Below are positions 1-64,000 of a stretch of DNA of 64,000 nucleotides, piece after piece. Numbering within the stretch: the stretch's first letter is position 1; each line of letters opens with the position of its first letter. The notes under the pieces were generated by a model. The model was not told the DNA's origin. It worked only from the letters and a program-made list of their open reading frames with translations, and ran no database searches. This stretch comes from Longimicrobiales bacterium (GTDB taxonomy: Bacteria > Gemmatimonadota > Gemmatimonadetes > Longimicrobiales > Gaopeijiaceae). The translations under genes and the position numbers were made by a program. The stretch is from NCBI GenBank assembly GCA_965248195.1, contig CBDFIQ010000001.1, forward strand, positions 576,001-640,000. The letters run 5' to 3'.

Positions 1-128
1 TAGCCGGCGTCGTTGAGCTCCCCGACGAACTTCTCCGGGTACACCCGCTCCCGGTCGAGACTCTGCCAATATTCGTCGGGATAACGCTCGCAGAGCTTTC
101 GGATCCCGTCCCTCAGCTCCTCTTCCAT
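1..128 (-). CDS. acyl-CoA dehydrogenase, N-terminal part (runs off the window edge)
   Basis: Manual translation from ATG at 128 gives MEEELRDGIRKLCERYPDEYWQSLDRERVYPEKFVGELNDAG, typical of an acyl-CoA dehydrogenase N-terminus. GAGAGG lies upstream. Not in the ORF track. Confidence 0.7.
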   Translation of the reverse strand, partial: MEEELRDGIRKLCERYPDEYWQSLDRERVYPEKFVGELNDAG

Positions 129-315
129 TCCGGCCCTCTCGAATTGGTATCCACGCCCACGGATCGGCTGGTGCCTGATGCTCGGGAGAGTCTAGAGAAT
201 GAACGCGCTCCTTGTCGAGAGCGGTTTTGAATTGACAGTCTTCTGGCTCACGACGACGTTGCCTCGCTTGGGGCGCCGCCCCAGCGGGACGACCGATCTC
301 AAGGCGAGCGCGTCG

Positions 316-1506
316 ATGGGGGAGAAGGAAACACATCAGAGTCCAGAGGCTGGATCGGACGTCGGGGACACCCTTCCCCTGGCAGGAACTCTCGTCGTCG
401 CTCTGGAGCAGGCCGTAGCCGCCCCCTTCGCCACCCGAAAGCTCGCGGACGCAGGCGCCCGGGTCATCAAGGTGGAGCGAGCCGGCGGTGACTTCGCGCG
501 GCGCTACGACGACGTGGCACGAGGCCAGAGCGCGTATTTCGTCTGGCTGAATCGGGGCAAGGAGTCGCTGGTCCTCGACATCAAGGATCCCGAGGACGCG
601 GGCCTCCTGGGCCGAATCCTGGCCTGGGCCGACGTCTACATACAGAACCTGGGCCCGGGAGCGGCCTCCCGGGCCGGCTTCGGCTCTGGAGCACTGCGGG
701 AACGACACCCGCGCCTCGTCACCTGCGACATCAGCGGCTACGGGGAAGAAGGTCCCTACGCCGAAATGAAGGCGTACGACAACCTGGTCCAGGCCGAGGC
801 TGGCATCCATGGGGTCACCGGACAACCAGACGCTCCGGCGAAGGTGGGCATCTCGATCTGCGACATCGGCGCCGGCATGCATGCCTACGGCTCCATACTG
901 GAGGCCCTTCTGCACCGGGAGCGCACCGGCCAGGGAGCGGGACTCAAGGTGTCTCTCTTCTCGGCCATAGGCGATTGGATGAGCGTGCCGTACCTCCACG
1001 CCGTCTACGGCGGGGAGGGTCCCAAGCGGATGGGCCTGAGCCATGCCTCCATCGCACCCTACGGAGCCTTCGCCTCCCGCGACGGTGAGCTGGTGTTGCT
1101 CTCGATCCAGAATGAACGGGAGTGGGAGCGCTTCTGCAAAGAGGTGCTCCAGCGACCCGAGATGGCGGAGGATCACCGCTTCCGGACCGGGGTGGATCGG
1201 GTGCGGAACCGCCCGGCGCTTCGCAAGGCCATCGAGGAGGTCTTCTCCTCCCTGACGACGGTCGAGGTCGTTGATCGCCTGCACGGCTCCAGGATCGCGT
1301 ACGGTCGCCTCAACTCGGTGGAGGAGTTCGCCCGACATCCCCAGCTCCGGGTCATGGAGATCGAGACTCCCGGGGGGACGATCGCCCTCCCGGCCGACCC
1401 GGTGCTCTGGAGTAGCGTCTGTGGACCCCGGCACCCGAGGGTTCCAGACATAGGCGAGCATTCCAATTCGATTCGGGATGAATTCCGGGAGCAGAAGAAC
1501 GGATGA
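316..1506 (+). CDS. CaiB/BaiF family III CoA-transferase (itaconate CoA-transferase-like)
   Basis: Motifs LEQAVAAPFATRKLADAGARVIKVE and VWLNRGKESLVLD. The ORF opens at 199; the start at 316 is inferred. Confidence 0.9.
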   Translation: MGEKETHQSPEAGSDVGDTLPLAGTLVVALEQAVAAPFATRKLADAGARVIKVERAGGDFARRYDDVARGQSAYFVWLNRGKESLVLDIKDPEDAGLLGRILAWADVYIQNLGPGAASRAGFGSGALRERHPRLVTCDISGYGEEGPYAEMKAYDNLVQAEAGIHGVTGQPDAPAKVGISICDIGAGMHAYGSILEALLHRERTGQGAGLKVSLFSAIGDWMSVPYLHAVYGGEGPKRMGLSHASIAPYGAFASRDGELVLLSIQNEREWERFCKEVLQRPEMAEDHRFRTGVDRVRNRPALRKAIEEVFSSLTTVEVVDRLHGSRIAYGRLNSVEEFARHPQLRVMEIETPGGTIALPADPVLWSSVCGPRHPRVPDIGEHSNSIRDEFREQKNG

Positions 1507-3005
1507 GAGTTCCTCCGTCCGAGAGCTCGGTGCGCATCGGACCCACCGGGTCCGTCATGCCTTCGAGCGAGGAGCCGGCGATGCCCCCCGTGCGGACCGG
1601 AAGGCTCGTGGCGGCGGTGCTCCTGGGTCTGGGGGTGTGGCTCCTCCCCGTGCCGGTCGGTGTCGAGCCGGGGGCGTGGAAGCTCCTGGCCATCTTCGTC
1701 GCCACCATCGCCGGAATCATCCTGCGTCCCCTTCCGATGGGAGCGGTCGCTCTGGTGGCGACCGCGGTGGCGGTCCTGTCCCGCACTCTCACTATCGACG
1801 AAGCCACAGCCGGCTTCGGAGCTCCAATCGTGTGGCTGGTGGTGGCCGCCTTCTTCATTGCCACGGCCTTCATCCACACCGGTCTCGGCATCCGGATCGC
1901 GTATCACTTCATGCGGGTCCTGGGAAAGCATACTCTGGGCCTGGGCTATGGACTCGTGGCCACCGATCTGGTGCTTGCGCCGGTGATTCCGAGCAACACG
2001 GCCCGGGCCGGAGGAGTGGTCTTCCCAATCTTGCGGTCACTCTGCGCCTCGCTCCGAGCCGATTCCTCGCGAGACGCACCGGGGGACGCCCTGGGGGCGG
2101 ACGTCGCCGGCTTCTTGACGTTCACGGCCTATCAGGGGACGTGCGTGACCAGCGCCATGTTCTTGACGGCCATGGTGGCGAATCCATTGGCCGTGGAGCT
2201 GGCGGCGCAGCAGGGAATCGAGATCACCTGGACCGGATGGGCCCTGGCCGCTTCACTCCCGGGGCTCGTCAGCCTGGTCGTCGTTCCGCTCTTGATCTTC
2301 TTCCTCTATCCCGTGGAGACCAGGGAGACCCCAGAGGCGCCGGAGCTGGCGCGAAGGTACCTCCGCGAGATGGGCCCCATGGCCCGGAACGAGTGGGTTC
2401 TCCTTGGTGTGTTCGTACTGCTCCTGAGCCTCTGGATCTTCGGCGCCACCCTCGGCGTCGCCACCACGACAGCCGCCATCGTCGGCGTGGGAGTGCTGCT
2501 CGTAACCGGAGCCCTACCGTGGGAAAAGGTGCTGCGCGAGAAGAGCGCCTGGGATACCCTGATCTGGTTCGCCGTGCTCGTGATGATGGCGAGTCAGCTG
2601 GGTGAGCGGGGGTTGGTGGATTGGTTCAGCGAGCACGTGGCTTCGGTGATCGGAGGAGCAGAGCGCTGGCTGCCCGCCTTTCTCATCCTCTCCCTCATCT
2701 ACTTCTACAGCCACTACTTCTTCGCCAGCAACACGGCTCATGTGAGTGCCATGTATGCGCCGTTCCTCGCCGTCGCCCTCGCCGTCGGCACCCCTCCGCT
2801 CCTCGCCGCCCTGGTGCTGGCGTTCTTCAGCAACCTGTTCGCCTCGATGACACACTACGGGACCGCTCCAGCTCCAATCTTCTTCGGATCGGGAAACGTA
2901 GAGGTCGGGACCTGGTGGAAGCTGGGAGCAGTGATCAGCCTCGTGAACATCGCCATCTGGCTCGGGATCGGGAGCCTCTGGTGGAAGGCGCTCGGGATCT
3001 GGTGA
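1503..3005 (+). CDS. DASS family di/tricarboxylate transporter (CitT / 2-oxoglutarate-malate translocator-like)
   Basis: Multi-TM protein with PSNTARAGG, HYFFASNTAH and THYGTAPAP motifs. ATGA overlap with the upstream stop. Confidence 0.9.
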   Translation: MRVPPSESSVRIGPTGSVMPSSEEPAMPPVRTGRLVAAVLLGLGVWLLPVPVGVEPGAWKLLAIFVATIAGIILRPLPMGAVALVATAVAVLSRTLTIDEATAGFGAPIVWLVVAAFFIATAFIHTGLGIRIAYHFMRVLGKHTLGLGYGLVATDLVLAPVIPSNTARAGGVVFPILRSLCASLRADSSRDAPGDALGADVAGFLTFTAYQGTCVTSAMFLTAMVANPLAVELAAQQGIEITWTGWALAASLPGLVSLVVVPLLIFFLYPVETRETPEAPELARRYLREMGPMARNEWVLLGVFVLLLSLWIFGATLGVATTTAAIVGVGVLLVTGALPWEKVLREKSAWDTLIWFAVLVMMASQLGERGLVDWFSEHVASVIGGAERWLPAFLILSLIYFYSHYFFASNTAHVSAMYAPFLAVALAVGTPPLLAALVLAFFSNLFASMTHYGTAPAPIFFGSGNVEVGTWWKLGAVISLVNIAIWLGIGSLWWKALGIW

Positions 3006-3043
3006 CCGCTGATGCGTTCCGACCGAGGCCGATTCCGCCCGGG

Positions 3044-3859
3044 TCAGGACGACGGCTCTTCGACGTCGCAGAGGATCCGCTCGGCCATCAGGATGAGCGG
3101 GCGATCGATCATCTGGCCGTCGAGCGTAACCGCAGACCCCCCCGAGCTCGCGACCGCATCCAAAACCCGTTTCGCCCAATCGATCTCCTCCTGGCTCGGT
3201 AGGAAGCAGTCATTCACGGCACCGATCTGGTTCGGGTGAATGCACAGCGTTCCACCGAAGCCGAGGCGTCGACCGCGCCGGGTGTGGGCGCGCAGCCCCT
3301 CCTCGTCGTCGATTTCCGTCCAGACGCCGTCCACCGGCGGCTGAATACCCGCGAGCCGCGACACCAGGACCAGATGCGAGCGAAAGGTGAGAAGCTCCTC
3401 GCCGTCGCCCTCTATGCCCATGTCGTGCTGGAAGTCCAAGGAGCCGAACACGAGTCGCTGTACGCTCGGCTCGCGGGCGATCTCCATGGCCCGGTGCATC
3501 CCCATCGCCGACTCGATCATCGCAAGGACCGGGACTTCCGGCAGGGTCCGTTCCCCGACGCGGCGCACCTCTTCGACCCCCTCGACCTTGGGAAGGACCA
3601 CCGCGGAAACCCCCGAAAGGCCGGCGAGCGCGAGGTCTTCCTGAAACCACTCGGAGCCGGCGGCATTGATCCGCAGCAGCACCGGGTGGGAGGAATCGAG
3701 CCACGCGGCGACGGCCTCTCGGGCTCCTCCTTTGTCGCCGGGTCCGACGGCGTCCTCCAGGTCGACGATGACCGCATGCGCCTCCGAAGCGTACGCCTTG
3801 TCGTATAGATCCGGGCGGTTTCCGGGGACGAAGAGGAAGGAGCGAGCGATCGGCTGCAC
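3044..3859 (-). CDS. CitE-like CoA-ester lyase (citramalyl-CoA/citryl-CoA lyase family)
   Basis: RSFLFVPGNRPD, DLEDAV, VVLPKVE, GFGGTLCIHPNQI. GTG start at 3859 inferred. Confidence 0.9.
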   Translation of the reverse strand: MQPIARSFLFVPGNRPDLYDKAYASEAHAVIVDLEDAVGPGDKGGAREAVAAWLDSSHPVLLRINAAGSEWFQEDLALAGLSGVSAVVLPKVEGVEEVRRVGERTLPEVPVLAMIESAMGMHRAMEIAREPSVQRLVFGSLDFQHDMGIEGDGEELLTFRSHLVLVSRLAGIQPPVDGVWTEIDDEEGLRAHTRRGRRLGFGGTLCIHPNQIGAVNDCFLPSQEEIDWAKRVLDAVASSGGSAVTLDGQMIDRPLILMAERILCDVEEPSS

Positions 3860-3909
3860 CAAAGAGCGCTTTGGCGTGCGGTCGGATGGTCCGGGCGCCT
3901 CCACCGGGC

Positions 3910-5445
3910 TCAGCCGGTGGGCCCGGCGGGCCCGGAGATCTGCACGAGCCGCTGGCGCCACCTGATGGGACCCGTCTCGTGCACCGAGGAGCCGCTCGCG
4001 TCCACGGCGACGGTCACCGGCATGTTCTCCACCTCGAACTCGTAGATGGCCTCCATTCCCAGCTCTGGAAAGGCCACGAGGCGCGAGGAGCGAATCGCCT
4101 TCGAGACCAGGTAGGCCGCGCCGCCGACGGCCACGAGGTACACGGCCCCGTGTCTCCTGATGGACTCGACGGTGGTGGGGCCGCGCTCACCCTTCCCGAT
4201 CATCCCCAGCAGGCCGGTCCTCTCCAGCATGATCTCGGTGAACTTGTCCATGCGGGTCGCTGTCGTGGGACCGGCGGGGCCCACGACCTCGTCTCGCACG
4301 GGATCCACGGGTCCGACGTAGTAGATGAACCGGCCGGTGAAGTCGACTCCCGGGGGAAGGTCCTCCCCCCGGGCGAGCAGGTCGACGATCCGCTTGTGGG
4401 CGGCGTCACGGCCCGTCAGGATCCGGCCCGAGAGGAGGAGCATGTCACCGGCCTTCCAGTCGAGCATCTCGGCGCGCGTCACGCCGTCCAGGTGCACCGA
4501 GCGGGCTGTGGGCGCAGGCGCCCAGTCGACCTCCGGCCAGTCCGCCGGATCGACGGGCGGGAGCTCGGCCGGCCCCGTGCCGTCCAGGACGAAGTGGGCG
4601 TGCCGCGTGGCCGCGCAGTTGGGAATGATGGCGACGGGCAGCGAGCCGGCGTGCGTGGGGTGGTCGCGGATCTTCACGTCGAGCACAGTGGTCAGGCCAC
4701 CCAAGCCCTGCGCCCCGATTCCGAGGGCGTTGACCCTGTCGTGGATCTCGACGCGCAGCTCCTCGATCCGGTTGCGGGGACCCCGCGCCTTGAGCTCGTG
4801 CATGTCGATGGGGTCCAGCGCCGCCTCCTTCGCGAGGAGCATCGACTTCTCGGCGCTCCCACCGACGCCGATCCCGAGGATCCCCGGCGGGCACCAGCCA
4901 GCCCCCATTTCCGGGACCACCTGCAGGACCCACTCGACCACGTCGTCGCTGGGGTTCAGGGTCGTGAACTTCGCCTTGTTCTCCGAGCCGGCACCCTTCG
5001 CCGCCACCTTCACCTCCACCGTACAGCCCGGGACGAGCTCGACGTGGACGATCGCGGGCGTGTTGTCACCCGTGTTGCGCCGCCTCCCCAGCGGATCGGC
5101 GACCACCGAGGCCCGCAGAACGTTCTCCGGGTCGAGGTAGGCGCGCCGAACCGCTTCATTCACCATCTGCTCCACGCCTCCCGCGCCCTCCCACGATACC
5201 CCCATCCCGATCTTCAGGAAGACCACCACGAGTCCCGTGTCCTGACAGACGGGCCGGTGTCCCTCGGCACACATGCGCGAGTTGGTCAGGATCTGTGCGA
5301 TGGCGTCCCGGGCGGCCGGCGACTCCTCACGCCGATACGCCTCGCCGAGCGCCCGGATGTAGTCACGGGGGTGGTAGTAGGAGATGTGCTGGAGGGCGTC
5401 GGCAACGCTACGGATGAAGTCGTCCTCTCGGATCTTCACGCTCAT
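3910..5445 (-). CDS. class I (Fe-S) fumarate hydratase, possible mesaconase
   Basis: RPVCQDTG, GWCPPG, PNCAATRH, GRDAAHKR, GPTTATRMD. Start MSVKIRE at 5445 inferred. Confidence 0.93.
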   Translation of the reverse strand: MSVKIREDDFIRSVADALQHISYYHPRDYIRALGEAYRREESPAARDAIAQILTNSRMCAEGHRPVCQDTGLVVVFLKIGMGVSWEGAGGVEQMVNEAVRRAYLDPENVLRASVVADPLGRRRNTGDNTPAIVHVELVPGCTVEVKVAAKGAGSENKAKFTTLNPSDDVVEWVLQVVPEMGAGWCPPGILGIGVGGSAEKSMLLAKEAALDPIDMHELKARGPRNRIEELRVEIHDRVNALGIGAQGLGGLTTVLDVKIRDHPTHAGSLPVAIIPNCAATRHAHFVLDGTGPAELPPVDPADWPEVDWAPAPTARSVHLDGVTRAEMLDWKAGDMLLLSGRILTGRDAAHKRIVDLLARGEDLPPGVDFTGRFIYYVGPVDPVRDEVVGPAGPTTATRMDKFTEIMLERTGLLGMIGKGERGPTTVESIRRHGAVYLVAVGGAAYLVSKAIRSSRLVAFPELGMEAIYEFEVENMPVTVAVDASGSSVHETGPIRWRQRLVQISGPAGPTG

Positions 5446-5515
5446 CGCGCCCATCTGTCCTGGGTCCTCATTGCTGTCCGACGTAAACGGCGAATCCCAT
5501 CCGTGACTGAGCACT

Positions 5516-6985
5516 TCAGGGTTGCGACATCGACTCCGTCCTGACCTCGCTGAGCTCTAAACGGTTGACCTCGTCGATGAGATATGCGTAGGCGCGTGTA
5601 GTCGACTCCAAGCCGGTGGGTGGAATAAACTCCTCAGTATCCATGTCCGTATGATAGAAAATGTGGTCGATCACGTGAACTCCAGGCGCTTCCTGATAGA
5701 CCTGCGAGAGCTCACCTCCAGGCCTAGCCTCGGGCCGTTCATACGTCGCGACGCCGAACAAATCGAACCCCTCTACGACCAGGCGCTTGAAGCGGTCCGT
5801 CCCGCTGACAAACCATCGCCTGGCGCCCACTATGTTACCCTTGACCATACCCTCTCCGGATAGATATGTCTGGGTTTGTGAGGTGTGTTCCGCATTGATG
5901 AGCATCGCAGTGCGGGCGAAGACCCCGTTGTCGCGCATCCAGCGCGTTCCTTCGGAACCGACCCTTTGAGGCGAGTCGCGTAACTCCCTGGGCTGTCCCT
6001 GACCTGAGTGGTGGTTAGGCACGCCAACGAACTTGATCGTCCGGCGACGCTGATCTCTTGGAACGCTGGCGAAATACTCCGCGAGCCCAAGCATGGTTGC
6101 CATACCGGCGGCGTTGTCCAGGGCTGCGTCGTAGTGGCCATCCGTGTGGGCCATTACGACGATGTCTTCGTCGGTCGTACCGGGCAGGACACCCCAGACG
6201 TTGGCGGACGTCCGGCCCGTCGCCATCGTGACGTCCAATCGGAGGCGCACTTTCGGCACATGGCCACTCTCCACCAGTTCCCGAACAACGGTGCCGTCCT
6301 CCAAGCCGACTGAGAAGAGCGGCACCGTCACGCCGGCGCTCGAGATAAGCTGACTCGACACGTTGCCGGGCATGGCGAAGACGACGATGACCGCCGCAGC
6401 ACCCCTGTCCTGCGCTCGTCTCATCGCACCGTTCCACACCGCCGAGTGGTTACGCATGCCAGGCGTTGGATTGCTATGAATGAACGCGGCTTTCCCCGTG
6501 ACATCGCGGACAAGGAAGTCGGCCAACGTGCCGAGGCCGACCCACACGGCATCGAGCTCCATGCCGCCGGGTGGCGTGGCCCCGGCCCATTGGACCGGCC
6601 TGGCTGTGGCAAGCGGGACGACGCTCCCCGCTCCGGAGACGACGACTTCCCACGAGGTCGGATACCAGTAGGGCGATAACGCGAACTCTTGGACTCGCAC
6701 GTCCTCTAGCCCGATCTCCCGGAACTTGGTGAGGAGCCATTCCTGAGTTTCTTTGTCCGAGGCAGTGCCCGGGATGCGGCCCCAGATCGCCGTAATCTCC
6801 CTCACGTACCCCTTCAAATGCACGCCATCGATCGTTCCGTACTGTTCCAGGCCGTCCGGCAGAGGCCAGCGGAGATAGGCCTCCTCTATGTCATAGAGCG
6901 GTGGTCCCACAGCTTCTTGGGCCCCGGCCAAGGACGCGAGGCACAGGCACACACCGCCCGTAAGTGTAACAATGCGCTTACGCAT
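5516..6985 (-). CDS. secreted M28 family peptidase with PA domain
   Basis: Signal peptide MRKRIVTL...AGA; AHTDG, ALDNAAG and YHTDMD metal-ligand motifs. Confidence 0.8.
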   Translation of the reverse strand: MRKRIVTLTGGVCLCLASLAGAQEAVGPPLYDIEEAYLRWPLPDGLEQYGTIDGVHLKGYVREITAIWGRIPGTASDKETQEWLLTKFREIGLEDVRVQEFALSPYWYPTSWEVVVSGAGSVVPLATARPVQWAGATPPGGMELDAVWVGLGTLADFLVRDVTGKAAFIHSNPTPGMRNHSAVWNGAMRRAQDRGAAAVIVVFAMPGNVSSQLISSAGVTVPLFSVGLEDGTVVRELVESGHVPKVRLRLDVTMATGRTSANVWGVLPGTTDEDIVVMAHTDGHYDAALDNAAGMATMLGLAEYFASVPRDQRRRTIKFVGVPNHHSGQGQPRELRDSPQRVGSEGTRWMRDNGVFARTAMLINAEHTSQTQTYLSGEGMVKGNIVGARRWFVSGTDRFKRLVVEGFDLFGVATYERPEARPGGELSQVYQEAPGVHVIDHIFYHTDMDTEEFIPPTGLESTTRAYAYLIDEVNRLELSEVRTESMSQP

Positions 6986-7161
6986 GATACATGGTCCTCC
7001 ACGGTGAGGGATGGATGGATATGGGCATCCAAAGGCCCTTCTCACCCGGGAGGTAACAATAGGGCGCGGTGTGGCTGCCCGGAAGGATCGGAGGAGGTCA
7101 CAACGGACTCCTGGAGCCCCTTCGATCCGCCCGACGGCTGCAAGCCGAGAGGTCCGTCCGT

Positions 7162-7830
7162 TTAACGCTCCTCTGGCCACCCCGTGTCGAGCGGCTTCGA
7201 CGGGTCCGGGGTAATTTGCAGATGCGCGCATTTGTGATACGAGTATCCACCCGGATTGTTGAACGCGTGCTCGTCCATGTGCTGCACGACCTGCAGGATG
7301 CACCTCTCGCAGCTGATGTTGGGAAGTGCTATGTCCGCCTCCCAGGGATCCAACCGACCCTCCGGCCGCGTGGGTCGGCCGTCAGCATCAAAACTCGAAT
7401 GGACGAACAGGCCATCGGCGAGCACGGGAATTCGCGGCGGGTCCTGAATTTCAGCCGATACGGACCAAGGCCCCCTCTCGCTATCTCTCGTGGTAGTTAC
7501 CGGGTCAAGCGGCAACTCGCTGGGCGAGTTCACCGCCAACGCTACCCGGTAATGCCCCGGGTGGTACACGGTCTCCTGAATCCTTAGATGCAGATTCTGG
7601 CCCCCTACCACTTGGGTGATGGCCCAGCTCGGCGTGCCCCAATCGGTATTGGTACCGCCGCAAGGGCCTGCTTTCTGCGGGTCCCCGCGGTCGTTCGTGA
7701 CGAGCGTAGGGGCGGGTTCCAAAAGCTTGAAGTGGGGGGAGGTGCTCGGAACCTTGAAGTGGGCGGAGGCACTGGGCGCGGTTATCGCCAGCCCGACAAC
7801 CAGGAGTGGAAATCGAATAGAGTTTCTCAT
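7162..7830 (-). CDS. secreted polysaccharide monooxygenase-like (His-brace, SCE4755-like) protein
   Basis: Signal peptide ending ASA followed by His; GDPQKAGPCGG, ETVYHPGHYRVA, CERCILQ, YHKCA. Confidence 0.7.
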   Translation of the reverse strand: MRNSIRFPLLVVGLAITAPSASAHFKVPSTSPHFKLLEPAPTLVTNDRGDPQKAGPCGGTNTDWGTPSWAITQVVGGQNLHLRIQETVYHPGHYRVALAVNSPSELPLDPVTTTRDSERGPWSVSAEIQDPPRIPVLADGLFVHSSFDADGRPTRPEGRLDPWEADIALPNISCERCILQVVQHMDEHAFNNPGGYSYHKCAHLQITPDPSKPLDTGWPEER

Positions 7831-7950
7831 CGAAACACTTCCTTTGAAGGTGAAATGCGGCGGCGCAAGGGCTCGAGGCATACTATCGCCACGCCGGCAG
7901 TGGTTCAAGAGCGGCCGACAACCACCTTCCCCCCACCCACTGAAGCACCA

Positions 7951-9450
7951 TCAGGTTGGGGAGGTGAGCATCGCACACGCGCGTAGGAGGGCGCGGGCCT
8001 TGTTCAGCGTCTCCTCATACTCCCGTCCCGGGTCGGAGTCGGCCACGACACCCCCGCCCGCCTGTACGTAGGCCGTACCGTCCTTCACGAGCACCGTGCG
8101 GATCGTGATCGCCGTGTCCATCGAGGTGCCGCCCCATCCGAAATGCCCGACCGCACCCGCATAGGGGCCCCTCCGCGTCGGTTCGAGCTCATCGATGATC
8201 TCCATCGCTCGGACCTTGGGCGCGCCCGACACTGTCCCGGCCGGGAAACAGGCCCTGAACACGTCCATGGCCGACAGCCCACGCTTGAGCTTCCCCTCGA
8301 CCTGGCTCACGAGGTGCATGACGTGCGAGTACCGCTCTACAATCATGAGATCGGGCACCGTGATAGACCCATAGTCGGCAACACGGCCGACATCATTCCG
8401 GCCCAGGTCCACCAGCATCCGGTGTTCGGCAAGCTCCTTCTCGTCCGCCTGGAGATCGAGCGCAAAGGCGCGGTCCTCCTCCGGTGTCGCTCCCCTCGGA
8501 CGGGTCCCGGCGATGGGCCGCACCGTAACGAGGTCATCCTCGACTCGCACAAGGACCTCGGGCGAGCTTCCGACGAGTGAAAACCCATCGAGCTCGAGAA
8601 AATACAGATATGGGGACGGGTTGAGCGAACGAAGCACCCTGTAAAGCTCGAAGGGCTCGGCGGGCATGGGCATCGCGAGCCGCTGGCTCAGAACCACCTG
8701 GAAGGCGTCGCCGGCAAAGATGTATTCACGGATCCGTTCGACTCCCGCTTCGTACTCTGCGCGAGTCATCGTGCTGGAAAAATCCGGGTCCTCATTGGGT
8801 TCGGGGCCGACCACCAGCGGTGGCGGCGGAGCGCCCTCGGTAAGCTGCGAGACCAGCCGCTGTGTCTTGTCGGCGGCCTCATCGTACCTGGCGCGAAGCT
8901 CGTCGTCGCCCAAGCCTGCCTCGACCTCGACGGTTGCGATCGCCATGGCACGCCCGAGAAGGTTGTCGATGGCAAGCACGACATCCATGAACATGAAAAG
9001 CCCGTCGGGCAGCCCGAGATCGTCCTCCGTTTCATCTGGGAGCCGCTCGACCTGGCGCACAACATCGTACCCGAAGTACCCTACTGCACCTCCCCACAGT
9101 CTCGGGAGGCCCCCGGTGGCCAACGGTCGCCGGGCTCGCAACCGCTCGTCGAGGTCGGTCAGAGGATCGTCGGTGGCGATCGGTGACCAACCGCCGCCGG
9201 GCGTCCATATTTCCGCCCGGTCCCCATGGAGGCGCCATGCCTGGGCCGGCGCACTCCCCAGAAAGGTGTACCGGGCCCATTGATCGCCCCCTACAACGGA
9301 CTCGAGCAGAAAACCGAAAGGCGGACGACGAATCTTCGCGTAGGCGGTGACCGCCGTATCGACGTCGAACAGGAACTCCCTCCACACCGGGAGGACACCC
9401 GTGCCAGTCGCCTGGGCGCAAAATTCTTCTAGTGTAGGCTTGAGTTCCAT
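7951..9450 (-). CDS. trpE: anthranilate synthase component I
   Basis: LLESV, NPSPY, GSSPE, PIAGTRPRG, EHRMLVDLGRND, GTVSGAPK. Start MELKP at 9450 inferred. Confidence 0.93.
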   Translation of the reverse strand: MELKPTLEEFCAQATGTGVLPVWREFLFDVDTAVTAYAKIRRPPFGFLLESVVGGDQWARYTFLGSAPAQAWRLHGDRAEIWTPGGGWSPIATDDPLTDLDERLRARRPLATGGLPRLWGGAVGYFGYDVVRQVERLPDETEDDLGLPDGLFMFMDVVLAIDNLLGRAMAIATVEVEAGLGDDELRARYDEAADKTQRLVSQLTEGAPPPPLVVGPEPNEDPDFSSTMTRAEYEAGVERIREYIFAGDAFQVVLSQRLAMPMPAEPFELYRVLRSLNPSPYLYFLELDGFSLVGSSPEVLVRVEDDLVTVRPIAGTRPRGATPEEDRAFALDLQADEKELAEHRMLVDLGRNDVGRVADYGSITVPDLMIVERYSHVMHLVSQVEGKLKRGLSAMDVFRACFPAGTVSGAPKVRAMEIIDELEPTRRGPYAGAVGHFGWGGTSMDTAITIRTVLVKDGTAYVQAGGGVVADSDPGREYEETLNKARALLRACAMLTSPT

Positions 9451-9501
9451 GGATCCTGGCAGGCAGTTTGAACAGGCGTCCCGAAGGGGGCCAAGAAACT
9501 T

Positions 9502-11568
9502 ATGAGTGAAGCGAAAAAGGGAAAGATCCCCAGCGTGATGCCTGTGGATAAGGGAGAGATCCCCAGGGTGGTGCCTTTGGATAAGGGAGAGATCCCCGCC
9601 GTAGTGGCCGTGGATACTGGAGGGACGTTTACGGATGTCCTCCTCCTGGACGAAGGACGCCTTCGCTCTTTGAAACTTCCTTCGACGCCTACCGATCCGT
9701 CCGACGCGGTTCTGGAGGGCCTGCGGAAGGTGCTGGACGGCGTCGAGAATGGAGCCGACAGGACGTTCGTGCTCCTCCACGGATCCACTGTGGCCACCAA
9801 CGCCATTCTCGAGCGAAAGGGAGCCCGGGTAAAGCTCGTTACGAACGCGGGCTTCGAGGACGTCATAGAGATCGGCAGGCAGAATCGGCCCCAGCTATAC
9901 GCCCTCGTCGGCCACCGTCCTCCGCCACTCGTAGAACGCGATGACCGTCACGGCATCCGAGGCAGGATAGGGCCCGACGGTGAGGTCATCGAGGCGCTCG
10001 ACGCCGTCGAACTCGGGGCGCTACCTGAGTTGCTGGCCGGGGCGGAATCGGTGGCGGTCGTACTTCTACACTCCTATGCGAATTCCACTCATGAAGAAAG
10101 CGTCGCGGACGCACTGACAGAGCTGGAGATTCCGTTGTCCATCTCGGTCAGGCTGCTCCCCGAATACCGGGAGTACGAGCGAACCTCGACCGCGGTCGTG
10201 AACGCCTACGTGGCACCGCTTATCTCGGCGTACCTGAAGCGCCTGGCCCGGGAGACCGGAGCGGAGCGCGTGAGTGTCATGGGGTCGAACGGCGGGTCGC
10301 TGCCCGTGGACCGTGCTGCCCGGGAGCCGGTGCACATGATCCTCTCCGGCCCTGCGGGGGGGGTGGTAGGGGCGCTCGCGTGCGGGCGCCGAGCCGGGCA
10401 CGAGCGCATCATCACCTTCGATATGGGGGGAACCTCCACCGACGTTTCTCTGTGCCCGGGAGCCCCTCTCCACACGAGAGAGTTGGAGATCGGCGGACAG
10501 CCCGTCGCGATCCCAGTCATCGACATCCATACTGTTGGCGCGGGGGGTGGATCTTTGGCACGAATCGACCCCGGAGGTGCCCTGCGTGTGGGACCGGAGT
10601 CGGCGGGTGCCGATCCCGGCCCCATCTGTTACGGGAAGGGCGGAGCGGGCGTCACGGTTACGGATGCACACGTCTGGCTAGGAAGGTTGCCCGCCGATGC
10701 CTTTTTGGGAGGGGAGCAGACGCTGGACCGGTCGGCGGTCGAACCGCACCTCCGTAGTATTGCGGATCGTCTCGGAGCGAGTCTCGAAGGCGCGGCCGAG
10801 GGCATCCTGGAGGTCGCCAACGCAGCCATGGAGCGTGCCTTACGGGTCATCTCGGTGGAACGGGGCCACGATCCAGCGGAGTTCACCCTCGTAGCCTTCG
10901 GCGGCGCCGGCGGGCTACACGCCGCGCACTTGGCCGACCGGCTGGGTACGGGACGTGCCATGGTGCCCCCCCGCCCAGGACTCCTTTCGGCATACGGGAT
11001 GCTCGCCGCCGACATCACGCGGGAGGTCTCCAGGACGGTGTTGATTTCCACAGCCTCGGCCAACGCCCATGAGAGCGTCGAGAGTGTGTTCACCGAGTTG
11101 GAGCAGGCCGCCGCCGCGGCCATGGCGGACGAGGGCGTGCCCGATGACTACCTCTCATTGCAGAAATGGGTGGATGCTCGGTACGAACGCCAGAGCTTCG
11201 AGCTGAGAGTCCCCGGCGAGGACTGGGACACGCGGTTCCACGCTCTGCACGAAAAACGATACGGATATCAGCGCCCCGCCACACCCGTCGAGGCTGTCAC
11301 CCTCCGCTCCATCGCCTCGGCGCCCGGGCCGCCGCTCGAGCTGGAGCGTATCCCGCACACGGGCGTCGCGCCTACCGTCGGACACACACGGGTGTATGCA
11401 GAGGACGAGTGGACTGAGGTGGACCGTGTCTGGCGCAGTGACCTGGGCCCGGACCTGACGCTTGATGGGCCGGCTCTGGTGTTAGAATACAGTTCGACCA
11501 CTTGGGTCCCCCGAGGCTGGGGGCTCTCGGTCGATGAATGGGGGAACCTGCACCTCTCCGCGACGTAG
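9502..11568 (+). CDS. hydantoinase A/5-oxoprolinase family protein
   Basis: DTGGTFTD, HGSTVATNA, SGPAGG, DMGGTSTD, GPESAGADPGP. Confidence 0.92.
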   Translation: MSEAKKGKIPSVMPVDKGEIPRVVPLDKGEIPAVVAVDTGGTFTDVLLLDEGRLRSLKLPSTPTDPSDAVLEGLRKVLDGVENGADRTFVLLHGSTVATNAILERKGARVKLVTNAGFEDVIEIGRQNRPQLYALVGHRPPPLVERDDRHGIRGRIGPDGEVIEALDAVELGALPELLAGAESVAVVLLHSYANSTHEESVADALTELEIPLSISVRLLPEYREYERTSTAVVNAYVAPLISAYLKRLARETGAERVSVMGSNGGSLPVDRAAREPVHMILSGPAGGVVGALACGRRAGHERIITFDMGGTSTDVSLCPGAPLHTRELEIGGQPVAIPVIDIHTVGAGGGSLARIDPGGALRVGPESAGADPGPICYGKGGAGVTVTDAHVWLGRLPADAFLGGEQTLDRSAVEPHLRSIADRLGASLEGAAEGILEVANAAMERALRVISVERGHDPAEFTLVAFGGAGGLHAAHLADRLGTGRAMVPPRPGLLSAYGMLAADITREVSRTVLISTASANAHESVESVFTELEQAAAAAMADEGVPDDYLSLQKWVDARYERQSFELRVPGEDWDTRFHALHEKRYGYQRPATPVEAVTLRSIASAPGPPLELERIPHTGVAPTVGHTRVYAEDEWTEVDRVWRSDLGPDLTLDGPALVLEYSSTTWVPRGWGLSVDEWGNLHLSAT
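9517..9615 (+). repeat. 33-bp tandem repeat x3 inside the hydantoinase A 5' end
   Basis: Units at 9517, 9550 and 9583 (aaggga(a/g)agatcccc...tggat) encode KG(K/E)IPxVxxxD. Confidence 0.9.
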
Positions 11569-11657
11569 CACGAGCGCGGAAGGGCGCGCGCCGAGCACCT
11601 TCGCTGAAAATCCCCCGGCACCTGGCACCTGGCACTGGCACCTCGAGCAGAGCAACG

Positions 11658-13994
11658 ATGAACCGCAGTCAAAAGCGCCCGACCCCCACGCTCGTGCCGG
11701 AGGGAGGAGAGCAGGCCACCAACACTCCCGACGACGGCGAGCCGATCTACATCTGGGCACTGATCGTCTCCCTCGGTGTCGGCCTCCTCTATACGGTCAC
11801 GCTGTCGCCGACGACCGCCTTCTGGGATACGAGCGAGTACATCGCCACGGGGCACATCCTCGGAATCCCCCATCCACCGGGAAATCCTCTTTTCGTGCTG
11901 ATGGCCCGCACGTGGGAGCTTTTCCTGGCGCCCCTGGGGCTCTCGGTCGCGACACGGATCAACCTGTTCTCAGCCCTCATGGGCAGTGTCGCCCATGGTC
12001 TCTGGTTCCTAGCGGTCTATCACGTCCTTTCATTTTTTTCCGACGATCGTCGGTTCCGCATCGTCGGCGCGATTGCCGCCGTAGTCGTGAGCGCCACCGC
12101 GTTCACCGTATGGAACCAGTCCAACGTGAACGAGAAGGTCTACACGGTCTCGCTCATGACCATCGCCCTGCTCACGTGGTTGGCCTTTCACTGGCGCGAA
12201 AACCTCGGCAAGGGCCGAGATGACAACCTTCTGATACTCATCGCGTTCATCCTGGCGCTGTCGGTAGGAAACCATCTCATGGCGTTCCTCGCCGCCCCCG
12301 CGCTCGCCCTGTTCATCCTCTGGGTCTCTCCCAGGGTACTGCTCAATTGGCGTCTCTACGCGGTCGGCTCTCTCGCCATATTCCTCGGTCTTTCCATCCA
12401 CCTCTTCTTGCCCTTGCGGGCGGCGCTCGGCCCCATCATCAACGAGGCCGACCCGACCTGTTCCAGTCTCCAGAGCGCCCTCGCGAGCATCGTGACGATG
12501 GGCCAAGCGGGTTGTACGGAGCTTTCAGCGGCGCTGTCGAGGCAACAGTACCTCAAGCCCCCGGTGCTACCGCGGGCGTCGCCCCTGTGGTCGCAGTTCA
12601 CGAACTACTTACAGTATTTCGACTGGCAATGGGCGAGGGGCATGGGCGGGTCCCAAACGGTCTTCCCGCTCGTCAGACTCCCATTCACGTTTTTGTTCGC
12701 GTGTCTGGGACTGTACGGCGCGGTCCAACATTTGCGGAGAGACTCGGCCACGGGGCTCTACCTCCTGGCCCTCTTCGCCACACTCTCCATCGGCCTCGTC
12801 TTTTACCTCAATTTCTCGTACGGCTTTTCGCTCGCCTCTCCGAGTCCGGCGGACGTTCACGAAGTCCGCGAGCGGGATTACTTCTTCGTCGTCGGTTTTT
12901 CGGTGTGGGGGCTCTGGGCGGGCATCGGAATCGCCGCGCTCTGGCAAGGGGCCGCCGCACACCTGAAAGGCTCGTGGTCCCGAGCCGCGCCGGTGCTGGC
13001 CCTGGCCCTCATCCCGCTTCTGTCCAACTGGCCGTGGGCAACGCGCCGAGCGGACTACTCCGCGCGGGATTGGGCGTACAACCTCTTGATGAGCGTGGAA
13101 CCATATGGCGTTCTTTTTACCAACGGTGACAACGACACGTTTCCACTTTGGTATCTGCAGGAAGCCGAGGGCATACGCCGTGACGTGACCGTCGTCGTCA
13201 CCTCCTACCTCAATTTGGATTGGTACGTCAAGCAGATTCGAGATCTCACCACCCCGTGCCCCGCGGGTGTACAGGCGAGTGACAGCAGGACCACCATCGT
13301 ATGTCAACGACCGTATGACCCTCAGGAGGGCGAACCGCTCTATACCGCTGACCCGAGCGCCGCGAATTCTCAGGGACGGATTGTGATCCTCATGGAGAGT
13401 CCGCTGACGCCGCCCACCCGAACGACACTCCCTCTGGAAAACGAAATCATTGAACAGGTTGCCGGACCAGCGGGTTACGTCGCGCTCGACGAGGACCGCG
13501 ATTTTCTCCTCGGACCCGTGGTGGCGAGAATAGCGGGGGGAACCGTCATCTATCCCTGGCAGCAGTTCGCTTTACGGCTGATTCAAACCAGCGTCGAAGA
13601 CCGGCCGATCTATTTCGCATCGAGCGGAAGCGCTGCCCGGGAGCTGGGTGTCGTGCCCTACCTCGTTAGGCATGGGCTGGCCTTTCGACTGTCCCCGGGT
13701 CCTCCAGACTTGAACTCCCGGAACATCTTGCTCGAAGACCCACAAATCATCCCGGTTACCGGGGCCTGGTTGGACGTGGAGCGCACTCGGACTTTAGTGG
13801 AAGAGGTCTTCTTGCATCGGACCGGAATCCCCGATGAGTGGAGCCATTGGCCCGATCGCTCCACCGTCGGAATTCCGAGCTATTATGCCTGGGTTTTTGC
13901 AGCGCTCGCGCAGAGCGCTCTCCAGAGCGGTGAGGACGAACAGCGGCGCGCCTACGAGGAACGCCTGATCGCCTGGCAGACCCTGGGGAGTTAG
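11658..13994 (+). CDS. DUF2723 / TMEM260-like membrane glycosyltransferase
   Basis: WDTSEY, GIPHPPGNPLF, EVRERDYFF, FTNGDNDTFPLWYLQE; many TM segments. Confidence 0.85.
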   Translation: MNRSQKRPTPTLVPEGGEQATNTPDDGEPIYIWALIVSLGVGLLYTVTLSPTTAFWDTSEYIATGHILGIPHPPGNPLFVLMARTWELFLAPLGLSVATRINLFSALMGSVAHGLWFLAVYHVLSFFSDDRRFRIVGAIAAVVVSATAFTVWNQSNVNEKVYTVSLMTIALLTWLAFHWRENLGKGRDDNLLILIAFILALSVGNHLMAFLAAPALALFILWVSPRVLLNWRLYAVGSLAIFLGLSIHLFLPLRAALGPIINEADPTCSSLQSALASIVTMGQAGCTELSAALSRQQYLKPPVLPRASPLWSQFTNYLQYFDWQWARGMGGSQTVFPLVRLPFTFLFACLGLYGAVQHLRRDSATGLYLLALFATLSIGLVFYLNFSYGFSLASPSPADVHEVRERDYFFVVGFSVWGLWAGIGIAALWQGAAAHLKGSWSRAAPVLALALIPLLSNWPWATRRADYSARDWAYNLLMSVEPYGVLFTNGDNDTFPLWYLQEAEGIRRDVTVVVTSYLNLDWYVKQIRDLTTPCPAGVQASDSRTTIVCQRPYDPQEGEPLYTADPSAANSQGRIVILMESPLTPPTRTTLPLENEIIEQVAGPAGYVALDEDRDFLLGPVVARIAGGTVIYPWQQFALRLIQTSVEDRPIYFASSGSAARELGVVPYLVRHGLAFRLSPGPPDLNSRNILLEDPQIIPVTGAWLDVERTRTLVEEVFLHRTGIPDEWSHWPDRSTVGIPSYYAWVFAALAQSALQSGEDEQRRAYEERLIAWQTLGS

Positions 13995-14143
13995 TCGCTT
14001 ATTAACATCCGCTCAACCCAAGACGGCTTCGCCCCAGGAAGAAAGTCGGGGTGGCACCGGAGACACGGTTGTGAGGGACCGAGGGTTCGAAGTAATGTTC
14101 GCCCTAATCATCGACTACCGCTTCCGAATCAAAGGAGAATCTC

Positions 14144-14587
14144 ATGGCGACGGATGCGCCTGCCCAAAACTATGACAACCACCGGAAGTTCGTTCCCGGG
14201 TTTCACGCCGTGGCGTTCGGAATCCTCGCGATCAATTTTTTTTACTCGTTGTACGTGACCATCACGGCTCTCTCCGTGGATTCAGTCATCGCACTTCTAT
14301 TGGCCATCGGACTGATCATGGTCATGTTTTACGCCCGACTTTTCGCGCTCGGCGCCCAGGATCGTGTCATCCGCCTCGAGGAACGACTCCGCCTTCATGA
14401 CCTGCTACCGCCGGATCAGAAACACGTGATCGACAAGCTGACTACCGCCCAACTCATCGGGCTCCGGTTCGCTTCGGACGGCGAGGTCCCGGCCTTGGTC
14501 GCGACGGTATCCGCCGAGGGGATCGAGGACCGCGAAGAGATCAAGAAACGGGTGACGAATTGGCGCGCCGACGACCAGCGGCTCTAG
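14144..14587 (+). CDS. small membrane protein (DUF6526-like)
   Basis: AAAGGAG RBS; QNYDNH, QDRVIRLEE, LRFASD, WRADDQR; two TM helices. Confidence 0.75.
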   Translation: MATDAPAQNYDNHRKFVPGFHAVAFGILAINFFYSLYVTITALSVDSVIALLLAIGLIMVMFYARLFALGAQDRVIRLEERLRLHDLLPPDQKHVIDKLTTAQLIGLRFASDGEVPALVATVSAEGIEDREEIKKRVTNWRADDQRL

Positions 14588-14665
14588 AGCGGATCGCCCT
14601 ACCCACCCCTGACGGGTGGATGTAGAAGACTGTTGGAGGAGGACGGCGGGTCGCCTTCTGGGGAG

Positions 14666-16096
14666 TCAGTGAATCTGCAGCTTTCCCACCCCGCTTCGCT
14701 GCAAGCGGGCGAACGGTGATCCGCGCCGGTCGACCCCCAATTCGACGATCCAATCGAACCATTCGGGTGTGGCGTCGAGAATGTCACCACGGCAAAAGAG
14801 AAGAATCTTCGGCACGCGGACGAGCAGGGTCCGAAGGAGCCCAACCGCTCTCAACTTGGCGTCGGGCTCGAGGCGATCGAAGGTGTCTCCGAGGAGGATC
14901 TCGGGCGCGTGCACACCGCAACCGGCGGCCAAGTCGACGAGGGCGAGCCGTAACGCGAACAGATACACGGCCACCTCCTCGTCGGAGTGGATTCTGCGAG
15001 CGCCATCGTCTCGAACGATTGTGGGCTCGCCATCGCCCGTCACGCCGACCCCGAGCACACCACCGCTCGTCAGGTGATTCAGGTAGCGGCCAGTCCGGGC
15101 GGTCAACGCCTCGCGGGCGTCGGACAGAAGTTCTCGGCGTAGAGCCTCCAACGCACGGCGACGGAGATCCGATTCGTCCCTAGACGATCCGGCGCCCCCA
15201 CCCCCACCCGGCTTCGAGGGGCTCTCCCCTACCTGGGCCATCGCGAGGGCGTCTTCGGCTTCAGTCAACTCCGGCAATCGGGCCCTCAGCCGTTCAACCT
15301 CTTCGGTGCACTCCGCGATCGTGGCCTGGAGACGTATGGATTTCCCCTCGAGGTCCTGTAGATGAGCGGGTTTAAAGTCCAGTTGCTCTCTACGGCGTTT
15401 CCACCAGCTCCCGTCCTGCACCACCGACTCCCATTCCTCACGGAGCACCTCCAGGACCGACTCGAACCGCTCGCTGAGCATCCGGTCGCAGGTCGGGCAC
15501 GCCGTATCCTTGCCCCCCTCCTCGAGCTGCTGTAGGCGGACCTTGAGCTCCCGCGCGCGGTCGCGATACGCGAGGAGGTGTGTCTCGGCATCCTGTCGCT
15601 CACGGAGCCAATCCATGTTTGCGACTTCCAGATCTCCGCCCACCTCGAGCGCGTCCGCTCGCAACCCTCGCAGCTCACGGGCCTTAACACGAAGTGCCTC
15701 GGGAAGGCGCCTCAACTCCTGTACCCGTGCGCGGAGCCCCTCCACCCCCGAGTCCGTCCACAGTGAATCGTCGTCGGCTCGGGGGCCTCCGTGGATCAGG
15801 GCGGCGACCTCCTGGTCCACGCCCTCGAGGCCCGACCACTGCGCCAGAACGCGAACGGCGCGGCGCCATGCGAGTGCTGGCCCGACGTTGCCCGGCCCAG
15901 CGATCAACGTCTGAAGACGCTCGTCATCCTCGGCCAGGCGACGAGCGAACCGGTCCATGACCTCGCTGCGCAGGGGGCCGTCCCCCCCGACCAGAGCCGT
16001 CAGCCCGGCACCGAGCTGGAGATCGAGCGGTCCCTGGTTGGCCCCTACGGCGCCCGTATCGACGGAATCCACGGTTACTGACGCTCGGGGAGACAT
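14666..16096 (-). CDS. SbcC/Rad50-like coiled-coil protein with degenerate ATPase motifs
   Basis: Coiled coil with a central CPTC zinc hook. Walker A region reads LVGGDGPLRS, signature region HSDEE, Walker B region ILLGDTFDRLE. Follows the sbcD-like gene. Confidence 0.7.
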   Translation of the reverse strand: MSPRASVTVDSVDTGAVGANQGPLDLQLGAGLTALVGGDGPLRSEVMDRFARRLAEDDERLQTLIAGPGNVGPALAWRRAVRVLAQWSGLEGVDQEVAALIHGGPRADDDSLWTDSGVEGLRARVQELRRLPEALRVKARELRGLRADALEVGGDLEVANMDWLRERQDAETHLLAYRDRARELKVRLQQLEEGGKDTACPTCDRMLSERFESVLEVLREEWESVVQDGSWWKRRREQLDFKPAHLQDLEGKSIRLQATIAECTEEVERLRARLPELTEAEDALAMAQVGESPSKPGGGGGAGSSRDESDLRRRALEALRRELLSDAREALTARTGRYLNHLTSGGVLGVGVTGDGEPTIVRDDGARRIHSDEEVAVYLFALRLALVDLAAGCGVHAPEILLGDTFDRLEPDAKLRAVGLLRTLLVRVPKILLFCRGDILDATPEWFDWIVELGVDRRGSPFARLQRSGVGKLQIH

Positions 16097-16383
16097 TCCT
16101 GAACCAACTCAACGAGAGCCTCAAAATTATCACCCTGGTCCGCAAGGCGCTCGACCAGCTTGGAAGCCAACCGCCTGGAGGGCTTGACCGCCTGAGAGAA
16201 ATGCCCCCACGGCGTGTCATCGAGCTGCACCTCGAGGTGTAGTGCACGCCGCCGATACTCTGGCAGCACGCCGTCGAGGAGGTCCAGGCGTCCTGGTGGG
16301 AGCCCCTGAATTCGAATCCGGACGATCTTCTCCTCGATCCCGCCGGGCACCTCGACGAGTACCTCCCGTACCCGCTCCCTCAG

Positions 16384-17759
16384 GGTCAAGTCCCGATTTG
16401 TGTGTAAAAGCGGAGGAAGCTCCTCGCCTTCGGCTAGGCTGCTTGGGCGACCTCCTGTTTCTGGAGGAGTGAGAGGTCGAGGTAACGCCGGTCGCCCCAG
16501 ACGTGTGTGGTCCTGAGTGCGACGGCCGTGATGAGCCTGAGGGCGCTGGCCCGGTCCGGGAAGGCGCCGGCGGCCTTGATCCTGCGTTTGATCTCGCCGT
16601 GCAGCCGCTCGAGGCTGTTGGTGGTACGCAGCCGGGGCCAGTGCGCCTCGGGGAACGCGTAGAACTGCGTCGCTGCCCCGAAGCCCCGCTCCAGGACCTC
16701 CACGGCCTCGGGCAGCTCCTTCTTCCAGCGTGCGCCGAACTCGCCCAGGAGCTTCTTCGCCTCGGCGAGTCCGGATGTCTGGAAGATCACCGAGACCTCA
16801 CGCGCCACGCGCTTGCGTAGGCGGTGGGGGACCCTCGCCCCCACATTACGCTGCAGATGGACCGTACACCTCTGACGGCGTGCCTCGGGCAGGAAGCGGC
16901 GGACCGCAGCTGCCAGGCCTGCGTGCTCATCGGCGATCACGAGCTCGACACCGCCGAGGCCGCGGTCCTGGAGTTGCTCGAGGAGCTCCGACCAGCTCTG
17001 CTGCGACTCCTCAGCGCCCAGCGTGACGGCCAGGAGCCGTCGGTGACCCTCAGGGCCCACTGCATACGCCACGAGCGCACTCACGTTCTCGACTTTGCGG
17101 GCCCAGCGGGCGTCCAAGAACGTGGCGTCCAGGTACAGATAGGGGTGAGGCCCCTCGATCGGCGCACGGCGCAGCCCTTCCACGGCCTCGTCGAGCCGTT
17201 TTGCCACACGACTCACCGTCGAGCGCCCAACACGCTCGCCCATCAGCGCCTCGGTGACGTCGCCCATCTTGCGCTGTGACACGCCGCTCACATACGCCTC
17301 GACCATCATCTCGTCGAGCTCGGGGCTCCTGCGCTGGTAGCGGCCGATCACGTCGGCCGGCGAACCGTTGTCCCGGCTCCGGGGCATGGCGACCTCGATC
17401 TGCCCCAGGCTCGTCAGCAGCCGCCTCAGGTATGTGCCGTTCCTATGGTCCTTCCGGCTTCCCACCCGCTCGAAGCGGCGTGCACCTACCATGGCCTTCA
17501 GCTCCTCTTCCAGCACCATCTCGAGCGTCAGCCGGATCGCGCCTTGAAACAGCTCGCGCAAATCATCGCGTAGCTCGTCTTGCGTGGCCCGACCGATCTC
17601 CACAATCTCTTGCATCGGAAGCTCCTCTCCGGTTCCGAGCCTGCTCTGCAGACCCGGACTCCCGGGTTCATGTGACAGTGAACAACAACAGAGGAGCTTC
17701 CGTTTTTCTTTCCCTCCTGTCCAGCTTATCCGCTTTTACACAAATCTAGGGACACTACC
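16384..17759 (-). mobile_element. IS256-family insertion sequence 1 (1376 bp)
   Basis: Imperfect 31-bp IRs at 16384-16414 and 17729-17759; 9-bp TSD ctccctcag at 16375-16383 and 17760-17768. Confidence 0.93.
16434..17615 (-). CDS. IS256 family (Mutator-like DDE) transposase
   Basis: YLYLDAT, IADEHAGL, QRCTVH, RTTNSLERLHGEIKRR. Confidence 0.95.
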   Translation of the reverse strand: MQEIVEIGRATQDELRDDLRELFQGAIRLTLEMVLEEELKAMVGARRFERVGSRKDHRNGTYLRRLLTSLGQIEVAMPRSRDNGSPADVIGRYQRRSPELDEMMVEAYVSGVSQRKMGDVTEALMGERVGRSTVSRVAKRLDEAVEGLRRAPIEGPHPYLYLDATFLDARWARKVENVSALVAYAVGPEGHRRLLAVTLGAEESQQSWSELLEQLQDRGLGGVELVIADEHAGLAAAVRRFLPEARRQRCTVHLQRNVGARVPHRLRKRVAREVSVIFQTSGLAEAKKLLGEFGARWKKELPEAVEVLERGFGAATQFYAFPEAHWPRLRTTNSLERLHGEIKRRIKAAGAFPDRASALRLITAVALRTTHVWGDRRYLDLSLLQKQEVAQAA

Positions 17760-18532
17760 CTCCCTCAGCCGCTCGGGCCGATCCGGCTCGAACGGGATCG
17801 GTTCCAGCGATACGACCGGTCGACCGTGGATAGGGTGAAAACGAGCCTGCCCTGACTCGAGATCGCACGTCCAAAATCCTTTCTCTTCGGCGGCTTCCTC
17901 CCAAGGCGTAGCCCCCACACGCTCGAGTGCGCCGGCGTAGTGGACGCCGGGCAGAACCTCGCGTCGAAAATGTTCGTGCCCCAGCGCCACGTAGTCCCAA
18001 TCACCCGAGTCCAATGAGAGTAGGGCACCTTCATCCTTGTCCACTGATCCATAACCCACGAGCACATTCCATCGCGCATCCGGGTTCGGTACGACCACCG
18101 GCCTGGGTCCATGGACCGTGGATCGATGGGGAACGAGGACAACGTTCAGATTCAACTGTGAGTAGTGCACGGACCGGGTCGTCGCGGTCACGGCCTCGAC
18201 GCCGGCCAGCGTATCGAACGCACCGAGGGGACCGGGATCCGCAGGACCGGGCGGTGTGTCCCGGGCGCCTGCTGCCATCAGGACGGGCGTATCGGGGAGA
18301 GCCTCTCTCAAGGATTGCAGCCCCTGGGCAAGCGCTACCAGTGCGGAGTGAGGGGGTTCGGGCCGGTCGAACACGTCGCCCGCGACGAGAACCACGGCCG
18401 GTGCGATCTCGAGGACCCGCTGGATCGCCTGGTGAAACGCACGAGCGACGTCGGCTTCGCGGACATTTCTGCCCTGCTCCATATGTCCGAACGCCCGATA
18501 ACCGAGGTGCAGATCTGATAGGTGCGCGATGA

Positions 18533-19183
18533 TCACGGCGTCGCGGGCCCCGCTGCATGGAGGCCCTCGGAGGGGTCGGATTCTACGACCTCAACCGCCG
18601 CAATACTCTCTTCGAGGGGCTTCAGGACCCAGCCCTGAAGACTTGCGGTCCCCGAAAGAATGACGAGCAAGAAGAGCGCGAAGGAGGGTACTCCAACGCC
18701 AGAGAGGGCACCAATGCCGGTCACCAACACGCCGGCGGCGGCGCCGAGGGATGCGAGCGCACCGTCACCCGTCAGGCCCGCCATCATCCGCACTGTGCTT
18801 ATGCCCCTCAAGAGACGGCCGCCCGCATAGAGCGGGAGGCCGGCAAGCAAGGCGAGCCCGAGCGCCTGCGTCACTGGTGACGCTCCGAAGCCCGCAAAGA
18901 ACGCCCACGCGAGCGCGAACCCGGCCGCGCCAAGAAAAGCTAGCAGTGCAGACAGCCACCGTCTCCGAAGTGATTCCACCGCGTTACTCCACTCCCTGGG
19001 CGGGCTACTCATGCCCAGGCCCACGCCGAACGCCCCCAGCTCGATCGCCACGATCAGCGTCAGCGATCGAAGCAGTCCCTCACCGGAGTAAAGCAGAAGA
19101 GCGACGGCAACGGTTCCCGATGCCCCCGCCGCGAATCCCGTGACGAACGCTGGCGCCCCCCCCAAAGCGTTCCTCAACGACAC
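18533..19183 (-). CDS. hypothetical multi-pass membrane protein
   Basis: About 6 hydrophobic segments; GGGAG RBS before GTG at 19183. Its stop overlaps the sbcD-like start (GTGA). Confidence 0.65.
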   Translation of the reverse strand: MSLRNALGGAPAFVTGFAAGASGTVAVALLLYSGEGLLRSLTLIVAIELGAFGVGLGMSSPPREWSNAVESLRRRWLSALLAFLGAAGFALAWAFFAGFGASPVTQALGLALLAGLPLYAGGRLLRGISTVRMMAGLTGDGALASLGAAAGVLVTGIGALSGVGVPSFALFLLVILSGTASLQGWVLKPLEESIAAVEVVESDPSEGLHAAGPATP

Positions 19184-19273
19184 GCCCAACTCCCTCGGCT
19201 CCCACCCTGACCTACCGTGCCGCCTTGACACCGAGCCTTTGATTTCCCCCGTGAGCCGAGATAACTTTTCCGC

Positions 19274-20284
19274 ATGAACACAGTCCTCCAAAGGCTCCCG
19301 CTACTCGGGATTGTAATCGTCGCTTCTGGCTGCGACAACGTAGAATGGGGCGGCGTGGAGCTGGGGCTGCGTTCGCCGTCCGATGGCCCGGTTTCCGAAG
19401 CCTCAGCAGAAGTGGAGGAGGTCGTCGAGAACCCCGTTCTGGACAACCCGCCGATGGGGCCGGTCCTCTACCTGGGTCACCGAGCCGGGGGGGAAGCGAT
19501 TCTAGTCGCCGTAGCGGAGATCCGGCCCGACGGTCTTTCCCTGCTGGAGGGGGTCGGCTCCGTCGAAGCGAGCAGATCGTTCATGGCCGAACACCTTACG
19601 CCCGGCCTGGAATTCACGCTGTTTTCCGACGGGGCACGGGTCGGCAGATTGACGGCCGAGAGGTTCTCGGTGGACGGGAGATATTGCAGCGTGCGACCCC
19701 AGATCCGGGGCCCCATCGAGTTGACGCCGGCCGCGGCGACGGTCCAGAGGTTTCTCGCCCTTCCGACGCGGGAGGGGAGCGCCTTCGAGTACGGGGCCTA
19801 CTCTCCGGTCGTCCCGACCCGGGACCTGCGGGTAACTTCACTCACGACTATGCAGCAGGTCATTCCCGCCGTCGGTGCACTATGGCCCGTATCAGTGCTC
19901 GGCATCCGGCAGGACGTCCAGATGTTTCGGGCCCGGTCCGGCGGGGCGCCGACCGTGGTCGCAACCTTCGTATACGCCGACGATCTCGGCGTGGGGCCGG
20001 CGGCCGTTGGAGCCTACTCCGTCTTCCTCGCCTCCGACGACGACGGGACGGGCTACAGAGGCACATATGTGGACTACCGGTTGTTCTCACGTGACGGAAA
20101 GGGTGCCCCACGCTATTTCGACCACCTGGACGTCGACGGGGACGGAAGCGACGAAGTAGTACTCGAGGTCATGGGCGAAAACTCCATGTGGCTCTCCACG
20201 CTGGGTCGGCAGGGAGAATCTTGGGTGGAGGAGTACCGCGACCCATGTGGGCTTCCGCCTGGGTCTCCAGAGCCGGCCCGCTGA
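19274..20284 (+). CDS. hypothetical lipoprotein
   Basis: Lipobox VASGC after a hydrophobic stretch; C-terminal DVDGDGSDE Ca-binding-like motif. Confidence 0.7.
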   Translation: MNTVLQRLPLLGIVIVASGCDNVEWGGVELGLRSPSDGPVSEASAEVEEVVENPVLDNPPMGPVLYLGHRAGGEAILVAVAEIRPDGLSLLEGVGSVEASRSFMAEHLTPGLEFTLFSDGARVGRLTAERFSVDGRYCSVRPQIRGPIELTPAAATVQRFLALPTREGSAFEYGAYSPVVPTRDLRVTSLTTMQQVIPAVGALWPVSVLGIRQDVQMFRARSGGAPTVVATFVYADDLGVGPAAVGAYSVFLASDDDGTGYRGTYVDYRLFSRDGKGAPRYFDHLDVDGDGSDEVVLEVMGENSMWLSTLGRQGESWVEEYRDPCGLPPGSPEPAR

Positions 20285-20292
20285 CGCCGTAA

Positions 20293-20597
20293 AGAAGGCT
20301 GCTGAAGGAGTACAGCGGGTCGCGCACAGGGCGCTTGTGCGCGTTCAGACAAGGAACGACGACGAGGCGTAGCGACGCTACTCCGAGGAGGAGAGACGCA
20401 GGATCAACCGCACAACCGCCCTGTGCCCACGACCATGAAGGGCATGATCTTACACGTTGAAGGGTTGCGGTGGCACGACCCCATCTCCGTTGTTGGAGCT
20501 CCTAGCCATAGCTACGGCTATGGCGTCGTCGCTCCGCCTAGGATATGGGACCGTGGCATCCGCAACGCGGCCCACTGTACTCCTTCAGCAGCCTTCT
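20293..20597. repeat. structured dispersed repeat (MITE-like or ncRNA), copy 1
   Basis: Perfect 23-bp terminal IR agaaggctgctgaaggagtacag...ctgtactccttcagcagccttct, with two internal long hairpins. Highly similar to 50203-50505. Confidence 0.88.
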
Positions 20598-20610
20598 AGG
20601 CGAGCCAGGC

Positions 20611-21507
20611 ATGCGGCGGTCGGTCAACTGGTTCCTCTTAGCGACCCTGGTCGGCTGCGACGCGTTCTCTGGCCAACGGGTTCCCGCCGGGGCTGAGCAG
20701 CCCGAACCCTCGGGGGCGAGTTACCCCTTCCAACTGGTAGACGCCGCAGGCGTGCGACACACGTTCGACACCGCCCCCCGAAGGATGGTGTCTCTGGTCC
20801 CGTCGGCCACGGAGGCGCTTTTGGCGATGGCCCTGGCCGATCATCTGGTCGGCCGAACCGACTACGACCGCATGCCCGAGCTCGCCGGTCTGCCATCGGT
20901 GGGCGGCGGCCTCCAGCCTAACCTGGAGATCCTGGTATCTCTCGATCTCGATCTCGTCATTCGCTTCGCGGGTGATTCCGACCTGGCTACCGCCGAACGC
21001 TTGACTGAGTTGGGGATTCCCCACTTCGCCGTCCAGCCCGACGGCATAGAGGATGTTCTGTCCATCATTCGCGACCTAGGAAGGATTACGGATGCGTCAG
21101 GCGTGGCCGACGCAATGCTCCGTGAGATCCGTGACGCCCTCGACGACGTGGCTCGCCGCGTGGACGAGTTGCCCGAGCCCCGCGTGGTTTACCTCCTGGG
21201 CGGCGATCCCCCGTGGGTGGCCGGCCCGGGTACCTACATCGATGAGCTCATGGCGCTCGCTGGCGGGAAAAACGTTTTCGCTGACCTGGCCACGCTGTAC
21301 GCTCCGGTGAGTATGGAGGCTCTCCTCGATCGGGATTTAGACCTCATTCTCCTCTCCAACGGACTGACGCCCCCAGCGTCCCTCGCGCATGTGGCGAGCG
21401 CTGTTCCACCGGCCTCCGTGGAAATTCCCGGGCCTGGGCTCGGACAGGCCGCCCGGGACATTGCGCGCCTGATTCATCCTGGAGCTTTCGACGAGAGTCC
21501 CCGATGA
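20611..21507 (+). CDS. helical-backbone ABC substrate-binding lipoprotein (BtuF-like)
   Basis: Lipobox LVGC; PRRMVSLVPSATE, LVGRTDYD, GTYIDELMALAGGKN. Confidence 0.85.
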   Translation: MRRSVNWFLLATLVGCDAFSGQRVPAGAEQPEPSGASYPFQLVDAAGVRHTFDTAPRRMVSLVPSATEALLAMALADHLVGRTDYDRMPELAGLPSVGGGLQPNLEILVSLDLDLVIRFAGDSDLATAERLTELGIPHFAVQPDGIEDVLSIIRDLGRITDASGVADAMLREIRDALDDVARRVDELPEPRVVYLLGGDPPWVAGPGTYIDELMALAGGKNVFADLATLYAPVSMEALLDRDLDLILLSNGLTPPASLAHVASAVPPASVEIPGPGLGQAARDIARLIHPGAFDESPR

Positions 21508-22517
21508 AGCCCCTAGCCTGGTCGGCCCTTTTGGGCCTCGCCGTGGGCCTGGGCTTCTGGCTGAGCATCCGCCTCGGCTCGGTGGACCTTACGACTGGCG
21601 AGGTGCTTACGGCTCTACGTGGCGAGGGCGACGTTAATGTTCGGCGGATTGTGGTGGATCTCCGCGCCCCCCGAGCGGTGATGGCGATCCTGGTTGGGGG
21701 GGGACTTTCGCTCGCAGGAGCCGTTTTCCAGGCTCTGCTTCGTAATCCGCTTGCCGAGCCCTACATCCTCGGAATCTCGGGGGGAGCTGCCACCGGAGCG
21801 GTCCTCGCCCTCGCGATGGGCTTGACGGCCTCCCTTTCCTGGGCGCTCCCGGCAGCCGCCTTCGCGGGAGCCCTAGTCGCGATCGTTCTCGTGTTGAGGG
21901 TCGCCGCCACGGCTGACTACGGCGTGGACGTGCGCATACTGCTTCTAGCCGGAGTGGTCGTGGGGGCTTTCTTCACTGCCTGCATGTCCTTCGTCCTCTC
22001 GATCTCAGACGCACGGACGGTGCGGAGCGCGGTCCTCTGGATGATGGGTAGCCTCGCGGGCTCCGACTGGCCCACTGTGGTAATGGTCACCCTCTACACT
22101 CTCCCAGCGGCGATCGCGCTCCTGGGTCTGGCTCGTCCGCTGAACCTTTTGGCGATCGGCGAGGAGACCGCGGGTTATCTCGGAGCCAACGTGGAGCGTG
22201 TCAAACGCGTCGCTTACGTCCTCGCGTCGCTCCTGACCGCCGCCGGAGTGGCGGCCACAGGGGTCATCGGCTTCGTGGGCCTGATCGTGCCCCACGGGGT
22301 TCGGCTTCTCGTCGGTTCCGACTACCGAGTCCTCCTTCCGCTGTCATTCCTCGCGGGAGCCGTGTTTCTCACCCTCGCCGACGTCGTAGCCCGTACCGTC
22401 ATGCCGCCCGCCGAGGTGCCGATCGGCGTCATCACCGCGTTCGTGGGAGTCCCACTCTTTCTTCTTCTGCTGCGGCGCAGCATGGGCGCCCGACTCGGTG
22501 CGGGGATCCGATCGTAA
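21504..22517 (+). CDS. BtuC/FecCD family ABC permease
   Basis: LRNPLAEPYILGISGGA, GFVGLIVPH, EVPIGVITA. Confidence 0.92.
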   Translation: MKPLAWSALLGLAVGLGFWLSIRLGSVDLTTGEVLTALRGEGDVNVRRIVVDLRAPRAVMAILVGGGLSLAGAVFQALLRNPLAEPYILGISGGAATGAVLALAMGLTASLSWALPAAAFAGALVAIVLVLRVAATADYGVDVRILLLAGVVVGAFFTACMSFVLSISDARTVRSAVLWMMGSLAGSDWPTVVMVTLYTLPAAIALLGLARPLNLLAIGEETAGYLGANVERVKRVAYVLASLLTAAGVAATGVIGFVGLIVPHGVRLLVGSDYRVLLPLSFLAGAVFLTLADVVARTVMPPAEVPIGVITAFVGVPLFLLLLRRSMGARLGAGIRS

Positions 22518-23390
22518 ATGCCGACCGATTCCACGGAGCTGGCGAATCCGAGCGAATCCGCGGCCCTCGAGGCGACCGAGCTGACGGTCCACTATCCGCA
22601 TGCGCCCGCGCCGGCACTCGATTCCGTAACCATGCTCGTGCCGCGGGGCACCTTCTACGCCGTTTTGGGCCCGAATGGCTCGGGGAAGTCGACGCTACTT
22701 CGGGCGCTCCTCGGAATGGTGCCGCACGCTGCGGGTCAGGCCCACGTGTCCGGTCGGCTGGTCTCGAATTGGGATCGGCGAGCGCTGGCGAGGGAAGCCG
22801 GTGTGGTCACGCAATCGGAATCGGTCGCCTTTCCCATCACCGTGAGGGAGCTCGTGGCAATGGGGCGCTACCCTTACTTGGGAGCCCTCCAGTCCGAGAC
22901 GCCCACCGACCGGGAGGCCATATCGGAGGCGATGCGCATGTGCGACATCGAGAACCTGGCCAAGCGATTCCTCTCGACCCTGTCTGGCGGCGAACTCCAA
23001 CGGACCAGGGTGGCTCGGGCACTCGCACAGGAGCCCAACGTGCTGGTCCTGGACGAACCGACCGCAAGCCTAGACGTCCGCCACGAGATGGAAATTCTGG
23101 AGCTGCTCAGGGCGTCGGCCGACCATGGCATGACCATTTTTCTCATCACCCACCATCTCGACCTCGCCGCCCGCTTCGCGGACCGATTACTCCTCTTGGA
23201 TCGTGGAAGAGTCGCCGCCGAGGGCGAACCACGAGAGGTCCTACATGAAGAAACGCTTCAGCGTGTGTACGAGTGGCCTATCTCGGTCAGCCACGACCCG
23301 GCCACGGGCGTACCACGCGTGACACCGCTGTCCAGCGCTTCGCACCCGAATCCGGATCAAGAGGCTGACTCCTCATACAAGGTTCGGTAA
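22518..23390 (+). CDS. BtuD/FecE-like ABC ATPase
   Basis: GPNGSGKS, LSGGE, LDEPT. Confidence 0.92.
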   Translation: MPTDSTELANPSESAALEATELTVHYPHAPAPALDSVTMLVPRGTFYAVLGPNGSGKSTLLRALLGMVPHAAGQAHVSGRLVSNWDRRALAREAGVVTQSESVAFPITVRELVAMGRYPYLGALQSETPTDREAISEAMRMCDIENLAKRFLSTLSGGELQRTRVARALAQEPNVLVLDEPTASLDVRHEMEILELLRASADHGMTIFLITHHLDLAARFADRLLLLDRGRVAAEGEPREVLHEETLQRVYEWPISVSHDPATGVPRVTPLSSASHPNPDQEADSSYKVR

Positions 23391-24256
23391 CTCTCGAACC
23401 GGCCCGGGTCGATGGCGCCTTGATCCAACGCCTGCCGTACGGCGCAGTCGGGCTCGTGGAGATGGCTGCACTCCCTGAAACGGCACGAGGGCATCAAGGC
23501 GCGGAGTTCCGGAAAGCAACGGTCCAACTCCTCCCTGGGTACGCCCCAGACTCCCACGTCGCTGAACCCCGGTGTGTCCGCCACCCATCCCCCGCAACGG
23601 AGTTGGATGAGACTGGAACTCACGGTCGTGTGCCGGCCCGTACCGCGCTTCCGGCTGAGCTCGCCGGTCCTGAGTGCGTGCTCCGGCTCTAGCGCGTTTA
23701 CGAGACTCGACTTTCCAACGCCCGACGGACCGGCCAGTGCAGCGATCCCCTCACAGAGCTGCTCGGCAAGCTGTTCCATGCCTTCACTCGCGAGCGCGCT
23801 GACCCGAAGTACGTCATATCCGAGGGGCAGGTAAACCTGCTCGAGTCCTTGCGCCACCTCGGCGGCACCGTCCAGGTCCATCTTGTTGATAATGATAACT
23901 GGCGAAACGCCACCCGACTCACCCACAACGAGAAGACGGTCGATAAGATCCCTACGGGGCTTCGGCTGAGCCGCAGCCATCACGACAAGCAGCCGATCGG
24001 CGTTGGCGACGAGAACCTTGATGGTCCGGCCCCCGAAACGGCTGCGGGTGATCGAGGTCTCCCTCGGAAACACCTCCTCGATGACTTGAGCCCCGTCGCC
24101 AAGCGCGTCGACGCGAACCCGGTCACCGATCACCACCTGGTCCCCCGCTCGCTCCTCGAGCTTCAGCCGACCCCTCAAGGAAGCCGCGACGATGTCACCC
24201 GACTCCAGGGCCACCGTATAGACACCGCCTCTGACCCGGCGGACCATCCCGTTCAC
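23357..24256 (-). CDS. rsgA: ribosome small subunit-dependent GTPase A
   Basis: INKMDL, GPSGVGKSS, GRHTT, DTPG, CRFRECSHLHEPDC. Confidence 0.95.
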   Translation of the reverse strand: MNGMVRRVRGGVYTVALESGDIVAASLRGRLKLEERAGDQVVIGDRVRVDALGDGAQVIEEVFPRETSITRSRFGGRTIKVLVANADRLLVVMAAAQPKPRRDLIDRLLVVGESGGVSPVIIINKMDLDGAAEVAQGLEQVYLPLGYDVLRVSALASEGMEQLAEQLCEGIAALAGPSGVGKSSLVNALEPEHALRTGELSRKRGTGRHTTVSSSLIQLRCGGWVADTPGFSDVGVWGVPREELDRCFPELRALMPSCRFRECSHLHEPDCAVRQALDQGAIDPGRFESYRTLYEESAS

Positions 24257-24282
24257 GAGGTTTTACCGCCTGGCCACCTCAC

Positions 24283-24334
24283 AAAAAAAAAGCCCCGCCC
24301 CCCGCGAAGGCCATCGGCCTCACGGGGGCGGGGC
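24283..24334 (-). terminator. intrinsic terminator after the sigma factor gene
   Basis: On the minus strand, a GC-rich hairpin gccccgcccccg...cgggggcggggc followed by a run of T residues, about 15 nt after the stop. Confidence 0.85.
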
Positions 24335-24349
24335 GTCCCTCGCGGAACG

Positions 24350-25249
24350 TCACGCGGCGAAGGACTCCAGCGCATCTCCCTTGCCACCCTCACGGAGCCG
24401 CCGAAGTGCACGATCGCGGAGCTGACGAATGCGCTCGCGTGTAACGCCAAGCATATTGCCGATCTCCTCCAACGTGTGTTCACGCTCTCCCTCGAGCCCG
24501 AAATAAAGGCACAACACCTTAGCGTCCCGAGCCTCGAGCATCGTCAGCGCAGACCCTACCGTCTCGGTCAAAAGCCTGCTCTCGACGTCCTGCTCGGGCT
24601 CTGCAGCCTCTTCGGAAATGAAGCGCTCCACGAGCTGAGAGTCCTCGCTGTCGCCGATGGGCGCGTCCAGCCGGATCTCTGCGGCGTTGAGTGTCTGCAA
24701 CGACTCAATCAACTCCGGCGTCAGATCCGTGGCGCCACTCAATTCGTCGGACGTGGGTTCCCGGTTCAGCTCCTGCTTGAGGCGCTCCTTCTCCCGAAAG
24801 ATGCGCGCCAAGTCGGAAGCGCGATTGAGCGGAACACGCACAGCCCGTCCGTGGTTCGCGAGCGAGGCCAGAATCGCCTGGCGAATCCACCAAACCGCGT
24901 AACTGATGAACTTCACGCCCTGCTCAGGATCGAACTTCCGGGCCGCAGTGACCAGCCCGACATTCCCTTCCTGAATCAGGTCCGTAAGGGCAACGCCCCG
25001 GTTCTGGTACTTCTTCGCCACACTGATGACGAATCGAAGATTGGCGCGGGCGAGCTCCTGGATAGCGTCCTGGTCGCCCTTCTGGGCCAGGGCGCCGAGT
25101 TCCTTTTCCTTGTCGGGAGTAATGAGCTCGTGCCGGCTGACATCCCTCAAGTACTGGTCGAGAGCCGTCTTCTCCTCGATGCTGGCGTCGAAACCGGCGA
25201 GGGGGTTCCCACGACCCTTACGCTTCTTACGCGTGGTGCCCGTAGCCAT
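24350..25249 (-). CDS. RpoD/SigA-family sigma-70 factor, short type without region 1.1
   Basis: ANLRFVISVAKKY, DLIQEGNVGL, KFISYAVWWIRQ, TLEEIG...TRERIRQ. Confidence 0.93.
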   Translation of the reverse strand: MATGTTRKKRKGRGNPLAGFDASIEEKTALDQYLRDVSRHELITPDKEKELGALAQKGDQDAIQELARANLRFVISVAKKYQNRGVALTDLIQEGNVGLVTAARKFDPEQGVKFISYAVWWIRQAILASLANHGRAVRVPLNRASDLARIFREKERLKQELNREPTSDELSGATDLTPELIESLQTLNAAEIRLDAPIGDSEDSQLVERFISEEAAEPEQDVESRLLTETVGSALTMLEARDAKVLCLYFGLEGEREHTLEEIGNMLGVTRERIRQLRDRALRRLREGGKGDALESFAA

Positions 25250-25571
25250 CGAAATTTATCTCCTAAACCTGTTCCGGTTTGAAGTCGGATTCACATTTTC
25301 GCCGCAGATTTGCCTAGCGTAAAATCTACAGCCATGAAACGTACAATCTTACTCCGGTCTTGTCCACACTTTCTCATCACCTCCGGCGGGGGACCCGGCG
25401 AAGCGTCTCCAATCGGCGCCGCAGTGGACGACCACCTCATCTTAACCCCGTATATGTCCATGGTTCCCTGCCTGATACAGAGGGCAGGCCATGGATTATC
25501 CCCACTTTTGCGCAAGGGTGCCCCCCGACCCTAGGTTCGGCTCCCCGACCTTTCTAAAGTACGGAGCCCTT

Positions 25572-26321
25572 TTGAAACTTCGATGGCAAGCCGCCGGTGT
25601 TTCCGATCCCGGACTCAGGCGAAGCCGGAATGAGGACACGCTCGTTCTCGATCACGCCGAAGGCGTTGTGATCGTTGCGGACGGCATGGGCGGGCGGCCA
25701 GGAGGAGAATACGCGTCCTCTCTGGCCGCAGAGGTTATTCAGGCGCATCTGTCGTCGCCGGAGGAATCGGTCGGCGAACCACGTGACCGAATGGCCGAGG
25801 CAATCTCCTCGGCCAACCTGAAGGTCTGGGAGGCTTCCGTCGCCGACCCGGCACGCCAAGGCATGGGTACCACCGTCACCGCGCTTGCGCTCATTCGGGA
25901 CGCGGCACGCTGGATCATCGGCCACGTCGGCGACAGTCGCGGATACGTGTTCCGGGACGGAAAGCTCCGGCGGATCACACGGGACCACACGGTGGTCCAG
26001 GACCTGTTGGAGTCGGGTGCGATTACTCCATCGTCAGCGGCCGATCACCCGCTCAGCCATCTCATCAACCGGGCCGTTGGCACGGAGAAAACGGTACGAG
26101 TGGACATCTTCCAGGGAGACGTGTTGCCCGGCGACATCTTCCTGCTCTGTACCGATGGCCTGGCGGGGTTGATGACGGACGATGAACTAGAGGACGCACT
26201 CGACGGTCTGGCGGTCACCGGCCTCGACGAAAAAAATGCGGAACTCGTAGCCCTCGCCCATGAGCGGGGGGCCCCCGACAACGTTACCCTGTGTTTCCTA
26301 GCAGTGGAGGACGTCGCCTAG
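25572..26321 (+). CDS. PP2C-type Ser/Thr phosphatase
   Basis: RNED, VADGMGG, GMGTT, HVGDSR, LCTDGL, DNVT. TTG start with GGAG RBS inferred. Confidence 0.92.
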   Translation: MKLRWQAAGVSDPGLRRSRNEDTLVLDHAEGVVIVADGMGGRPGGEYASSLAAEVIQAHLSSPEESVGEPRDRMAEAISSANLKVWEASVADPARQGMGTTVTALALIRDAARWIIGHVGDSRGYVFRDGKLRRITRDHTVVQDLLESGAITPSSAADHPLSHLINRAVGTEKTVRVDIFQGDVLPGDIFLLCTDGLAGLMTDDELEDALDGLAVTGLDEKNAELVALAHERGAPDNVTLCFLAVEDVA

Positions 26322-26381
26322 GGTCCGCGCACGTCTGCGGCTGCCTCCGGCGACCCCCCCTCCGCGTTGTGTTGGCTTTTC

Positions 26382-27518
26382 TTATCGGCCGTCGAGCCGG
26401 AGCCCCGCCCCTGCCGCAACCTCGCGGATGCGCGCCGCCTGACCCGGGTGGGCGGTCGCGAGCTCCATGAGCCTCGTGCGGACGCCCTGCTGCTCCGGCG
26501 CCGACAGGTCCCCTGCCGCGGCCGCAGCTTCCCGTACCGCACCGAGGCAGTCGTCCTCGTAAACGATCTCACCGCAGTTGGCAGTGAGGTTGGCTAACAC
26601 ACCAGCGATCCTCGGACGCTCGGGCGCATTCGCGAACCGTTGATTCGCCGCCTGAATCTCCGCTTGGGCACCGCGGCGGATGTTGGCCCCTTCAGTGCCT
26701 CCTTGGAAGCACATGAAGTCGGGGCGGTCCCCCATCCAGCGGAGCGGGCCGCATGCGATCTTACCGGCCGCTTGAGCCGCTTCCACGACCTCGGTGATCA
26801 GCATCTCGTACTGCGGATCACCCTGACGATAGCCCGAGAAATTGCCCAAATCTCCTGACGCGGCGAAGAGGCCGTCCACGCCGGGGACCTTGGCGATCTC
26901 GCGAGCGTTCTGGACCCCTTCCAGGGTCTCGATCATGAGGAAGAGCACGACGTTCTCATTCCAGGTGGCACGGTAGCCGCCGGGGACTTGGCCCCACATG
27001 CTGTTGCTGAACGCTTGGCCCCCTCCATTACTGCGTCGGCCCAGCGGTGGGAAATAGGTCCACCCCACTGCACGCTTCGCCTCCTCGACCGAGTCGACGG
27101 TCGGCACGACGATGACCAGGGCCCCCATATCCACGGGCTTCTGGACGTTGCCCTCGCTCTCGTGGGCGATCCGCACGCCCGGAACCGCCGGCCTCGGACA
27201 GGCGAGCCACATACGAGACACCTGTTCCATGGTCATCGCTTCATGCTGCATCTCGATCCACGTGAAGTCGTAACCGGCCGAAACGGTGGAGCAGTAGGTC
27301 CGGGGATCCGTGGCCCGGATCGTGCCTCCGATGACCGGCTCCCCGGCTTTGATTTTCTGCATCACAGGATTCCAGATCGGGACCTCCCCATCGCCCTCGT
27401 TTCGCGGCCCGTAGTCCCAATCAGCGGGATCGAAATTCGAGCCTACTTGCGCTTGGGCCACCGAGGCGCCCATGGCCAGCATCACGCAGACGCCAGCCGA
27501 GATGATAGTCCTATTCAT
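26382..27518 (-). CDS. HpcH/HpaI aldolase family protein with signal peptide
   Basis: WIEMQHE, DMGALVIVVPTVD, YFPPLGRRS, MIETLEG; N-terminal signal ending AQA. Confidence 0.8.
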   Translation of the reverse strand: MNRTIISAGVCVMLAMGASVAQAQVGSNFDPADWDYGPRNEGDGEVPIWNPVMQKIKAGEPVIGGTIRATDPRTYCSTVSAGYDFTWIEMQHEAMTMEQVSRMWLACPRPAVPGVRIAHESEGNVQKPVDMGALVIVVPTVDSVEEAKRAVGWTYFPPLGRRSNGGGQAFSNSMWGQVPGGYRATWNENVVLFLMIETLEGVQNAREIAKVPGVDGLFAASGDLGNFSGYRQGDPQYEMLITEVVEAAQAAGKIACGPLRWMGDRPDFMCFQGGTEGANIRRGAQAEIQAANQRFANAPERPRIAGVLANLTANCGEIVYEDDCLGAVREAAAAAGDLSAPEQQGVRTRLMELATAHPGQAARIREVAAGAGLRLDGR

Positions 27519-27667
27519 GGCCTTCGGGCTCCTATTCGTTACGGGTACACGCACGGACCGACGCGTTCGGACGTTGCTGATCGGAGAATGGCCCGACCGG
27601 CAAGATGCTCGGGTGATCGGGGAGGAGCAAGCGACGCGGTCATGCTCCGCCGCAAAGGCCGCCACAC

Positions 27668-27847
27668 CTACCGTAGACTCGCCTCGATATTGCCTCCGTC
27701 GACCGTCAGTGTCGCCGCGGTGGTCTTGCGGGCCAGGTAGGCCACGGTGACGAATTCGTCGGGCAGACGGGTCTGGTCGATGATCTCCGCGGTCCGACCG
27801 TCCCTTCCCCCCCAGATCGTTCGGTAGGCCCTGCCGCCGACGTTCAC
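27668..27847 (-). pseudogene. mtnA: in-frame chimera: MtnA N-terminus fused to the C-terminus of a bifunctional aldolase/short-chain dehydrogenase
   Basis: Manual translation, 59 aa: [59 protein letters not shown]. The GTG start overlaps the apt stop. Confidence 0.75.
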
Positions 27848-28371
27848 TCGCCCTCGAACTCCACCAACGTCAGGACGGGCACACCTTTTTTTTCCAAACG
27901 CTTACGACCGCCCAGGTCGGGCAGATCCACGACGAACGAGCAGCCCACGATCTCCGCTCCCGCCCGGCGCAAGAGGTCGAGGGTGGCGAGTGCTGTGCCG
28001 CCCGTGGCGATCAAGTCGTCCACCACCAGCACCGTCTCGCCCTCGGCGACGGCGTCCCGGTGAATTTCAACACGGTCGGTACCGTACTCCAGCTCATAAT
28101 CTTGGCCGATGGTTTCCCACGGCAGCTTGCCCTTTTTGCGCACCGGTATGAAACCGGTGCGGAGTTGGTGGGCAACCGCCCCACCGATGATGAAGCCCCG
28201 GGCCTCGATCCCCGCCACCGCGTCGATGTGCTTTCCGACGAAGGGCTGAACCAGATCGTCCACCAGTTTCCGGAACCCGAACGCATCTTTCAGCAGCGTG
28301 GTGATATCGCGGAATTGTATGCCGGGCCTTGGGTAACCCGGGATCGTGCGGATGCGGGATTTCAGCGGCAT
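27844..28371 (-). CDS. apt: adenine phosphoribosyltransferase
   Basis: [36 protein letters not shown]. Confidence 0.96.
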
Positions 28372-28384
28372 GGGCGTTTCCTAG

Positions 28385-28475
28385 TCACGGGTTCAAGACG
28401 CGGCCGGCCACCGCCACGTCTACGGTCTTGGCCGCTGCCGCCGACGACCCCGAGCACGGGCTTCGATACGGTCAT
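28385..28475 (-). pseudogene. mtnP: remnant of 5'-methylthioadenosine phosphorylase (both ends kept, middle deleted)
   Basis: ATG at 28475 gives MTVSKPVLGVVGGSG; the +1 frame then gives AKTVDVAVAGRVLNP-stop, ending 13 nt before apt. Confidence 0.65.
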
Positions 28476-28568
28476 ACACGCCCTTCGGATTAGTGAACGT
28501 CGGTGCGAATCAACGATTCCCCTGAGTCGTGACCTCGCCTGAGTCGCGACCTCGATGGAGGCAACCCC

Positions 28569-29105
28569 TCAGCGGATCAACTCATTGACGAATCCAGTGG
28601 GAAGAGCGTCGTGCGGATCGGCCCGGACGCTGAGGTACGTGACCTCATCGGGAATGAGCGTCCATGCGTGTAGCACCCCGGCCGGGATCACCACGATATC
28701 GCCTTCCGAGATCTCGCGAATTTGTCCGCCCCTGGACTCTCCGCTAAACGAAGGCCCTATGACGTCGTTTTCGAACGGCTCGGTCGCGTTTACGATTTCG
28801 CCACCCGTCAGGAGAGTGCCCCCACCCGACAGGATGTAGTAGACCTCGGTAACCTGAGCATGAATTAGCCCCGTGAGGGCCCCGTCGGTATCGTTGTCCC
28901 CGGTTCGATGAAGGATCCCAACCGCCACGTTTCCGATGCTGATGTCGACCACCTTCAGCTGGCGGTCGATCGAGCTGCCCATGCTCTCGAGAACGATGTT
29001 GATGTCCTCACGGGTGATGTCGACGGCAGACGTCTGCTGCGCAACGGTCACCACTGGGAAAAACGTCACAAGGGCCGTCACCAGAAGCGGGGCTCGCTCG
29101 CGCAT
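28569..29105 (-). CDS. secreted cupin-domain protein
   Basis: HAQVTEVYYILSGGG and GDIVVIPAGVLH; signal peptide; GAGGAG RBS. Confidence 0.8.
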   Translation of the reverse strand: MRERAPLLVTALVTFFPVVTVAQQTSAVDITREDINIVLESMGSSIDRQLKVVDISIGNVAVGILHRTGDNDTDGALTGLIHAQVTEVYYILSGGGTLLTGGEIVNATEPFENDVIGPSFSGESRGGQIREISEGDIVVIPAGVLHAWTLIPDEVTYLSVRADPHDALPTGFVNELIR

Positions 29106-29373
29106 GCTCACTCCTCTGAAACAGTATTCTCGTCAGATCACGCTTACCTGACTGTGCGTACACAGTACAGTGAGGGTCCGCAGAGTAATCCGCGCAGGCT
29201 GGTCTAGCAACGAGACGAGGCTACGTCTGCCTACCGCCTACGACCTACGGTTGCACCAGGCCGTACCAGTCAGGGTCGGACCAGTCCGATCCTTTGCTTT
29301 GCGATCTTTGAAGGGGATTCTATGTTCGACCTTCGTACGGGTGTTGCAGAGAGGCCGCCATACGGAGATTCGA

Positions 29374-30489
29374 ATGGCCGAAGTTCGGGTCCTGGTAGGG
29401 ACGAAAAAGGGCGCGTTCGTGATTACCTCCGATGGAGCTCGTCGCGACTGGAAGATCGAGGGCCCGCATTTCGGGGGCTGGGAGGTCATGCACGTTCAGG
29501 GGTCGCCCGCCGAGGCCGATCGACTCTACGCCTCGCAATGGACCGACTGGCACGGCCAGGTGGTGCAGCGCTCCGACGACGGGGGAGGGTCATGGGAGAC
29601 CGTGGGCAACGAGTTTTCGTACGAGGGTGTCACCGGCACACACCAGTGGTACGATGGCACTCCACACCCGTGGGAATTCAAGCGGGTCTGGCACCTGAAA
29701 CCCTCGCCTGACGATCCGGACACGGTTTACGCCGGGGTCGAGGATGCTGCGCTCTTCCGCTCGAGTGACGGCGGTCACACGTGGACGGAGCTCGCGGGGC
29801 TGAGGACGCACTCGACCGGGCAGGATTGGACGCCCGGGGCTGGCGGTATGTGCCTCCATACGATCCTCATCGACCCTGGGAACCCCGAGCGGATGTACGT
29901 AGCGATATCGGCAGCCGGGGCGTTCCGCAGCGACGACGGCGGCGCGTCGTGGCACGTGGCGACGAATGGACTGAGCTCAAGCATCATCCCCGAGCCAGAG
30001 GCCCCGATCGGCCACTGCGTCCATAAGCTCGTGATGCATCCGGCCCGTCCTGACACCGTTTTCATGCAGAAACACTGGGATGTTTGCCGCACCGACGACG
30101 CCGGAGAGTCGTGGACGGAGGTCAGCGGTAACCTGCCATCCGACTTTGGTTTTCCGATCGCCGTTCACGCCCACGAGCCCGACACGATTTTCGTGGTCCC
30201 CATCCTCAGCGACACGGAGCACTATCCGCCGGAGGGAAAACTGCGCGTATTCCGAAGCCGCTCGGGAGGCAACGAGTGGGAAGCGCTCACCAAGGGCCTC
30301 CCTCAGAGCAACTGCTACGTGAACGTCTTGCGTGACGCAATGGCGGTGGACTCACTCGACTCCTGCGGGATCTACTTCGGCACGACGGGCGGGCAGGTCT
30401 ACGCGTCCGCGGACGCCGGCGACACGTGGGGGACGATCGCGGATCACCTACCCAGAGTGTCTTCGGTGGAGGTCCAGACGATCCCGTGA
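29374..30489 (+). CDS. BNR/Asp-box beta-propeller protein (sialidase-like fold)
   Basis: Repeated SxDGGxxW Asp-boxes; LVGTKKG N-terminus; no signal peptide. Confidence 0.85.
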
Positions 30490-30788
30490 CTACGGTCAGG
30501 GTCGCGCTCTCTGCGCATCTGCGGACGCTTGCGAGGGTCGAGGGCGAGCTGACGCTCGAGGTCGCAGACCCCCCGACGGTCACCACGGTTCTGAACGCTC
30601 TCGAGTCTCGCTACCCGATGCTGCGAGGCACGATTCGCGACCACGGAACGGATCGGCGACGCCCGTTCATCCGCTTCTTCGCCTGCGGACGCGACCTCTC
30701 GCACGACCCACCGGACGCGCGGCTCCCCGGCCCTGTGAGCTCCGGGACCGACGCCCTTTGTGTGGTCGGTGCGATCGCCGGCGGATGA
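30486..30788 (+). CDS. MoaD/ThiS family ubiquitin-like protein
   Basis: About 100 aa ending [19 protein letters not shown] overlap with the upstream stop. Confidence 0.85.
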
Positions 30789-30825
30789 GGGCGCTGCACC
30801 AGTTTGTCGATCACACCCACAGATG

Positions 30826-32118
30826 TCACCCCGCAGGCCGTGTGATCTGCTCCAACACCCTATCCCGGTCCAGGGTGCGTCTCTCGAACGTGAAGACCCG
30901 AAGCACTCTCGTCGTGGAATAGAGCCCCTCGGCCAGGCGCGGGAGGTCAATGAGTCCCGGAAGGCCGCTGGGACCGAGGCGCTGCACCTGCCCCGTGCGC
31001 CGCTCCACCAACAAGTTGAGCTGGAACATGGCTCGTTTAGCCGGAAAGTCGATGAACACCTCGCCCGGCTCGAGGCCGACTTCGTCGGCCAGGCTATCCT
31101 CGACCCCCCGCTTCAGCGAAGTCTCAGAGAGCGCCCAGTCCTCCACGACCCGATCCCCCAACTCCGCAGCCGTCACCTCCAGTGCGCGCTTCGGAAGCCT
31201 CCGGGCTCTGAGCGCAGGAAGCCATCTCGTGGCCAGCCGCTCTCCAACCTCCGTATCCGATGCCTGGGCCCGCCGCGCCGTCTCGTACAACAACTCTTCG
31301 TCGGTGGGGCCCACGAGCTCCTCCGCGTCTAGGATATTCGCACTTACGGCCTCGTTGATAATCCTCTTGTACAGAGCGGCAGCGGCACGAACCCCGTGGT
31401 GCCAGTACACGTTTCTGAACATCTGATACTTCGCGAAGAGCAGCGACTCCAGGGCGCTGACGGCCTTCTCGTACACGCCCACCTCGGACGCGCCGGTCTC
31501 GGGGTCGGTGAGGATGGCGAACCCCTGCAGCAGACGATCGACGTCCACCTCCCCGTAAGGGACCCCGCAAAAGCGCGCGTCGCGCCGAAGGTACTCCATC
31601 TTGTCGAGGTCGAGACTTCCGGAGACCAGCCCGCCGAACGGGTTTCCACTCCGGCCCTGGATCAGCGAGTGGATCTTTTGCCCCGCATCCTCGCCCAACG
31701 TCGAGAGTGCTTCCTTGAGCTCCGCGGAGGCAAAAAAGCGGGCGCTCACCGCTTCGTGGTCACCGGGGAGCATGTCGGAGCCCAGCTCCTCGAGAGCGTG
31801 CGAGAAGGCGTAATGTCCGATGTCGTGGAGAAGGGCCGCATACGGAACGAGCCCGGCCTCTTGCCATAGCTCTTCGGGGATCCCGCCGCACTCCCTCAAG
31901 CGGCGCAGCGCAATCACCGCCAAGTGATATACACCGACAGCGTGATCGAAACGAGTGTGGGTCGCGCCCGGGTAGACCAGGTGCGTGAATCCGAGTTGTT
32001 TGATGTACCGCTGCCGCTGGAAGGCGGCAGTATCGATAATACGAACCGCCGTATGATCGAGCCGAATCGTGTTCCAAAGGGGGTCGCGGATGATCCGCTC
32101 TTCACTGTAGGACGGCAT
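30826..32118 (-). CDS. HD-domain phosphohydrolase (SAMHD1-like dNTPase family)
   Basis: IRDP, QLG...YPGATHTRFDH, ALLHDIGH, LDLDKMEYLRRD, VYWH. Confidence 0.88.
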   Translation of the reverse strand: MPSYSEERIIRDPLWNTIRLDHTAVRIIDTAAFQRQRYIKQLGFTHLVYPGATHTRFDHAVGVYHLAVIALRRLRECGGIPEELWQEAGLVPYAALLHDIGHYAFSHALEELGSDMLPGDHEAVSARFFASAELKEALSTLGEDAGQKIHSLIQGRSGNPFGGLVSGSLDLDKMEYLRRDARFCGVPYGEVDVDRLLQGFAILTDPETGASEVGVYEKAVSALESLLFAKYQMFRNVYWHHGVRAAAALYKRIINEAVSANILDAEELVGPTDEELLYETARRAQASDTEVGERLATRWLPALRARRLPKRALEVTAAELGDRVVEDWALSETSLKRGVEDSLADEVGLEPGEVFIDFPAKRAMFQLNLLVERRTGQVQRLGPSGLPGLIDLPRLAEGLYSTTRVLRVFTFERRTLDRDRVLEQITRPAG

Positions 32119-32138
32119 GTGCGGACGTTAGCGGGAGC

Positions 32139-33595
32139 GATGGTGTCCCGCTGACAGTTGAAGGTGGTGGCTCCGGAGAGTCTCCTTGTTAGCCTGCCTT
32201 TCTCATTTCGGCAACCGGTTCATGGTCGTCGAGGTGGGCCCTGAGCATCCAGAGCTGGTCGTAGCCGATGATCCTCCGGTAGCTCTTCTCGGTCTCCACG
32301 AACGAGGCCGCAGCCCAGCGCAAGGCCATCGCTCCGTTCTTCCAGTTGGTCACCCTGCGGGTCTTCTGTCTTACGCCCGAGTGGGTGCTGTCGATCAGGT
32401 TGGTCGAGCCCAGGCACTTCCTCAGCCGCGGCGGGAGGCCGAGCCGGTTGATCGTGAACATCTCGCTGAGGCCTTCGCGTAGGCTGGCCGAGGCCGAGGG
32501 GTGGTCGCGCTCGAGCCATCGGGCGAGCTGCTCGAGCTTCTGCTCGCCCTGCTTCGCGTCCAGCTTCATCGCCGCCCGGAACGCCGCCTTCACCTGAGGA
32601 TGCTGATCCTTCGGCAGATGACCCAGCACGTTGCGGAGCTTGTGGTTGCGGCAGCGCTGGATGGGGTGACGTTGGCCGAACACCTTCTCGATCGCCTTCC
32701 TGAGCGCTTTCGAGCCATCGATCACGAACAGCCGCCGCCTGCCCGGGTCCAGGCCGCGCTCGACCAGATCCTCTAGGAGCGCGCTGGTCACCTCGGCGTT
32801 CTCACTCGCTCCTTCCCTCACGCCCAGCACGTGCTTCTTTCCGTCTGAGTCCACGCCTACCGCAGCAAGCACGTGGTGCGAGCCCATCTGGATCCCGTCC
32901 AGGTAGATCACCAGGAGGTCCCACGCATCCAGCCGGCGCTCCATCAGCTCCTTCAGCACGCGCTCCGAGGCCTCGACCGTCTCACGGCTCACCGCCGACT
33001 TGCTCACCCCGACCGTGTCGGCCATCTCACCGATCACACGGCCGTACTTCCGCGTGCTCACCCCCGCCATCAGGACCTCGAGCATCCGATCCGCCACGGC
33101 GCCCGGTCTCCGCATCGCTGCGTACGCCGGCACCTCGACCTCGCCACCCTCCCCGGCGCCCCGGCGCCTGAGCCGTGGCCGCTCCACACGCACCTTCCGG
33201 TCCGACAGGTAAACCACACCACCCTGCCGGCCATACCACACCGTGTCGTCTTCCGCTCGTGACCGACCTGCCTGCTTCACGCCTGCCACACCCTCGGCGC
33301 TCATCTCCAGCACCGCTTCGATCGTCGCTCGTCCCATCACCTGGATGACTTCGTCGATCGCGACCTCCGTCTGCTCCACGAGCTCAAGCATCGGAAGCAG
33401 AAACTGCCCCTCCCGCTTCAGGAACTCCCTGATCGCGCGCTTGTCCGCCCGATCCCTTACCTCGTACGTTCTCTTCATCGTGGTGGCTCCGTGTTGGGGT
33501 TTTTGCCTACCCGAGCCTATCGGCCCGGGACCCCCGGAGCCACCACTTCTCTTTCTCCCCTATCAGGAACCTTCAACTACGGTTGGGACAGCTTC
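32139..33595 (-). mobile_element. IS256-family insertion sequence 2 (1457 bp)
   Basis: Imperfect 27-bp IRs at 32139-32165 and 33569-33595; 8-bp TSD gcgggagc at 32131-32138 and 33596-33603. Confidence 0.92.
32189..33478 (-). CDS. IS256 family transposase
   Basis: IYLDG, VIDGSKAL, QRCRNHK, STNLIDS. Confidence 0.93.
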   Translation of the reverse strand: MKRTYEVRDRADKRAIREFLKREGQFLLPMLELVEQTEVAIDEVIQVMGRATIEAVLEMSAEGVAGVKQAGRSRAEDDTVWYGRQGGVVYLSDRKVRVERPRLRRRGAGEGGEVEVPAYAAMRRPGAVADRMLEVLMAGVSTRKYGRVIGEMADTVGVSKSAVSRETVEASERVLKELMERRLDAWDLLVIYLDGIQMGSHHVLAAVGVDSDGKKHVLGVREGASENAEVTSALLEDLVERGLDPGRRRLFVIDGSKALRKAIEKVFGQRHPIQRCRNHKLRNVLGHLPKDQHPQVKAAFRAAMKLDAKQGEQKLEQLARWLERDHPSASASLREGLSEMFTINRLGLPPRLRKCLGSTNLIDSTHSGVRQKTRRVTNWKNGAMALRWAAASFVETEKSYRRIIGYDQLWMLRAHLDDHEPVAEMRKAG

Positions 33596-33718
33596 GCGGG
33601 AGCCGCCCGGCCGGGGCAATGGCTCTTTGCGCCAGCCCGCTTTATACTTACCGAACGAAACACGAAAGTCCGATTTAGACCACTTCACGCTCCTCACAGA
33701 AGATCTTTTCAAGCGCTC

Positions 33719-34843
33719 GTGCCTACTTCCGCCCTCCGCGAATATGTGCGGACGCACGCCGAAAACCGTCCGGGCGTCTATCAGATGCTGGGCGCCGACG
33801 GGGATCCACTGTACGTGGGAAAGTCGATCCACGTGCGCACACGACTCCTCTCTTACTTCAGGGCCCCGCCGGAAGAGAAGGCTACAAAGCTGATCCGGGA
33901 GACCGGCCGAATCCGGTGGGAGTACATCCCGAACGAGTTTTCGACGCTGGTCCGTGAGATGAGACTCATTCAACGTTGGCAACCCCGGTTCAACGTGCGG
34001 CACAAGCGGAAGCGGATGTATGCCTTCGTGAAGCTCACCCGGGAAATCGCACCTCGGATCGTCCCCGTCACACGCGCTGTTCCCGATGGCTCACTTTACT
34101 TCGGACCCTTTCCAGCCGTTGGGGAGGTGGGCCGCACGGTTCGGGAATTGGCCCACGCCGTGGGCCTCAGGGATTGCCCCGGGGCGACGCCGATGTTTTT
34201 CGACGATCAACTGGAAGTCTTCGCTGAAGGACGGACGCCCCTCTGCATGAGGGCGGAGTTGGGCACTTGCCCGGCGCCGTGTTGCGGGGGAGTGAGCAGC
34301 GAGGCTTATCAGCAGAAAGTCGTGACCGCACGGCGCTTTCTCGAGGGTCGCGGTCGCGCACCACTCGCGGCACTCGAGAGCCGTTTACAAGATGCCGTGG
34401 CGCGCCTCGACTTCGAGTACGCCGCACGGATTCGGGACCGGCTCGAGCGCCTCCAATCCTTCCAGGAGCACCTCGCGGCGTTCCGAGGGCGCATCGAAAG
34501 TCTCACGTTTCTCTACCGCGTGCCCGGATTCGCCGGCGATAGCCGCCTCTATCTCATCCGAAGAGGACGCCTTCAACGCGAGTTCCCGTACCCTACAACC
34601 GAAGGTGAACGGCGGAAAATCGACGACGCGGTCGAGTCCGTATACCGAGCCCCCGACCAGGACCCGGCGTCGTTGGCGCCTCAGGACGCCGCCGAGATAC
34701 TGCTCGTGGCTCGCTGGTTCGAGCTTCGCCCCAAGGAGCTGAAGCGCACCGCAACACCCAAGAAGTGGCTCACCGAGGGTGGCATCCGGCCCTCGCGTTG
34801 CGCGAACCGGCGTCGCCTCCCAGGTTTCGCGATAGATTCCTAG
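33719..34843 (+). CDS. UvrC/Cho-like GIY-YIG nuclease with Cys-rich and UVR domains
   Basis: PGVY...LYVGKS...R, PRFN, Cys cluster (C...C...CPAPC), LDFEYAARIRD. GTG start inferred because the track start lies inside the IS. Confidence 0.85.
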   Translation: MPTSALREYVRTHAENRPGVYQMLGADGDPLYVGKSIHVRTRLLSYFRAPPEEKATKLIRETGRIRWEYIPNEFSTLVREMRLIQRWQPRFNVRHKRKRMYAFVKLTREIAPRIVPVTRAVPDGSLYFGPFPAVGEVGRTVRELAHAVGLRDCPGATPMFFDDQLEVFAEGRTPLCMRAELGTCPAPCCGGVSSEAYQQKVVTARRFLEGRGRAPLAALESRLQDAVARLDFEYAARIRDRLERLQSFQEHLAAFRGRIESLTFLYRVPGFAGDSRLYLIRRGRLQREFPYPTTEGERRKIDDAVESVYRAPDQDPASLAPQDAAEILLVARWFELRPKELKRTATPKKWLTEGGIRPSRCANRRRLPGFAIDS

Positions 34844-34892
34844 ATTCGAAAATTCCGGACTACCCGTCATGATCATCATTCAGGAGGTCGTC

Positions 34893-35699
34893 ATGCGACG
34901 CTTTGTCTCTCCCCTCGTGCAAGGCGTCGCGGTGCTCGCCGTCTCGGCTTCGATTGCCGGGGCCCAGACCGAAACCCTGATGTACGATCATGTGCACATG
35001 TCGGTCCCGGATCCGCAGGCCTCGGCCCAGTGGTTCCACGATCATATCGGGGGCGAGTTCGTCGACGGCCGCACAGACCGGTTGCTGTTCGGCACGACAA
35101 GAATCATGTGGCTCGGATCGAGGGGCGAGGCTCGCAGGCCGAGTGCCGGGGGCGTCATCGACCACCTCGGGTTCTCCTTCGCGAACCTCAGTGCGAAACT
35201 CGCGGAAGTGGAAGGCGCCGGTGCGACGGTTACCACGCCCCGCCGGGAGGTGGAGGGCCTTTTCCCGCTCAGCTTCATCGTAGACCCCTGGGGCGTGCGG
35301 CTCGAATTGATCGAGGACCCGCAACATCTCGGATTCCACCACGTCCATCTGCGCGACCCTGAGCCGATGGAAGCCCTCGAGTGGTACCACGAGAATTTTG
35401 GTGGCGTCCGCAGGACCCTCAGGGGCAGCCAGTTGGACGGGATCCTCTATCCGGGTAACGTCTGGCTGCTGGTTTCCCGGGGTGAGACCTTTCCCAGCCA
35501 GGGCGCCGCGATCGATCACATCGGCTGGCGCGCCATCGTGCTCGACGAAAAGATCGAGGAGTTCAGGGCCAAGGGTCTGGAACTCACTACGGATCGGCGA
35601 GACATGACTCTTCCCAACGGTCAGATCGCCTTCTTTTACGTCGCCGGTCCGAACGGCGCGCGTGTCGAGTTCGTCGAGCGGGCGCGTGACATGCCGTAA
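34893..35699 (+). CDS. secreted VOC/glyoxalase family protein (two VOC modules)
   Basis: DHVHM, DHLGF, DPWGVRLEL, HHVHL, GPNGARVEFV; signal peptide. Confidence 0.85.
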   Translation: MRRFVSPLVQGVAVLAVSASIAGAQTETLMYDHVHMSVPDPQASAQWFHDHIGGEFVDGRTDRLLFGTTRIMWLGSRGEARRPSAGGVIDHLGFSFANLSAKLAEVEGAGATVTTPRREVEGLFPLSFIVDPWGVRLELIEDPQHLGFHHVHLRDPEPMEALEWYHENFGGVRRTLRGSQLDGILYPGNVWLLVSRGETFPSQGAAIDHIGWRAIVLDEKIEEFRAKGLELTTDRRDMTLPNGQIAFFYVAGPNGARVEFVERARDMP

Positions 35700-35748
35700 C
35701 ATCCTGCTCACCTCGCCTGGAGAGACCGTCATGGGCGTAAATTTCGAT

Positions 35749-36660
35749 ATGAAACCGAATCGGCGTGACTTCCTCGCTCAGGCGCTAGGGTTGGGCGCGT
35801 TGCTCTCGCACCCAGGCCGTCTCCTGGCGCAGGAGACGCTCCCCACTCGAGCCATCCCGGGCACCACAGAGGCCCTTCCCGTGGTCGGGTTCGGATCCTC
35901 GAAGCCGGTACTCGAGAGCCCGACCGAGGGCACGGAGCCCATCGCGAACGTTATTCGGACCTTGCTAGAATACGGAGGCCGCGTGGTCGACACGTCACCG
36001 CGGACGGAGGAGATCGATCGGGACTTCGGCCGCGTGTTGCAGGATCCCGAGGTGAGGGACCGTCTCTTTCTCACTGCCAAGATCAACATCGACGGTGAAC
36101 AGAACGGCATCGATCAGTGGCGGCAGACCCAGAGGCTGTTCGGGCGCCGCACCGTGGATCTTCTCCAGGTCGAGAGTCTGCGAGATGTCGACCTGCACTG
36201 GCCCAACGTGAGGGCCTGGAAGGACTCCGGCGAGGCGCGCTACATCGGAGTGACGGTCTCCGCCAATGCCCGTCACGGCTTGATGGAGACGTTCATGAGG
36301 GAGAATTCGCCAGATTTCGTGCACGTAAACTATTCCCCCATGGAAAATCGAGCCGAAGAGCGCCTTTTGCCCCTCGCCCGCGATATGGGCATGGCGGTCC
36401 TGATCAATCGGCCGTTCATGAACGGCTCCTACTTCGGGATGGTCGCGGGCAAGGAGCTCCCTGCCTGGGCCACGGATTTCGACTGTGAGACTTGGGCGCA
36501 GTTCTCGCTCAAGTATGTGCTGGCGAACCCCGCGGTCACCTGTGTGCTGACGGAGACGACGAATCCGGAGCACATGGAGGAGAACATCCAGGCAGCCTTC
36601 GGGCGTCTGCCGGACGAGTCCACGAAGGGGCGGATGCGGGAGCTGATCCGGGGGTTCTGA
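35749..36660 (+). CDS. aldo/keto reductase with Tat-like signal
   Basis: NRRDFL; VGFGS, RYIGVT, INRPF, WAQFSLKY. Confidence 0.85.
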   Translation: MKPNRRDFLAQALGLGALLSHPGRLLAQETLPTRAIPGTTEALPVVGFGSSKPVLESPTEGTEPIANVIRTLLEYGGRVVDTSPRTEEIDRDFGRVLQDPEVRDRLFLTAKINIDGEQNGIDQWRQTQRLFGRRTVDLLQVESLRDVDLHWPNVRAWKDSGEARYIGVTVSANARHGLMETFMRENSPDFVHVNYSPMENRAEERLLPLARDMGMAVLINRPFMNGSYFGMVAGKELPAWATDFDCETWAQFSLKYVLANPAVTCVLTETTNPEHMEENIQAAFGRLPDESTKGRMRELIRGF

Positions 36661-36733
36661 GGGGTTCGCCTCGAAAGGTTTGAGGCGTCCCGGATTCCCG
36701 ACCTTCCAGGATTCCCGACCTGACGAGGGCTGA

Positions 36734-37744
36734 CTACATCACACTCCGGCGGAGCTCTGGAAAAACCTTGGAGACCTTGCCCAGGATGTAGTCCCCGTAC
36801 GTGCCTTCGAACTCGTGCACGCTGGCACGGTCCCAGCGCTCGTCCTTGTCTTCCTCCAGAAGGGGCATGCCACTCAGATCGATCGCCTCGACGTGCGCGT
36901 CGAAACCCGGGTCGAAGAAAAATGGGAACGAGAGCCGGCTTCGTCCGGACACGTTTTGCACCCGGTGTGGCGTGGACCGGTAGAGCCCGCGGGTCAGGCG
37001 GTCGAGCATGTCGCCGATGTTGCACACGAACGAATTGGGCAGAGGAGGCGCGTCGATCCACCGCGACCGCGTCTTGACCTGGAGCCCGCCCACATCGTCC
37101 TGCTTCAGGATGGTGAGCACACCGTAATCGGTGTGCTCACCGACGCCCCACTGCTCCTCTGCATCAGGCTTCAGCGTGACCGGCGGGTAGTGGAAGACGC
37201 GGAATAGGGTGAGGGGAACCGCCATGTACCGTTCCCGGAAATAGCCCGGCTCAAGGCCCAGGCTCAAAGCCATGCCCCTCATGAGCGCATGACCGAGATC
37301 CGTCAAGGCCGCCATGTACTCCAGGATCGTGTCGCCGAAGCCCGGAATCCCCGCCGGAAAAACGTTCGGCCCATGTAGGGGGAGGCACGCACGCACGCGA
37401 GGATCATCCTCACTCAGCTGCGATCCGAAGTAGAGTCCCTCCTTGACATCGGGTTTACCCGAGGTAAGCTCGTCGCCCACGGGGAAGTAGCCTCGCCAAG
37501 CCTTGCCAGCGAGGGCCATCCGGATCTCGAGCTTCGTCTCAACGTCCTGTGCGAAGAATCTGTGGCTGAGCTCCTCGAGCCGTTGGTTGAGGTTCTCGCT
37601 GACGCCGTGTCCGATCACATAGAAAAAACCGTTCTCCCTACAGGCCCACCCCATGGCGGCCGCCACCCCTTCCTGGTCTCCAGCGCCGGCCACGAGAGGA
37701 GCGACGTTGATGATGGGGACCTCGGACGTCCGGTCGTGCGTCAA
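36734..37744 (-). CDS. 2-oxoglutarate/Fe(II) dioxygenase (isopenicillin N synthase family)
   Basis: GFFYVIGHG, HTDYG, NIGDML, STPHRV, RLS. TTG start with GGAGG RBS. Confidence 0.9.
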   Translation of the reverse strand: MTHDRTSEVPIINVAPLVAGAGDQEGVAAAMGWACRENGFFYVIGHGVSENLNQRLEELSHRFFAQDVETKLEIRMALAGKAWRGYFPVGDELTSGKPDVKEGLYFGSQLSEDDPRVRACLPLHGPNVFPAGIPGFGDTILEYMAALTDLGHALMRGMALSLGLEPGYFRERYMAVPLTLFRVFHYPPVTLKPDAEEQWGVGEHTDYGVLTILKQDDVGGLQVKTRSRWIDAPPLPNSFVCNIGDMLDRLTRGLYRSTPHRVQNVSGRSRLSFPFFFDPGFDAHVEAIDLSGMPLLEEDKDERWDRASVHEFEGTYGDYILGKVSKVFPELRRSVM

Positions 37745-37975
37745 GGATGCCTCCAAGTGGCGAACGTGGCATGACCACCGTAGATCAGCCCCACCGGACA
37801 AGCAAGACGCTGTCGGCCAACCTTGAGCCGCCAGTATGAGATTCGAGGTGCGACCGGGTGGCTGAAGACCCCCCTCGGCTAGGCGGCGCCGGGTGGGCCG
37901 CTCTTGTCTGGCAGGCCCGCCACACCATCTATTACAATCACGACCCTGCCTCACACCGGACGAACGGACCAATCC

Positions 37976-39319
37976 ATGCGTGTTTTGAGCACGAGACGGT
38001 CTTCTTCGAAGCTTGCCCTCCTCCTCTCTCTCGTGGCCGCGGCCGCTTGCCGGGGTGAGCCCGCGAACGAGACCGAGGCGGACCTGATCGAGCGCGCCCG
38101 CGGCATCCACGAACGGGTCATCACCCTCGACACCCACAACGACATCAGCGCGGCCAACTTCACGGCGGAGCGCAACTACACGATGGACCTGGGGAACCAG
38201 GTCAACCTCCCAAACATGGAAGCCGGCGGGCTGGACGTGTCGTGGATGATCGTATACGTGGGTCAGGGCCCTCTGACGGAGGAGGGGTACGCGGACGCCC
38301 ACGCGCAGGCGATCGCGAAGTTCGATGCGATTCATCGCCTGACCGAGGAAATCGCACCGGATCGCATCGAGCTCGCGCTCACGTCCGTCGACGTTCGCCG
38401 CATCGCAGCGTCGGGGAAGAAGGTCGCGATGATCGGTATCGAGAACGCGTATCAGGTCGGCCTCGACCTCGACAACATCCGTGACTTCGCGGAGCGGGGG
38501 GGACGCTATATGTCCCTCGCCCACAATGGGCACAGTCAGTTCTCCGACTCGAACACGGGTGAGCGGGACGGCGTTTGGCTCCACGACGGGCTGAGCGACC
38601 TCGGTCGGCAGGCGATCGTCGAGATGAACCGGTGGGGGATCATGATCGATATCTCGCACCCCTCCAAAGAGGCAATCATGCAGATGCTCGAGCTGACACG
38701 AGCGCCGGTCATCGCCTCCCATTCCTCGGCGCGGGCGCTCAACGACGTGAGCCGCAATCTCGACGAGGAGCAACTCATGGCCTTGAAAGAGAACGGCGGC
38801 GTCGTCCAAACCGTCGCCTTCCGGAGCTACTTGAACGCTGACAAGAACAGCGCGAATCGTGACGCCGTCCAGGCAATCACCTCCGCGGTCGCCGAGGAGA
38901 TGGACTTCGAGATACTCGGTGGACGTGGTGGTGGCGCCAGCGGCGCGCTCCTGGCGATGAATGAGGAGGAGCGCGAAACGTACCGGGCGGGTCTGGCCCG
39001 CGTGCAGGAGGCGGTGGCCGCCAGGATCGCGGCGGAGGTCGACCCCGTGACGCCTCCGGTCGGCGTGGCGGACTTCGTGGACCACATCGACTATCTCGTA
39101 GGTTTGATCGGCATCGAGCACGTCGGCATCAGCTCCGACTTCGATGGTGGCGGTGGGGTCGAGGGCTGGAACGACGCCTCGGAGACGTTAAACGTGACGC
39201 TCGAACTGGTCCGTCGCGGCTACGCCGAGAACGAGATCGGCGTGATCTGGAGCGGAAATCTGCTCCGCGTCCTCGACGAGGTTCAGGCCTTGGCGGCCGA
39301 GATCCAGGCGGGGGGCTGA
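37976..39319 (+). CDS. membrane dipeptidase (M19) lipoprotein
   Basis: Lipobox AAAC; LDTHND, IDISH, ASHS, SSDFDGG. Confidence 0.9.
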   Translation: MRVLSTRRSSSKLALLLSLVAAAACRGEPANETEADLIERARGIHERVITLDTHNDISAANFTAERNYTMDLGNQVNLPNMEAGGLDVSWMIVYVGQGPLTEEGYADAHAQAIAKFDAIHRLTEEIAPDRIELALTSVDVRRIAASGKKVAMIGIENAYQVGLDLDNIRDFAERGGRYMSLAHNGHSQFSDSNTGERDGVWLHDGLSDLGRQAIVEMNRWGIMIDISHPSKEAIMQMLELTRAPVIASHSSARALNDVSRNLDEEQLMALKENGGVVQTVAFRSYLNADKNSANRDAVQAITSAVAEEMDFEILGGRGGGASGALLAMNEEERETYRAGLARVQEAVAARIAAEVDPVTPPVGVADFVDHIDYLVGLIGIEHVGISSDFDGGGGVEGWNDASETLNVTLELVRRGYAENEIGVIWSGNLLRVLDEVQALAAEIQAGG

Positions 39320-39486
39320 GGCGGCCGGTAGGGGTCCCGACCCGCTCCCAACTTTGTGCAACAGCCTTGCCCACGGTCACGTGTGGCTGCTACTCTGGCG
39401 GTGGATTTTAGGGCGCGGGGCTGTCCCTTTTTCGAGGAGCCCCCTGTTCGTTGCAGTGTCGTCTGGCTACCAGTTCAAGGGGACTA

Positions 39487-40892
39487 ATGAGCGTCGAGAG
39501 AACCACAACGTTTGTCCGCTTTCTGACCTTGGGAGTCGTTGGGCTGTGCGGATGCGCGAACGTGCAGACGAGTAGCGTCCAGCGAACCGACGGTGCGATT
39601 CTCGCGTCAGCCTCAGTCGAGGGCGCACCCACATTCTACGCCGATGCCGCGCCGATCCTTCAAAAGAACTGCGTAGCTTGCCACCAGCCGGATGGACCCT
39701 CCGTGGGCGGACTCACGGCCCCGATGTCGCTCATCGCCTATGAAGATGCCCGCCCCTGGGCTAGTCGGATCAAGCGGGCGCTGGAGACGGGTTATATGCC
39801 GCCCTGGGGAGCCCACGCACAGCACGAAGGCACGTTCAAGGACGAGCGCTATATCCCCGATGCTGACAAGGAGACGCTCATCGCCTGGGTAGATGCGGGG
39901 GCACCGGCGGGGGCACCGGCCGACGCAAGGGCATGGGAGGCTCGCGTCGCGGCCGGACAGGTCCAGCAAGGTGGAACCTCCCTGCCGCCCTCGGGCTGGT
40001 GGATCGGCGATCCGGATCTCGTCGTGGCGTTCTCGGAGCCGGTCCAGGTGGCCGACGATGTGCGGGACTGGCAGCCCACCTTCACCATGCCCGTCCCTGA
40101 GGGTCAGCATACCGAAGCACGGTGGGTCTCGAAGGCCGAGCTTCGCCCCGGCGGTCCCTGGGTTCACCATATCGTGTCCAGTCACATGGGAGTCGGCGTC
40201 CCCGGTCGGGGCCCGTTCACCTATCCGGAGGGGTGGGGTGTTCTACTGCCCGAGGACCCCTACATCACCGTCAACATGCACTATCACAAGGACCCGGGGC
40301 CGGGAAGCAGCGTAGAGGATCTGACACAGGCCGGGTTCGTTTTCTACGAGCCGGGCGATGTGATCGACTACGTGGTCGATACGGACCTGAACTTCACGCG
40401 AGAATTCAAGATTCCCGCGGGTGATCCGAACTACGAGGTCAAGCACGAGCGTTTGTTCGAGGAAGACACCTTTCTCCTTTCCATGGGGCCGCACATGCAC
40501 TACCGGGGAAGGCTGTGAAGTACGAGCTCGAGTATCCGGACGGGAAGATGGAAACCCTGCTCTGGGTGCCGGACTACGATTTCAACTGGCAGTTCCTTTA
40601 CGAGTACCAAGAGCCGCTCCTCGTTCCGGCCGGCTCCAAGCTCCACATGACCTGGTGGTTCGACAATTCCGTCGACAATCCCTTCAATCCCGATCCGACG
40701 GCGGATGTGGTGTACGGCGCGGCCACCACGGATGAGATGGCCAACGCACGGATCTATTTCGCTCCCGTGACCAAGCGGGGCATCGTGGTGGGTGGGGAGA
40801 TTCCCGAAGAGCTCCTCGAACAGGCACGGGCCCGAGAGCAGCGGCGGCGCGAGCGGGCTGAGGCCCAGGAAGAGGCCCAGAACCAACGGTAA
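39487..40892 (+). pseudogene. cytochrome c + copper monooxygenase-like lipoprotein, split by a 1-nt frameshift (or sequencing error)
   Basis: CVACH, MPPW, VHH, MHYH, PHMHYRG then AVKY..., YDFNWQ, DEM. One base appears missing at about 40505-40510. Confidence 0.75.
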
Positions 40893-40985
40893 GGCAAATA
40901 GAGGGCGGACAAGCCCCGCTGCTTCGGCCGCATGATCCCCATGCGGTGAGGGCGCGGGGCCGACTGCATCGAAGAGGGAGGATTC

Positions 40986-42047
40986 ATGAAGCACTCCGCG
41001 ATCGGGCGTGTGGCGATGGTCTTTGGTCTCGCAGTATTGATTGGTCTCGCGGCGGTCTCCTGCGACGGAGCGGGATCCGACTCGCAGGAAGTGGCGCAGA
41101 TGGCAGACCTCGCAGATCAGTTTCTCATGTCTCTGTCCGACGAGGAGCGTGGGCGCGCGACGTTCGGCTTCGCATCGGACGAGCGGGAGAGGTTCCACTT
41201 CGTCCCGCCCGAGGTGTTCGAGCGCCACGGTTTTCCGCTCAGGGACATGAGCGCCGAGCAGAGGGAGCGGGCCCATGACCTGCTCAAGACCGGCCTCAGT
41301 CAGAGCGGGTACATGACCGCTACCGAGATCATCGAGGTCGAGGCGATCCTACAGGCGCTGGAGGGCGACGAAGGCCAATTCTCGCGTGACCCGGAGCTGT
41401 ACTTCGTCTCCGTGTTCGGTACGCCGTCGACCGATGGAACCTGGGCCTGGAGGTTCGAGGGGCACCACCTCTCGCTGCACTTCACGATCGTGGACGGGGC
41501 GATCACCGTCAGCACGCCGACCTTCTTGGCGGCGAGCCCCGCAGAGGTCATGGAAGGTCCCAGAGCGGGGCTGCGGCCCCTGGGTTCCCTGGAGGACGCG
41601 GGCCGAGCATTGCTCGCATCCCTGGACCCCTCGCAACGGGCGGTCGCAATCATCGAAGAGGTCGCACCCACGAACATAGTGCGCGGCGTGGAGCTCGCAC
41701 CCGATCCCCTCTCCCCGGTGGGCATCGTAGGCTCGGATCTCACCGCGGCGCAGCAAGATATACTGATGGAGGTGATCGAGTTCTATACGTCGAAGATGGC
41801 CGATGACATCGCAGCGCTGCGACGCGCGAAAGTTGAAGATGACGGCATCGAGAACATCACGTTCGCTTGGGCCGGCGGGACCTCGTACGGCGACGTGTCC
41901 TACTTCCGGGTGCAGGGCCCTAGCTTCTTGATAGAGTTCGACCACACCCAGAGCGACCCCAATCACATCCACTCGGGGTGGCGTGACTTCGACGGAGACT
42001 TCGGTCGCGATGTGCTGAGGGACCACCTGGCGCAGGTAGTGCACTAG
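40986..42047 (+). CDS. DUF3500 family lipoprotein
   Basis: WRFEGHHLSLHF, YFRVQGP, NHIHSGWRD. Confidence 0.85.
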   Translation: MKHSAIGRVAMVFGLAVLIGLAAVSCDGAGSDSQEVAQMADLADQFLMSLSDEERGRATFGFASDERERFHFVPPEVFERHGFPLRDMSAEQRERAHDLLKTGLSQSGYMTATEIIEVEAILQALEGDEGQFSRDPELYFVSVFGTPSTDGTWAWRFEGHHLSLHFTIVDGAITVSTPTFLAASPAEVMEGPRAGLRPLGSLEDAGRALLASLDPSQRAVAIIEEVAPTNIVRGVELAPDPLSPVGIVGSDLTAAQQDILMEVIEFYTSKMADDIAALRRAKVEDDGIENITFAWAGGTSYGDVSYFRVQGPSFLIEFDHTQSDPNHIHSGWRDFDGDFGRDVLRDHLAQVVH

Positions 42048-42113
42048 AGAGCTGTTGGGGTGCTGGGGAGGCCCATGCCACTGAACCCACTAACCTGGAA
42101 GGCAGGACGCCGC

Positions 42114-43142
42114 ATGACTCGACCAGGATCCACACCTCCGCTTCTCGGCGCTGGCGCCGTCTCTGCGTTTCTCGTGCTCTCTGGGTTTCTTCCGCTTCTC
42201 GGGGCCGTTCCCATCGCCAGCGCCCAAGAGGTGCCGTCCTTGGTCACTGAGGCTGAATACGAGCGGTGGCAGGTAGAGCTCTCGAACTGGGGCCGGTGGG
42301 GACCAGACGACGAGCTCGGCGCTCTCAACCTGATCACTCCGGCGAAGCGCCTGGCGGCCACTGCGCTGGTGCGGGAGGGGATCACCGTGTCGCTCGCGTC
42401 GACGGCGCAGACCGAACGGACCATCGACAACCCCTGTCCCCTCGAGTGGGAGATGGCCAACGCCAATCGGGGCGGGGCTACCGACCGTATCTCCTATCGG
42501 TGCATCCACGGCCCAGGCACGACCCACATCGACGGCTTCGCCCATCGCTTCTTCGACGGCAAGATGTGGAACGGCTACGACGTCGCTGACCTGGTCACGA
42601 TGGAAGAGGGCGCGTTGAAGAACGACATCCTCACGATGAAGAACGGAATCGTGACTCGCGGCGTTCTGTACGATATCCCCCGGTTGAAGGGGGTGCCTTA
42701 CCTGGAGCCCGGCACGCGAATCACCGTCCAAGACCTGGAGGCGTGGGAGGCGCAGGCCGGCGTACGGGTGGGTCCGGGCGACGCGTTCCTCCTGCGATGG
42801 GGCCGTTGGGCCAGGCAAGATGCGATAGGGCCGTTCGATACTGGGGCCGAAGCGGCGGGGCTCGACAACACCGTCATCCCCTGGCTGAAGGCTCGGGACG
42901 TCGCGCTCATCGGATGGGAAACGCCGGGCTACATGCCACCGGTAGCCGGCGAGCTGCCCCGGCTCGCGTTGCATGACTTCGCGTTGACGATGCTGGGCAT
43001 ACACCTCCTCGACCGAGCGGATTTCGATGCGCTGAGTGAGATGGCGGCGGCCCAGGGGCGGTGGGAGTTCATGCTCACGATCGCGCCGATGCCGATCCCC
43101 AACGGCACCGGCTCCCCGGTAAACCCGATCGCCATCTTCTGA
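42114..43142 (+). CDS. cyclase (kynurenine formamidase-like) family protein, exported
   Basis: NWGRWGPDDELG, HGPGTTHIDGFAH, GTGSPVNPIAIF. Confidence 0.85.
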   Translation: MTRPGSTPPLLGAGAVSAFLVLSGFLPLLGAVPIASAQEVPSLVTEAEYERWQVELSNWGRWGPDDELGALNLITPAKRLAATALVREGITVSLASTAQTERTIDNPCPLEWEMANANRGGATDRISYRCIHGPGTTHIDGFAHRFFDGKMWNGYDVADLVTMEEGALKNDILTMKNGIVTRGVLYDIPRLKGVPYLEPGTRITVQDLEAWEAQAGVRVGPGDAFLLRWGRWARQDAIGPFDTGAEAAGLDNTVIPWLKARDVALIGWETPGYMPPVAGELPRLALHDFALTMLGIHLLDRADFDALSEMAAAQGRWEFMLTIAPMPIPNGTGSPVNPIAIF

Positions 43143-43314
43143 ACGAGAGACACGCGGCCAAGACCGTTTGGATGGCCTGCTCCACTTCGGGCGCGCCGGG
43201 GTCGTCCCCGGCTGGGAGGGCACAGGGCCAGAAGAACGAGTCCCAGGCGAGCGTGTAACGGTCTAGTGTGGAACCATTTCCTCAGGGATGTCCCACTAGT
43301 CATCGATTTTCTAC

Positions 43315-46137
43315 TCAGCTCACCAAGTCTTGTGGGGTGACAACCGTCTCCTGGGTGGCCGGCTCGGCAGTTGAAACCCTTTCCTGCCGGAACTCGTCCC
43401 TCGGCGCCGCGGGCATCGGACACCAGCCCGCCTCCTCAACAGCCGCCTGCGCAGCCGCGAGGCGTGCGACCGGGACCCGGAACGGAGAGCAACTCACGTA
43501 GTTCAGGCCAATCTTGTGACAGAATTCCACCGACCGGGGGTCCCCCCCGTGCTCGCCGCAGATCCCGATCTCGAGATCCGGACGGACGCCTCGCCCAAGT
43601 TCGACCGCCATCCGCATGATCTTTCCCACCCCGTCTATATCGAGGGTCGCAAACGGGTTTGCGGGGAGCACGTCATGTTCCATGTAGTGAAGGAGGAATC
43701 CCGACTCAGCGTCGTCCCGGGAGATTCCGAACACGGTTTGGGTCAGATCGTTGGTCCCGAACGAGAAGAACTCGGCCGTCGAGGCTATCTCGTCGGCGGT
43801 CAGGGCCGCCCGCGGGATCTCGATCATCGTCCCGAGCGAATATGGGATCTCCAGCTCTTCCTCCTCCATCACCTCCAGAGCCTCGGCCTCCACCAGTCGA
43901 CGCTGGGTCCGAAACTCGTTCACGTGTGAGACCAATGGGATCATGACCTCGAGCTTGACGTCGAGCCCGTCGCGCATGCAGCGGGCGGCCGCCTGAAAGA
44001 GCGCACGAGCCTGCATCCGGGTGATTTCCGGGAGTAACATTCCGAGACGGACCCCCCTCGTGCCCAGCATGGGGTTCGCTTCCAGAAGATCTTCGGTTCG
44101 CGCGAGGAAGTCCTGCTTCTCTCGGATCTCCTCGAGCGTGTCGTCGATCTCGCGGAGCGTGTCCAGGTGCTGGAGCCTGACCTTGAGCTCCGCCAGCTCG
44201 CGGAGGAGCTCCTGGTGGTCAGGGAGGAACTCGTGAAGCGGCGGGTCCAGAAGACGGACCACGACCGGGAGACCCTCCATTGTCCGGAAGAGACCCTCGA
44301 AATCGCCGCGTTGGAGCGGGAGGAGCCGATCCAGGGCGTCCTCGCGCTCTATGTGGTTCCGGGCCATGATCATCTCCCGCATTACCGGGAGGCGATCCTC
44401 CTCGAAAAACATATGCTCCGTGCGGCAAAGGCCGATCCCCTGGGCCCCCAAGTCCCGGGCTCGGCGCGCATCATCCGGGTAGTCCGCATTCGCCCACACC
44501 TCGAGAGTCCGGAACTCGTCCGCCCAAGCCAGCAGTTCGGTGAGCCAAGGGTCCTCGATGTCAGGGACGACGGTCGGTAGCACGCCCAGGTAGACCTCTC
44601 CGCGCATCCCATCGATGGATATTTCAGCCCCCTCGCGGATCGTGAGGTCTCCGACCCGCGCCTCGCGGTCGTTCAAGTCGATATCGAGGTCCTCTACTCC
44701 GACGACGGCCGGCTTACCGAACTGGCGCGCGACCAATGCTGCATGGCTCGTCCGTCCCCCCCGGCTGGTGACGATCCCCTCCGCCGCGAGCATCCCGTGA
44801 ACGTCGTCGGGCCTCGTCTCGGGCCGGACCATGATCACGGCTTTCCCGTCCTCCTTTGCCCATCTCTCTGCCGTGTCCGCATCGAAAGCCACGACACCTA
44901 CGGCCGCCCCAGGCGACACGTTCAGACCCTTCGCAAACATCTGAGCCTGGTTTCTGGCCTCCTCATCGAACTGAGGATGGAGATAGAAATCCACCTGCTC
45001 GGGGCTCACCCGGAGCACCGCCTCCTCTCGACCAAGCAGCTCCTCCTCGACCATGTCCACGGCGATCCGCACCTCCGCCTGGGCGGTGCGCTTGCCGTTC
45101 CGGGTCTGGAGAAGCCATAACTTTCCGTGTTCGACGGTGAATTCGAGGTCCTGCATATTTCGGTAGTGGTGCTCGAGGCTATCCGCGATCTCACAGAGCT
45201 GCTTGTGGGGGTCTGGAAACCGTTCCGCCATCACGCTGATGTCGAGCGTCTTCCGAGTTCCGTCCACCACGTCCTCTCCCTGGGCGTTCACCAGGAAGTC
45301 CCCATGTAGGCCCGGCTCTCCGGTGGACGCGTTGCGGCTCATCACGACCCCCGTCCCGGAAGTCTCGCCCATATTCCCGAAGACCATCGTCTGGATGTTC
45401 ACCGCGGTGCCAATGTCGTGTGGGATCCCCGAGGCGTTCCGGTAGTCGACGGCCCGTTTCGTATTCCAGGAATCGAATACTGCTTCCGTGGCCGCCTGGA
45501 GCTGTTCCAAAGGATCTTGCGGGAAGCGTGCCCGGGTGTGTGTCCTGACGAGCTCCTTGAAGCGCTGCGTGAGGGCCATCCAATCCTCCGCTCCAAGCTC
45601 CGGATCCGAGGTGACCCCGGCAGCCAATCGACTTTGTTCGATGACTTCTTGGAATACCTCGTCTTCCATCCCGCGAACCACGGTTCCGAACATCTGAATC
45701 AACCGCCGATAGGAGTCGTACACGAAGCGCACGTCCCCCGTGAGCTCCACCATCCCTTCGGCCACCTGGTCGTTCAATCCGAGATTCAGGATCGTGTCCA
45801 TCATCCCGGGCATCGAGAACTTCGCCCCGGATCGACACGACACGAGGAGGGGTTTTTGGGGGTTGCCGAACTCCTTCCCGGTATCAGTCTCGATGCGGCT
45901 CAGGGCCTCGATCTGTTGCGCCCAGATATCCGCCGGGAACCCGCCCGCCTCCCCGAGGTAGGCGATGCACGCCTCGGTCGTCACCGTGAAGCCGGGGGGC
46001 ACAGGGACCTGAATCCGCGACATTTCCGCTAGATTCGCCCCCTTCCCACCAAGTAGCCCCCGGACCGACTCCCAGTCACCCGCATAAGTCTCCGCGGCTT
46101 CGAGCTCGGTGAACAGATACACCCACTTTCGATCCAT
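43315..46137 (-). CDS. ppdK: pyruvate, phosphate dikinase
   Basis: LLGGKGANL, NAQGEDVV, GGRTSHAA, GIGLCRTEHMF, SFGTNDL, GICGEHGG. Confidence 0.96.
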   Translation of the reverse strand: MDRKWVYLFTELEAAETYAGDWESVRGLLGGKGANLAEMSRIQVPVPPGFTVTTEACIAYLGEAGGFPADIWAQQIEALSRIETDTGKEFGNPQKPLLVSCRSGAKFSMPGMMDTILNLGLNDQVAEGMVELTGDVRFVYDSYRRLIQMFGTVVRGMEDEVFQEVIEQSRLAAGVTSDPELGAEDWMALTQRFKELVRTHTRARFPQDPLEQLQAATEAVFDSWNTKRAVDYRNASGIPHDIGTAVNIQTMVFGNMGETSGTGVVMSRNASTGEPGLHGDFLVNAQGEDVVDGTRKTLDISVMAERFPDPHKQLCEIADSLEHHYRNMQDLEFTVEHGKLWLLQTRNGKRTAQAEVRIAVDMVEEELLGREEAVLRVSPEQVDFYLHPQFDEEARNQAQMFAKGLNVSPGAAVGVVAFDADTAERWAKEDGKAVIMVRPETRPDDVHGMLAAEGIVTSRGGRTSHAALVARQFGKPAVVGVEDLDIDLNDREARVGDLTIREGAEISIDGMRGEVYLGVLPTVVPDIEDPWLTELLAWADEFRTLEVWANADYPDDARRARDLGAQGIGLCRTEHMFFEEDRLPVMREMIMARNHIEREDALDRLLPLQRGDFEGLFRTMEGLPVVVRLLDPPLHEFLPDHQELLRELAELKVRLQHLDTLREIDDTLEEIREKQDFLARTEDLLEANPMLGTRGVRLGMLLPEITRMQARALFQAAARCMRDGLDVKLEVMIPLVSHVNEFRTQRRLVEAEALEVMEEEELEIPYSLGTMIEIPRAALTADEIASTAEFFSFGTNDLTQTVFGISRDDAESGFLLHYMEHDVLPANPFATLDIDGVGKIMRMAVELGRGVRPDLEIGICGEHGGDPRSVEFCHKIGLNYVSCSPFRVPVARLAAAQAAVEEAGWCPMPAAPRDEFRQERVSTAEPATQETVVTPQDLVS

Positions 46138-46244
46138 TTCCCCTCCGTTACTGACAAATCAACTGTACGGCAGCCGTGGATCCGACGCCCTGGCGTCACC
46201 GTGCCCCAAAGGTAATCCCCAAATCAGCCGATGCCAGGTTCGAC

Positions 46245-47366
46245 CTAGCGATACTCCTTCGTGAATCCGTTCCGGCTATTCGTGACGGTGAACGAGCCAT
46301 CGGCATTCCCTGACACCTTGATCCAGTACGCTTCACCATCGTGGGCAGGCCGGGGGGGGACTCCTGGTCCCCGTCGATTGGGCATCGGTGCAATCGGCAT
46401 GGCATCTTGCATTTCGTCGATCGGGTTCGCGATGAACAGCCCGGGGACCGTGTACTCCTGCCCGCTCAGTTGAGAAAAATGAAGCTGCCAGAGGTCTTCC
46501 AGACCGGGTGCGGAGTAGAGCACCCGCATCGCCTCCGGCTGTCCGCCCTTGCGCGTGCCGTTGTTCATGACGGCCACACGAGCCTCGATGGCGTGAACCA
46601 GGACCTCTGCGTTGGAGATCGGCTGTCCATGATGGGAGACAACGAATAGATCGACCGCACCGATCGGATTGTTTGGGCACATGAGCTCGAACTCAGTGTT
46701 GACCGTCAAGTCGCCCAAGTGGAGGACACGAAACTCGCCGAACCGAACGAGAACGCCTACCGACTGTGCGTTTTCGCCGTTGTCTTCGGCCTGCGAGACG
46801 AAATCGGCGCAGTAGCGATTCGGTCGGCCTCCACCCGGCAGCGGCCGGTCGATGACCCGCTTTGCGGATGCGAGTACCGTGATGTCGATACCGGCGAGCG
46901 CAATCCGATCCCCGGGCGTGACGACCGAATGCTCGGCACCCTGGTACAACGCCCGATAGGTCGTGTTGAGAAACTCGGCCACGTTGGCGTTCGACTCGAC
47001 ACCCGGTCCGTGGTCGATGAAGCGTCGCACCGGAACCTGGCTCGCCAGTTCCTGCATCGCTCCGTAGTGGTCGCCGTGCCAGTGGGTGGTGATCAGGTTG
47101 TCGATCTCAGCGACGCCGGCGTCCTGCATCGCGTCCACGATGCGACGGGTATCTCGCGCTGCATTCTGTCCACCATTTCCAGTATCGATCAGCAAGACCT
47201 CCCCGGCTGGAGAGACGAACAGCGTTGCGCCCCCACCCTCGACGTCGATCAGGTATATCTCGAGGGTCTCCTGCGCCTGTGCCGTGGCTAGGGGAACGCC
47301 CAAGAGAAGGGTCAGCAGGACCGCTGAGAAAAGCTCTGAATGGGCCCACGATTTGCGGTTCGGCAT
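46245..47366 (-). CDS. secreted MBL-fold hydrolase (ComEC/Rec2-like)
   Basis: DVEGGGAT, THWHGDH, LGDL, SHHG; signal peptide. Confidence 0.85.
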   Translation of the reverse strand: MPNRKSWAHSELFSAVLLTLLLGVPLATAQAQETLEIYLIDVEGGGATLFVSPAGEVLLIDTGNGGQNAARDTRRIVDAMQDAGVAEIDNLITTHWHGDHYGAMQELASQVPVRRFIDHGPGVESNANVAEFLNTTYRALYQGAEHSVVTPGDRIALAGIDITVLASAKRVIDRPLPGGGRPNRYCADFVSQAEDNGENAQSVGVLVRFGEFRVLHLGDLTVNTEFELMCPNNPIGAVDLFVVSHHGQPISNAEVLVHAIEARVAVMNNGTRKGGQPEAMRVLYSAPGLEDLWQLHFSQLSGQEYTVPGLFIANPIDEMQDAMPIAPMPNRRGPGVPPRPAHDGEAYWIKVSGNADGSFTVTNSRNGFTKEYR

Positions 47367-47604
47367 TGGACGATCCTCCCCTTTCTTCAACGGCCTTCTG
47401 GTACGACCGGCGTGAATTGACGACACCCAAAATGTCACGCGCGAGCGCCAAACGCCATTGAGCCGATAGGAGCTATCTGGAAAGCTCCTCGCGGTGAGGA
47501 GGAGGCGCAGTTACTTATTTCTATTCGTGTGTCGACAACAAGCGACGGTTATGTGCTGAATCCCATGCACCAACCGCGGCGACACAAAGCCGACAGGAGG
47601 ATTT

Positions 47605-48453
47605 ATGAACCACTGGATAAGAGGAATGTTTCTGGGCAGCGTCCTTGTGGCAGCTACCGCAACTGGCGCTTTCGCGCAGAACGACCTGTCCATAGAACAG
47701 GTCAAGGATGGCCTCTATGCCATCATCGGTAGCGGTGGAAACGTCGGCGTTCGTGTTACCCGCGATGGAGTGATTCTGATCGACGACAAGTTCCCGCGAA
47801 ACTTTGCCGAGATTCAGGCCCTGGTGGCCCGGGTAAGCAATCAACCGGTCAAGTACGTCCTCAACACCCATCATCACGGCGACCACGCCGGTGGCAACGT
47901 GGAGTACATCAACATCGCGGAGATCATCGCTCACCAGAATGCCAGAGACAACATGGTAAGAGGCGACCAGGATGCCCCGCCAAGAGTTGTCTTTACGGAT
48001 CAGACTGCGGTTTATCTCGGTGGCGTTGAGGTACGAGCGTTCTATATGGGCCGTGGACACACCAATGGTGATGCGGTCATCTATTTTCCTGATCTGAGAA
48101 CCGTACATGGAGGTGATTTGTTACATGGCATCGCGCCATTTATCGACTATGGCAATGGCGGGAGCAGCAGCGGTTGGGTCACCACTCTAAATAACATTTT
48201 GGCACTCGATTTTGACACCGCCATTCCCGGGCACGGGGCCATCATGGATCGAAACGACGTGGTGGATTTTCGTAATCAAATGGAAGCGGTTCGCGCCCGT
48301 ATGGCGGATCTGATCAGATCCGGCACGCCCAAGAGCCAGGCATCCGAGCGTATAAAGACGCAGAATCTCAGCTGGACCATGGCGGAAGATGGTCTCTTTA
48401 TGGGAAGAAGCATCCCTGGCTTCTACGATGAAATTGCGGCTGGCTTGCCGTAG
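47605..48453 (+). CDS. secreted MBL-fold metallo-hydrolase
   Basis: NTHHHGDH, GHTNGD, GDL, IPGHG; AGGAGG RBS. Confidence 0.88.
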   Translation: MNHWIRGMFLGSVLVAATATGAFAQNDLSIEQVKDGLYAIIGSGGNVGVRVTRDGVILIDDKFPRNFAEIQALVARVSNQPVKYVLNTHHHGDHAGGNVEYINIAEIIAHQNARDNMVRGDQDAPPRVVFTDQTAVYLGGVEVRAFYMGRGHTNGDAVIYFPDLRTVHGGDLLHGIAPFIDYGNGGSSSGWVTTLNNILALDFDTAIPGHGAIMDRNDVVDFRNQMEAVRARMADLIRSGTPKSQASERIKTQNLSWTMAEDGLFMGRSIPGFYDEIAAGLP

Positions 48454-48574
48454 CACGGACACGAGCAAGCCACAGTCGGAGGCGTCGACGTGGGTGGTGG
48501 TCGAGCGTTACCGCTGAAACGGCCCGTCTCGGGTGGCTCCCCAATCCAAGGTCCCGTCGATGGCCGTATTCCAT

Positions 48575-48624
48575 ATACGAGGCACACTGGACCAGCGAGA
48601 TACGAGGCACACTGGACCAGCGAG
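48575..48624. repeat. exact 25-bp tandem duplication
   Basis: atacgaggcacactggaccagcgag x2 (48575-48599 and 48600-48624). Confidence 0.9.
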
Positions 48625-48824
48625 TTTTTACTGGAGGTAGAGGGCCATGGCCCCGGCGCTTGCATTTTCCGAGATGGCCGAGACATTAAGGCGGGGAGCC
48701 GATTTCCGGCCCGCCGCGAGACCGCCTGCCTGGTGCCCGGACGGAGGGGCCAGAGATGGTGCCTACAACCTACAGCCGGCTATGTCGACGAGCCTGTTGA
48801 ACGCAGGCCGCGTCCCTCGAGCTG

Positions 48825-49385
48825 ATGGAGCGGATCGAAGGGGGCGACGATCGGGCCCTGGGCGAGCTCTACGATCGTCATGGTGCCGTGATGTACTCCC
48901 TCGCCAAATCCATCGTCTCGGAGCCAGCAGATGCAGAGGAGGTCGTGGCTGATGCGTTCCTTCAGATCTGGCGTGGGGCCCAGCGGTACGATCGGGGTCG
49001 GGCCTCCGTTGGCGCCTTCCTCGCCGTCGTCACCAGAAGCCGGGCTCTTGACGTGGTGCGCGCGCGGCGGCGGCGTAACGCGGCGGAGGGCCGGGCTGCC
49101 GCCTGGAACGAAGGCTGGCCGGCCGGCGCCCTGTCCGCCTCGGATCCGACCCCGGATCGCGCCCTCGAGCTCAGCGAAACATACGCCGTCGTGCGCCGGG
49201 CGCTCGACGCGCTGCCGGAGTCCCAGAGGGAGGTCATCTTGCTCGCATATTTCGGCGGCTACAGCCAGAGTGAGATCGCGGCTCGACTCTCGGAGCCGCT
49301 CGGTACCGTGAAGACGCGGGTGCGTACTGGAATGCAAAAGCTCCGTGAGGTGCTCTCCCCGTACGCCCCCGGGGTGGAATCGTGA
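48825..49385 (+). CDS. ECF sigma-70 factor (SigK-like)
   Basis: AEEVVADAFLQIW, LAYFGGYSQSEIA, PLGTVKTRVR. Start uncertain. Confidence 0.88.
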   Translation: MERIEGGDDRALGELYDRHGAVMYSLAKSIVSEPADAEEVVADAFLQIWRGAQRYDRGRASVGAFLAVVTRSRALDVVRARRRRNAAEGRAAAWNEGWPAGALSASDPTPDRALELSETYAVVRRALDALPESQREVILLAYFGGYSQSEIAARLSEPLGTVKTRVRTGMQKLREVLSPYAPGVES

Positions 49386-50203
49386 ACCCGAGGGACTGGA
49401 CGGAGATGACTGCGGCCTACGTCCTGGGCTCCTTGGACCCCGAAGATCGAGCCTCGTTCGAGGAGCGCCTCGCCTCAGATCCCGAGCTCGAGCGTGACGT
49501 AGAATCCTATCGGGAAGTCGTGGGTGGCCTTGCCGGGGCGGCGCCCCTGCATGCGCCGCCCGCGGCCCTGAAGGAACGCATCCTGGTCGAGGCCCGGGGC
49601 CGAATGGAGTCACCGCCGTCGCCTGCGCAGGAGCCTCCTGGGGAATCGCATGGGCGAGGGGCGACGCTCCCTTGGCTGCTAGCCGCCGCCGGGGTTGTCC
49701 TCAGTCTGGGTCTCGGGATCGCCTATCAACGCATGCGAACGGACAACACCTCGCTGCAAATCGCCTACGACCAAGTGGAAACGGATAACGCCTTCCTACG
49801 GATCGCCTACGACCGAGTTGCATCCGATCTCGAAGCCCGTGATTCCCTCCTCGCGACGTTCCTCGGGCCCGACGTGCGAACGGCGACCCTGGCGGCGACC
49901 GGTCGACCTCCGTCCGCCCGGCTGTTCTGGAACACCACCACCGGCTCGGTCGTGATGGCGGCGTTCGACCTACCGCCGGCCGCGGCCGGCCGCATTTATC
50001 AGCTCTGGGGGATCGTGACCGGCCTCGACCCAGTGAGCTTCGGTACCTTCCAGACCGGAGCCGACGGGACGGCCATTTTCCGAAGCCCGGTGCCGGAGGG
50101 CATCGAATTCGAGCTCGGGGCCGTCACGGAGGAGCCCGCCGGGGGATCGCCCCAGCCGACATCCACACCCTTCCTTGTCGGAGCCTGGTCCACAGCGCTA
50201 TAG
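49382..50203 (+). CDS. anti-sigma factor (RskA-like)
   Basis: AAYVLGSL, one TM segment, YQLW, AVTEEPAGGSPQPT; overlaps the sigma stop. Confidence 0.88.
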   Translation: MNPRDWTEMTAAYVLGSLDPEDRASFEERLASDPELERDVESYREVVGGLAGAAPLHAPPAALKERILVEARGRMESPPSPAQEPPGESHGRGATLPWLLAAAGVVLSLGLGIAYQRMRTDNTSLQIAYDQVETDNAFLRIAYDRVASDLEARDSLLATFLGPDVRTATLAATGRPPSARLFWNTTTGSVVMAAFDLPPAAAGRIYQLWGIVTGLDPVSFGTFQTGADGTAIFRSPVPEGIEFELGAVTEEPAGGSPQPTSTPFLVGAWSTAL

Positions 50204-50505
50204 AAGGCTATTGAAGGAGTACAGCGGGTCGCGCACAGGGCGCTTGTGCGCGTTCAGACAAGGAACGACGACGAGGCGTAGCAACGCTACGGCGAGGAGG
50301 AGAGACGCAGGATCAACCGCACAACCGCCCTGTGCCCTCCACCATCTAGGGCATGACCTTACACGTTGGTGGGTTGCGGTGGCACGGCCCCATCTCCGTT
50401 GTTGGAGCTCCTAGCCGTAGCGAATGCTATGGCGTCGTCGCTCCGCCTAGGAGCTAGGACCGTGGCATCCGCAACGCGGCCCACTGTACTCCTTCAATAG
50501 CCTTC
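50203..50505. repeat. structured dispersed repeat (MITE-like or ncRNA), copy 2
   Basis: Terminal IR gaaggctattgaaggagtacag...ctgtactccttcaatagccttc; colinear with copy 1. Confidence 0.88.
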
Positions 50506-50601
50506 CGATCCAACCACCAATCCGACTGGCGTCGACGGGCGTAGAGACGATGAAGTCTCGCGTCCGTTTTTTATTTCTCGCTATGGAAGGGGCTGGATCA
50601 A

Positions 50602-51336
50602 ATGAACGAATCCGCTTATCGACCCCGGATCCTCGTCATCGCGCTTGCGATCGCGGGGTTGCTCGCCGCACATGCCGTGATCAAGGCGGCGGACCACGCC
50701 GACTCACCCGACACGTCGGAGGGCAATCTCGACGTGAACGACCTCTATGTCTTCAACCAGGGGGACAACGTCGTCTTCGCGATGACGGTAAGCCCCCTGC
50801 TCGCGCCCGGTGCGTCCACCTCGGGCGCCGCCTTCAACCCGAACGGTCTGTACCAGTTCAAGCTCGATCGTGAGCGCGACGGGATCGAGGAGGCGGTGAT
50901 CCAGATCGTCGTCTCCGGAGAAGGCACGGACCAGCGGGTCGACGTGCGAGGTCCGGTGGCCGCTGCAGTGACCGGAACCACCAACAACGTGCTGGCGGCT
51001 GCTCCGTCGGCTCGAGGCCCGTTCAACAACACCTTCTCGGCCGAGGGTCTGACCGTGTTCGCGGGGCCGCGGGATGACCCCTTCTTCATCGATCTATTCG
51101 GTGACGAAAGCCTCACGAGCGTGCTCAACGCCGTGTTCTCGGCCACTCTGGGCGAGACGGTCGGGAGCGCCGACGAGCAGACGCTCGCGTTCGCGGACCC
51201 GGCCGTGGACGACCTCGCCGGACTGAACGTTCTGGCAATCGTCGTAGAGGTGCCCAAGTCGATGGTGGCCGAAGCCCTGGGCATCGGGCTCTCGGACTCG
51301 TTCTTCGCATGGGCAACCACCAGCATCCGCCAGTGA
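50602..51336 (+). CDS. DUF4331 family secreted protein
   Basis: AADHADSP, DVNDLYVF, VFAGPRDDPFF, AGLNVLAIVVEVP. Confidence 0.85.
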   Translation: MNESAYRPRILVIALAIAGLLAAHAVIKAADHADSPDTSEGNLDVNDLYVFNQGDNVVFAMTVSPLLAPGASTSGAAFNPNGLYQFKLDRERDGIEEAVIQIVVSGEGTDQRVDVRGPVAAAVTGTTNNVLAAAPSARGPFNNTFSAEGLTVFAGPRDDPFFIDLFGDESLTSVLNAVFSATLGETVGSADEQTLAFADPAVDDLAGLNVLAIVVEVPKSMVAEALGIGLSDSFFAWATTSIRQ

Positions 51337-51395
51337 GCGGGCGAGCGATGGACCGGAATCCACATACAAAACGAATCCACGGAAGAGGTGTGATC

Positions 51396-52211
51396 ATGAT
51401 CGACCCAACCTTTGTACGTCGCGTCTCCGCTTGCCTTCTGATCTCCGGACTGGCTATGGGCTGCAACGACGACCCCTCTGGCCCCGAGTCTATCCCCGAC
51501 ATCGGTACGAGCTTGGCGGCGGTGGCCTTCGGTGAGCTCGATCTGAGCTTCGGAGTGAGCGTGGCACAGACGGTGACGGTTTCCAACACCGGTGGTGGCG
51601 ACCTCGAGATCCAGTCCGTGTCGCTGAGTGGTGCAGACGCTGGCGAGTTCGGATTGGAGAGCGGCGGTGGCGCCGCGGTTTTGGTCGCCAATGCTAGCCA
51701 AGACATTGTCGTCTTCTTCGATCCGGCTTCGGTGGGTGCAAAGAATGCGACGCTTCGCATCATGAGTGACGACCCGGACGAGCCCACGCTGGACGTCGAT
51801 CTCAGCGGCACCGGCTCGGTCTTCCAGTACCGACAGGTGGACCGGATGGGCATTCCGGCCCTGAACACGGTCTTCAACCACCCACCTGTGTTCAGCAAGA
51901 CCGACTATAACACGGCCGGTCCCGACGGAGACCTGGCCACGTACACCGGGCTCTTCGAGACGGTGCTCGGAGCGGTAGCGAACGCCGATCCGACTGCGAC
52001 GGCGGCCCTGCTCCTTCCCGATGAGCTGCCGGTCAGCCTGGGAGAGACAGTTTCGAACTTCGCGGCGCTCACCGGAAGGAAACCTGCTGACGACGCCACG
52101 GATGTGGCCTTACAGGTAGTCGTGGGCATCGTGTCTCTGCAGAGCGACAACGTGGACGACAACGATGTGCCGTTCCTCACTTCGTTCCCCTATCTGGCGC
52201 CGAGCAACTGA
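51396..52211 (+). CDS. lipoprotein with Ig-like (choice-of-anchor D/ASH) domain and DUF4331-like C-terminus
   Basis: Lipobox AMGC; SNTGGGDL...F...P...G...L; QVDRMGIPALN, GRKPADD, FPYLA. Confidence 0.75.
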   Translation: MIDPTFVRRVSACLLISGLAMGCNDDPSGPESIPDIGTSLAAVAFGELDLSFGVSVAQTVTVSNTGGGDLEIQSVSLSGADAGEFGLESGGGAAVLVANASQDIVVFFDPASVGAKNATLRIMSDDPDEPTLDVDLSGTGSVFQYRQVDRMGIPALNTVFNHPPVFSKTDYNTAGPDGDLATYTGLFETVLGAVANADPTATAALLLPDELPVSLGETVSNFAALTGRKPADDATDVALQVVVGIVSLQSDNVDDNDVPFLTSFPYLAPSN

Positions 52212-52212
52212 C

Positions 52213-53577
52213 ATGCATAACGACCGACACGGGGGTCACGCGTGGCTGATGGGCGCCACACTCGTGATCGGGACGACGCTGTGGCTGTCCTCAAGGCCAG
52301 AAGAACCGGCGGCCGCGTCCGATCGCTTGGTGACCCCCGAGGTCCTGGCGCAAGCCCTCTCGAGTGAGGTGCCGGATCAGCTGACGCTGAGTGACGATCT
52401 CGACTTTTTTAGCCGGAGGCTGGAAGAGCGGGGACCAGAGGACGTCCTGGCCCTTCGGCGCCTGGCGTCCACAAGCCTCCTCCGGTTCCAGACCTACGGG
52501 AGGGAAGCGGATCTGGCACGTGCGGAGAAGCACCTGGCGACCCTCACGGATCGGTACCCGACGTCGTCGAGCGTATGGGCGACCGTGGCCTCGGCAAGAC
52601 TTTCCCGGCATGACTTCTCCGGTGCGGTCCGAGCGGCTGAACGATCGGTTCGGATGGGTGGCCCCGACGACGAAGACGGCCGGCTTCGCCTCTTCGACGC
52701 TTACCTCGCCACCGGACTGTACGAGGCGGCGAGCGACCTGCTCAGTCTTCCGTTCGATCGTGACTCCTTCGCCTACCGGACGCGCGCCGTCCGGATGAAG
52801 GATCGACTCGGCGACGTGGCGGGCGCTCGAGACGGTATGGAAGCGGCTTTGGCCGTGGCGCGATCGTATGCCCAACCGCCTGCGATCGTGGCGTGGTGCC
52901 TCGTCGAACTCGGGCACCTCGAACATCACAGCGGCCGACCGTACGGCGCGGTCTCAAATTATCGGGAGGCGCTGGAGCTCGTGCCGGGCAGCCCAGCCGC
53001 GATCGAGGGCCTCGCCCAGGTGGCGCTGGGCTGGGACCGAGACTTGCGGGCCGCAGAGGCGCTCTTCCTCAAGGCCCTGGGGAACGGCGCACACCTGGAC
53101 GTCTACGTGCGCCTGATCGAGGTGGCGGAGGGCGCCGGCTGGGGCGACCGAGCTTTGCGTTACCGACAGCGGTTCCTCGCCGCGGCACGGGTGGATGAGT
53201 CGACGGAGAGGCTGCATCTACGCTCCTTGGCCCTAGTCCTCGGTCGCCAAGATGAAACCCTGCCCGAGGCCTTGCGATACGCGAGGCGGGATTTGGCGAT
53301 TCGCCACACCTCCGAGACATACGCGGTCCTCGGCTGGGTCCTCAGCCGTTTGGGCCGGAAGCGGGGGGCGTGGATGTGGATCGAAGCCGCGCAAACCGGA
53401 GCCCAGCCAGAGCCCGAAGTGGACTACCTCTCAGGGCTCGTCGCGTTTGATACGGGGCACCCCCAACAGGGGAGGAAGTTCTGGTCGAGAGCCCTGAGCG
53501 CGGAAGCGGAGATCGGCCCCATCAAGTCGGAGACGATCAGGGCTCGTCTCGGGGTGCGCGGCCTCTTCGGCTCCTGA
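52213..53577 (+). CDS. TPR-repeat protein
   Basis: Helical Ala/Leu-rich TPR-like repeats with an N-terminal anchor; follows the DUF4331 genes. Confidence 0.75.
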   Translation: MHNDRHGGHAWLMGATLVIGTTLWLSSRPEEPAAASDRLVTPEVLAQALSSEVPDQLTLSDDLDFFSRRLEERGPEDVLALRRLASTSLLRFQTYGREADLARAEKHLATLTDRYPTSSSVWATVASARLSRHDFSGAVRAAERSVRMGGPDDEDGRLRLFDAYLATGLYEAASDLLSLPFDRDSFAYRTRAVRMKDRLGDVAGARDGMEAALAVARSYAQPPAIVAWCLVELGHLEHHSGRPYGAVSNYREALELVPGSPAAIEGLAQVALGWDRDLRAAEALFLKALGNGAHLDVYVRLIEVAEGAGWGDRALRYRQRFLAAARVDESTERLHLRSLALVLGRQDETLPEALRYARRDLAIRHTSETYAVLGWVLSRLGRKRGAWMWIEAAQTGAQPEPEVDYLSGLVAFDTGHPQQGRKFWSRALSAEAEIGPIKSETIRARLGVRGLFGS

Positions 53578-53671
53578 GGCCCTTGCCTTCATCTCCTCAT
53601 TTTTTAAGGTTCAGATCGCTTGTAGATGTTGGATGATGAGCCTCGTGGATGATGGGCAAGGAGGTACTGCA

Positions 53672-55060
53672 ATGAAGACTGGCGCCGCCGTAGCGCTGGC
53701 CGCCGTTATCCTGAGCGGCTCGATGCTGGCCGCCTCGCGCGGACGCGAGGCACCCGACTTCTCCTCACTCCCTACGGCGGTGCAGAGCGCTCCCGCGGCG
53801 GTCGCATTCACCAACGTCAACGTCGTTCCCATGGACTCCGAGCGAGTTCTGAGGGACCAGACCGTGCTCGTGCAGCAAGGCAGGATCCGTCGGGTGGGAT
53901 CCGCCGATGTGGTCCGGGTCCCCGCTGGCGTGACAACGGTGGACGGCTCGGGCAAATACCTGATGCCCGGTCTAGCAGAGATGCACGGCCACATGCCCGG
54001 CGGAGACGTGGAGGAGATGGTGATGTTCCTCTACGTGGCCAATGGTGTGACCACCGTCCGGGGCATGCTCGGTCAGGATGGCCACATGGAGCTGCGTCGC
54101 AAGGCAAACGCAGGTGAGATCGTGGCGCCGACTCTCTACATGGCCGGACCCAGCTTCAACGGCAACTCGGTCTCCTCTCCGGAGCAGGCCGCCCGGAAGG
54201 TTCGCATACAAAAGGAGCAAGGTTGGGATCTCTTAAAGATCCACCCGGGGCTGACGGTACCCGAGTACGATGCCATGGCCATGACCGCCCACGAGGTGGG
54301 CATCCGCTTTGGCGGTCACGTACCCGCCGAGGTCGGACTCGACCACGCCATCGAAATGGGGCAGGAGACCTTCGACCACCTGGACGGTTTCATCGAGGTC
54401 CTCAACGCGTTTGACGAGCCCATCGATCGGGGCAGCCTCGACGAGCTGGTCGCCACCGTCAGGGATGCCGGCTCTTGGGTCGTGCCCACCATGGTGCTCT
54501 GGGACGTGGGCATCATCGGCCGCGGAGACGGCCAGGCTTTGGCGAGCCGTCCAGAGATGCGTTATTGGCCCAAACGGAGCATCCCGGGCGTGGTCGAGGG
54601 GGTCGAGGGTTGGACCCGCCGACATGCAGCTAGCGCGCGGAATGCGCAAGCGGATCCCGCCGAAGCCGACCTTTGGGCCACCAACAGGCTGGAGGTGCTC
54701 AAGGCCCTGTCGGATGGGGGCGTGGGAATTCTCATGGGGACGGACTCACCACAGATCTTTTCGGTGCCGGGATTCTCGCTGCACCGGGAAATGCAGGCGA
54801 TGGCCGAGGCCGGCATGTCGCCCTACGAGATCCTGGTTTCCGGCACACGGGCAGTCGGCGAGTACTTCCGGCGAAGCGACACCTTCGGCACCGTGGCCGT
54901 CGGGCGGCGCGCCGACCTCATCCTCCTGAACTCCAATCCACTGGACGACATTGGTAACGTGGCCGACCGTGCCGGGGTGATGGTGAGGGGCCGCTGGTTC
55001 TCCGGGGCCTACATCCAGCAGCGACTCGACGAGATCGCCCGAAGATACGCTACGGGCTGA
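53672..55060 (+). CDS. secreted amidohydrolase family protein
   Basis: MPGLAEMHGH, GVTTVR, GTD, GRRADLILL. Confidence 0.88.
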   Translation: MKTGAAVALAAVILSGSMLAASRGREAPDFSSLPTAVQSAPAAVAFTNVNVVPMDSERVLRDQTVLVQQGRIRRVGSADVVRVPAGVTTVDGSGKYLMPGLAEMHGHMPGGDVEEMVMFLYVANGVTTVRGMLGQDGHMELRRKANAGEIVAPTLYMAGPSFNGNSVSSPEQAARKVRIQKEQGWDLLKIHPGLTVPEYDAMAMTAHEVGIRFGGHVPAEVGLDHAIEMGQETFDHLDGFIEVLNAFDEPIDRGSLDELVATVRDAGSWVVPTMVLWDVGIIGRGDGQALASRPEMRYWPKRSIPGVVEGVEGWTRRHAASARNAQADPAEADLWATNRLEVLKALSDGGVGILMGTDSPQIFSVPGFSLHREMQAMAEAGMSPYEILVSGTRAVGEYFRRSDTFGTVAVGRRADLILLNSNPLDDIGNVADRAGVMVRGRWFSGAYIQQRLDEIARRYATG

Positions 55061-55108
55061 GGGTCACACCCGAGCGACAGGGACCGGCAGGGAGGGATCG
55101 GGCGAGGC

Positions 55109-55588
55109 TCAGGGAACGGCTAGATCCGCAATTCCCGCTTCGAGCTCTACGATTTGTCCCGGACGCAAGTACGCGGTGATGCGGTATTCCCCGTCCGGTA
55201 GGCTGTCCCCCAGAATGGTCGCAGCGCTCACGAGGCCCACTCGGAACTCTTGGCTCTCACCGGGGGCGAGGTCGACTTCTACGAGCGCCAAGGTACAAGC
55301 CACGGTGTTTCCCATGTCCCATACCGGCTCCGTACCTCCATCGTAGGCCCGCATCAACACCACACACCCGTCCGGGAACGTCACCGACTTCTGCGTCGTG
55401 GACTCGTTCGCGAGCTCCACGGTGATCCCGAGCTGAACGGGGAAGGATTCGGCGATGTCGAAGCCCGTCACCCTGTACGTGATCCCATCGACCAGCTGAT
55501 CGGGAAGACCGAGTCCCGTAGCCGTCGTTTGACACGCCGCGACGTTCACGGAGGCCAGTAGCGTAAACACCCTGAACCAACTCGACAC
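55109..55588 (-). CDS. lipoprotein with BsuPI-like (proteinase inhibitor) Ig domain
   Basis: Lipobox VAAC; FPDGC...W...C...LAPGE...LPDGEY. GTG start inferred. Confidence 0.6.
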   Translation of the reverse strand: MSSWFRVFTLLASVNVAACQTTATGLGLPDQLVDGITYRVTGFDIAESFPVQLGITVELANESTTQKSVTFPDGCVVLMRAYDGGTEPVWDMGNTVACTLALVEVDLAPGESQEFRVGLVSAATILGDSLPDGEYRITAYLRPGQIVELEAGIADLAVP

Positions 55589-55642
55589 TCCCTGTCTGGA
55601 CGCGCACCATCGCCGGGGCACCCACGCCGCCAGGCGTGGGTC

Positions 55643-55675
55643 GCACGACCCGCCGTACTCTTTCAACAGCCTTCT
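55643..55675 (-). repeat. solo terminal fragment of the 305-bp repeat family
   Basis: The reverse complement agaaggctgttgaaagagtacggcgggtcgtgc matches the left end of copy 1 at 29 of 33 positions. Confidence 0.75.
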
Positions 55676-55985
55676 GCGGCCCATCTGCCTATCTCCCAAC
55701 GCACCCTTGATTGAAAAGTCGGAACCCCGCTGCCCCTCGTGGGCTCGGGCACCACTCGCGGGTCCACGGGGGTCGCCGGCGACCCGCCGTAGATAAGAAC
55801 ACCTGGGAGGTGGAATTTGTGACAGCCGGGGCCGATCAGGGGTTTCTCGCCGGCCTGTTCGTCCATCCTGCGAGACGTCCGCCGGAGGCGCAAATGGGCT
55901 TGTACGCCTCCGGCGAAAGTGTCGGTCCTGGTCGGTGATGACCGGTGCCATGCTGCGGTCTCGAAGCAGCGGTTGAACGCCGCCA

Positions 55986-56075
55986 CGAGAGGATCCGGTG
56001 CGCCCCGGGCTGCCCTACCTGGGCACCGAAAACGCCGTGTACGTCTCCTTCGACGACGGGGAGATGTGGCAGCCG
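55986..56075 (+). pseudogene. isolated fragment of a BNR/VPS10-like glycosyl hydrolase
   Basis: REDPVRPGLPYLGTENAVYVSFDDGEMWQP (Asp-box), with no matching gene body on either side. Confidence 0.6.
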
Positions 56076-56102
56076 GGAGCACCAGCCGGAGGTGTGCTGC
56101 GA

Positions 56103-57452
56103 CTAGGCGAGCGACCCAATGGCGTCCACCACCTTCTCCACGTCCGCCAGGGTATTGTAGACGTGCGGGCAGAGCCGGATTCCCGCGAAGTCCCCACTCC
56201 TGGGCGCACCCGCGATGCTGTGGTCGGTGTAAAGGTTGTTCAACGCTTCCCGGGGGTTCAGGCCCGGCGGCAGGAACACCACGACTCCAGCGCTGAGCGC
56301 CGGATCCCGGGGCGTGTGGAAGCGAGTTCCCGGAAGCCGGTCGGCTACCCCGTCCTTGAGGGCGGCCGCCAGCGTTCTCACGCGTGCCTCGACTCTCTGC
56401 GTGCCCATCATCTCGTGGAACTCGACGGCGGTGCCCACCGCGGATACGGCTGCATCGTCCCGCTGCCCCAGGTCTTCGAACTTGCGGGCCCCACCCTGGA
56501 GGGCGTTGGCCCACCCGACACCGACATGCGTAGCCCACAGGTCCGCCTGTACCTCACCGCGAACGTACAGCACACCCGCCTCCTTCGGCCCCACGAACCA
56601 CTTGTGGGCGCTCCCCGTATAGAAGTCACATCCGATATCGTGGAGATCGACTTCGAGGCATCCGTAACTCTGGGCGCCGTCGATCATGGCCAGGGCGCCC
56701 CGCGAGTGGGCAACCTCCACGATGTCTCGAGCCGGAAGCATGACGCCCGAGATGTTGGAGGCGTGGCTGAAAGAGACCAGCCGGGTCCTGGAAGTGATGG
56801 CCGCCAGGAACGGATCCAAGAGCTCCTGCGCAGTGGTAGGCTGCGGCGGCGTGCTCACCCGCTTCACGCTATAGCCGTAGCGCGCGGACCGGACGTCCCA
56901 TGCCGTGCTGTTGGTCGGATGGTTCTGATCCCAGAGCAGCACTTCGTCTCCGGACCCGAGATCGAGCCCGTTCACAACCGTGGCGTTGGCTGCGCTGGTG
57001 TTGCGGACGATGGCGATTTCGTCTGCGTCGGCCCCCAGGTAGCGGGCAAGGGCGGCGCGTGCGTCTTCTCGAAGTTGACCGAACTTCCTGCGGTTGTTGG
57101 ACGACGCGTCTCGATCGACATCTCTGGTGAGCTCGAAGACCCGCTGCTGCACCGAGATGGGAGAGGGACAAAGGTTGGCCGCGTTCATGAGGATCAGCCC
57201 CTCACGGAGGGGGAACGCGCCCTTGACCAACCGCCAGAAGTCCTCTTCAGCCTGCTCCGCTGGGCCCAGTCGCATGGCAGCTCTGCTGAAACGATCCATG
57301 CGATGGCGGGCTTCCGAGGAAAAGAGGTCGGCGGAAAGAGAGCCGGCTAGATCGGCGGGCTCCTCCGCCCGCAGAAGTGAGGGGACCGAAGCCGAGGCGA
57401 CCACGCCCCCTGCCACGTGACCGAGGAACCTCCGTCGACTCTGACTGCTCAT
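56103..57452 (-). CDS. class V aminotransferase (isopenicillin N epimerase-like), Tat signal
   Basis: SRRRFL; DGAQ, SAHKW PLP lysine; GGAGG RBS. Confidence 0.88.
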   Translation of the reverse strand: MSSQSRRRFLGHVAGGVVASASVPSLLRAEEPADLAGSLSADLFSSEARHRMDRFSRAAMRLGPAEQAEEDFWRLVKGAFPLREGLILMNAANLCPSPISVQQRVFELTRDVDRDASSNNRRKFGQLREDARAALARYLGADADEIAIVRNTSAANATVVNGLDLGSGDEVLLWDQNHPTNSTAWDVRSARYGYSVKRVSTPPQPTTAQELLDPFLAAITSRTRLVSFSHASNISGVMLPARDIVEVAHSRGALAMIDGAQSYGCLEVDLHDIGCDFYTGSAHKWFVGPKEAGVLYVRGEVQADLWATHVGVGWANALQGGARKFEDLGQRDDAAVSAVGTAVEFHEMMGTQRVEARVRTLAAALKDGVADRLPGTRFHTPRDPALSAGVVVFLPPGLNPREALNNLYTDHSIAGAPRSGDFAGIRLCPHVYNTLADVEKVVDAIGSLA

Positions 57453-57608
57453 GGTACTCCTCCGCACCGGGCGTCTGTGTCCATTCCGTCGAGAGCAGTC
57501 AGGATCCCACATGGTCCACCCGTTCGCAAGCCCGCCGAAGACGGTAAACCCTCGTCCACCTCCGCCTCGGTGATCAAGAGCGTCGGGCTGCACGACGGGC
57601 TGCAACCG

Positions 57609-59234
57609 CTACTTCGGCCCCGCAGCCCCCACCCCGTCCTCGACCTGCGCCTCGAACCGGCCGAAGTTCTCCTTGAACATCGGTGCCAGCTTCTCGGCCG
57701 CCGCGTCGTAGTCCGCGCCGTTTCCCCAGGTGTCACGCGGGTTCAGGATCTCGGGAGGCACATCTGGGACCTCGGCCGGAACGTGCAGCCCGAAGAACGG
57801 ATCGGCCGTGGCCGCGACATCATCCAGACCACCGGCCAGGGCCGCCCTCACCATCGCTCTCGTATAAGAGAGCTTCATGCGGCTGCCTACGCCGTACCCG
57901 CCACCGCTCCATCCGGTGTTCACCAACCAGACATTCGACCCGTGCTCTCGCAGCCGCTCGCCCAGCATCTTCGCGTATACCCCAGGATGACGGGGTAGAA
58001 AGGGCGCGCCGAAACAGGCGCTGAACGTCGCCTCGGGCTCCGTAACGCCACGTTCCGTTCCGGCCACCTTCGCCGTGTACCCGGACAGAAAGTGGTACAT
58101 GGCCTGCTCGGGGGTCAGCTTGGAGATCGGAGGCAGCACGCCGAAGGCGTCCGCGGTCAGGAAAACGACGTTCTTCGGATGGTCACCCCGGCTCGGAATG
58201 ACCGCGTTCGGGATGTAGTGAAGGGGGTACGAAGCCCTCGTGTTCTGGGTGATGGTCGCGTCTTCGAAGTCGATCTCTGCGGTCCCTTCCCGTAAAACCA
58301 CGTTTTCCAGGATCGTTCCGAACATCTGCGTCGCACGATAGATCTCCGGCTCGCTCTCGAGGGAGAGCCGGATGGTCTTCGCGTAACACCCTCCCTCGAA
58401 GTTGAACACCCCGCCATCACCCCATCCGTGCTCGTCGTCTCCGATCAGGCTACGCTCCGGGTCGGCCGACAGCGTGGTCTTGCCCGTGCCGGAGAGGCCG
58501 AAAAAGAGCGCGGTGTCCCCGTCCGGGCCGATGTTGGCGGAGCAGTGCATCGGTAGAACACCCTGATCGGGAAGCATGTAATTCATTACCGTGAAGATCG
58601 ACTTCTTGACCTCTCCGGTGTAGTTGGACCCACCGATCAGGACCTGGCGCTCCTTGAAGTTGATCACGATGAAGGTACCCGAGGCCGTCCCGTGTTTTCT
58701 CGGATCGGCTTGGAACCCCGGCGCGTGCAGCACCGTGAATTCGGGCTGGAAAGCGGCTAACTCATCGGGTGTGGGCCGGAGGAACATGTTGTAGGCGAAC
58801 AGGTTGTGCCACGCTTTGTGATTCACGACCCGGACGTTCAGCACGTGATTGGGATCGGCGCCGGCCCGGGCGTCTCGAACGAACAGTTCCTGCCCATCCA
58901 AGAACGCGATGACCTCCTCACGGAGCGCGTAGAAGTGCTCCTCGCTCAGGGGCACGCCAACGGAATCCCAATCCACGGTGTCTCCGGTCAGCGTTTCCCT
59001 CACGAAGAATCTGTCGCCCGGGGAGCGCCCGGTGTGAGGACTGGTGATGGCAGCGAAGGCACCCATGTGGGCGAGCCGACCTTCGCCCCGCTCCAACGCT
59101 CTCTCATAAAGTTGAACGGGCGAGAGATTCCAGTGCACGGCTTTCCGGGGCTCGAGCCCGTGCATATCCAATCCGGCAACGGTCCCGGCGCCTGACCCGG
59201 TCACTTCCACTCTACCCTCCGTTTTCGTAGCCAT
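57609..59234 (-). CDS. pckA: phosphoenolpyruvate carboxykinase (ATP)
   Basis: HTGRSP, MHCSAN, GLSGTGKTTLS, IGDDEHGW, NFEGGCYAK. Confidence 0.96.
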   Translation of the reverse strand: MATKTEGRVEVTGSGAGTVAGLDMHGLEPRKAVHWNLSPVQLYERALERGEGRLAHMGAFAAITSPHTGRSPGDRFFVRETLTGDTVDWDSVGVPLSEEHFYALREEVIAFLDGQELFVRDARAGADPNHVLNVRVVNHKAWHNLFAYNMFLRPTPDELAAFQPEFTVLHAPGFQADPRKHGTASGTFIVINFKERQVLIGGSNYTGEVKKSIFTVMNYMLPDQGVLPMHCSANIGPDGDTALFFGLSGTGKTTLSADPERSLIGDDEHGWGDGGVFNFEGGCYAKTIRLSLESEPEIYRATQMFGTILENVVLREGTAEIDFEDATITQNTRASYPLHYIPNAVIPSRGDHPKNVVFLTADAFGVLPPISKLTPEQAMYHFLSGYTAKVAGTERGVTEPEATFSACFGAPFLPRHPGVYAKMLGERLREHGSNVWLVNTGWSGGGYGVGSRMKLSYTRAMVRAALAGGLDDVAATADPFFGLHVPAEVPDVPPEILNPRDTWGNGADYDAAAEKLAPMFKENFGRFEAQVEDGVGAAGPK

Positions 59235-59247
59235 ATGTCCCCAGATA

Positions 59248-61515
59248 CTAGGGTTGCGTTGAACCCACCTGCGCATCCACCGATGCGAGTGTCACCAGGT
59301 TCACAATATCCTGGACCGTGGATCCCCGCTGGAGGAAATGCACGGGATGCCTCATTCCCAGGAGGACGGGTCCGATCACCTCGGCTCCTCCCAGCTCAGC
59401 CAACAGCTTGTAGGCTGAATTGGCCGCCGCGAGGCCTGAGAAGATGAGCACGTTTGCGGCTCTTTTCAGGTCGCTGAAAGCGTATTGCGACCGCAGGATC
59501 TCCGTATTCAGAGCTGAATCGGCCTGCATCTCTCCGTCGATCTCGATATCGGGCCGAAGCTGCTTTACCTTCATCACGGCTTCCTGAACTTTCCGCGCCT
59601 GGGGATGCCGAACAGATCCGAAGTTCGAAAAAGACAGCATCGCTATCCGTGGGACGATGCCCAGCTTCTCCACGAAGCCGGCCGTGAGCAACGCGATATC
59701 CGTCAACGTATCCGCGTCCGGATCGATGTTCACAGCAGTATCACCGAAAAAGAGCAATTCCCGATCCCGTAGCGCCACCATGTACATGCCGGCCACCCTA
59801 CGCACTCCATCCGCCCGTCCAATGACCTCCAACGCCGGCCGGATGGCCTCAGAATAGTGTGACTCGATCCCTCCTACCATGGCGTCGGCATCACCGCAAC
59901 GGACCATCATGCCGGCGAAGTAGTTCAGCTGGTACATCCTCGAGCGTGCCTCGGCGCGCGTGAGACCTTTCCGTTTCCGGGACGCATATAACGCTTCGGC
60001 ATACTCGTGCCGTACTTCCTCGCTCACGATGGGGTGGACGATCTGCACACCCCCCAGGTCCAGGCCGTGCAGTTCGGCGATCTGGTTGACCTTAACCTCA
60101 CGTCCGATGAGCACCGGCGCGGCAATGCCCTCTTCCACGATCTCCTGGGCCGCGCGGATCACTCGTTCATTGTAACCATCGGTCAAGACCACTTTCATCG
60201 GACGCTTACGTGCCCGGGCGATCAAGCCCCTCATCACCTCTCCGCCGGGGCCCAGGCTCGCCTTGAGCCGATCCTCGTACGGCTCCACGTCGATGCTCAC
60301 GCGGGCGACGCCCGAATCCATCGCCGCCTTCGCCACAGCGGGAGCCACGTAGAGAAGGATTCTGGAGTCGAACGGCTTGGGGATCAGGTAGTCGGGGCCG
60401 AACTCGAAGACCTCTCCGCCATAGGCGGCGGCCACCGACGGGGGGACGGTAGCCTTCGCCAATTCGGCCAGGGCCCGGGTGGCGGCAATCATCATCTCGG
60501 GGTTGATGGCACGCGCACGAACATCCAGGGCGCCCCTAAAGAGGAACGGGAAGCCCAGAACGTTGTTGACCTGATTCGGATAATCGGAGCGCCCGGTAGC
60601 CATAATGACGTCATCCCTGACCTCAGCGACCTCTTCCGGCGTGATCTCCGGATCGGGATTGGCCAACGCGAATACGATCGGACGGTGGGCCATCGAGGCG
60701 ACCATCTCCTTCGTGACGAGTCCCCCGACGGACAGCCCTACCAACACGTCGGCGCCCTCCATCGCCTCTGCCAACGTGCGCCGGTCGGTGGAGGCCGCGA
60801 AGCGCGCCTTGTACTCGTTCATCCCCTCCTCACGGCCCGCGTAGATCACACCCTTGCTGTCGACAAAAAGTAGATGGTCGCGTGCAACGCCCATCCGGGT
60901 GAAGTGTTCGGCGGTCGAAAGCGCCGACGCGCCAGCACCGCTGAATACGACCCGTACTTTCGATGCCTTCTTGCCGGCGATTTCCAACGCATTCAGCAGC
61001 GCAGCAGCTGCGATGATCGCCGTGCCGTGTTGATCGTCGTGGAACACCGGTATATCGAGAGATTCCTGGAGGCGCTTCTCGATCACGAAGCAGTCGGGCG
61101 CCTTGATGTCTTCGAGATTGATCCCACCGACCGTAGGCTCGAGAAGCTCGCAAAAGCGGATGACGTCCTCCGGGTCCTCAGATCCGACTTCGAGATCGAA
61201 CACATCGATGCCGGCGAATTTCTTGAAGAGCACCCCCTTACCCTCCATGACCGGCTTCGACGCGCTCGGACCGATGTTCCCCAAACCCAGTACCGCCGTG
61301 CCATTCGACACGACCGCGACCAAATTTCCCCGTGCTGTGTACTTGAACACCGCGTCCGGCTCATCGTGAATTGCAAGACAGGGGGCCGCCACTCCTGGAC
61401 TATATGCGAGCGACAACTCTCTCTGCGTATTGAGCGCTTTGGTGGGAATGACCTCGATCTTCCCGGGGCGGCCCGTGGTGTGGTACTCGAGGGCCGCTTT
61501 GCTACGAGCGTCCAT
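59248..61515 (-). CDS. maeB: NADP-dependent malic enzyme with phosphotransacetylase-like domain
   Basis: LSLAYSPGVA, KPVMEGK, NLEDI, HDDQHGTA, ATGRSDYPNQVNN, DGEMQAD. Confidence 0.95.
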   Translation of the reverse strand: MDARSKAALEYHTTGRPGKIEVIPTKALNTQRELSLAYSPGVAAPCLAIHDEPDAVFKYTARGNLVAVVSNGTAVLGLGNIGPSASKPVMEGKGVLFKKFAGIDVFDLEVGSEDPEDVIRFCELLEPTVGGINLEDIKAPDCFVIEKRLQESLDIPVFHDDQHGTAIIAAAALLNALEIAGKKASKVRVVFSGAGASALSTAEHFTRMGVARDHLLFVDSKGVIYAGREEGMNEYKARFAASTDRRTLAEAMEGADVLVGLSVGGLVTKEMVASMAHRPIVFALANPDPEITPEEVAEVRDDVIMATGRSDYPNQVNNVLGFPFLFRGALDVRARAINPEMMIAATRALAELAKATVPPSVAAAYGGEVFEFGPDYLIPKPFDSRILLYVAPAVAKAAMDSGVARVSIDVEPYEDRLKASLGPGGEVMRGLIARARKRPMKVVLTDGYNERVIRAAQEIVEEGIAAPVLIGREVKVNQIAELHGLDLGGVQIVHPIVSEEVRHEYAEALYASRKRKGLTRAEARSRMYQLNYFAGMMVRCGDADAMVGGIESHYSEAIRPALEVIGRADGVRRVAGMYMVALRDRELLFFGDTAVNIDPDADTLTDIALLTAGFVEKLGIVPRIAMLSFSNFGSVRHPQARKVQEAVMKVKQLRPDIEIDGEMQADSALNTEILRSQYAFSDLKRAANVLIFSGLAAANSAYKLLAELGGAEVIGPVLLGMRHPVHFLQRGSTVQDIVNLVTLASVDAQVGSTQP

Positions 61516-61587
61516 TTGGAAGCCTCGCGGAGAGGGGGATGGGTTAGCTTGGAAAGTTAGTGTGTCGATCGCCTGACCAGAGAGTTG

Positions 61588-63381
61588 ATGGCCGTTTCTC
61601 CCACAAATACGTTAACGCTACTTGCCCTGCTCGGTACCACTTCGGCTACGGCGCTCGCCGGCCAAGTGTGCCCCCAAGGGGAGGTCTCGGCCGTCCTGGT
61701 AACACCCCATTCCTACTTCGAAACGGGCGATGCCACGGACGGGGGCACCCTTTCGTGGTTCTATGGATTCGCTAACGCGATCCACGCCGACACGAACGAG
61801 GACTTCGTCAGGGGCGAACTCCTCCTGGGAGTCGGCGATTGCTACGACCCGTTTCTGGTAGACGAATCCGAGCGGCTCTTACGACAGCTGGGCTTCATCG
61901 ACCGAGCAGAGGTTACCAGTGCACCCCAGCCGGACGGATCCGAACACATCATCGTCGAAACCTGGAACCGTTGGACTCTCCAATTCGAGCCGCGTGTCCG
62001 GTTCGAAGAGGGGTTTGAGTTCGCCGGGATCGACATCACCGAAAAGAACGTGCTTGGAAGAGGCGTCGTGCTCCGGGGTTTTTTCCGCCAAAATCGGGAG
62101 CGCCTCGCTGTCGGAGGAAGGTTCGAGACCCCCCGCCTCCTCGGCACTCGTTGGAATGCCCTGCTTGAAGCCGCCCGCACGCGAGCCGGGAACTCCTTCC
62201 AACAAGGCTTCATCTACCCCTTTGTCGGAGAGGTCGGCCGATATGCGGCGGTACAGTCGTTCGTCCGGCAAGAGGACCTCTTCTCCTACAACCTTCCCGC
62301 GGGAGGGAGCTTCACGCACGTGGTGCAGCCCTACCGGCGAAGGTCGAGCGAGATCACGGTGGCGGGTCGGGTCGGACGCCCGGGACGGCTCAGTATCCTC
62401 GGCGTGGGACTCTCGAGGGAGGAGTGGGAATACACCACCTTCACGGAGGGGGCGGAGGTGGTCCGGGACCGCGATTTCGGAAACGCGGAGCCGGCGCCTC
62501 CCGAGATTTCTGCGATCTTGGCGCCACAGCTCCGTGATTACTCGACGACCCGCGTGAACCTGGTCCTCGCCCAGAGGAACCTTTCCTTTCGGCGGCGCGA
62601 CCGCCTGGACGCCCTCCGAGGCGTTCAAGACGTCCCGGTGGGCGGAGAGGTGGCGCTCGTTCTCGGTCGGAGCATCCCGTTTCTCGGATCGAGCGCCGCG
62701 AATGAGGACTCCGACTTCTTCGGTCGGATCCGTATCTTCGGTGGACTGGCTCCTGGACGCTGGGTGCTCGCGTCGGCAGTCAGCGTCGAAGGCCGGAAAA
62801 TCTTTGGCGGAGCCGAGAACGGATGGAAGGACGTACTGGGTGAGTTCGATATCTATTCCTACTGGCGCCCGTCGGAGACCTCACGGCACACCCTCTTCGC
62901 CCGGCTCTCCGGCGCCGGGGGCTGGTCCCTGACCGGTCCGTTTCAGTTGACGCTGGGGGGAGTATCCGGGCTGAGAGGCCACAGTGTGGATGACTTTCCG
63001 GGAGGAAGGCGCCTGGTCGCCACCCTGGAGGATCGCATCTATTTCGGGTCTCCGAGCGACGGCTTCATGGATCTGGGAATGACCGCCTTCGTCGACGTGG
63101 GATCGATTTGGGAGGGGGGTGTCCCCTTTGGAGCAGATTCCGGCCCTCTGGCGACGGCCGGCGCCGGGCTGAGGATCGGGTTTCCGGGCGGAACCGGAGG
63201 CGTAGTCCGGATCGACGTCGCGTTCCCGCTCAACGGTTCTGACGCGTTCGGCGGACCCACGTTTCGCACCTCGGCCGAGTTGCTCGGCCTGATACGTGGG
63301 GTCGAGGACCGGCAGCTACGTCGGAGCCGCCGACCCGGTATCGGCCCAGGTATTCTCCCCGATCCTTCGGTGGGCCGGTAG
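61588..63381 (+). CDS. Omp85/BamA-TamA family outer-membrane protein with one POTRA-like domain
   Basis: Signal peptide; ESERLLR, EKNVLGRG, LGGVSGLRGH, amphipathic beta strands. Confidence 0.75.
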   Translation: MAVSPTNTLTLLALLGTTSATALAGQVCPQGEVSAVLVTPHSYFETGDATDGGTLSWFYGFANAIHADTNEDFVRGELLLGVGDCYDPFLVDESERLLRQLGFIDRAEVTSAPQPDGSEHIIVETWNRWTLQFEPRVRFEEGFEFAGIDITEKNVLGRGVVLRGFFRQNRERLAVGGRFETPRLLGTRWNALLEAARTRAGNSFQQGFIYPFVGEVGRYAAVQSFVRQEDLFSYNLPAGGSFTHVVQPYRRRSSEITVAGRVGRPGRLSILGVGLSREEWEYTTFTEGAEVVRDRDFGNAEPAPPEISAILAPQLRDYSTTRVNLVLAQRNLSFRRRDRLDALRGVQDVPVGGEVALVLGRSIPFLGSSAANEDSDFFGRIRIFGGLAPGRWVLASAVSVEGRKIFGGAENGWKDVLGEFDIYSYWRPSETSRHTLFARLSGAGGWSLTGPFQLTLGGVSGLRGHSVDDFPGGRRLVATLEDRIYFGSPSDGFMDLGMTAFVDVGSIWEGGVPFGADSGPLATAGAGLRIGFPGGTGGVVRIDVAFPLNGSDAFGGPTFRTSAELLGLIRGVEDRQLRRSRRPGIGPGILPDPSVGR

Positions 63382-63390
63382 GCCAGGCCT

Positions 63391-63453
63391 TTGACGGCGG
63401 AAACAAAAGTTTTAGTTTAGCTTCCCTTCGCTATTTAGAACTAAACACTTGTT
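63391..63453 (+). promoter_or_regulatory. putative sigma-70 promoter overlapped by an AT-rich imperfect inverted repeat
   Basis: TTGACG-N16-TAGTTT; aacaaaagttttagtt...aactaaacacttgtt. Confidence 0.4.
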
Positions 63454-63551
63454 CCCCTGCCTCGTGAGTAGGTAGCGTTATCGTGCAGTGTTTACAGATT
63501 GGTCGCTGTTAGAGACACCTCATTACCTTCAAGACGAGGCGCCCAGCACGA

Positions 63552-64000
63552 ATGTTTTCAACTTCCCGAGGCCTGGACTCATTCGACCAGTATCTGCAAG
63601 ACGTCGAGAAATACCCCCTCATTCAGGATCCGGCGGAGGAACGGGCACTCGCACATCGAGCCCGATCCGGAGACAAAGAGGCCGCTGAGCGACTCGTTAC
63701 CGCTAATCTCCGGTTCGTTATTTCTTATGTGAAGAAATACCAGGGCCGTGGCTTGGGACTCGCCGAGCTCGTGTGCATAGGCAACGAAGGGCTGCTGAAG
63801 GCGGTCAAGAAGTTCGACCCCGACAAGGGTGTCAAATTTATTTCGTACGCAGTCTGGTGGATCCGCCAAACCGTACTCCAAGCCCTGGCGGAGCAAACTC
63901 GCTCAGTTCGGATCCCGCTAAATCAGAACTCCAACCTCGCCAAGCTCGCCCGAATCGATACCGCCCTCACACAACAGCTCGGCCGCTCCCCGACCATCCA
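63552..64000 (+). CDS. second RpoD/SigA-like sigma-70 paralogue (truncated by the window edge)
   Basis: Manual translation MFSTSRGLDSFDQYLQDVEKYP...ANLRFVISYVKKYQGRG...KFISYAVWWIRQ. Not in the ORF track. Confidence 0.9.
   Translation, partial: MFSTSRGLDSFDQYLQDVEKYPLIQDPAEERALAHRARSGDKEAAERLVTANLRFVISYVKKYQGRGLGLAELVCIGNEGLLKAVKKFDPDKGVKFISYAVWWIRQTVLQALAEQTRSVRIPLNQNSNLAKLARIDTALTQQLGRSPTI

Follow-up and report, generated by a model that had tools for sequence, protein, structure and literature searches.

The repeated element described here is very probably a non-coding MITE of 303 bp, with ends that match those of IS1182-family insertion sequences (IS). An IS of this kind has likely mobilized it, by cut-and-paste and into CTAG-like sites that often lie at stop codons. 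Two copies lie in the window, the whole 64,000-nucleotide stretch of DNA that was analysed, which belongs to a Longimicrobiales genome (G000; 91.8% complete). They are colinear (92.8% identical over 304 nt) and intergenic, and each follows directly on a stop codon (TGA for copy 1, TAG for copy 2), just as an earlier note on this DNA had described them. The note's account of the structure was equally accurate: the terminal stem has the compensatory GC/AT change, and inside it lie the two long arms, each with its apical hairpin, and the gga(a/g)cgacgacg motif in inverse placement. Copy 1 begins 9 nt past the TGA (20282-20284) of the upstream gene. With the invariant outer G and C counted, the exact limits of the two copies are 20294-20596 and 50203-50505. 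The features of the window are as follows:

14625-14654, + strand: solo, decayed type A end
19274-20284, + strand: gene preceding copy 1, encoding 336 aa without an NCBIfam family
20294-20596, + strand: copy 1, full element, 303 bp with the outer G and C (20295-20595 if the target duplication is 4 bp)
20294-20315, + strand: left terminal inverted repeat of copy 1, type A (IS1182-type end, by its match to IS ends)
20324-20426, + strand: arm 1 of copy 1, a long stem with tandem G-A zipper and apical GTAGC..GCTAC hairpin
20427-20463, + strand: central loop of copy 1, 35 nt, the most variable part
20464-20566, - strand: arm 2 of copy 1, the inverted counterpart of arm 1, with its G-A zipper on the - strand
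20575-20596, - strand: right terminal inverted repeat of copy 1, a perfect mirror of the left, CTGCTG variant included
20596-20599, no strand: right flank of copy 1, in sequence CTAG, the family target
20611-21507, + strand: BtuF/TroA-like ABC substrate-binding gene, its start 14 nt beyond copy 1
47377-47398, - strand: solo, decayed type A end
49382-50203, + strand: anti-sigma factor gene, its TAG stop completed by the first G of copy 2
50203-50505, + strand: copy 2, full element, with terminal repeats at 50203-50224 and 50484-50505
55590-55674, - strand: truncated left part of the element, a type A end with an optional hairpin insert

In copy 2 the terminal repeats carry a CTATTG variant, again on both arms. 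The zipper of arm 1 consists of single Watson-Crick pairs between GA/GA steps and reads on the + strand; in most of the divergent homologues a loop of 3-4 nt stands in place of the 35-nt central loop. The longest stop-free frame of the element is about 100 codons, with no ORF of note and no transposase ORF. An ATG within copy 1 (window 20545-20611) shares its reading frame with the BtuF-like gene and could lengthen the product of that gene by 22 residues, a feature limited to this sequence variant.

The earlier note had proposed looking for further copies in the genome and its relatives. G000 holds 24 full copies of 303-406 bp, the length differing through optional hairpin inserts, as well as solo ends and collapsed hairpins by the dozen, of which the window contains three. 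The element was found in 20 of 41 genomes searched, including 10 of the 11 of the same genus; the body was matched in 19 of 301 genomes of the phylum, and 69 of 71 loci with the exact end motif came from Longimicrobiales or Gemmatimonadota. Two kinds of terminal repeat occur in G000, the 22-bp type A on 20 copies and type B on four. The two are unrelated, sharing about half of their positions, while the body they enclose is the same and meets either type at the same base on both sides. Neither exact type A or B ends nor the arm motif occurred in viral contigs (0 for each), where a shorter A-type pattern gave no match accompanied by an arm or a transposase, and a search of plasmids gave no match. 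Type B ends are plentiful in another genome (G351, 41 of them) and in genus g165, around rearranged bodies of 235-424 bp, with no helper found. A third kind of solo end, with the outer part of type A and a G-rich inner part like that of type B, is present in G000 at C2:754579, 1029324, 1732249, 2462093, 2614923 and 2671811.

The element is mobile, as its filled and empty orthologous sites demonstrate. From six relatives, 60 copies were taken with their flanks; six were without resolution at both ends and 54 were used. Three of these loci had no G000 orthologue, two were filled in G000 and three differed by large indels. The other 46 aligned to G000 sites that contain no full element; two of those sites hold a collapsed remnant. 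The filled allele exceeded the sum of element and empty site by 0-3 nt in 25 of the 46 cases, and the commonest excess was 2 nt (10 of 46), the length that a 301-bp element with a 4-bp duplication gives. At the copy 1 site all five of five relatives were empty or held remnants, among them a collapsed type A hairpin in G011, an empty site in G009, and type B-like remnants in G004 and G005. The copy 2 site was without a full element in G005 and G006. Insertion polymorphism as expected of a MITE, with both filled and empty sites, extended to the level of strains. Several alleles in public contigs skip copy 1 (runs X5 and X8), and alleles skipping copies were seen in two to three studies. The cleanest strain-level empty site is that of a copy designated e21, skipped by an allele in three studies (321 + 2 nt, no letters shared); its two extra bases are not a duplication.

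Autonomous elements with matching ends were brought up by searching 201 genomes of the family with an IS5_4 transposase. Together with the empty sites, they support the proposal of the earlier note that the element is a MITE mobilised in trans. The autonomous IS are 1.2-1.5 kb long, occur in genomes of the same family, and agree with type A at 12-16 of their 17 outermost bases; those with type A-like ends (L240, L242, L243, L244, L246 and L500) are without exception flanked by YTA. At two metagenome loci a type A-like end lies beside the same IS1182-type transposase. This protein, with domains DUF772, DDE_Tnp_1 and DDE_Tnp_1_6, scores 270 bits against the IS1182 model NF033551 (cut-off 270) and 177 against IS5_4 (cut-off 140), and 638 homologues at E <= 1e-50 were counted among 8000 candidates scored. 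The two-arm body is present in four of the five genomes with this IS, bearing ends like those of the resident IS; the genomes that hold both the helper IS and homologous elements are G342, G336, G349 and G381. Two of the G342 copies have CTAG on both sides, and one pairs a left-type with a right-type IS end. At one G342 locus (L617, G342:C65:37400-37900), a two-arm element whose CTAG flanks are intact and whose IS ends are one left-type and one right-type adjoins part of another zipper arm. The earlier note had named a match to a known family of IS ends as one result that would refute its reading, and the IS1182-type ends are such a match.

Two search results nonetheless count against the IS1182-type reading, one for the cognate transposase and one for type B ends. 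Searches of G000 (91.8% complete) gave no match to IS1182, DUF772, Y1/RAYT or reverse transcriptase; they did not turn up the cognate transposase even as a remnant (best E 0.59), nor did the 11 same-genus genomes give a close match to it, and we therefore infer its action on these copies only from the identity of the ends. Judged by their spacing and by the absence of the transposase, none of 21 inverted end pairs in G000 evidently encloses a transposase. Type B ends were not found on any IS, either in 30 + 19 loci or among the DUF772 and IS630 loci. The body has no DNA match to the interiors of 13 IS loci and is thus not a simple internal deletion of the IS. We suggest that the helper transposase may visit this lineage only at times, which would leave the copies here mostly stranded. 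Two other candidate helpers were rejected because their ends differ from those of the element: the resident IS256, in agreement with the earlier note, and an 820-bp IS5-family element, in which only a short CTGTT-containing core is common and lies out of register.

Duplications of 4 bp are made by a related IS1182-like element, as its recent burst in genome G433 shows. Of 31 loci examined there, two were without both ends; 24 of the remaining 29 copies carry an identical 4-bp duplication, CTAG in 22 of them. The flanks of the MITE are biased to YTA-element-TAR, and since this target contains TAG, upstream stops are often rebuilt by the first bases of the element. A perfect 4-bp duplication, however, is present in only 5 of 76 copies, which, like the two non-duplicated bases by which the e21 empty site differs, is a point against an IS1182-type MITE. 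The earlier note had reported no clear target-site duplication. For the two window copies this stands (flanks AAAG/CTAG and ATAG/CCGA; with AAAG at 20291-20294, the duplication of copy 1 is not intact), but the family as a whole does have a recognizable target, which is CTAG-like. The first outer flank pair is complementary in 23 of 76 copies as compared to 31.8 by chance, less often than expected (p about 0.004). Left and right dinucleotides are identical in 12 of 76 (null 12.4), a comparison not used against duplication, since it would have no power if all sites started as TA.

We favor an explanation in which the duplications have probably been lost by decay with survivor bias, the surviving copies being those in which the duplication would be damaged on at least one side. 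A rather unlikely alternative is that mismatched flanks arise at insertion itself: bases of the donor flank would be carried as an overhang and ligated into the target gap, leaving target sequence on one side and donor sequence on the other. Donor-flank carry-over of this kind is a feature of piggyBac. In its favor, at five of seven non-canonical G433 IS sites one flank is CTAG and the other differs from it by a single base, with IS bodies 99.5-99.9% identical, the MITE empty-site pairs with an excess of 2 nt often keep the target dinucleotide on one side only, and e21 carries its two non-duplicated bases. The other two non-canonical G433 sites, however, are exact duplications, and carry-over predicts independent flanks, at odds with the shortage of complementary first outer pairs, which fits survivor bias. 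Several insertions also predate species splits and would have had time for decay, which further counts against carry-over. Apart from the MITE, the five of 29 young G433 copies with a mismatched 4-bp duplication (among loci L550-L583), always with CTAG on one side, may show how IS1182-like enzymes handle non-canonical targets.

The two ends of a copy change together. The 22-bp terminal inverted repeats are perfect in 53 of 76 copies. Among 66 type A copies (two with an arm indel were left out), 56 variants are on both arms, 28 are one-sided and none are discordant; the 28 arm mismatches compare with 127.5 in arm shuffles (minimum 105 of 10,000), with the caution that the genomes compared are kin and shuffle p-values consequently overstate significance. 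The 46 perfect type A copies use 19 different arm sequences, copies one base apart in the body can differ by mirrored arm changes, and hybrids between A and B ends number 0 of 78 copies. Arm-to-arm copying by template switching is perhaps the simplest account, and the correction of inverted repeats by this route has a precedent in the available part of PMC5941160. The folded arms would bring both ends together, and a change in one end could then be copied to the other by template switching or conversion; the same copying would also let a new end type, captured once, spread to both termini. Plain template switching would tend to erase mismatches, yet fixed ones persist at positions 23 and 27, beside the mirrored zone, as does the non-Watson-Crick zipper, and template switching is thus not the whole story. 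The bodies, for their part, are apparently mosaics: 489 of 570 site pairs fail the four-gamete test. The closest relative of a copy is not its ortholog, which ranks 10-33 of 77. Recombination between copies may have produced these mosaic bodies.

Beyond the genus, divergent two-arm homologues across the class keep the Y-shaped fold of 94 pairs. In an alignment of 22 sequences (59% mean column identity), 92.8% of cells were paired, compared with 75.8% in shuffles and 37-46% in slid controls, and 71 pairs showed double changes. The covariation that the earlier note had wished to see checked is beyond that of shuffles, as measured among kin sequences and on a structure taken from that alignment itself. 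Within the element, conservation is highest in the zipper, where tandem GA steps are separated by single pairs; it matched on the + strand of arm 1 in 14 of 22 sequences and on the - strand of arm 2 in 11 of 22. The single pairs switch from C-G to G-C, but the GA steps are kept. Sheared pairs can be formed by tandem GA. The ends of these homologues differ from lineage to lineage. Those of the G030 homologue are the ends of IS5_4-like elements (L504 and L239) over 17 bases, those of the G316 homologue have a 10-base core common to IS1182-like elements of G016 and G006, and one-arm forms of 165 bp, in which some 50 nt correspond to arm 1 (82% identity), carry the same 17 end bases as IS630-family elements (L647 and L648). 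Tentatively, and with more doubt than confidence, we suggest that the conserved unit may be the folded G-A-zipper arm itself and not the transposon end, the arm being a passenger that survives the loss of its helpers, re-armed with the ends of arriving CTAG-targeting transposons (IS1182, IS5_4-like, IS630) whenever one end was captured and then copied along the stem. It would then be a selfish structured DNA moving between transposase families, its zipper either protein-bound or strand-specific. At L648 (G381:C250, near 1283-1301) an IS630 and an IS1182-type element abut at one shared CTAG, a layout able to hand the end of one family to its neighbor.

The element is also oriented with respect to genes. 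In G000, 19 copies between same-strand genes are co-oriented with them and none opposed, with three copies in divergent and two in convergent gaps; in relatives, 38 are co-oriented, four opposed, six in divergent gaps, one in a convergent gap and five uncalled. For the genus, 57 of the 61 copies that lie between same-strand genes follow the direction of transcription, and convergent gaps are depleted (3 of 73). Genes were called by a hexamer script trained on G000, less reliable in distant genomes, and the divergent homologues had no such bias (6 vs 4). The IS1182-type reading leaves the bias in the genus unexplained. By replication strand, 18 copies are leading and five lagging, which accounts for orientation less well than transcription does, because the lagging copies still follow genes. 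Copies in operon junctions would be transcribed, and one orientation may simply be better tolerated. An anti-Shine-Dalgarno cause was rejected: flipping the element left the predicted accessibility of the downstream start the same (0.28 vs 0.28). Nor did any promoter or terminator account for the orientation.

These patterns could also suggest a structured RNA of use to the host, a Y-shaped fold acting in polycistronic mRNA (in processing, stabilization or the tuning of downstream translation), for which stems, zipper and orientation were kept and which mobility only spread. We consider this distinctly unlikely. The kept pairs with their many double changes and the alignment with transcription are what such a module would show, and at 11 sites the downstream start has a predicted accessibility of 0.42 without the element but 0.28 with it. 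Orientation-dependent mRNA effects of ERIC and RNase III cleavage of Correia elements are reported in the portions available of PMC3049150 and PMC2229807. Covariation, however, is strand-neutral and does not in itself show a functional RNA. Stem mismatches are balanced (36 G-U vs 46 A-C), with no G-U preference on the sense strand, and the sense fold is the more stable in just 13 of 22 sequences. Folding z-scores are -11.25 for RNA of the + strand, -11.57 for RNA of the - strand and -10.98 for DNA of the + strand, and none of 100 shuffles was as stable. The zipper of one arm is on the strand opposite to that of the other, like a DNA dyad, and the sites turn over, leaving many collapsed remnants. 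That a flipped element gives the same predicted accessibility also argues against such a module, and a scan of the element for promoters or terminators found no consensus. Rfam gave nothing at gathering score in the window or in eight homologue loci (best weak match E 4.4). The undescribed structured RNA that the earlier note had considered is not shown: no Rfam family was found and covariation is strong, but mismatches are balanced and both strands fold equally.

The other suggestion of the earlier note, a REPIN-like element, is largely refuted. In that case a hairpin doublet would travel in single-stranded form, mobilized by a RAYT/HUH transposase, and its symmetry would be restored after insertion, a restoration from an asymmetric intermediate that the available part of PMC3116915 proposes for REPINs. 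The intergenic location, symmetric ends, collapsed singlets and GTAG in the apical hairpins would all suit it. Against these, Y1_Tnp is absent from G000 and present in only one of 11 same-genus relatives, and Y1 loci of the order carry other repeats. The GTAG is paired inside a stem, and the ends match those of DDE transposons, being non-palindromic IS-type repeats in place of two inverted short REP palindromes. Convergent gaps, moreover, are depleted and not enriched. In a sister family (f2), the Y1/RAYT-like genes at L091, L092, L095-L097, L099 and L100 have inverted repeats of their own, unrelated to the element, and are probably a REPIN system.

Among described systems, the IS1182-type MITE closest in description is MITEPye1 of Paracoccus yeei, reported with ISPye18 (IS1182 family), which has IS1182-like ends, 4-bp repeats and a long stem-loop (PMC11578231, available in part). 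Both elements are non-coding and intergenic, with IS1182-like terminal repeats, a long stem-loop, presumed mobilization in trans and target repeats of 4 bp, in ours probable from the net insertion length. Compared with the description available in PMC11578231, ours differs in its length of about 300 bp, branched two-arm fold, 24 copies and mostly lost duplications, as well as in having two end types on one body and a helper not found in G000. It resembles IS1182 and IS5 elements (NF033551, NF033581) in end sequence, YTAR/CTAG target and an insertion length of +4 bp, but is without a transposase, and its body is without a match to IS interiors; a 4-bp repeat is also given for ISPse1 in the accessible text of PMC3281130. 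Pneumococcal BOX (ISSpn2-like ends) and RUP (IS630-like ends), Correia/NEMIS and ERIC are likewise modular, folded MITEs with IS-like ends, which often supply stop codons, have optional internal segments and affect mRNA (PMC3049150 and PMC2229807, in the parts available). As those parts describe them, each is tied to one IS type, whereas here one GC-rich arm occurs with IS1182, IS5_4-like and IS630 ends. Symmetric ends, a hairpin, lineage persistence and singlet remnants are shared with REPINs/RAYTs (PMC3116915 and 10.1101/119743, each available in part); unlike the REPINs described in those parts, the element has DDE-type ends, a CTAG target, no RAYT and no enrichment between convergent genes.

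An IS1182-type MITE is thus a known kind of element; what stands out here is the evidence for a core common to the ends of three transposase groups, the quantified mirroring and the orientation bias. The literature searched, with subscription journals and ISfinder outside its scope, held no account of these features or of this family, nor of any prokaryotic MITE whose body trades the ends of one IS family for those of another. The common picture of a MITE is a shortened copy that depends on a single helper transposase and does not outlast it. In this family, one folded core appears to have lasted across a bacterial class through changes of its ends from one transposase family to another, and both ends of each copy evolve together. 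An end-swap mechanism, if true, would explain how non-autonomous elements survive the turnover of their helpers. The family also offers a test set for template-switch correction of distant inverted repeats, for the handling of target DNA by IS1182 enzymes, and for the effect of a 300-nt hairpin inserted between co-translated genes.

Some other repeats of G000 are worth recording. The window encodes two different IS256-family transposases (16434-17615 and 32189-33478), and one IS256-type element of 1376 bp dominates the repeats of the genome. A stretch of 3140 bp is common to the starts of the two contigs (C1:1001-4140 and C2:1-3140) and is possibly an assembly overlap.
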